Shown: positions 1 to 63,072, counted from the first letter of the whole stretch. The stretch is 63,072 bases of DNA, filler included, from Octopus bimaculoides (GCF_001194135.2; 4 parts of 4 records of this genome joined end to end with filler, not necessarily neighbours in it); one strand, 5' to 3'. Numbers and translations: made by a program. The notes: generated from the sequence alone by a model not told the origin.

Positions 1-26
1 TTTGTGTATATATAAATATATATGTA

Positions 27-244
27 TACGAAGGGATGGTGAAAAGTTCCTGGCTTTAAGAGTATCACGAAAGGCCTTGTTTGAGGCCCAACCTTCCGAG
101 TTCTTTTCCGTGACTTAGAGAAACTGAAGGACCGCTGCAATAAGTGTGTGAACCTGAGAGGAGAATATCTTGATTAGAATCATAATTAACTGATCCTCCT
201 GTATTTTCTTTTACCCAAATTCAGGAGCTTTTCAGTACCCTCAC
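27..244 (+). mobile_element. Mariner-derived MITE (~220 bp) retaining the transposase C-terminus
   Basis: Left end TACGAAGGGATGGTGAAAAGTTCCTGG and a degenerate inverted right end. Internal frame EKLKDRCNKCVNLRGEYLD* resembles the mariner C-terminus. Second copy at 8485-8711. Confidence 0.75.
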
Positions 245-248
245 GAAA

Positions 249-250
<2 letters not shown>

Positions 251-279
<29 letters not shown>

Positions 280-325
280 TGTATGTATGTATGCATGCAT
301 GTACGTGTGTATGTGTGTGTGTGTA
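251..325. repeat. (ATGT)n/(GT)n microsatellite
   Basis: Read directly; source of the MYVCMYV junk ORFs. Confidence 0.95.
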
Positions 326-758
326 CATATTACGCACAGACATACAGATATATTTATGCCCCATTATGGAATATACATCACTAAGCCCCCAATATTCTTC
401 GCTTCACTGCAAACGACAGACATATTTAACCGCTTGTAACACACTGTTTAATGATGTAATTACTTAATTACTGATCAAGCAACATCTTTAGTCATTTGTC
501 ATTTTCTTGGAAAGAATTATGTCTCTTTTGATTTTTCTTTTAGAAAAAGTTGAATTTAATTTAATCAAAACATTTCACAAACATCAAAACATGTCCACTA
601 CTTAATTACCGGATATTTTTGTAAACTGCAGTCTTATTAAAACAACGATCCGTCTCGACAACAAGTGCAGGAAATTATAAATCAAAGTAGATGAAGTTAA
701 GAAGGAAATTCACAATTTGCACACCACTGTAGTTGTATTATTTAGTAAGGCGTTAAGG

Positions 759-1140
759 TGGAGGCGCAATGGCCCAGTGGTTAGGGCAGCGGACACGTGG
801 TCGTAAGATCGTGGTTTCGATTCCCAGACCGGGCGTTGTGAGTTTTTATTGAGCAAAAACACCTAAAGTTCCACGAGGCTCCTGCAGGGGATGGTGGCGA
901 ACCCTGCTGTCCTCTTCCACCACAACTTTCTCTTACTTCCTGTTTCTGTTGTGCCTGTAATTCAAATGGTCAGCCTTGTCACATTGTGTCACGCTGAATA
1001 TCCCCGAGAACTACGTTAAGGGTACACGTGTCTGTGGAGTGCTCAGCCACTTGCACGTTAATTTCACGAGCAGGCTGTTCCGTTGATCAGATCAACTGGA
1101 ACCCTCGACACCGTAAGCGACGGAGTGCCAACAACAACAA
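759..1140 (+). mobile_element. tRNA-derived SINE family A, full length, with 13-bp TSD
   Basis: A box TGGCCCAGTGG, B box GGTTTCGATTCCC, (CAA)n tail. TAAGGCGTTAAGG at 746-758 and 1141-1153. Close inverted copy at 3803-4184. Confidence 0.9.
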
Positions 1141-1148
1141 TAAGGCGT

Positions 1149-1320
1149 TAAGGCTTCGAGCTGGCGGAATCGTTAACACGCCGGCTAAAATGCTTAGCAA
1201 CATTTCGTCCGTTTTTACATTCTGAGTTCAAATTCCGCCGAGGTCGATTTTACCTTTCATTTTTTCGAGGTCGATGAAATATATATCAGTCGAGCACTGG
1301 AGTCGATGTTATCGAGTGGT
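1149..1320 (+). mobile_element. SINE family C (GGCGAGCTGGCAGAA...GAGTTCAAATTCCGCCGAGGTCGAC)
   Basis: Matches more than 10 other copies in the window; Pol III A/B-box-like motifs. Confidence 0.8.
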
Positions 1321-1898
1321 TTCTTTTCTCAAAAATGTCATAAATCGAGCCTATAGTAGAAAGGGTTATTGAAGACGTTAAATAAAACAAGGTGGAGATT
1401 ATGATGGAAACTAGTGAGCACCAATTCGTTGTTATTACCGTTGCTGTACTCGTTGCTTAATCACGTGTCTGCCTTCATTGAACAGGCTTATGATTAAGGG
1501 ATCAAAACCACTCCAGCAGTGACCATCCTGATATTTATTTAGAGGAACATTATTGAATGTATCCCGCTTCTTGAAAGTCAGTCGGGTGTAATTTGCGAGA
1601 GATATGATTGCTGTTTCTAGCTGCATGGGTGTCCGTATGGAGCAGGAGTGGAGAACATTTCAGTACCAAAGACGAAATGAAAGTGTGTAGGAACTTGAGA
1701 AAAAAGAATGAATCTGATTTTACAACAAAACAACGAAAGAACTTTTTCTCTCTTCCTGATGAACAATTTTTTGCGGAATCTCCTCTCTCAACGGTGTAGA
1801 ACTTAAGAAACTTTAAACTTCACCGATTAACACAATTTTACCAACGCAGACTACCGTCAGTTTCTCTAAAATGTTGTTTGTTCCTTTTATACATACAT

Positions 1899-1931
<33 letters not shown>

Positions 1932-2000
1932 TACATACATACATACATACATACATACATACATGCATGCATGCATACATACATACATACATACATACAT

Positions 2001-2205
2001 AGATCGCTGACCACTACATTAAAATTTTTTTCTCCGTGTTTTTCTCCTTGTTTTTCTCCTTGTTTTTCTCCTTATTTCTTTCTGTTGAAGAGCGTAGCTC
2101 GAAACGTTAAAGACTTTCTCTATTCCCGAGCATTAAACTAATACATCCTTTTGTTGTTTACACCACTTGTCCTCGTCTGTTGTTGTTTTTTTCGTAAATT
2201 CTCCC
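2001..2205 (+). mobile_element. Short PLE-pLTR-like element (family Y) with hammerhead-like motif, embedded in (TACA)n
   Basis: CTGTTGA-A-GAGC GTA GCTC-GAAA CG TT at 2082-2108. Homologous copy at ~27660-27816. Confidence 0.6.
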
Positions 2206-2248
2206 ATACATACATACATACATACATACATACATACATACATACATA

Positions 2249-3757
2249 CAAGAAGGATACATTGATAATGTTGCTCTAAATAAAAATTCTCACGAGATAT
2301 AGGAATGGAGTTTGGGCAAGTCAACCGAAAAAAGATTGTCGACCAGACAGATAACATGTACATCAACGGTTTGCCTATCTCCTCTAATCTCTAATGATGA
2401 AAGCTACAAGTTCTTCGGAATCGATATGAATGTTGCATACGTTGGTTGCTTTCATTAAAGCCAGAATAACAAAAGAGCACTTCTGTAGACTTCGGAAAAT
2501 ATAGAATTCAGAGTTGTCTGTATTTAACAAGACCATATCTCACAATGCTTTTGCAGTGCCAGTGCTAGTACCAACATTTGGGATATTGGACTGGGCACTC
2601 GATGAAATACGCAGCCTGGACATCAAAACAGGAAAGGTACTGACTACCACTGGCGACTTTCACATTAATAGGGACTCTGGTAGGATTTATGTGAAACAAA
2701 ATGATGGCGATAGAGGTATAAAGTCTGTCCAAACAGACTTTGAATGTCGCATTGCATCACTCAGACAACACCTGATGAACAGTAAATAAAGAAACGTGTA
2801 CATTCCGTGCTTACTCAAAAGTGAGAACAACATCTTCGGAGTTGGAGAAGAACTACTGTACAGATACTCTGAGTATACAACCGTCTCATGCGACACAATG
2901 AAGGCTGGTCTGGTCTACCTAAACAGAAGCTTGGAGGAGAAGCAGACATCATATTAGCAAAAAGCAGTGCATGGGTACTTATATACCGTAAGCTAGAGAA
3001 CAACAAAATAATTGACAGGAAGAGTTGCCTCTCCTGGACCTATGCTAGATATATTACGTCTCACCTAGGAGGATATGCCTTCGCTATTCAGGAACGAGAG
3101 ATAGCTGGTAAATACCTGATAAACAAAAGGGTCAAATATTATACCAAATCTCCACATTGTGATAAAAAATGTCGGCTCAATTATACCAGTCTGGATGATA
3201 TCACTCACATCCTCAGTAGCTGTCTCAAAATATCTACGATATACTACATAACAAACCTGGTATTGTTTTCTGGGACAGGGAACAAAAGTCATGCACCGTT
3301 GTAGAGGTCAGCTGTCCTGCGGATGTGAATGTATAATCAAATGTCCAGGGAAAAGAGAACATTTATGGCGAATTAATGCGGAACATACAGTTCTTGTACC
3401 CGATGAATTCTCATTTGTACCTCTGATCATAGGTGCATTAGGTTATGTACCAACAAATTTGTACAAAAATCATGAAATATTCAGTTTCACAGAGTAAGAG
3501 CTAGTAAAACTGACGCAGAATCTCCAAATCCGATCTATTACTAGCACAGTGAAGATTTGTAAGACATTCCAAAAATTCTCCATGTGAGATGCTTATGTGA
3601 ATAGATACACGCATTTGTGTGTATACATCAGCGGTTCAACCAACCCAAACACATTTCTACAAACACCGGGAAATCTCTCAACTAAGAAAGTCTTGTCGCT
3701 TTGTTAGCGACTGACTCGAACTCTCTCAAGAAGACCTTAAAACTCAGAGAATCGTAC
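2249..3757 (+). mobile_element. 5'-truncated, decayed R4/Dong-clade RLE non-LTR retrotransposon (RT C-term, CCHC knuckle, RLE)
   Basis: Frameshifted motifs: FSRDIGMEFG; DESYKFFGID; HNAFAVPVLVPTFGILDW..EIRSLDIKT; CRL..SLDDITHILSSC; NKPGIVFWDREQKSCTVVEVSCPADVNV; IIGALGYV; VKICKTFQKF*. (TACA)n on both sides. Confidence 0.85.
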
Positions 3758-3802
3758 GTACATACATACATACATACATGCATACATACATGCATACATG
3801 CA

Positions 3803-4184
3803 TGTTGGCACTCCGTCGCTTACGACGTCGAGGGTTCCAGTTGATCCGATCAACGGAACAGCCTGCTCGTGAAATTAACGTGCAAGTGGCTGCGCACTCC
3901 ACAGACACGTGTACCCTTAACGTAGTTCTCGGGGATATTCAGCGTGACACAGTGTGACAAGGCTGACCCTTTGAATTACAGGCACAACAGAAACAGGAAG
4001 TAAGAGTGAGAGAAAGTTGTGGTGAAAGAATACAGCAGGGTTCGCCACCATCCCCTGCCGGAGGCTCGTGGAGCTTTAGGTGTTTTCGCTCAATAAACAC
4101 TCACAACGCCCGGTCTGGGAATCGAAACCGCGATCCTATGACCGCGAGTCCGCTGCCCTAACCACTGGGTCGTCGCGCCTCCAC
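3803..4184 (-). mobile_element. tRNA-derived SINE family A copy inside a (TACA)n tract
   Basis: Reverse complement of 759-1140 at high identity. Confidence 0.9.
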
Positions 4185-5149
4185 TACATACATACATACA
4201 TACATACATACATACATACATACATACATACATACTTATATTGATAAATAAATTAGTTAAAAGTAGTATCTTGATCCGAGAAACACAGTTCTGCAATCTC
4301 TCTCTGGACAAGCGGCACAAATGATTTGTTTCTGGTGATCAAATGTTTGTGCTGTGCAGCAGTTCATTCCTTCTATCAAATAGACGTTGCCTGTAAAAGT
4401 GCACGGTGTGTCACATGTCAAGTGTCGAAGTGATCGGAGAGCAACGTAAGATGACGTGTGTTGCTTAAGAACACAGGTACACACACAAATTCATATATAC
4501 ACACATACACACACACATTATGGTACATTTTTAGTTCTGAGTTCTTAGTTTGAGCTATGAGCTGCTCACATGATCGTTGCAAGCCCTCGGAGACCAGCCA
4601 GAAAAATAAAACAATTTAGCAATTCACAAAGACAAATGAATGACGACAAGAATAAGCATACATGCTGAAGGGAATTTCTGAGGGGTAATGACTTTGTTCT
4701 CCACTTCTAAGAAGGAAGACAATGGTTTGGGTAGAATAGTTATTAGAGGCTGTAGGAGGTGAGGTACAGTCGGAGGAAACGCAAGAAGGAAAGCCAGCTG
4801 TGCCTGGGAGGGGAAGCAACATGTTTTAGGAAGACAAAAATATCAATGAGAACGTTTAAGAGTAAATAGGTCAATGACCTTATGTATGTCTCGCTTACTT
4901 GGGTATATGCTTAGATATTAGAGCATAGCACCGCTGTATACTCAACTACGTGTCAATGACATGCCGAGCCAACGTGTGAGTCATATAAGGTGGTTGTAAG
5001 ATCTACTGGAGATAGCAACCACATCGTCCTCAAAACATACTCTATGTATGTATGAATGTATGTATGTATGTATGTATGTATGTATGTATGTATGTATGTA
5101 TGTTTGTATGTATGTATTATGTTTGTATGTATGTATGTATGCATGTATG

Positions 5150-5183
<34 letters not shown>

Positions 5184-5221
5184 TGTATGTATGTATGTAT
5201 GTATATGTGCATGCTTGTATA

Positions 5222-5653
5222 TATGTCATTATTCAGTTTATTTCAAGATTTCTTGCCAATAAAGAACTGGTTTCTAACCTAGATCCAAGGCTTCTTCATT
5301 GGAATTTCAACGTCAGCAACAAGGTATGTATGTATGTATGTATGTATGTATGTATGTCCAGATTTGTATGTTTTATGTATGTATTCTCATGCATATAGTT
5401 GCATAAATAGATATGTTCATATATATCTGGAAAGTTTTACAGATCTTTACAGTTCCAGTGATGGATTGGATCTGTAGTCTTCGAATTAGCTTTTGCCTTT
5501 CTGGTTCTGAGAAGCCTAATTTATCAAGATTGATATTTAGGCAGTGTGTTACATATCCCAGGACCCCAATAATTACAGGTATAAACCTGAACTTGTAATA
5601 TGGATAGAGTAACTGCAGATTTCCCAATAGTTCAGCATAGGTGTTCTCTTTTT
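5222..5653 (-). mobile_element. 3' fragment of R4/Dong-clade RLE retrotransposon (subfamily 2)
   Basis: ORF 5373-5627 reads LQLLYPYYKFRFIPVIIGVLGYV...LQIQSITGTVKICKTF. 3'UTR has an internal (TACA)n. (ATGT)n on both flanks. Confidence 0.85.
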
Positions 5654-5841
5654 ATGTATGTATGTATGTAAGTATGTATGTATGTATGTATGTATGTATG
5701 TATGTATGTATGTATGTATGTGTCTGTCTGTCTATCTGTTTGTCTATCTGTCTGTCTGTCTGTCTGTATGTCTATCTATCTATCTGTTTTTGTCTATTTC
5801 ATTCAACCACTCAGTCACTCACTAACTCATTCTCTCTCTCA

Positions 5842-5889
<48 letters not shown>

Positions 5890-6118
5890 GCACACACATT
5901 TACATATCTGTGTCTGTGAAAGTACATGTGTATTGTTTGCGCGTGTGCGTGCGTATGTATATATGCACAAATACAGGTCTGTATAAGGGTGTGTGTGGAT
6001 TTATGTACATATATACGGCTGTCTATGTGTGTATGTTTATAAAGCGTTACGAAAATAACATAGCTACATAATCTACATGCCTACCTACATAGCTATCTGC
6101 CTGTCTGTTTCCCTCTCT

Positions 6119-6186
<68 letters not shown>

Positions 6187-6194
6187 CCTACCTA

Positions 6195-6244
<50 letters not shown>

Positions 6245-6265
6245 GGTCTGTCTGTCTGTCTGTCT
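5654..6265. repeat. Compound microsatellite cluster: (ATGT)n, (GTCT)n, (CA)n, (CT)n, (ATCT)n
   Basis: Read directly. Confidence 0.95.
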
Positions 6266-6528
6266 TGACTACTATGGGGCAGACAGATAGCAGCCTACCC
6301 ATTCCTGTCATGTCATGTGTGAATATAGTCAACTATTTAACCCTAAACCAAAAACAAATCAGCCATTATTCAGATATCTTCAATATCTCTTCATTTAGTT
6401 ATTGAAAATATCTGAATAAATTTATCTCCTCATTTAGTTAAATTATTTATGTGCAACGAAGACAAAACCACCATGTGTTTAAATATTTTACGTACTTATC
6501 CATGCATGTATAGATACACGTGTGTGCG

Positions 6529-6568
<40 letters not shown>

Positions 6569-7047
6569 GTCACACACAAACGCACATTTTGATAAAGATA
6601 GTTTTTTGATAAAAATAAATGAGTATTGTACGTTTTCTTTTTCATGACTGTGTACCTACTTTTGCCACACCACATATGTATATATATATATTTTTCTCGT
6701 CTGGCCGTAAAGCCTTTTCTGTTTGTTTTCCTGTCTTGTTTTTTGTCCGCCACTACATTCCTCCATGGCTAGATTTAATTTGCGTATACAAATTTAATCT
6801 GCGATCCATGGGACGAGCCGTTTTAACGATGCGTCCTGCCCGAAGCTCGTCGAAACGCCGGTGTTAAAACGTGGGTAGCTGATGAAGTAGAATGTTCTCT
6901 ATGTGGCTCGTGTGTTCTCGTCTACGTTTGTTTGCAATGTCCTGTACCCAGATATGCACCTATACATACAGGTGGATGTCGGTATGCACATACCTGTACG
7001 TATATATGCATATACTCATTTACTATTTGTTTAAATATATATATATA

Positions 7048-7121
<74 letters not shown>

Positions 7122-8222
7122 TGTTGTTTGTATTGTTTTCAATTTGGGTCTTTCGTTGTTCGAAAGAATAGTTCATGTTCCATGTACTTGTACTTCGTAT
7201 TTTTTGTTGTACACGTATCGTGACGTCCTGTGCCCACATATGCATACATGTTTTGCACGCACTTCTTCACCTCTCCAGTTCGTGCTTCACAGCGTTCAAT
7301 ACACACACACTTCTCCACGTCTGGCTGTACAGCCTTTTTGTTTGTTTATTTCACCGTTTCGTTTTCCTGTCTTGTTTTCCNNNNNNNNNNNNNNNNNNNN
7401 NNNNNNNNNNNNNNNNNNNNNNNNNNNNNNNNNNNNNNNNNNNNNNNNNNNNNNNNNNNNNNNNNNNNNNNNNNNNNNNNNNNNNNNNNNNNNNNNNNNN
7501 NNNNNNNNNNNNNNNNNNNNNNNNNNNNNNNNNNNNNNNNNNNNNNNNNNNNNNNNNNNNNNNNNNNNNNNNNNNNNNNNNNNNNNNNNNNNNNNNNNNN
7601 NNNNNNNNNNNNNNNNNNNNNNNNNNNNNNNNNNNNNNNNNNNNNNNNNNNNNNNNNNNNNNNNNNNNNNNNNNNNNNNNNNNNNNNNNNNNNNNNNNNN
7701 NNNNNNNNNNNNNNNNNNNATATATATATACACGCACACACACATATACATACATACGTAGATACATATTTGAAATATTTTAATACACTGGTGCAGTAGT
7801 ATTTGCTTTATACTCACTGCTGCTAGCTCGCCTTTGCACTGGTTGGGGAAACTGCTTAGCATGTAAAACTTCTTTGCCAGTACCCAGCTTCTCTCCTTCA
7901 CCTAGACTCCTGCCAAGCCTCGCCGCAGTTTCAGACAGTAACTGGGTTCTTTGCAGCATCATGCTATCTTAGCAAGGGATCTTGGCGGAAACAGTGGCCT
8001 CTAGAGATACAGTGCGCACGCCTACACTGCTGGATTCAACCTGATGTTTACTAATTAGTGCATTAGTACCCAGTGAATAAATCCTTCAAAACAAAGGCTT
8101 ATGGGAGTAAATAATTTGTTGCAGTCAGCTTTTAGGTAGTTTCCCAGAGAAACTGCATCCTCCAACTGCAGCCTCCTGCCGTTGGGTGGCGCTAGCAGTC
8201 GTTTATCTTTTATAATCTATCG

Positions 8223-8838
8223 TTTACTCATTTCAGTCATTGGAGTGCGGCCATGCTGGGGCACTGCTTTAAAGGGTTTTAGCAGAACAAATTATTCCCC
8301 GTCTCCTTGCAGTATTAATTTTTAAAGTTTGGTACTTATTCTGTTGTTTTTTTTTTTTACCGAACCGCTAATTCAGTGGACGTAAACAAATCGGTGCCAT
8401 TGTCAAGCGGTGAGTGCGGACAAAGAAAGACACACGCACGTGCATATGCACACGTAAGCACATACACAAACTCACGCGTACATATACGAGGAGGGTTGGT
8501 GCTGCAAAGTGCTTGGCTTTAAGGATATCGCGAAAGGTCTGGCTGGAGGTCCAACCTTCCGAGGTTTTTTACAGGGCTTAGAAAAACTGAAGGATCACTG
8601 CAATTAGTGTGTGAATCTGAGACAGGCACATATTAAATAAAATCACAATTAACCGGTCCACCTATATTTTCTTTTTTCCAAAGCCAGGAACTTTTTCAGC
8701 ACTCCCTCATACGACGGTCTTCTTTCAGTTTCCGCTACCAGTTCCACTTACAAGGCCTTGGTCGGCTTAGGGTTGTAGTAGTAGACCCATTTTCGACGTA
8801 GTGGGACTGAACCTGAAACCATGTAGTTAGGAATCAAA
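8223..8838 (-). mobile_element. SINE family B, interrupted by a mariner MITE
   Basis: Both halves of the family-B consensus flank the MITE at 8485-8711. Confidence 0.75.
8485..8711 (+). mobile_element. Mariner MITE, same family as 27-244
   Basis: TACGAGG...GTGCTGCAAAGTGCTTGGCTTT and AAAGCCAGGAACTTTTTCAGCACTCCCTCATA ends; colinear interior. Confidence 0.8.
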
Positions 8839-9007
8839 CTTCTAACTTCTAACGACACAGTTATTATTATTAAATCTGTTTCCTTCTAGATAGCGACAAC
8901 AGGAAGTGAGCACTCCCATTATCATAATAAAGTTTTATTGCACAGGCATTTTCACCGGCAAGATAGACGATTGATGTTGGATAACTAACGGTGATGGCAG
9001 TTCTTAT

Positions 9008-9237
9008 TTCTTTATTGCCCACAAGGGGCTAAACATAGAGGGGACAAACAAGGACAGACAAAGGGATTAAGTCAATTACATCGACCCAGTGCGTAACTGG
9101 TACTTAATTTATCGACCCCCGAAAGGATGAAAGGCAAAGTCGACCTCGGCGGAATTTGAACTCAGAACGTAACGGCAGACGAAATACCACCAAGCATTTC
9201 GCCCGGCGTGCTAACGATTCTGCCAACTCACCGCCTC
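9008..9237 (-). mobile_element. SINE family C, long-tail variant
   Basis: Highly similar to 18972-19192 and to the reverse complement of 41189-41400. Confidence 0.85.
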
Positions 9238-9701
9238 CTTGATGATAGTTCTGGAAGTGATGGAATTTTCCTTGTGAGATATTTACGAGTNNNNNNNNNN
9301 NNNNNNNNNNNNNNNNNNNNNNNNNNNNNNNNNNNNNNNNNNNNNNNNNNNNNNNNNNNNNNNNNNNNNNNNNNNNNNNNNNNNNNNNNNNNNNNNNNNN
9401 NNNNNNNNNNNNNNNNNNNNNNNNNNNNNNNNNNNNNNNGGAAACGGCGCCTATCAGGGAATTCCATATAGCGATCATAAAATCAAAAATAGCATACCAC
9501 TCAATCTTGTCACGTGGGGAACAGGGACACTGCTTGATGTCAGCAACTTAACAAACTCAAGTGAGAAACGCTCAGAATCCCTTTTTAATACCCAATTGAT
9601 GCAACAGAATAGTCACATGTCCCATCTACAATCGAAGTTGCACATCGAAGATCGGATTATACATTTGTCAAAGTACCCCACAACATGCACGCACGACCGC
9701 G

Positions 9702-9740
<39 letters not shown>

Positions 9741-9741
<1 letters not shown>

Positions 9742-10060
9742 TGGAGGTGCATTGTGGCTGAATGATTAAGAAGTTTGTTTTGCAGCCACGTTGTGTGGTA
9801 TCTGTTAAACTTTCTATGCTTTGGAACAACTTATACTATGTGAGTGTAATAACTGTATGGAAGCCTATCAAGTGGGTAGCACCTGTAATTTAAAGGCCCA
9901 GCCTTGGTCATATACTGCTTCACTTTTTATTACCCCAGAGAATTACATGAAGGGCACACATGTCAGTTGAATGCTTTGCTATTAACACATCGATTCAGAA
10001 GCAGATTGCTCAGTTGATCGAACAACTGAATCGTCGTCGATCAATGACGGAGATCCATCC
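9741..10060 (+). mobile_element. Old SINE sharing the family-A body
   Basis: Degenerate tRNA-like head plus CACCTGTAATTTAAAGGCCCAGCCTTG...GTTGATCGAACAACTG, similar to family A. Confidence 0.5.
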
Positions 10061-10404
10061 TCTTATCTCCAAAAAAAAACAAAACCTGTCGTTTTCTGTA
10101 ATGACCTATCGACTTTGGAGAATTCTTGATTCTTGTGATTATCTCCCCTTCTCAAATGGAACTGGTTTTAATCGCCAGTTGGCAATTATAATATATCTTC
10201 TAGAGGCAGAGATGCTTTTAATAAACCACGCATTTATGTTGTATGGTATTATATATAACTGCATTTGTCAATATTGTTCCAGTACTTGATTGGCCGCTCT
10301 GCTATTGCTCATAGTTCATTTTATTTACGCACACACACACACACTCACATATATAAGTCTCTGTTCGTGTGTGTCTGTTTGTGCCTGTGCGCGTGTGTGT
10401 ATGA

Positions 10405-10491
<87 letters not shown>

Positions 10492-11307
10492 TGTGTATAC
10501 AAATATATATCTACAGCATGTTAATACATTAATCCATATTAGAACAGCAGTTAGATAATGGTTTTAACATATAGATTTATACATTCATATACACACACGC
10601 ACTCATATATATGTATACATGAATATATATATATATATATACGTATATATACATACACACACACATACATATACACACATACATATACATACATACATAT
10701 ATGTATGCGTGTATGTATGTATATATGTATGTGTGTGTAGAAGTTTATACATTTGTATATGTATGCATCTGTTTGTATTGCAGACATAATAAATTCCTAT
10801 TGATATGTAGGATATATGTTAAGTTCTAGACTTAGAGTCTCTATATACCCCTTGAAATTAATGTGATTCTTTGATGTTAGGTATCTTGTATTTGAAATCA
10901 AACTGTCTCTATGAAGGTTTATACTCCTTAATCTCCATTCCTCAAATTCATTCAGAGATTTTTAAACACCGCCGTACATTTATTCATCTTTTATGTCAGC
11001 TCGTACGAATCTGTTTCCGTCGCTAATCGTTTTCTATGATATACTGTATATCTTTACTTAACTGACTGCAATATAAGCTTGTATGACTACATCTTTTTGC
11101 TCCTCTCTGCTCCTCTTTATTACTGTAGACATCATAAATACACTGATACAGGTTATGATACTATTAGTTTTATTATTTGTCTTCTGAAGATGTGAAACTT
11201 AGGACGGCTCAAACATAATTAATTATGTAATACACATAACTGAGGTCGTGAGCGGTAGGAAAGAATGAAATGAAATTAACCGATTGCTTCATTTACCAGT
11301 TAATCGT

Positions 11308-11353
<46 letters not shown>

Positions 11354-12110
11354 TGTATCTTTTACTTGTTTTAATCATTGGACTGCAGCCTTGAAGGGTT
11401 TAGTTGAACAAATTGACCCCAGTACATAGTTTTAAACTTGGTACTTATTTCACCGGTTCCTTATGCCGAACCGCTTGGTTTACGCGTGCACAAACTACAA
11501 ATATATACAAACGCATACACACNNNNNNNNNNNNNNNNNNNNNNNNNNNNNNNNNNNNNNNNNNNNNNNNNNNNNNNNNNNNNNNNNNNNNNNNNNNNNN
11601 NNNNNNNNNNNNNNNNNNNNNNNNNTTACACACACGCACACAGATAGGTAAATATATGTTTGTTTTCTGTTAAGTTATTTATAAAAACATTTCAATATTA
11701 AACTGAAGGATTACTCGATACTTTTTTTTTTTTTTAGAGAAGTTTATATTTGTTATGATTTACAAGGAAAATGTCGACAGTGACTGCGAAGTTACGAAAT
11801 CTGACGAAAGCGAGCAAACCGGGACTTCAAAGTCATTCTTGTATGTAAGCTGTGGTGAGACTGGCGATTGACAACATTTTTGTGAGTTGGCTATTTTGCG
11901 TATGCGTGTATGCCCTGCAACTACTCCATCGAAAGCAGACCTTACCTAAATGCTAACTGGTTTTATGTGGCGAGAAAAATCCTACAAGTCAGTGATGCTG
12001 AATGTCCACCTTCATCCATGTGGTGTTTATGCTGGTATTTTTCCGTATAACTGCTGTAATGACGTAGATTGATTATCTGGCGGCTTTTGCAGGCAATGTA
12101 GTTTTGTTGT

Positions 12111-12272
12111 TGTTGTGTCGACACCCCCAGGCGAAGAAGTAGGATCTCCCAAGACATAAATAAAGGTAGTCTGGCCGTGGTAGAGGTGTTGAGTAGCAGT
12201 CGAGTAGCAGTTGTGTAGCGGTTGAGTAGAGATCATCCGAAGGTGCTAGATAGCAGTAGCGTTGAGACATAA
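12111..12272 (-). repeat. Dispersed ~165-bp repeat with TGT...ACA ends (solo-LTR-like)
   Basis: Second copy at 54361-54531. Minus strand begins TGTCTCAA and ends CGACACA. Confidence 0.5.
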
Positions 12273-12734
12273 CAGTTGTACGAGCTACATGAAACGTACA
12301 TATTATGGAGGAGGGTCATTTACATAAATATTTCAAATAGATCAAGGTTGAACCAAATTTGCTGTGAAGAGAAATCGGCTTAAGGTTGGCAGAGCGTCGT
12401 TCAGTTAGCTAACTAACTGGTTACCAGAGGTTTCAGAGGGGATTTTATGCAATAAAAAGAGTAAGTGTTGCAATTTGATTACGTAATAGTTTGATGATAC
12501 ATCGTGTGAAGGTAAAGTGATGGATGGGTAAAGGTTGTATTTAGAGGTTTGTACGAGGTTAACAGAGCTTAAAGTATTAGTATATCAATCAGAGAAACGG
12601 GTACATATTGGTACGAACTGTTAAACACGGTTCTAGAATGCAAAAGACTCGGCGGCCTGTGCATCAAGAACATTGGTGTTAAAGAATTGTAAGAGCCATG
12701 AAGAATCACTTCAGAGAAGGGTTATATGAGAGAT

Positions 12735-12800
<66 letters not shown>

Positions 12801-12976
12801 GGAAGCAGGAATGTTTCAATGCACGATGTTTGGGGGCGGTGGGATTGATGCGTGGTAGACATAACAGATTTGAGGCAATAAGGAAGAGTAATTGAAATCT
12901 TTAATATTTGATATCCAGAAGGAAGAAGTGAGTGGTGGGAGAGTAGATTCTGCATATGTTCAGATATATATCCATA

Positions 12977-13033
<57 letters not shown>

Positions 13034-13589
13034 CTGCCTACCTATCTACCTCCGCTTTCGTGTGTATGTACGTATACAGTCGATATGAAATGCGAACGTG
13101 TTTTCGTGTGGTTTTTAGCAGCAGGGGTTTATTGGTTGTAAAAAAAAAACCTGAACACTTCATAAACTTAAAAATAACCAAAGAAAAATCAGTTTCATAC
13201 AAAAAAGGAAGTTCTACTGTCTATACCAAGTGTTACAGGGATATACGATACACGATATCGAAATCTAAATTTCCACCTTATTTCCTGTAACACTAATCTG
13301 TACAGTTATAATATCATTTACATTTGTGAACAGAAATCTCATTAGAAAGATGAATTTTTCAGTTTTGTATGAAACTGATTTCTCGCAGGTTATTTTCAGT
13401 TGATTCAAACATTCTGTGGGGTATTTATGTTCAGCTCCAAAGAAACTCAATACTAACCAAGGTTTGTGTTTGACATTAAAAAAAAGCATGCGCACTCACG
13501 CCCACAGACATACATGTGTATGTATGTATGTATGTATGTATGTATGTATGTATGTATGTATGTATATATGCATGCATGTATGTATGTAT

Positions 13590-14141
13590 ATATGTCATTA
13601 TTCCGTTTATTTCAAGATTTCTTGCCAATAGAGAAAGAACCGGTTTCTAACGCAGATCCAAGGCTCCTTCATTGGAATTTCAACTTCAACAACAGGGTAT
13701 TTTTGTATTATGTATGTATGTATGTATGTATGTATGTATGTATGTATGTATGTATGTATGTATGTATGTATGTGCAGTTTTGTGTGTTTTATGTATGTAT
13801 ATAGTTGCATATCTAGACATGCTCATATATATTTAAATGATAAACTTCTGGAAAGTTTTGCAGATTTTTACAGTTCCAGTAATGGATTGGATCTGTAGTC
13901 TTTGAATTAGCTTTCTCCTTTCTAGATTTGAGAAGCTTAATTTCTCAAGATTGGTGTTTAGGCAGTTTGTTACATATCCCAAGACCCCAATAATTACAGG
14001 TATAAACCTAAACTTGTAATCTGGATAGAGTAGCTGCAGATTTCTCAATAGTTCGGCATAGGTGTCTTCTTTTTTACTGATCTTCAGTTTTATGTTAACG
14101 TCCGCTAGGCAGCTAATTTCCACAACTGTGCACAGTTTCTC
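13590..14141 (-). mobile_element. 3' fragment of R4/Dong-clade RLE retrotransposon (subfamily 2)
   Basis: ORF 13833-14252 reads KLCTVVEISCLADVNIKLKISKKEDTYAELLRNLQLLYPDYKFRFIPVIIGVLG...TGTVKICKTFQKFII*. (ATGT)n on both flanks. Confidence 0.88.
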
Positions 14142-14210
14142 ATGTATGTATGTATGTATGTATGTATGTATGTATGTATGTATGTATGTATGTATGTATG
14201 TATGTATGCA

Positions 14211-14249
<39 letters not shown>

Positions 14250-14602
14250 CACGGAATTTTGTCAACGAACAGGTTGCGGTTTCACAGCGACGAAAATATT
14301 TTGACAAATTAAATTTGAATGTTGCAGTGATTCTAACCGTTTTGTGTGTGTGTGTATGTTCTTTTTAAATGGCTTATAAACACCTTCCACGCTGCAATTG
14401 TTTTTGTCTCAGCACACAATCTCAGATTAGGCCACTTGCTATGCAAGTACATATCCGTAATATATATATATATGTATGTATANNNNNNNNNNNNNNNNNN
14501 NNNNNNNNNNNNNNNNNNNNNNNNNNNNNNNNNNNNNNNNNNNNNNNNNNNNNNNNNNNNNNNNNNNNNNNNNNNNNNNNNNNNNNNNNNNNNNNNNNNN
14601 NN

Positions 14603-14651
<49 letters not shown>

Positions 14652-14860
14652 AATGGGGATCAAATAAATCCAGGTGAATACCTCTTTAAGCACTCTGTGG
14701 AAACATAACCCTATTAACTAAATTGTCTCCTTAGTATTACGGCAATCCGTATTTGTCGTTATATTTTCTTCTAAGAGTTACAATTAGTAAATCCGAGGTA
14801 GGACACTAATTATCTTAAGTGTATTAATCACAGAATATATTAGAAGAAAAACACGGGAAA

Positions 14861-15323
14861 TGAAGATGCATCAGCAACGATTTATTTAGCTTATACGTGT
14901 TTCGAATAGCCTGGCAAAATGCAAGCGTTGCACATTGCCGTGTGCATATTTAATTGATCATTTAAATCGCCAGAAATACAGACCAGGAGCTGTCGAGCTA
15001 TTGTTTTCAAAGCCAGAATGCTTTTGCCAAATTTTGTATTCATTGAGATAATGTGGAAACGGATTTTACAAGTAATATACACTAGACTGTGGCTTCCATT
15101 TTATTGTTCATTGCTTATTTTTTTATAGTAAAAAGAGGTTTACAAAATTTGGGAGATGCAGTTTCGGCTTTGAAAAGCATAGCTTGGTAGCTGTATTTCT
15201 GGCAATTTAATCGAATAAATAAATGATCGATTAGATATGCATAATGCAACGCGCAGCGCTTGTATTGTGCCAAGCTATCCGAAACGGCTGTAAGGTAAAT
15301 AAACCTTTGATAATGCATTTTCA
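14861..15323. repeat. Foldback: ~180-bp diverged inverted arms with ~100-bp spacer
   Basis: Paired blocks: CCAAATTTTGTA/TACAAAATTTGG; GCCAGAAATACAG/CTGTATTTCTGGC; TGCATATTTAATTGATCATTTA/TAAATGATCGATTAGATATGCA. Confidence 0.85.
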
Positions 15324-15469
15324 ACTTTCGTTTACCCTTTTTTTATTTTGAAATTTGAACAAATTTTGCCTGTTTTTCAGTCGTATGACGATGGAGAGTC
15401 AAGTAGAGAAAAAAAGAAAAGAAAAACGAACGGTTTTATCTGACAACCCAATATCATACTAGCGTGTAA

Positions 15470-15680
15470 GACGGCGAGCTGGCAGAATTGTTAGCACGCC
15501 GGGTAAAATACTATCGGCATTTGTCCCTCTTTAGGTTCTGAGTTCAAATTCCGCCGAGATTAACTTCTTATTTTATCCTTTCGGGGTCGATAAAATAAGT
15601 GCTAGTTGAGTATTGGTGCCGATGTAATCGACTTACCTCTTCACCGAAATTGCTGGCTTTGTTCTAGAATTAGAAACCAA
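15470..15680 (+). mobile_element. SINE family C
   Basis: Colinear with the other family-C copies. Confidence 0.8.
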
Positions 15681-17115
15681 TATTTCACTAATGGGAACAA
15701 TAAATATACTGTTAGTGCTTGAAAAAGGGAAAAGGGCTATATTGGGTTCCCTACCTTTTCTAGCTTTAAAGTTACAGCGCATCCAGATTGGAAGCCCTGG
15801 ATCTATTGATATTTCACACCTTTTGTTCTTTTTCGAACTTAACTTCGAACTTAATGAATTGATTTTTAAAAGTTTAGATTTATTTTTTCATTGATTCATT
15901 TTTGAAATTTTTAAATATATTTTTTACCAAGCCTAAATGAATGTGTACATTTACGAAAATCTATAGAGGTGTTATCTGTTTTCGGAATAGTTTAGTGTAT
16001 TCAGGGCAAAAGATAATCACTGTTTTGCGGAGTTATCTTTGGAGCACGGAGTTAGAACAGTTATTAGATACAGTATTTGTCGGCGTATATGGGGCGCTTT
16101 TTTTTTTATTTAAATGTATCGAAATGTTGCCCTGGGTCTAATGCATCCGTATTAAGGATTGGAAAATGTGTTTTGTACGTGGCCTTAGGGAGCCTGATAA
16201 GTATAAATCTTCCAGGCCAAATAATTGTTACTAATAATAGAATATTGAAAACAAGCTAAATTATCTCAGTCTGTTAGCATAAACTTACGAAAAGTTGCTT
16301 ACATTACACTGGCAGTTATGTAGGAAGGTCACATAATTTCATCATACTCCCTTCCCCAGTGTACATAACTCACAGCTGATATATGTCCTACATTATTTAA
16401 TGACTGTTATATTTAAGAAAACATTTTTCTAATATAATGAAAATTCTCCTTGAAAGATGATTGGAATAATGAACTTTCATCCATCGATTAGCTATTTGCA
16501 ATGAATGGATGACAACAAAATCATAGCTGAGGTGAGCCCCACTGGTGTCTGATTGCAGTAACACTAAACATTATTACCAAAAATACAAGTTTTACATCCT
16601 ATATAGCGTTTCTCTTAACCAATATATAAACAACTATACAATTGATCTGAAAGAAGATAAAGTCGAAATATGGTACTTGTATAACTTGTATACTGTATAC
16701 TTGTATACTGTATACTTGTATACTGTCGCAATGTTGTATTTACATGCGCAGAATCATATACTCCCTACCGTCTACAAAAAAACTTTAAAATATCTTTTAA
16801 ATGTATGATGAAATAGTAATTTTTTTATTTTCACAAAATATTCTTGGAAAATCAGAATGAGTCTTGTGCTGGAGTGCATCTTATACGCCGGCAAATGTGG
16901 TGGCTTACTATAAGCATCTACAGTAGCGAAGATAGAAAAAAAGATATGCACATATGTTTCTACACAATAGAACGTGAAAGGCATTCGCTGTGGGATTTTG
17001 TTACGGAAAATTTCATGCTATATATGTAAAAAGACTGAGCTTCAAAAAACGTCATCGAACTACCAGGCAAGGTACTCTGGAAGTGATCTTACCTCCTCAG
17101 TTATACATATGTATA

Positions 17116-17215
17116 NNNNNNNNNNNNNNNNNNNNNNNNNNNNNNNNNNNNNNNNNNNNTTAATTAATTAANNNNNNNNNNNNNNNNNNNNNNNNNNNNN
17201 NNNNNNNNNNNNNNN
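17116..17215. other. Artificial scaffold spacer N44-TTAATTAATTAA-N44
   Basis: Identical 100-bp construct at 38670-38769 and 57101-57200. Confidence 0.95.
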
Positions 17216-17245
17216 TAAAAATATTCATATATATATATATATATA

Positions 17246-17584
17246 ACGTTGACCACTAACGTGGACAATCAATGTGCTAGAAATAGATCACACCTTGTGT
17301 CTATTAAGACCTAAATTGTTCTCAACATGAAATATAGCGGAATACCAAAACGTAAGCGGGCAAGACATTTAAAATCACCGAAAAAAAACACATCATTAAA
17401 CAGAGACCGGTTTCGGATTTAACGAATCTTACCGATTGTCTATTCCTCTTCAGCCTGATTTGTAATGTAACCGCAATCATCAGAATCGTATACAAAGTTG
17501 CCCACCGCCATAGGTGCGCGTGTATATGGTTCTGCTAATTACAGCTTAATGGTAAAATTCAAAGTCCACGTTAGTGGTCAACGT
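17246..17584 (-). mobile_element. 339-bp element with perfect 21-bp terminal inverted repeats, TA-flanked, carrying a hammerhead ribozyme
   Basis: ACGTTGACCACTAACGTGGAC (17246-17266) and GTCCACGTTAGTGGTCAACGT (17564-17584). Confidence 0.85.
17398..17461 (-). ncRNA. Type I hammerhead ribozyme (PLE/retrozyme-type, palindromic stem III)
   Basis: Minus strand: AAATCAGG-CTGAAGA-GGA(ATAGAC AATC GGTAA GATT CGTTAAA)TCC-GAAA C CG G T C|TCTGTTT. Full CUGANGA/GAAA/GUC core and stems I, II and III. Predicted cleavage between 17405 and 17404. Confidence 0.8.
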
Positions 17585-18414
17585 TATATATAAAAATGTA
17601 CTATATATATACATAGATAGATAGATAAATAGATAGATAGATAGATTCTCATGAATTAAACATAATACATACTGTTATATGATCATGTATATCTGAAGAT
17701 GAATATGTATTTATGATAGATAAAGTAGCTTCTGGTGTGGAGTTCACACTTGAATAAGCTGTAAAATTCTGAAAAATTGTTTTACTTCACTTTCGACGCT
17801 AATGCTCTCTCGGGAGCAACAGACATCTAATCCCTTTATATGGTCATATTCTCATGGTATCCATAAAAGCAGGAGAACAGGATATTACATTAATCAAATC
17901 CATTAAAATAAATACATAACGAGATTTCTGCTTTCCTAAACGTTTCCCTTGTGTGAACAAGCTTTGCTTGAATTATCAAAATGGAATTGATGGTTTCAAT
18001 TCTGCGTGTCTGCAAGCATTTTAGGAAAACTGAGTTCGTGACCAGCATGATGATAAACGGGTAGATTTAATAATCTACCGACTTAAAAATGTTTCTGTTT
18101 CTAAATATTAATATTCTAGGTATTTTAACGCTCCGTAAACATTAAGGAACTTATCACCAGCTAGTGGTTGAGATGTACAAGTCATTTTGAAGGAGGTATC
18201 GATATCTCACCATATTGTTTCCCATATTGTTATGCGGCATAAAACGAAAAAAGGGAGAGAAAAGGATCAATTAGAAATTTCTACACTGGTCACAATATAA
18301 TAGTTCAGTGAATGAGACCGTTTTTAATAATTCCAAGAGTTAAATTATGCTAAACGTAAAGTAACAATAAAGTAAAAAGATATTAGTTCGTGATATATAT
18401 TTACTTTCAAATTC

Positions 18415-18615
18415 TCGCACAAGGCCAGCAATTTCGGACGAGTGGGTAAGTCGATTACATCAACCCCGCAAGTACTCAATTGGTCCTTATTTTATCGATC
18501 TCGAACGGATGAAAGGCAAGGTCGACCTTGACGGAATTTTTACTCCGTAAAGACGGACGAAATGCCGCTAAGCATTTCTACCGGCGTACAAGCGATTCGG
18601 CCAACTCGCCGCATT
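18415..18615 (-). mobile_element. SINE family C
   Basis: Colinear with the other family-C copies. Confidence 0.75.
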
Positions 18616-18971
18616 AGTTGATGGTGTAAATTACGACGTTTGGGGGGAAAACTCCGAATATTTAAGCTGTATTAGTGTCATTGCAAGCCGAAAGTTTATC
18701 AATGGAATCACAAAAGATTTTAAATATTCTTGTAAGGGAAAAGGAAATGTTAAAAAAATAATATATTCCATATGTACCTGCATCATCTCTACGAAATGTA
18801 AAAAGTAAGATATAATAAATTAGCCGAAAGTATTTCCCTTTTGTGACAGGAAAAGTAGTCAAATTAGGATAAGATGAAAAAATAAAATAGCTGGAGACTG
18901 GTAGCTTTTTTTATATTTGTCAAGTACGAAAGAAAGCTGAAAAAAGCTTCACTCTATAGATACCACCTTCT

Positions 18972-19192
18972 TATTTCTTTATTGTCCACAAGGGGCTAAA
19001 CATAGAGGGGACAAATAAGGGATTAAGTCGATTACATCGACCCTAGTGCGTAACTGGTACTTAGTTTATCGACCCCGAAAGGATGAAAGGCAAAGTCGAC
19101 CTCGGCAGAATTTGAACTCAGAGCGTAACGGTAGACGAAATACCGATAAGTATTTCGCCCGGCGCGCTAACGTTTCTGCCAGCTCACCGCCC
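18972..19192 (-). mobile_element. SINE family C, long-tail variant
   Basis: Highly similar to 9008-9237. Confidence 0.85.
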
Positions 19193-19450
19193 TCTGACAA
19201 ACAATGTACTTCTATATAACTAATCACGTCGAGTCTAAATGAGAGAGCTTATCAATTAAGTTTTGAAAACGAATACATTGCAGTTTCGTTCAATGAAAAC
19301 ATGTCATGTAATTTTGTTTTCATTTGGACATAATTGTTAAATATCGAAAGCAAAATGCATAATATATTTACATAAAGGTTAACGTTAATATGAGACAATC
19401 TAAAAAGACATGTCTGATCAGGACAAGTAAAACATACCTCCTGTATGCAC

Positions 19451-19493
<43 letters not shown>

Positions 19494-19617
19494 TGTCTGT
19501 GTGTGTAATAGGAGACAGAGAGAGGCAAACAGACAGAATTTTAAGAGTCTTACAATATAAACGAAAAATAAAAGTACTGAAATTGTCACAAGTGATTATT
19601 TCTGATGTCTAATAAAC

Positions 19618-19655
<38 letters not shown>

Positions 19656-20374
19656 NNNNNNNNNNNNNNNNNNNNNNNNNNNNNNNNNNNNNNNNNNNNN
19701 NNNNNNNNNNNNNNNNNNNNNNNNNNNNNNNNNNNNNNNNNNNNNNNNNNNNNNNNNNNNNNNNNNNNNNNNNNNNNNNNNNNNNNNNNNNNNNNNNNNN
19801 NNNNNNNNNNNNNNNNNNNNNNNNNNNNNNNNNNNNNNNNNNNNNNNNNNNNNNNNNNNNNNNNNNNNNNNNNNNNNNNNNNNNNNNNNNNNNNNNNNNN
19901 NNNNNNNNNNNNNNNNNNNNNNNNNNNNNNNNNNNNNNNNNNNNNNNNNNNNNNNNNNNNNNNNNNNNNNNNNNNNNNNNNNNNNNNNNNNNNNNNNNNN
20001 NNNNNNNNNNNNNNNNNNNNNNNNNNNNNNNNNNNNNNNNNNNNNNNNNNNNNNNNNNNNNNNNNNNNNNNNNNNNNNNNNNNNNNNNNNNNNNNNNNNN
20101 NNNNNNNNNNNNNNNNNNNNNNNNNNNNNNNNNNNNNNNNNNNNNNNNNNNNNNNNNNNNNNNNNNNNNNNNNNNNNNNNNNNNNNNNNNNNNNNNNNNN
20201 NNNNNNNNNNNNNNNNNNNNNNNNNNNNNNNNNNNNNNNNNNNNNNNNNNNNNNNNNNNNNNNNNNNNNNNNNNNNNNNNNNNNNNNNNNNNNNNNNNNN
20301 NNNNNNNNNNNNNNNNNNNNNNNNNNNNNNNNNNNNNNNNNNNNNNNNNNNNNNNNNNNNNNNNNNNNNNNNNN

Positions 20375-20427
<53 letters not shown>

Positions 20428-21681
20428 CATATATAGATAGATAGATAGATAGATATAATTTTTTCATATAATGTTTATACACTGACATGTCTGACATCAT
20501 ATCCTACAATAATCACCTAGTTGTATACAGTTTTAAGTGTCTAGATATACAAAAAAATGTTTGAAGTATAACTAAGTATCGTCATAAAATAATCAATTTT
20601 ATAATTCCAATTTAGTAATTAAGATTGCAACATTTTCTCGTCATGCATCGTTAGATATGTTATGAGGAATAACTAATTTCATCGACGTTGGAAAACATGA
20701 ATTTCCAGGGGTGTCAGTCCAGCAGAAAATCATTTCTCTTGAATAATTACACGAAATAATGCCTGATTTTGCTTTTGCAAGGTGAGGACTGAATATCGTT
20801 AAATGGAACTCAAGCGTTGCATTGATTTGACAGTAATTTGCTGATCACATGACGTTCCTTCACATTTTGTTAAAATCATTTACAGAATAAAAAAAATAGC
20901 CATGAAGTATTGGTTGTCACATGGCCATGGGGATTTAAGGATATTCCAATAAGTCATATTACTTTATTGATTTATCTGATATCACATCAATTTTCAATAC
21001 AAGTGAGATTTCTTTAAAAAAAAGTAATCACGTGAAATCAATATTTTTCCCCATTAATTTCGTTGTCTCTCATCAACGTGATTTGCCTCCAGTTCATTTT
21101 GTATAATTCCTATATCAAAGACAACTTACAGTATCAACCTCATCATCAATAACACCAAAACACACGCGTACACATCTCACATACACAGACAGGCAGATAT
21201 GACATGTATATATANNNNNNNNNNNNNNNNNNNNNNNNNNNNNNNNNNNNNNNNNNNNNNNNNNNNNNNNNNNNNNNNNNNNNNNNNNNNNNNNNNNNNN
21301 NNNNNNNNNNNNNNNNNNNNNNNNNNNNNNNNNNNNNNNNNNNNNNNNNNNNNNNNNNNNNNNNNNNNNNNNNTATATATATATATATGCATATATATTT
21401 TCATATATATGCCTTATATATATATACGCGTATATAGGTATGTATATACGTATATGACACTGTCAACGTTCAACAAAGCAGAATTCTGCATCTGGCATAC
21501 TTACAGCCGCTCCAAGGATGGTTTTGCTCTGCCTGCGATATAGAATGTGTTTAAAAACACAAGTCCATAAGATATTATCTTTAGAGCAAGAGTGCAGTTA
21601 CTCTGCTTTACGGGATCCATTTTCATATGTAATTTTCTGTTACGTTAAGGTTAACAGAAAAGTACTCCATCCAGTCACATG

Positions 21682-21925
21682 TGAAGGTGCATGGTTCAGT
21701 GATAAGAGCGTCGGGCTCACAATCATGATTGGACTAGGCTGTGCGTTGTGTTTTTGAGCAAGACACTTTATCTCACGCTGCTTATGTTCACTCAGCTGTA
21801 GAAATGAATTGTTACGTCACTGGTGCCAAGCTGCATCGGCTTTTGTCTTTTCCTTGGATTACATAGGTGGCGTGGAGAGAGGACGTTGCTACGCATGGGC
21901 GACTGCTGGTCATCCATATACAACC
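21682..21925 (+). mobile_element. tRNA-derived SINE, fourth family
   Basis: tRNA-like head GAAGGTGCATGGTTCAGTGATAAGAGCG followed by TTGAGCAAGACACTTTATCTCAC...CTCAGCTGTAGAAATG. Confidence 0.6.
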
Positions 21926-21978
21926 TTTGGATGTCTTTACCCTTTTACACTCTACTCTATTAAAATAAAAGGTGTTAA

Positions 21979-22057
21979 TAGTTTCTTACCATTAAGACAC
22001 GTGGTTAGCCACGTTATACAAAACTGCCCAAGCACGTGTCTTAATGGTAAGAAACTA
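21979..22057. repeat. Perfect 25-bp inverted repeat with 29-bp spacer
   Basis: TAGTTTCTTACCATTAAGACACGTG and CACGTGTCTTAATGGTAAGAAACTA. Confidence 0.9.
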
Positions 22058-22101
22058 CTAGCAGCTCATATTTTAATACAGAATACATTAAATTATATAT
22101 A

Positions 22102-23383
22102 TAAGGTTGTTCTGAAAATAATGGTCGTTCTAACTGTTGTGTTTTGAAACGCAATTTTATCATAGTACTTTAATTATATTTTAGGTGAATTTTGTCTTAC
22201 TTAATAATTAATGTATGCTTTTTAATAATTTTCTACTTATTTCGGACAGAAAACATTCTTAAAGCAAAGGCGCCCTTAATTATGAACATGACGAAAATAG
22301 GGCCTTTGTTTACTTTTCTTGCATGGGTTCAAGCTTGGGCACAATGCCTCCCAAATGCTGCCAATATCAACAGAGCATGGGGAGAGGGTTCTAGAAATGA
22401 TCGCACAGTACTAAGGTGGTTTCAGAAATTCCGTAGTGGTGATGAGAGCCTTGAAGATGAAGAAGACAGAGGACGGTCATGCAGTTTTGACAATGAACAA
22501 TTGAAAGCAAATGTTGGACAAAACCCACGTTAAATTTTCAGGAATGTCTCAGGCACATGGTGTCGGTATTGCAACGGTCTCATGCAATCTGCAGAAGATT
22601 GTTAAGGTGAAAAAAAACTCGATAAATGGGTACCGCATGAGCTCAATGAAAATCAAAAAGTTCTGTGTTTTGAAGTGTGCTTGATGCTCTTTCTGCGAAA
22701 CACCAATGATCCTTTTCTTGACCGAATAGTTACTTGAGGCAAAAAGTGGATTCTTTATGATAACTGTAGACAATCAGGTCAATGGCCTGATTGTGATGAG
22801 TCCCCTAAACATTTCTCAAAGCTAAAGTTGCATCAACAAAAGATTATGGTGACTGTTTGGCGGTCTGCAATTGGTGTTGTCCATTACAGCTTTCTGGAAG
22901 CCAATCAGAGCATTACAAGAGAGGTTAATTGCAATCAACTCGCTGAAATACATGCTCACTTGCAAAAAATGAGATTTGCATTGGTGAATCGGCGTGGTCC
23001 AATTCTGTTTCACGATAATACAAAACCACGTGTTGCAAGAATCACGCTGCAGAAACTCACAGACTTGGGAGACGAGACTTTACCACATCCGCCATATTCT
23101 CCTGATCTTTCACCCAATGACTACCATTTTTTGAGCATTTAAACACGCTTTTAAGTGATAAAACTTTCAGGTCCAAACCAGTGGTGGAATCAGCTTTCAA
23201 AGATTTCTTAGCATCAAAGCCAATAAGTTTTTATCAACGATACATAAATAATCTCGTTGATCGATGGCAGAGATGCATAGATGTTCACAGTTCATACTTT
23301 GATTAATCAAAACATTTCTATTGTTAATTTTTCCAGAATAAAAATTGTTTCTGAAATCGGCCATTATTTTCGGAACAACCTAA
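22102..23383 (+). mobile_element. Full-length (1282 bp) decayed mariner, cecropia/Hsmar1-like DD34D
   Basis: TIRs TAAGGTTGTTCTGAAAATAATGGTCG and CGGCCATTATTTTCGGAACAACCTAA with TA TSDs. Motifs RTVLRWFQKFRSGDESLEDEE, KWVPHEL, KWILYDN, HQQKIMVTVW, ALVNRRGPILFHDN, HPPYSPDLSPNDYHFL. Stops and frameshifts present. Confidence 0.95.
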
Positions 23384-23873
23384 TATATATATATATAATA
23401 TGTGTGTGTTTACAAAAACTCGACATATGCATTGTACTATTAAACATGACATTTTTGCATGGAAGTTTCTTGTTTAGTATAGTGATATGAAGATGAAAAT
23501 ATTTTACTCATGAACCGAAAATGGAATGAAAGCATCTCAGACAATTTTAAGCCGGAAATATAGTAAAGAGATCTAACGTATCTTGGAAACATCGCTCATG
23601 AAAAAATAATGGTTTACAAGCGAAGAGGCACAAAATACATAATATTTTGATATCTTACATTAGTTACTAAAGATATCGCGGATATATATGCATGTGTCGG
23701 ACAATATTTTCATATTGTTAAAAAAAACACATAGTTGTCTAAGTAAGTTTGTGAAGTGTTTTTCAGATTCAATAAAACGCTATATAGATTTTTAACCATA
23801 CATACGCAGGCGCGCGCGAACACACTCACACATTACACACACACATATATATATATATATAATGTATCGTATG

Positions 23874-23917
<44 letters not shown>

Positions 23918-24220
23918 CGTGTGTGTGTGTATAAATAAAAATGGTGAATTCCACAGTTTCTATTTGGGAATTTGGCTAACAGGGTCTTCATATGTGAAGA
24001 AAAATCGTTTTATATTAATAGCAACACAATATATCGTTGTTGTGATTGTTAACTTTTACTGACCAGATCAATGTAATTTTTGTCCAGTTCCGGCGTTACT
24101 TACATCTTATATATGAGAGTGGATTTTGTATGTATATTTAGAGTTGTGTTGCCGATATAACCATGATTTTCTGGTGATATCAAAATCAGACCTTTTTAAA
24201 TTTGCATTAATTTATGAAAC

Positions 24221-38769: not shown

Positions 38770-40100
38770 AAGAACGTGCCCGGCGACGCAAGAAAGTGCT
38801 CGGTACCGCAAGAACGTGCCTGGCGCTGCAAGAACGTGTTCGGCGTTGCAAGAGCGCACCTGGCACCACAAGAGCGTGCTTGGGGCCGCAAGAACGTGCC
38901 CGGAGCCATAAGTACGTTCCCCGTATCGCAAGAATGTGCCCGGAAACGTAGGAACGTACTTGCGGCCCCAGGCAAGTACTCACGGCCCCGTCACGTACTT
39001 ACGATGCCAGGGACTTTCTTGCGGCCCCAGGCACGTTCTAGCGTGCCATGTACTTTGTTACTGGATCAGGCACGCTTTTGGGGGCATCACTTACGTTCTT
39101 GCGGTGCCAAACACGTTCTTGCCGCGCTGGGCACGCTCTTGCGGCGCCGGGCATGCTGTTGCGGCGCCGGGCACGTTTTGGCAGCGCTGGGCACGTTCAT
39201 GCAGCACCGGCCACGTTCTTTCGGCGCCGGCTACGTCTTTGCGTCGCCAGGCACGTTCTTGTGACACCGTGCACGCTCCACCGGCGCCAGGCACCTTCTT
39301 GAAGAGCCAGGCAAGTTCTTACAGCCTCAGGCACGGTCTTACGGCCACAGGTACCCTCATAGGGCCTTAGGCCCCTTTTGGAATGCCCGAGGCGTCACTA
39401 ACGCGTTCTTGCGGCGCAGGGCACGTTCTTGCGTAAGCGCCTCAATCCGTACACTATACACTTTTCTACTCACCTTTATTCCCTCTCCTTACTTACCGGT
39501 CTATAGCTATTTTGTCTTAATAACGGTCAACCAAACAGTAATTTCACTTTGTTTAACACGTTCTTGCGGTTTTGGGAACGATTTTGCGGCGCCGGATACG
39601 CTCTTGCGGCGCCGGGCACGTTCTTGCGGTTCCAGGCACGTTCTTGCGACGCCAGGTACGTTCTTACAGCCACGAGCACGTTCTTGCGGTACCAAGCACG
39701 TTATTACGCCCGCAGTCACATTCTTGCGCCGCCGGACACGTTTTCCGGGCGCCGGGCACGTTCTTGCGGCGCCGGGTACGTGCTTGCGGCGCAGGGCACG
39801 TTCTTGCGTAAGCGCACCAATCCGTACACTATACACTTTTCTACTCGCCTTTATTCCCTCTCCTTACTTACCGGTCTATAGCTCTTTTGTCTTAATAACG
39901 GTCAACCAAACGTGTTAAACTTTGTTTAACACGTTCTTGCGGTTTCGGGCACGTGCTTGCTGTTCTAGGGATGTTCTTGCGACGCCAGGTACATTCTTAT
40001 GGCCCCAGGCACGTTCTTTCAGCCCTGGGCACGTTCTTGCAGACCTGGGCACGTTCTTGCGGTACCAGGCATGTTATTACGTCCGCAGTCACATTCTTGC
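38770..40100. repeat. GC-rich 20-bp minisatellite (GCCGGGCACGTTCTTGCGGC) with strand inversion near 38950 and a 375-bp higher-order repeat
   Basis: Period 20 read directly. Reverse units 38770-38950, forward units after that. A unique ~125-bp spacer recurs at 39431 and 39806. Confidence 0.9.
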
Positions 40101-40279
40101 GAAAAATAGACAGGGGGTGACGAACAAAAGTATGCAAAAGCATGAAAAGTACATCCCAATACGAGGATATTCACCTAGAGTAAATCGCATGCACAAAAAA
40201 ACACGATGACTCTGATTATCAAGGTAAAGAACTCTACTCCGGCTTGGTTCGTCAGCTTGCTGGAACATGCTGAGTAGAC

Positions 40280-41010
40280 TCATTTACACAGGCTTTTCTT
40301 GCTACTCTCACTCAACAAATTTGCAATAAATTCACTGGAAGAAAGTATCTCCCTCTCCACTCCCATCTTCCCGTCCAACTGAAACTTGAAGAAAGTAATA
40401 TGGTTTTGGTCAGAGACGTAAGTGTCAGACATTCCAATATTTTCCATCATACAATCTGTTTTGCCATAGCCACTAGAGAGAGAAATTAACTGCCTGCACT
40501 TCCCGGCCAAAGGAAAACAGCGAGTCAGTCCTCACAATGGACATGCTGATGCAATGCCCCTTCAATCAGCCTCTTGGAAACAGATAACTAGATCTGTCTC
40601 TTTACTAAATCTAATCAATACTGCTCCAGGTTTTCTTTTCAACATGACCCTCCACCGGTTGTTAATATTAGCTCTTTGTCAGAAATCCCGCTTGACGAGT
40701 TCGCTATTTCAAACCGTGAAAGATTTTTGTATCAGAAAGAACGTTTACAGTTTCAAGTCGCTGGAGTCCTCTCTCCCAGTCTGCTCGAAGTTGACAGTAC
40801 ATCTCACGAATTGGTGGTCCACGTTGCTAACTATCTGAAATTGTGGAGAGCTTATACTAATCCTATCTGCTAACCTAACGAGTTTTGATATACGTGGAGT
40901 CGGTAATAACACTTTAAAAAACTTTTTAGACATTCTGCTGTGCACAATTCCTGACGAACGTTCGTTATGACAAGAAATATAAATGAGGGCGATATCAAAC
41001 TCCTTCATTT
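40280..41010 (-). mobile_element. Highly decayed retroelement RT fragment, PLE-like
   Basis: QNHITFFKFQ..GKMG...SSEFIANLL weakly resembles PLE RT domain 4; many stops. Confidence 0.35.
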
Positions 41011-41188
41011 ATAAAACTGAAACAGACGTCATGACCAGAGCTGGATGGCTGAAACCAGTAAGAGTAAAAGAATACTAGTTAAAAAATAACTCGCTATAAG
41101 TAGTATATCGAATATATTAAATTACATGCATGTACTAGATTTTTCAATATTCTACTATTTTATAGTGTTGTTGATATTATTGTTAATT

Positions 41189-41590
41189 AAGGTGGCGAGC
41201 TGGCGAAATCATTAGCAGTTTTTTGTCTGTCGTTACGTTCTGAGTTCAAATTCTGCCGAGGTCGACTTTGCCTTTCATCCTTTCGGGGTCGATTAAATAA
41301 GTACCAGTTACGCACTGGGATCGATATAATCGACTTAATCCGTTTGTCTTTCCTTGTTTGTCCCCTCTGTGTGTAGCCCCTTGTGGGCAGTAAAGAAATA
41401 AGAAACGTTAGCACGCTGGGCGATGATGCTTAGCGGTATTTCGTCTGTCTTTACGTTCTGAGTTCAAATTCCGCCGAGGTCGACTTTGCTTTTCGGGTCG
41501 ATAAATTAAGTACCAGTTGCGTATTGGGGCCGATCTAATCGACTGGCCCCGCCCCCAAAATTTCGGACCTTGTGCCTAGAATAGAAAAGG
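41189..41590 (+). mobile_element. Two tandem SINE family C copies
   Basis: Long-tail variant 41189-41400, immediately followed by a standard copy. Confidence 0.85.
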
Positions 41591-41967
41591 ATATTGTTGT
41601 TGATTACCATATCAGCTTTTATTGGATGATCAAAGGTGTTCTAGCTGAGACTATCCAATCTATTTTCAGAACTGCATTTTCCAGTGAGAGATTAGAATAC
41701 GGTTTGAGAGATTAGAATACGGTTTCAGAGATCTTTAACTGCTATCTTTTTAATTACCATACAACTTTGATCAAAGGTGTTCCAGGACTTTGATCAAAGG
41801 CGTTCCAGCCTGGACCATTCCGTCTACTTTTTTAGAACTACGTTATCCAACGTGTCATTCCTTCATTTAGACGTAGGGCATGGTTTGAGGGGCTTTTTTT
41901 TCCTGCAGGTTAAGTAACTATTTTTCAAGATCCCTTACTAGCTTGTTAATGAATTGCCCGTCGTTGA

Positions 41968-42022
41968 CTGTGGTGGTGGTGGCGGCGGTGGCGGTGGTGG
42001 TGGTGGTGGTGGTGGTGGTGGT
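41968..42022. repeat. (GGT)n/(GGC) trinucleotide repeat
   Basis: Read directly. Confidence 0.9.
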
Positions 42023-42154
42023 ATAGCCCCCTGGTTGATCCCTTGTAGTTCATGACATTGTGTAGTGTACAGTTTTGTGTATTAGAGTTAATGAAAGAGC
42101 CTCCATGCAGTCGATCGCCCATTTGCAGCCAAGCCTCCTTCGAAGTTTCAAATT

Positions 42155-42427
42155 TTGACACAAGGCTAGAAATTTCGGAGTGGGAGTTAAGTCGATTATA
42201 TCGGCCCCAATCTCTTTACTAAATCTAATCGATACTGCTCTAAGTTTTCTTTTCAATATGACCTTCCATCGGTTGTTAATAATAACTCCTTGTCTACTTA
42301 TTTTTTCGACCCCGAAGATGAAAGGCAAAGTCAACCCCGGCGACATTTGATCTTAGAACGTAAAGTCTGAAGAAATGCCGTTAAGCATATTTTCCGGCTC
42401 GGTAAGAATTCTGCCAGCTCGCCGACT
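42155..42427 (-). mobile_element. SINE family C with an 84-bp foreign insert
   Basis: Insert 42211-42294 is a diverged copy of 40597-40680. Confidence 0.8.
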
Positions 42428-42601
42428 TAGCATCTTACCAAATTAAAAAACTAAATAATTTATTGCTACTCGTGTCTGGCCCAGACGTGAATAATGTTCT
42501 TAATACAATAATGTAAAAGACAAAAATAATAAAAATAAATAAATAGATAAATAAATAAATAAATAAATAGATAAATAAATAAAGGTGCGAGAATTACTAA
42601 C

Positions 42602-42700
42602 CTGGGGAATATTTCTTACGACTATTCGCTCTTCAAGTTCATCTATGTTAGAAACAACGGGAAACATTTCATCCGGCTCAGAAGCTTGGTCACAATACAT
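42602..42700 (-). CDS. Candidate first coding segment within exon 42602-42815: MYCDQASEPDEMFPVVSNIDELEERIVVRNIPQ
   Basis: Strong acceptor TTTTCTTATTTCTTACTTTGTTTTCTAG| and donor CAG|GTTAGT. ATG has G at -3 and an in-frame upstream stop. RIVVRNIP resembles an RRM RNP2 strand. Confidence 0.5.
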
Positions 42701-43007
42701 TGCGGCTTTGTGGTTTGTTTATAGTCAATCTATTCTTAGTTCAATGAGCAACATCTGAATGACTCTCTTATTAGCAGTAGTCACGAATGGCATTTATCAA
42801 CATATTGATATTCTCCTAGAAAACAAAGTAAGAAATAAGAAAAACCCTTCATAACAGATGTTTTTCCAAGTTAATTCGTTAAGTCAGTGATTTTTTCTTC
42901 TTTTTCTAAAATTATTCGCAAATACAGTATAAAACGCTTAATATTGACTATTTTATAAGTATTAGCTATTAACTTCATTCCTTTCTGCCTTTCTTATATT
43001 TCTCTCT

Positions 43008-43052
<45 letters not shown>

Positions 43053-43059
43053 AATAAAA

Positions 43060-43360
43060 AGTTTTGAATGGTACAACAATGCACTATAATACAAAAAATG
43101 GACTATCTATCTGTTGTAATTTAGTTATCCATAGTCCGATGATATTTCAGAATACAATTCCTTCTTCAGATATTCTTAGATGGAGTTGCTGCTGTAATCT
43201 GTTTTCCAACGGCTTTTCTTTTTTCGGAAGCGTCTCAGCAGTTGTCTCACGAAGCTCCTTCTGGAATTCCTCATGAGAAGTACGTGAGGTCGGCTATGTC
43301 TCAATCTCGTGTGTGTTGGTACATCTGTAGCGCTGCTTCTAAGTTATGTATCATACGTGC
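43060..43360 (-). mobile_element. Unclassified DNA-transposon-like repeat; inverted copy at 45680-46375
   Basis: CTTAGAAGCAGCGCT...GAGGAATTCC...ACGCTTCCGAAAAAA is shared between the two copies. Confidence 0.6.
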
Positions 43361-43889
43361 AGCTTCCTTATTTTCCCCCTTTTATTTCCTCTTCTCTTTT
43401 TTTGTTATAAACAATAGATGAGCATATCAAAAATGAACCTACGTGCATCCAGATGTAACTGAATGATATATTGATTACCAACCTCCAGCCTGTTATTAAT
43501 TTGGGGTCCTAGGCTGTGTATGAGTATAGCTTCCTTAATTCTTAAATTACCCAAATTTCGTTCATTGGCCTCAATTGTGACTGTTATGCTTTTGTCAGTG
43601 TTCCGGCATCTGTCTAGATGTTTTCTGAAGGAAATATGGCAAATGAAAGATGGAAGATGGAATATATGAGAATTTATTCTTAATCACGATAATTGTTTCA
43701 ACACATCTAGCATCGATTCTTTTCTGCCTTTCTTTTTTTTTCTCTATTTTATATACATACATACATACAAACGCGCACGCGCACACGCACGCACGCACAC
43801 ACACATATATATATAAATATATATACACAGACATACATACATATACATATATATAGATATATATATATATACACATATATCTATACATT

Positions 43890-43929
<40 letters not shown>

Positions 43930-44207
43930 NNNNNNNNNNNNNNNNNNNNNNNNNNNNNNNNNNNNNNNNNNNNNNNNNNNNNNNNNNNNNNNNNNNNNNN
44001 NNNNNNNNNNNNNNNNNNNNNNNNNNNNNNNNNNNNNNNNNNNNNNNNNNNNNNNNNNNNNNNNNNNNNNNNNNNNNNNNNNNNNNNNNNNNNNNNNNNN
44101 NNNNNNNNNNNNNNNNNNNNNNNNNNNNNNNNNNNNNNNNNNNNNNNNNNNNNNNNNNNNNNNNNNNNNNNNNNNNNNNNNNNNNNNNNNNNNNNNNNNN
44201 NNNNNNN

Positions 44208-44242
<35 letters not shown>

Positions 44243-44249
44243 GAGGTGA

Positions 44250-44460
44250 ACAGACACATCCGTTTTGTGGTTACTGTGAAAAAGATGATGAAATCAACCG
44301 AGCAAGGGTTAAGTTAAGAGTATTGTCCCTTGGTACCAAAAACACCATCACTAGGGGTGTTGCAAATTGGAAAGTGTTTTCTAGAAAAGAGTTTATGGGA
44401 AATGTGTGTATCTTTAAGGTCGGTGCTCTTGTAGAAATGGAATGTGTGTAGTGGTACAAT
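44250..44460 (-). mobile_element. Decayed PLE RT fragment
   Basis: FLENTFQF...NLTLARL resembles the PLE motif ILENNYFEF...ANL.M. Confidence 0.35.
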
Positions 44461-44682
44461 ATGTATAGCGTTTGCGGGGAGGGGCACAGGGCGCATACAC
44501 ATGTGTATTCGTTAGTGTTTTCTTTCTTGTATGTTTTGATTAAATTCTTGGGGCGTTTATGTGTGCATGTGGTGTGTGTAGGGGTACAATATGTGTGGGG
44601 CCTTATATTAGGGGTGGAATGGAAAATGACCTCTTGGAGCCAAGGATGTGGCAGTTTAACAAGGTACAGAGGATAGGGTAGA

Positions 44683-45165
44683 GACGCTAGCGAAGAAAGA
44701 AGCCTTTATTACAATCAAGGACCATAAATCATACTTTGCCTCTAACCTCAAGTGCAGACTGATAAACCTTGTGAAATCTGAGATCGGACAGGTGAGCAAA
44801 CAGCTCATCAGGAAGATCAATAACGGCGTTAGAAATGCTTCTGGCCCTATAGCGTAGCACCAGCGAGGTCATAACATGGTTTAAAACCAATAGCGGAAGG
44901 AGTAGAGCTAAATTTACCCAATTCGATATAGTGTACTTTTACTCATCTATTTCTTGGGAGCTCCTTTTTAAGGCACTGGACTTTGCTAGGTCCTACACTG
45001 AAGTTAGTGACGAGGACATACGCATTATCACGCACACCAGAAGAACTCTACTCTTCGGTAAGGGGTTGGCTTGGGCCAAACGTACTGACCCAGAAGGCTC
45101 CTTCGACATAATTAAGGGCGCTTTTGACAGTGCTGATGTGTGTGACCTCGTTGGTTTTGTAGTGG
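44683..45165 (+). mobile_element. Penelope-like element RT fragment, decayed
   Basis: AFITIKDHKSYF...CRLINLVKSEIGQVSK; VITWF...FTQFDIVYFYSSISWELLFKALDFA; LLF..AWAK...FDIIKGAFDSADVCDLVG. Confidence 0.8.
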
Positions 45166-45364
45166 CGCGAAATTATGGCCGCCATTAAGGAAGTACAATC
45201 TACGCATGCGCAAGGGACTTGCCTTCCCGAAAGCCCCTCGAGTGCGCATGCGTAGTAAAATCAGTACTTAAAGAGTTTCTTTCACTTTCTAAGCTTCTTG
45301 AGCGCGATGACTTCGATGTAACAGCTACTTGCTCCTCAATACATACTGAGAAAATTCATTCTAT

Positions 45365-45607
45365 TTGTTTATATACATCTATACAAGACCTTTACACATT
45401 CGCATCAAAGAACATCTAAACACACAAGCCTCCTCCTTCAGAAAACATCTAGACGGATGCTGGAACACCGACAAAAGCATAACAGTCACAGTTGAGGCCA
45501 ATGACAAAAATTTGAGAAATCTAAGAATTAAGGAATCTATCCTCATAGACAGAATAGGGCCCCAAATTAACAACAGGTTAGAAATTAGCAATCAATATAT
45601 TATTTAG
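45365..45607 (+). mobile_element. GIY-YIG endonuclease C-terminal half of a PLE
   Basis: TRPLHIRIKEHL..QASSFRKH...LRIKESILIDRIGPQINNRLE. Confidence 0.8.
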
Positions 45608-45893
45608 CTATATCTGGATGCGTGTAAGTTCATTTCTGGTAACATGCTCATGTATTATATGGAAAAAAAATGTTCGTACAATACATATCTTAGAAGCAGC
45701 GCTGCGGATATGCCAACACACAAGAGCTCGAAACATGGCCGCCTTCATGCACTTGTGATGAGGAATTCCGGAAAAAGCTTCGTCAGACCACTGCAGACAC
45801 GCTTCCGAAAAAAAAATGTCAGTAACCATTGGAAAACCGATTATAGAAGTGACTCGATTAATTCCTATCATTATCCGAAGAAAGAATTTTTAT

Positions 45894-46218
45894 GTGATGG
45901 TATGTTGCCAACTTAATGTGGCAGTCCCATGAAAGGGAAGAATGCTACTGCTATTTAGCCCTAGGAAATATCGTTTCGAGTTGGCCATGACACGTTTTCT
46001 GTGTCCTTATGTTTTCAAAGGGGAAATAAGCAGCTCCACCCAGCAAAGCCAGCATCCAGAGATTAGTTTCAGAGTCATTGCTCATTATCCCCTTTGAAAA
46101 CATAAGGACACAGAAAATGTGTCATGGCCAACCGGAAACGGTGTTTCCTAGGGCTAAATAACAGTAGCATTTTCCCCTTTCATGAGACTGCCACATTAAG
46201 CTGGCAACAAACCATCAC
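45894..46218. mobile_element. Foldback element: ~135-bp inverted arms, ~55-bp spacer, candidate 5-bp TSD TTTAT
   Basis: GTGATGGTATGTTGCCAACTTAATGTGGCAG...TTTTCAAAGGG mirrored by CCCTTTGAAAA...CTGCCACATTAAGCTGGCAACAAACCATCAC. Confidence 0.88.
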
Positions 46219-48338
46219 TTTATTGTGCTGCTACTGTATAAATCTCTCTGAGAGATTTAGAATTGTAATATTTCTAGGAATTTTTATATTCCGAAATTTT
46301 ATATCAGACTTTGAATAATCAAATTATAACAGTTATTATAGTCCACTCTACATTATTGTGCCATTCAAGATACGTTATATTTTACAAACATTACACAATG
46401 CTTCCAGGGAATTACAATACCCTCCTATGCTTATTATGTATGAATGTATGCATGAACAAGTATGCGTGTGCGTGTGCGTAAATTCCTGTACGTGTGTATT
46501 TATATTTGCATATATACGTATGTGAGCGAGTATATCCATGTGTGTATATGGATGCATGCGACCATATGCATGTACAAGTTTTGTTGTATCGATGCAGATT
46601 ATACGCACGCAAGCGCATGTGTATGTGCACATATATACGCACATAATTACGTGTATATATATGTATATGAGTGTTCGTATACTATTAATTGGTAACTCAA
46701 GTCTGTTAACCCCAAAATTTCATAAAAACCGGTAAACGTTTAAGTTTTTATTTTTTTCAGATTGTCTTAGCATATTTAATAGTGTACGCGTCATTTTTTC
46801 AGCCTTTTTTATGCCCTTTAAAATTTAAAACTATAAAATCAACATTTTTAAACTCTAAAGCGAAAACGAATTATACTTTTTAGGTTCCAAAGCCCTTTAA
46901 AAGACAAAAAAAGCTGATTTTATAGTTTTGGCACTTTTTAAGCCTTTAGTGTTTAAACCAGCCAAAACCCGTTATATCTAATTCCTCTACGAAATCTTTA
47001 AAAAAAATAAACAGATCACGTTAGTGAATTCTCGTAGCTTTGAGATAATATGAGGGCTTTTCTTCCAGAAAGCACAGAATTGGATTTTCTTTCAGAAAGC
47101 ACAGAACTGGGAGAAAAGCAAAATTAACTGAGGTAGATGTCAACAGAGAAAATATTAACTTCCATAAAGTGGAAAAAATAAATGGAAGGAAAAAAGTTGG
47201 TAAATATTTCGGTGTGAACGCAAATAGCTGCTGCTAGAAATAGATGCTAAATCTTTCCTTTTACGCGTGATTTTGATGTCATATTCGTTGAAAGCATGTA
47301 AAATAATCTGGAAAACAAAAATAAAACAACGCGAAACAAAACTCCATTGGTGGGAAACTTCGAGGTCCCCATCACCCCACCCGCCTTTCTTTTCCAGGAA
47401 AAAGTGGCTTGCGGCAGTTTTGGAGGTCAGATACGTTGAATGCACTGGAAAAAATTTGAGGAAAAAATTATTCCACATCAAAGTACGAAATATTTACCGA
47501 AAGAATAAGATCTTGTACCGATTATACCTGTATTTTAATTAATTCAAATTAATGTACTTCATTTTGAAAAGTAGCAAAATTTTTGTCGGTTGCCATCTGG
47601 GATAATTTTACTAACAAATCAAACAAGTAGGACGCATTATGAATTCAATTTTAGTGTTTATCCATAATTTTATTGCTTTTACACCTGTTACTTAAATTTA
47701 GGTGCCCATAAAAGTCAAATTTACTCAGCAAAATCAGCTAAAATTACATACCAATAAACCAGTAGTATTATAAAGAATTCACTGACAAAATTTCAAATCC
47801 GTATGTAAAAAATTTACAAACTTACAAGCAATTATTGTGGATACCCCTCTTGAAACTGAATAATTCAAAATAACGTGGACAAATAAAGCATTACATTTGA
47901 CAGATTAATATGAACACTAAAGATTCTTAGTGTGTGTACACACACACACACTAAGAACTCATAAATCTGAAGAAAATGCCCTCGTATATTTGTCAGTTGA
48001 GTGGGTATATTAATCGAAATCTACAATATTATATATCCTTTACGGCTGATCTTACCTATTGATTTCGCTCTAGTGTTCAACAGAGTGTTAGGTAACAGTC
48101 CGATTATGTAACCACTACATANNNNNNNNNNNNNNNNNNNNNNNNNNNNNNNNNNNNNNNNNNNNNNNNNNNNNNNNNNNNNNNNNNNNNNNNNNNNNNN
48201 NNNNNNNNNNNNNNNNNNNNNNNNNNATATATATACATGTATCAAAGCAAGGGATTGAAAAAATATTGGTTTCTGATTCATTCACAAAGACGATATAAAC
48301 ATTTTTAAAGCCCATTAAAAACTAAACAAAGTATTATA

Positions 48339-48465
48339 CAGGGTGTTCACAAAGTCTGGGTACATGCGGATTAACACATACTTTAAGAAATTATTATTTT
48401 TTATATTTAATTGTTTATGTTATGATTTTATTTACTCCATGTAGCCAGACTTTGTAGACACCCTG
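48339..48465. mobile_element. 127-bp Tc1/mariner MITE
   Basis: TIRs CAGGGTGTTCACAAAGTCTGGGTACATG and CATGTAGCCAGACTTTGTAGACACCCTG; TA TSDs. Confidence 0.9.
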
Positions 48466-60480: not shown

Positions 60481-63018
60481 ACTTACTAAAAGTAATATCA
60501 TATTAAGCTTCATTTTCAACTTGTTTCACTAGATTAAACTTATTTCCGTTTCAATGTTGTAAATCAGTTTTATGTCCAAAAACTCCCAACTTTGCTAGAA
60601 GTAACTTTATTTAGTGGTAACAGTTTCAAATAAATGCAAAATCTATTCTAACTTGACAAGAGTGTTTGTCATATTTTTATTTTTTATAGATTGCATTCCT
60701 GTTGACGTATGATTCGAGAGAACAAGGTCACATATCTTACACTTGCAGTTCCATATCTTCCTACGCAGTTATTCAATGAAACTTTATCCAGATGTATGAA
60801 AAAAAAACTGCTGATTTTGGAAAATGCTAAAAAGACAGGTTGCAAAGCGTAAACAAAATGCGAAAAAAAAAAAGGTTTTAGTTTCATATTACAATTTACT
60901 TGGTCGTCGTATCTCTATAATAAAGAAACAATAATTCAGAAATAGTGTAGTCATCAAAGTAATTTTCCTGATATGTTAAATGCATGATCTTTTGTTTTCC
61001 GCTCAGCCTTGAGTATAAATAGAGCCGTGATTGCGAATATTTATTTTTTAATATTTTCTTTATTCTTTTCATTAATATAGTCTTCCATTCAACACTTTTA
61101 GTTTTATTTTATAATGAAACTAGAAGAATTTTGTTTAAAGTCACATCTAACATATTACGAATGTTCCTCGATGATTACATGGTCTAAAGGAATGGAAAAC
61201 GCAAGGTGGAGGTTTGATACAAATGGTTATTATCCGTTTGCAACTGATATCGAAGCAGAAAATGTCAAGGTTATACAAAGCAACCTGATAAAAAAGCTAA
61301 CTCGTATGATAATAGTTGTTTCTAATTCAAGTTCAAGTAATTTGGAGCATACATCATAAGTCGATACTAACCACGTATACTTGACTGGCACTTCCTGTTA
61401 GCAACTCACAAATGACCAAACTAGACGTCAGAGTGATTTGAACTCAGAAAAAAGAGAGTTGGATGAAACATGACAAGGTATTTCTCTGATGCTCATAGGA
61501 TTCTGCCTTTGCACACAGACCGAAACTACTACTAATGCTAATTGTAACTGCAGTAGCAAGGGATATATATTTTTGCCCGGACCGTGGATGGTAGGCGAAA
61601 AGATAAGGGTGTAATTTATAAAACAGTCTAATTTATTGTGTGATATGGAATTATCGCATCAGCAACAGCAACAACAGCTACCACTACAGCGATGGTAGTA
61701 CTACATTCAATGACAGTTAATCAAGCATTGTGTAGTTAATACAATAATAATGATAGTGTGTGAAGTGAATGTTTGAAATAGAAAATATCGGAGTTAATTA
61801 TCTTTTATTTGCAATCATAATAATATCTTTCCGTGGGATTTTCAATCACAATAATGACAGCTATCAGTTCCATACTTAACTGATTGTGATGACGTCTCCT
61901 TCAAATCTGTACTCAACATCCAAAGATATATTAATTCACACGCGTATACAAACGCAGAAACACGTTCGTTTTGAATATACATGCACACACAGAGACCATG
62001 TACTCTGGGGGTATTTTCTTTCTTTCGCCTTCTGTCTCATTGAGAATCTGAATTTTATTTGCAGAACTAATATTAACTGCATGAAATATATGTTGTATTT
62101 TAGTGCAAAATGAAACGTAGAGCGCGCGCAAACATACATGCGCGCGCGTATGTGTGTGTGTGTAAACAGCAAGTTAGAGAATCTTACATCGGTGTATGTG
62201 GCAAGCAATCAGCGTGTGGGGAGAGAGAGACAGACAGAGAGAGGAAAGCGAGGGATCAGAGAGAGTTGTCATTTGATAGATGCCTTGGAATGACTGCTTA
62301 GTCTCTATAGAATCTCTTGACTTGCTAGCAAGAACAACGAAAATTCCATCTAAACATTCACTCAACGATCAAATGAAAACGAAATTATATTCGAAAATAT
62401 AACGGAATTCTCCTTGATGAAATGCAAGTAGAAGAGGTAACAATTACATATCACAATTTGCAGTTTCATATACTGAAAACGTGATGTCCACTGAGAGGCA
62501 TTTCATCTGCATTTCATGAATCCTCTCTTGATTTCGACTATGAGCATTAATTGAATAATTCAGTACATACAGCAGTCTACTTGACGCGCGCAATGGGAAA
62601 GCGTCCAAAAGCAATCACGCTGCCCTCACAAGATGAAAACGCTCTGACAAATATGCCGTTGCTTCACTTTCCACTACGCAGAGAGATGAAAGCTTGGCAC
62701 CGAAACACACTAATTGAAGAAGGTTGATTACTGGGCTATGCCTGTGCTAAAGAAAGTCTACTATGAAAAGAGTATATCTACATATTTTCAACTTTTATTT
62801 GTCTAAGTCTCTGGACTATGGCCAAGCTGGGGCTATGCATTGAAGAGTTTAGTGTAAACAATCTATCCCAGCACATATTCATAAATATTGGATTTATTTA
62901 ATCGGTCTCGTTTCCCGAACTACTAAGTTCAGGTTGCGCAAAAAGACCATTACTCGTTGTTAAGCGATACTGCAAGGATGACAAGAAAGGTGTGCGAGCG
63001 CGAGCATGCACACACTGC

Positions 63019-63072
<54 letters not shown>

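Follow-up and report, generated by a model that had tools for sequence, protein, structure and literature searches.

A LINE lineage with a restriction-like endonuclease that probably inserts into (TACA)n microsatellites in Octopus bimaculoides and other genomes

Three 5′-truncated LINE copies from Octopus bimaculoides, together with relatives from other assemblies, most probably belong to a lineage whose integration is specific for (TACA)n microsatellites and confined to one orientation, with the Dong/R4 clade as its most likely home. These elements encode a restriction-like endonuclease (RLE), have the repeat on the same strand at both ends, differ by family in which repeat flanks them, and carry a conserved 3′ hairpin. 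The window analyzed here is a stretch of 63,072 nucleotides, filler included, in which four parts of four records of GCF_001194135.2 are joined end to end, not necessarily as neighbours in the genome. All three copies directly abut sense-strand TACA-family tracts at both ends (6/6 junctions by Tandem Repeats Finder, TRF), in the following arrangement.

1889–2001, plus strand: (ATAC/TACA)n tract upstream of a 203-bp insert (2002–2204), in unit and strand as in 2205–2250 (TRF)
2205–2250, plus strand: 5′ flank of copy 1, 11.5 perfect (TACA)n units on the sense strand (TRF)
2251–3757, plus strand: copy 1, a 5′-truncated, decayed RLE LINE beginning just past the reverse transcriptase (RT) YxDD box and running through the 3′UTR
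3755–3803, plus strand: 3′ (TACA)n tail and target tract of copy 1 (TRF)
3803/3804–4184, minus strand: SINE interrupting the 3′ tract of copy 1 (SINE pair, 92.7% identity)
4185–4235, plus strand: (TACA)n tract of copy 1 resumed past the SINE, perfect, 12.8 units (TRF)
5043–5226, minus strand: 3′ (TACA)n tail and target tract of copy 2, imperfect beside the element (TRF)
5227–5652, minus strand: copy 2, with an open frame over the RLE ORF's final ~80 codons, 3′UTR, internal (TACA)n and a ~100 bp terminal module
5324–5384, minus strand: internal (TACA)n in the 3′UTR of copy 2, position equivalent in copy 3, followed by the ~100 bp 3′ module
5653–5721, minus strand: 5′ flanking (TACA)n of copy 2, reading (TATG)n on the plus strand (TRF)
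13517–13595, minus strand: 3′ (TACA)n tail and target tract of copy 3 (TRF)
13596–14141, minus strand: copy 3, with an open frame over the RLE ORF's final ~100 codons (from just past the PD motif), 3′UTR, internal (TACA)n and the terminal module
13704–13773, minus strand: internal (TACA)n in the 3′UTR of copy 3, position equivalent in copy 2, followed by the ~100 bp 3′ module
14142–14245, minus strand: 5′ flanking (TACA)n of copy 3 (TRF)
7381–7719, 9291–9439 and 11523–11625: assembly gaps, each at least 1.7 kb from every copy
14483–14602: assembly gap, starting 238 bases past the end (14245) of the outer tract of copy 3

At its 5′ junction copy 1 reads catacataca directly followed by AGAAGGATAC, and copy 3 reads catacatacat directly followed by GAGAAACTGTG. 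The tract at 1889–2001 and the one that copy 1 entered probably belonged to a single original tract, of which 1889–2001 was the outer part. In copies 2 and 3, the 3′ tract is imperfect over its first ~25–30 bases. The internal (TACA)n tracts of these two copies were absent from the first-pass annotation of this DNA. No copy is touched by an assembly gap and no claim relies on continuity over one; only the apparent spacing of copies 2 and 3 is affected by the gaps.

The coding remnants define both the truncation points and the enzyme type. Copy 1 aligns in three frames to residues 247–743 of P0002, a relative of 743 aa (E 2.6e-61), copy 3 to residues 643–743 and copy 2 to residues 665–743, so that the three 5′ truncation points differ. 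Phmmer-type searches relate copy 1 to its relatives at E 2e-109. Its coding sequence is broken into pieces in three frames and interrupted by several stops, and these landmarks could be placed on it.

2305–2391, plus strand: post-YxDD motif
3170–3223, plus strand: CCHC, second Cys lost
3250–3333, plus strand: RLE, PD mutated to PG
3414–3461, plus strand: IIGALG
3584, plus strand: end of the ORF

Pfam returned no significant match for the stitched window peptides because the copies are too decayed. The clade is characterized by a single ORF of ~1,150 aa comprising RT, CCHC and a PD..D..K nuclease. The ORF of the full-length relative L006 has 1,169 codons with one in-frame stop, and intact ORFs of 1,130–1,164 aa are present in the same clusters; the L006 ORF matches RVT_1 at E 6e-24 and gives no Exo_endo_phos match that would indicate an apurinic-like endonuclease (APE) domain. 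The FxDD, CCHC, PD, D and K residues are invariant, the CCHC occurs in 19/19 full-length ORFs, and the best solved-structure matches are R2 proteins (9nl3, 9dou, 8gh6; E 1.8e-27). An N-terminal C2H2 zinc finger motif was not found in the full-length ORFs. A conserved N-terminal domain of ~70 aa is predicted to form a three-helix bundle (core pLDDT ~90), for which Foldseek against the PDB gave nothing significant (homeodomain and TnsB-like matches at E > 1) and Pfam gave no match. On this sequence evidence we regard the window copies as dead, 5′-truncated members of two RLE-encoding LINE families of the R2 group.

The first-pass annotation had described three copies truncated at different 5′ points, each with sense-strand (TACA)n at both ends, and the TRF tracts and P0002 alignments bear this out; its assignment to the RLE type is likewise borne out by the CCHC and PD..D..K motifs, by RVT_1 and by the R2 proteins among solved structures. 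It had further proposed two subfamilies, of which the division into two groups holds and the rank does not: BLASTN gave no match of copy 1 to copies 2 and 3 at E 1e-3, and two families fits better. A loose MAFFT alignment of copy 1 with the other two is nonetheless possible, and the peptides are recognizably related. Its caveat that copies 2 and 3 might be one insertion copied by local segmental duplication, which would leave only two independent observations in the window, did not survive. The two copies are alike in architecture, with the internal (TACA)n equally placed, as such a duplication would have it, but their DNA identity is only 80%, copy 3 extends further 5′ than copy 2, and the similarity of the two loci ends at the outer microsatellites, with no common unique flank found beyond them when one was looked for. 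Moreover, a non-orthologous copy from Octopus vulgaris (L008, 84.6% identical to copy 2) has the internal tract too, so the architecture is inherited from the source element. A duplication is thus hardly credible, and because similarity stops at the outer microsatellites and copy 3 is the longer at its 5′ end, we take copies 2 and 3 to be independent insertions. The idea that the ~100 bp 3′ module is a separate small element lodged in the tail was also rejected, as the architecture is common to three independent copies.

The octopus families are represented by the three window copies and the one from O. vulgaris only, and relatives outside the window extend the junction analysis. These were fetched by protein similarity only (five large contigs and metagenome contigs), and are therefore unbiased with respect to their flanks. 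One family, with five copies on five contigs (L003–L006 on four contigs of one assembly, L007 in a second assembly), has sense-strand (TACA)n at both ends in 5/5 cases. Its members have a common 3′ end, AAATATTTACAA followed by (ACAT)n, and four different 5′ ends, L003 and L006 being full-length and L005, L004 and L007 each truncated elsewhere. In L014 and L017, each full-length and from a different divergent subclade, the 5′ flank is (CATA)n and the 3′ flank (ACAT)n; L002 has a (CATA)10 tail, and L008 has (CATA)3 at its 5′ junction beside (CCAT)n and no real 3′ tract. Throughout the TACA-type families, in full-length and truncated copies alike, every visible 5′ junction is same-strand (TACA)n. 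Another set of relatives (L001, L009, L011, L012, L013, L016 and L018) carries (TTAC)n, equivalent to (CTTA)n and (TACT)n, with only two repeat units at the 3′ end of L001, and L015 combines (ATA)17 on the 5′ side with (CTTA)n on the 3′ side. The sister family L012, of the (CTTA)n/(TACT)n type, resides in the same assembly as the TACA-type L007; this rules out background microsatellites of the genome as the explanation, and the flanking repeat is a property of the family. The earlier argument from 5′ tracts at varying truncation points to target choice is thus strengthened by L003–L007, L014 and L017, all with (TACA)n at both ends, and the proposal of a tetranucleotide-targeting lineage by L012.

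Other explanations for the flanking repeats were weighed against target choice. Insertion could have been near random, with copy survival or dense microsatellites creating a passive association in which the flanks mirror a high (ATGT)n background. The window is indeed microsatellite-rich, perfect TACA/TGTA tracts making up 3.8% of its bases. Even so, the probability of a same-strand tract within 8 bp is 0.007 for a random end in the window and 2e-4 per copy for both ends, so that tracts at both ends of 3/3 copies are not chance; in all TACA-type copies seen the abutment is exact and the strand the same; ~85 kb of L003–L007 flanks contain no further TACA tracts; and L007 and L012 use different repeats in one assembly. 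Passive association is already contradicted by these observations, and we consider it very unlikely.

Alternatively, only the 3′ tract would be borne by the element, as a slippage tail, and the 5′ tract would be made during integration with no pre-existing target. Template jumping, for which the R2 reverse transcriptase is known, would yield arrays such as the three head-to-tail copies of L012 with microsatellite in between. Yet 5′ tracts often exceed 3′ tails (~500 vs 124 bp in L006; 948 vs 178 bp in L011), the sequence upstream of the 5′ tracts in L003–L006 is unrelated to the element, and the tract around copy 1 also took up a SINE and another fragment, as a long pre-existing tract would. 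An integration-made 5′ tract is accordingly improbable, and integration into pre-existing (TACA)n is the reading we carry forward. A wider version of it, which we put forward tentatively and with more doubt than conviction, is an as yet undescribed, multi-genome clade of RLE LINEs in strand-strict TACW families ((TACA)n or (TACT)n) with repeated flips of specificity by a single base per unit. Were this true, the target may be read largely by pairing of the RNA repeat tail with the nicked strand, and the clade would constitute a naturally re-targetable insertion system that is partly RNA-guided.

Conservation at the 3′ end was queried with a covariance model, R1, built from non-window families only, whose two best window matches fall in the 3′UTRs of copies 1 and 3.

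3689–3716, plus strand: 3′UTR stem-loop of copy 1, GUC-UU-GUCGCU-UUGUU-AGCGAC-U-GAC, top match (30.2 bits, E 1.3e-6)
13638–13665, minus strand: 3′UTR stem-loop of copy 3, second-best match (13.1 bits, E 0.14)

The copy 3 stem-loop has the architecture of that of copy 1, but two inner pairs are mismatched, as they also are in copy 2 and L008. The model further matches L001, L004–L007 and L018. In the stem-loop alignment 98.4% of cells are paired, with compensatory changes in 8/9 pairs; the observed value was reached by 0/500 shuffles, and slid controls gave 20–44%. The clade therefore has a conserved, covarying 3′ stem-loop. Eel UnaL2 and zebrafish L2, both of the stringent type, have a conserved 3′UTR stem-loop that precedes a short tandem-repeat tail by a few tens of bases. 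The likeness of a stem-loop shortly before a repeat tail is functional only: UnaL2 and L2 are APE-type L2-clade elements without target specificity, whereas the elements described here are RLE-type with a repeat target.

Assignment to the R4/Dong clade is plausible, given the single ORF, the absence of an N-terminal zinc finger and the abundance in octopus of Dong-R4, an RLE LINE class reported there (PMC13282606). In Bombyx mori and its relatives, Dong enters a microsatellite in a single orientation, so that its copies have the repeat at either end (PMC3812793, PMC7998251). Dong lacks N-terminal zinc fingers, and the R4/Dong clade has a diverged Myb/SANT-like N-terminal domain (PMC7998251). 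The present elements are like Dong in each of the first three respects, as well as in being single-ORF LINEs with a C-terminal RLE. They differ in that the Dong target is (TAA)n, in insects, molluscs, cnidarians and an ostracod, and theirs is (TACA)n, or (TACT)n in sister families; the targets known for the clade, rDNA for R4 and (TAA)n for Dong, do not recur here, and the principle of microsatellite targeting does. At its 5′ end Dong also carries an HDV-like ribozyme that has been tested (PMC3774820), whereas Rfam, whose sequence models catch such ribozymes poorly, detected none in seven full-length 5′ regions. Rfam matches to mir-297 and snoRNA at the 5′ regions are spurious, lying on the microsatellite itself. 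A link to Dong through P0064 of the moth Loxostege (28% identity, L010) yielded no (TAA)n flank, at a locus where the 3′ end of the element is not definable; a CTTG/CATG-type repeat lies ~1.4 kb downstream of the P0064 ORF.

The domain order of RT, then CCHC, then RLE is that of R2; R2, however, has N-terminal C2H2 zinc fingers plus Myb and a single 28S target site, in contrast to the simple-repeat target and the lack of an N-terminal zinc finger here. Waldo, an APE-type LINE of the R1 clade, targets (ACAY)n, including (ACAT)n, which is (TACA)n (PMC3812793), and thus essentially the same repeat class. Its N-terminal apurinic-like endonuclease and its unrelated clade, set against a C-terminal RLE and no APE domain, make the likeness in target a convergence and not kinship. 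Among RLE LINEs, Togen (NeSL-related, (TG)n) and some HERO families have microsatellite targets (PMC4640811). Their repeats differ from (TACA)n, and membership of the TACA lineage in HERO is at most a formal possibility.

R2 serves as the model of target-primed reverse transcription, in which the protein is bound to 3′UTR RNA, and by analogy with R2 and Dong a mechanism can be drawn. The ORF protein would bind its own RNA through the conserved 3′UTR stem-loop and would recognize duplex (TACA)n, with the N-terminal three-helix domain and the CCHC/RLE region as candidate readers. The RLE would then nick what we infer to be the (TGTA)n strand, the (UACA)n tail of the RNA would pair with the nicked strand, and the freed 3′ OH would prime reverse transcription, frequent early stops giving rise to variable 5′ truncation. 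A nick inside the repeat would explain why repeat lies on both sides of every copy. Target specificity would be set by the protein or by the RNA tail. Each insertion would split one tract into two and add tail units, and insertions may in this way expand repeats and feed the microsatellite load.

(TACA)n is apparently a new target for the known Dong-type strategy, and the elements are no new kind of mobile element. A literature search for a TACA- or ACAT-specific LINE returned nothing relevant, Repbase Reports and most subscription journals lying outside its coverage. Gene-insertion tools are being developed from site-specific RLE LINEs such as R2, for which it is an open question how targets change. 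With families that differ only in the repeat entered, TACA or TACT, the clade offers a natural experiment on target change, in which the simple conserved hairpin at the 3′ end and the small N-terminal domain are candidates for what determines the target. For octopus genomes, the lineage gives a concrete reason why (ATGT)n tracts are often fragmented and lie beside repeats, which is of relevance to cephalopod repeat annotation, assembly gaps and the design of microsatellite markers.

Both ends of the three decayed LINE remnants in the window (copies 1-3) directly adjoin TACA-family tracts, and in 3/3 copies these tracts lie on the sense strand of the coding remnant. The following boundaries were obtained with Tandem Repeats Finder.

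2251-3757, + strand: copy 1; 5' tract 2205-2250, 3' tract 3755-3803
5227-5652, - strand: copy 2; 5' tract 5653-5721, 3' tract 5043-5226
13596-14141, - strand: copy 3; 5' tract 14142-14245, 3' tract 13517-13595

Six-frame translation demonstrated that copy 1 begins with the region just past the RT YxDD box and that its coding pieces, interrupted by several stops, are spread over three frames; it retains a CCHC motif (3170-3223, second Cys gone) and a PD..D..K-type nuclease motif (3250-3333, PD changed to PG), and its coding part ends with an 'IIGALG' tail. All that survives of the ORF in copies 2 and 3 is its final ~80 and ~100 codons, respectively, both still open. Aligned to a 743-residue relative (P0002), copies 1, 2 and 3 start at residues 247, 665 and 643; the three 5' truncation points are thus distinct. 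The first-pass annotation, which had described three truncated copies with sense-strand (TACA)n at both ends, is borne out by these analyses. The probability that a random interval in the window possesses a same-strand tract at both ends is ~2e-4. Three assembly gaps fall within the range of the finding, none of them closer than 1.7 kb to a copy, and they affect no claim.

The same annotation had raised the possibility that copies 2 and 3 are a local duplication. The two copies are only 80% identical and their likeness stops at the outer microsatellites, which argues against a duplication; they are separate insertions of one family. The copy 3 peptide matches one protein each of Octopus vulgaris and O. 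bimaculoides at 80-84% identity, and the window has the look of cephalopod sequence. BLASTN gives no nucleotide similarity between copy 1 and copies 2 and 3, and copy 1 belongs to a second family.

The stitched copy 1 peptide returned 25 protein matches (top E 2e-109, 40% identity), several of which carry RVT_1. The near-intact relative L006 possesses a single ORF of 1,169 codons with RVT_1 at E 6e-24; an apurinic-type endonuclease was not found in this ORF, and the nearest matches with a solved structure belong to R2 retrotransposons (E 1.8e-27). Another member, P0078, has an intact ORF of 1,164 residues. Invariant across 15 full-length ORFs are an FxDD box, a C-x2-C-x8-H-x4-C motif, and the PD, D and K residues. 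Taken together, these signatures identify the elements as LINEs of the restriction-like endonuclease (RLE) type, within the R2 group. The N-terminal domain is likewise conserved and predicted to form a three-helix bundle, with no significant structural or Pfam match. Rfam models, which catch HDV-like ribozymes poorly, did not detect one in seven full-length 5' regions. In a distant RLE-LINE relative (P0061, 1,446 residues, 30% identity), RVT_1 is accompanied by an OTU-like cysteine protease domain (PF02338).

Related loci outside the window were fetched on protein identity alone, so that the sample is blind to flanks. Five copies of one family (L003-L007), on five large contigs of two assemblies, share a common 3' end, '...AAATATTTACAA' followed directly by (ACAT)n; the two full-length copies also share their 5' terminus, and the other three are cut short at differing points. 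Sense-strand (TACA)n adjoins both ends in 5/5, and no further TACA tract occurs in the ~85 kb around them. Two full-length copies from metagenome contigs and different subclades, L014 and L017, possess the same (TACA)n flanks, and the tail of a further locus, L002, is (CATA)10. The earlier inference of target choice, drawn from a 5' tract at variable truncation points, is hence supported by the independent loci L003-L007, L014 and L017. On the (TGTA)n strand of the flanking tracts, sub-threshold Rfam mir-297 matches appear (L014 2-70; L017 47-103 and 3876-3942; L006 7237-7301, minus strand); falling on TACA/TGTA microsatellite, such matches are a false-positive trap in annotation.

Sister families (L001, L009, L011, L012, L013, L016 and L018) carry (TTAC)n instead, which can equally be written (CTTA)n or (TACT)n; TACA and TACT targets are one base per unit apart. 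The (TACT)n-type L012 and the TACA-type L007 come from the same assembly; which repeat is used is therefore a heritable trait of the family, rather than of the genome background. In a rough neighbour-joining tree, built without bootstrap support, each target type falls in more than one subclade, which suggests that the target switched repeatedly during evolution. L012 also contains a head-to-tail array (7562-18646) in which a (CTTA)n-type family is present three times, once in full length and twice in 5'-truncated form, with (ACTG)n tracts between copies and (CTTA)n/(TACT)n at the array edges; either repeated insertion into its own tail or reverse transcriptase jumping between templates could account for it.

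Several loci depart from this pattern. At the 5' end of the O. vulgaris locus L008 there is no more than (CATA)3, beside a (CCAT)n tract, and its 3' end lacks a real tract. In both L007 (11813-11960) and L008 (10080-10140), (CCAT)n lies within or is continuous with (CATA)n, which suggests that one repeat type may become the other via point mutation followed by expansion; since (CCAT)n arises within (CATA)n in L007, decay is a reasonable reading of the L008 flanks. The sole mixed case seen is L015, a 5'-truncated (CTTA)n-type copy whose 5' junction is (ATA)17 (1-51) and whose 3' end is (CTTA)7 (4134-4161); (ATA)n and (TAA)n, the latter being the classical target of Dong, are one repeat. The 3' end of L001 comprises two repeat units only.

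Folding revealed the same small hairpin in nearly all families, ~40-70 nt upstream of the tail. Its 3-bp outer stem leads through a UU bulge into a 6-bp inner stem closed by a UUGUU-like loop, and a C bulge completes the structure. Across seven families, 98.4% of cells are paired and 8/9 pairs exhibit changes on both sides; this pairing was reached by 0/500 shuffles, and slid controls gave 20-44%. Because the hairpin segments had been picked by eye, a covariance model was then built without window sequence. Its best window match lies in copy 1 (3689-3716, 30.2 bits, E 1.3e-6) and its second-best in copy 3 (13638-13665, E 0.14); it also matches L001, L004-L007 and L018. The ORF and the terminal hairpin module of ~100 bp are separated by an internal (TACA)n tract in three copies: copy 2, copy 3 and L008.

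5324-5384: internal (TACA)n, 3'UTR of copy 2
13704-13773: internal (TACA)n, 3'UTR of copy 3
L008, about 10425-10475: internal (TACA)n, 3'UTR of the same family

Its presence in all three indicates that the source element of this family carried the internal tract. Truncation inside it would leave what looks like a mini-element of 100 bp flanked by TACA at either end.

By analogy with R2 and Dong, insertion would proceed via target-primed reverse transcription. The element's protein would bind the 3' hairpin, the RLE would nick the (TGTA)n strand of the (TACA)n duplex, the nicked strand would pair with the (UACA)n tail of the RNA, and reverse transcription would begin at the paired tail, often stopping early. 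Such a mechanism would account for copies lying strictly in one orientation, for repeat on each flank wherever truncation falls, and for the breaking up of a single tract into several. Window positions 1889-4235 look like one former tract invaded by copy 1, a SINE and a 203-bp piece. The latter (2002-2204) has (TACA)n on either side and contains a 12-bp minisatellite, (TTTTTCTCCTTG)4, at 2027-2077; it matches neither the LINE copies, the 3' hairpin model nor any fetched locus, and may be a further passenger of the same tract. The SINE belongs to an inverted pair of ~380-bp SINE-like repeats (758-1133, +; 3803-4184, -; 92.7% identity), whose 5' end looks tRNA-like, yet ARAGORN calls no tRNA; the 3803-4184 copy lies within the (TACA)n downstream of copy 1, and the tail of this SINE meets the repeat in the opposite sense.

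Other repeats were observed in the window. A second short SINE-like repeat is present in three copies (1145-1315, +; 9068-9236, -; 15462-15635, +; 75-79% identity). A ~220-bp repeat occurs twice (25-243 and 8483-8709, 77.5% identity) and by eye resembles the C-terminus of a mariner-type transposase. The ~460 bp at 14861-15323 form an inverted repeat with themselves (65.6% over 491 bp) and may represent a palindrome or a MITE-like element.

The R4/Dong clade given for these elements in the first-pass annotation is a plausible placement. Within the molluscs, elements of the R4-Dong type are nearly confined to cephalopods (PMC10294476), and of the RLE LINE classes reported as recently active in O. 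vulgaris, Dong-R4 is the commonest (PMC13282606). Dong itself, hosted by insects, molluscs, cnidarians and an ostracod, targets (TAA)n (PMC7998251, PMC3812793), whereas the elements described here target (TACA)n, or (TACT)n in sister families. Microsatellite specificity is also known for the APE-type LINE Waldo, with target (ACAY)n, and for Mino, Kibi, Koshi, Togen and some HERO families (PMC3812793, PMC4640811). The literature searched, a scope without Repbase Reports and much subscription work, contains no description of a TACA- or TACT-specific RLE lineage. Insertion into (TACA)n is a new target within a known strategy, and these families are of value chiefly as a natural model of target change in RLE LINEs.
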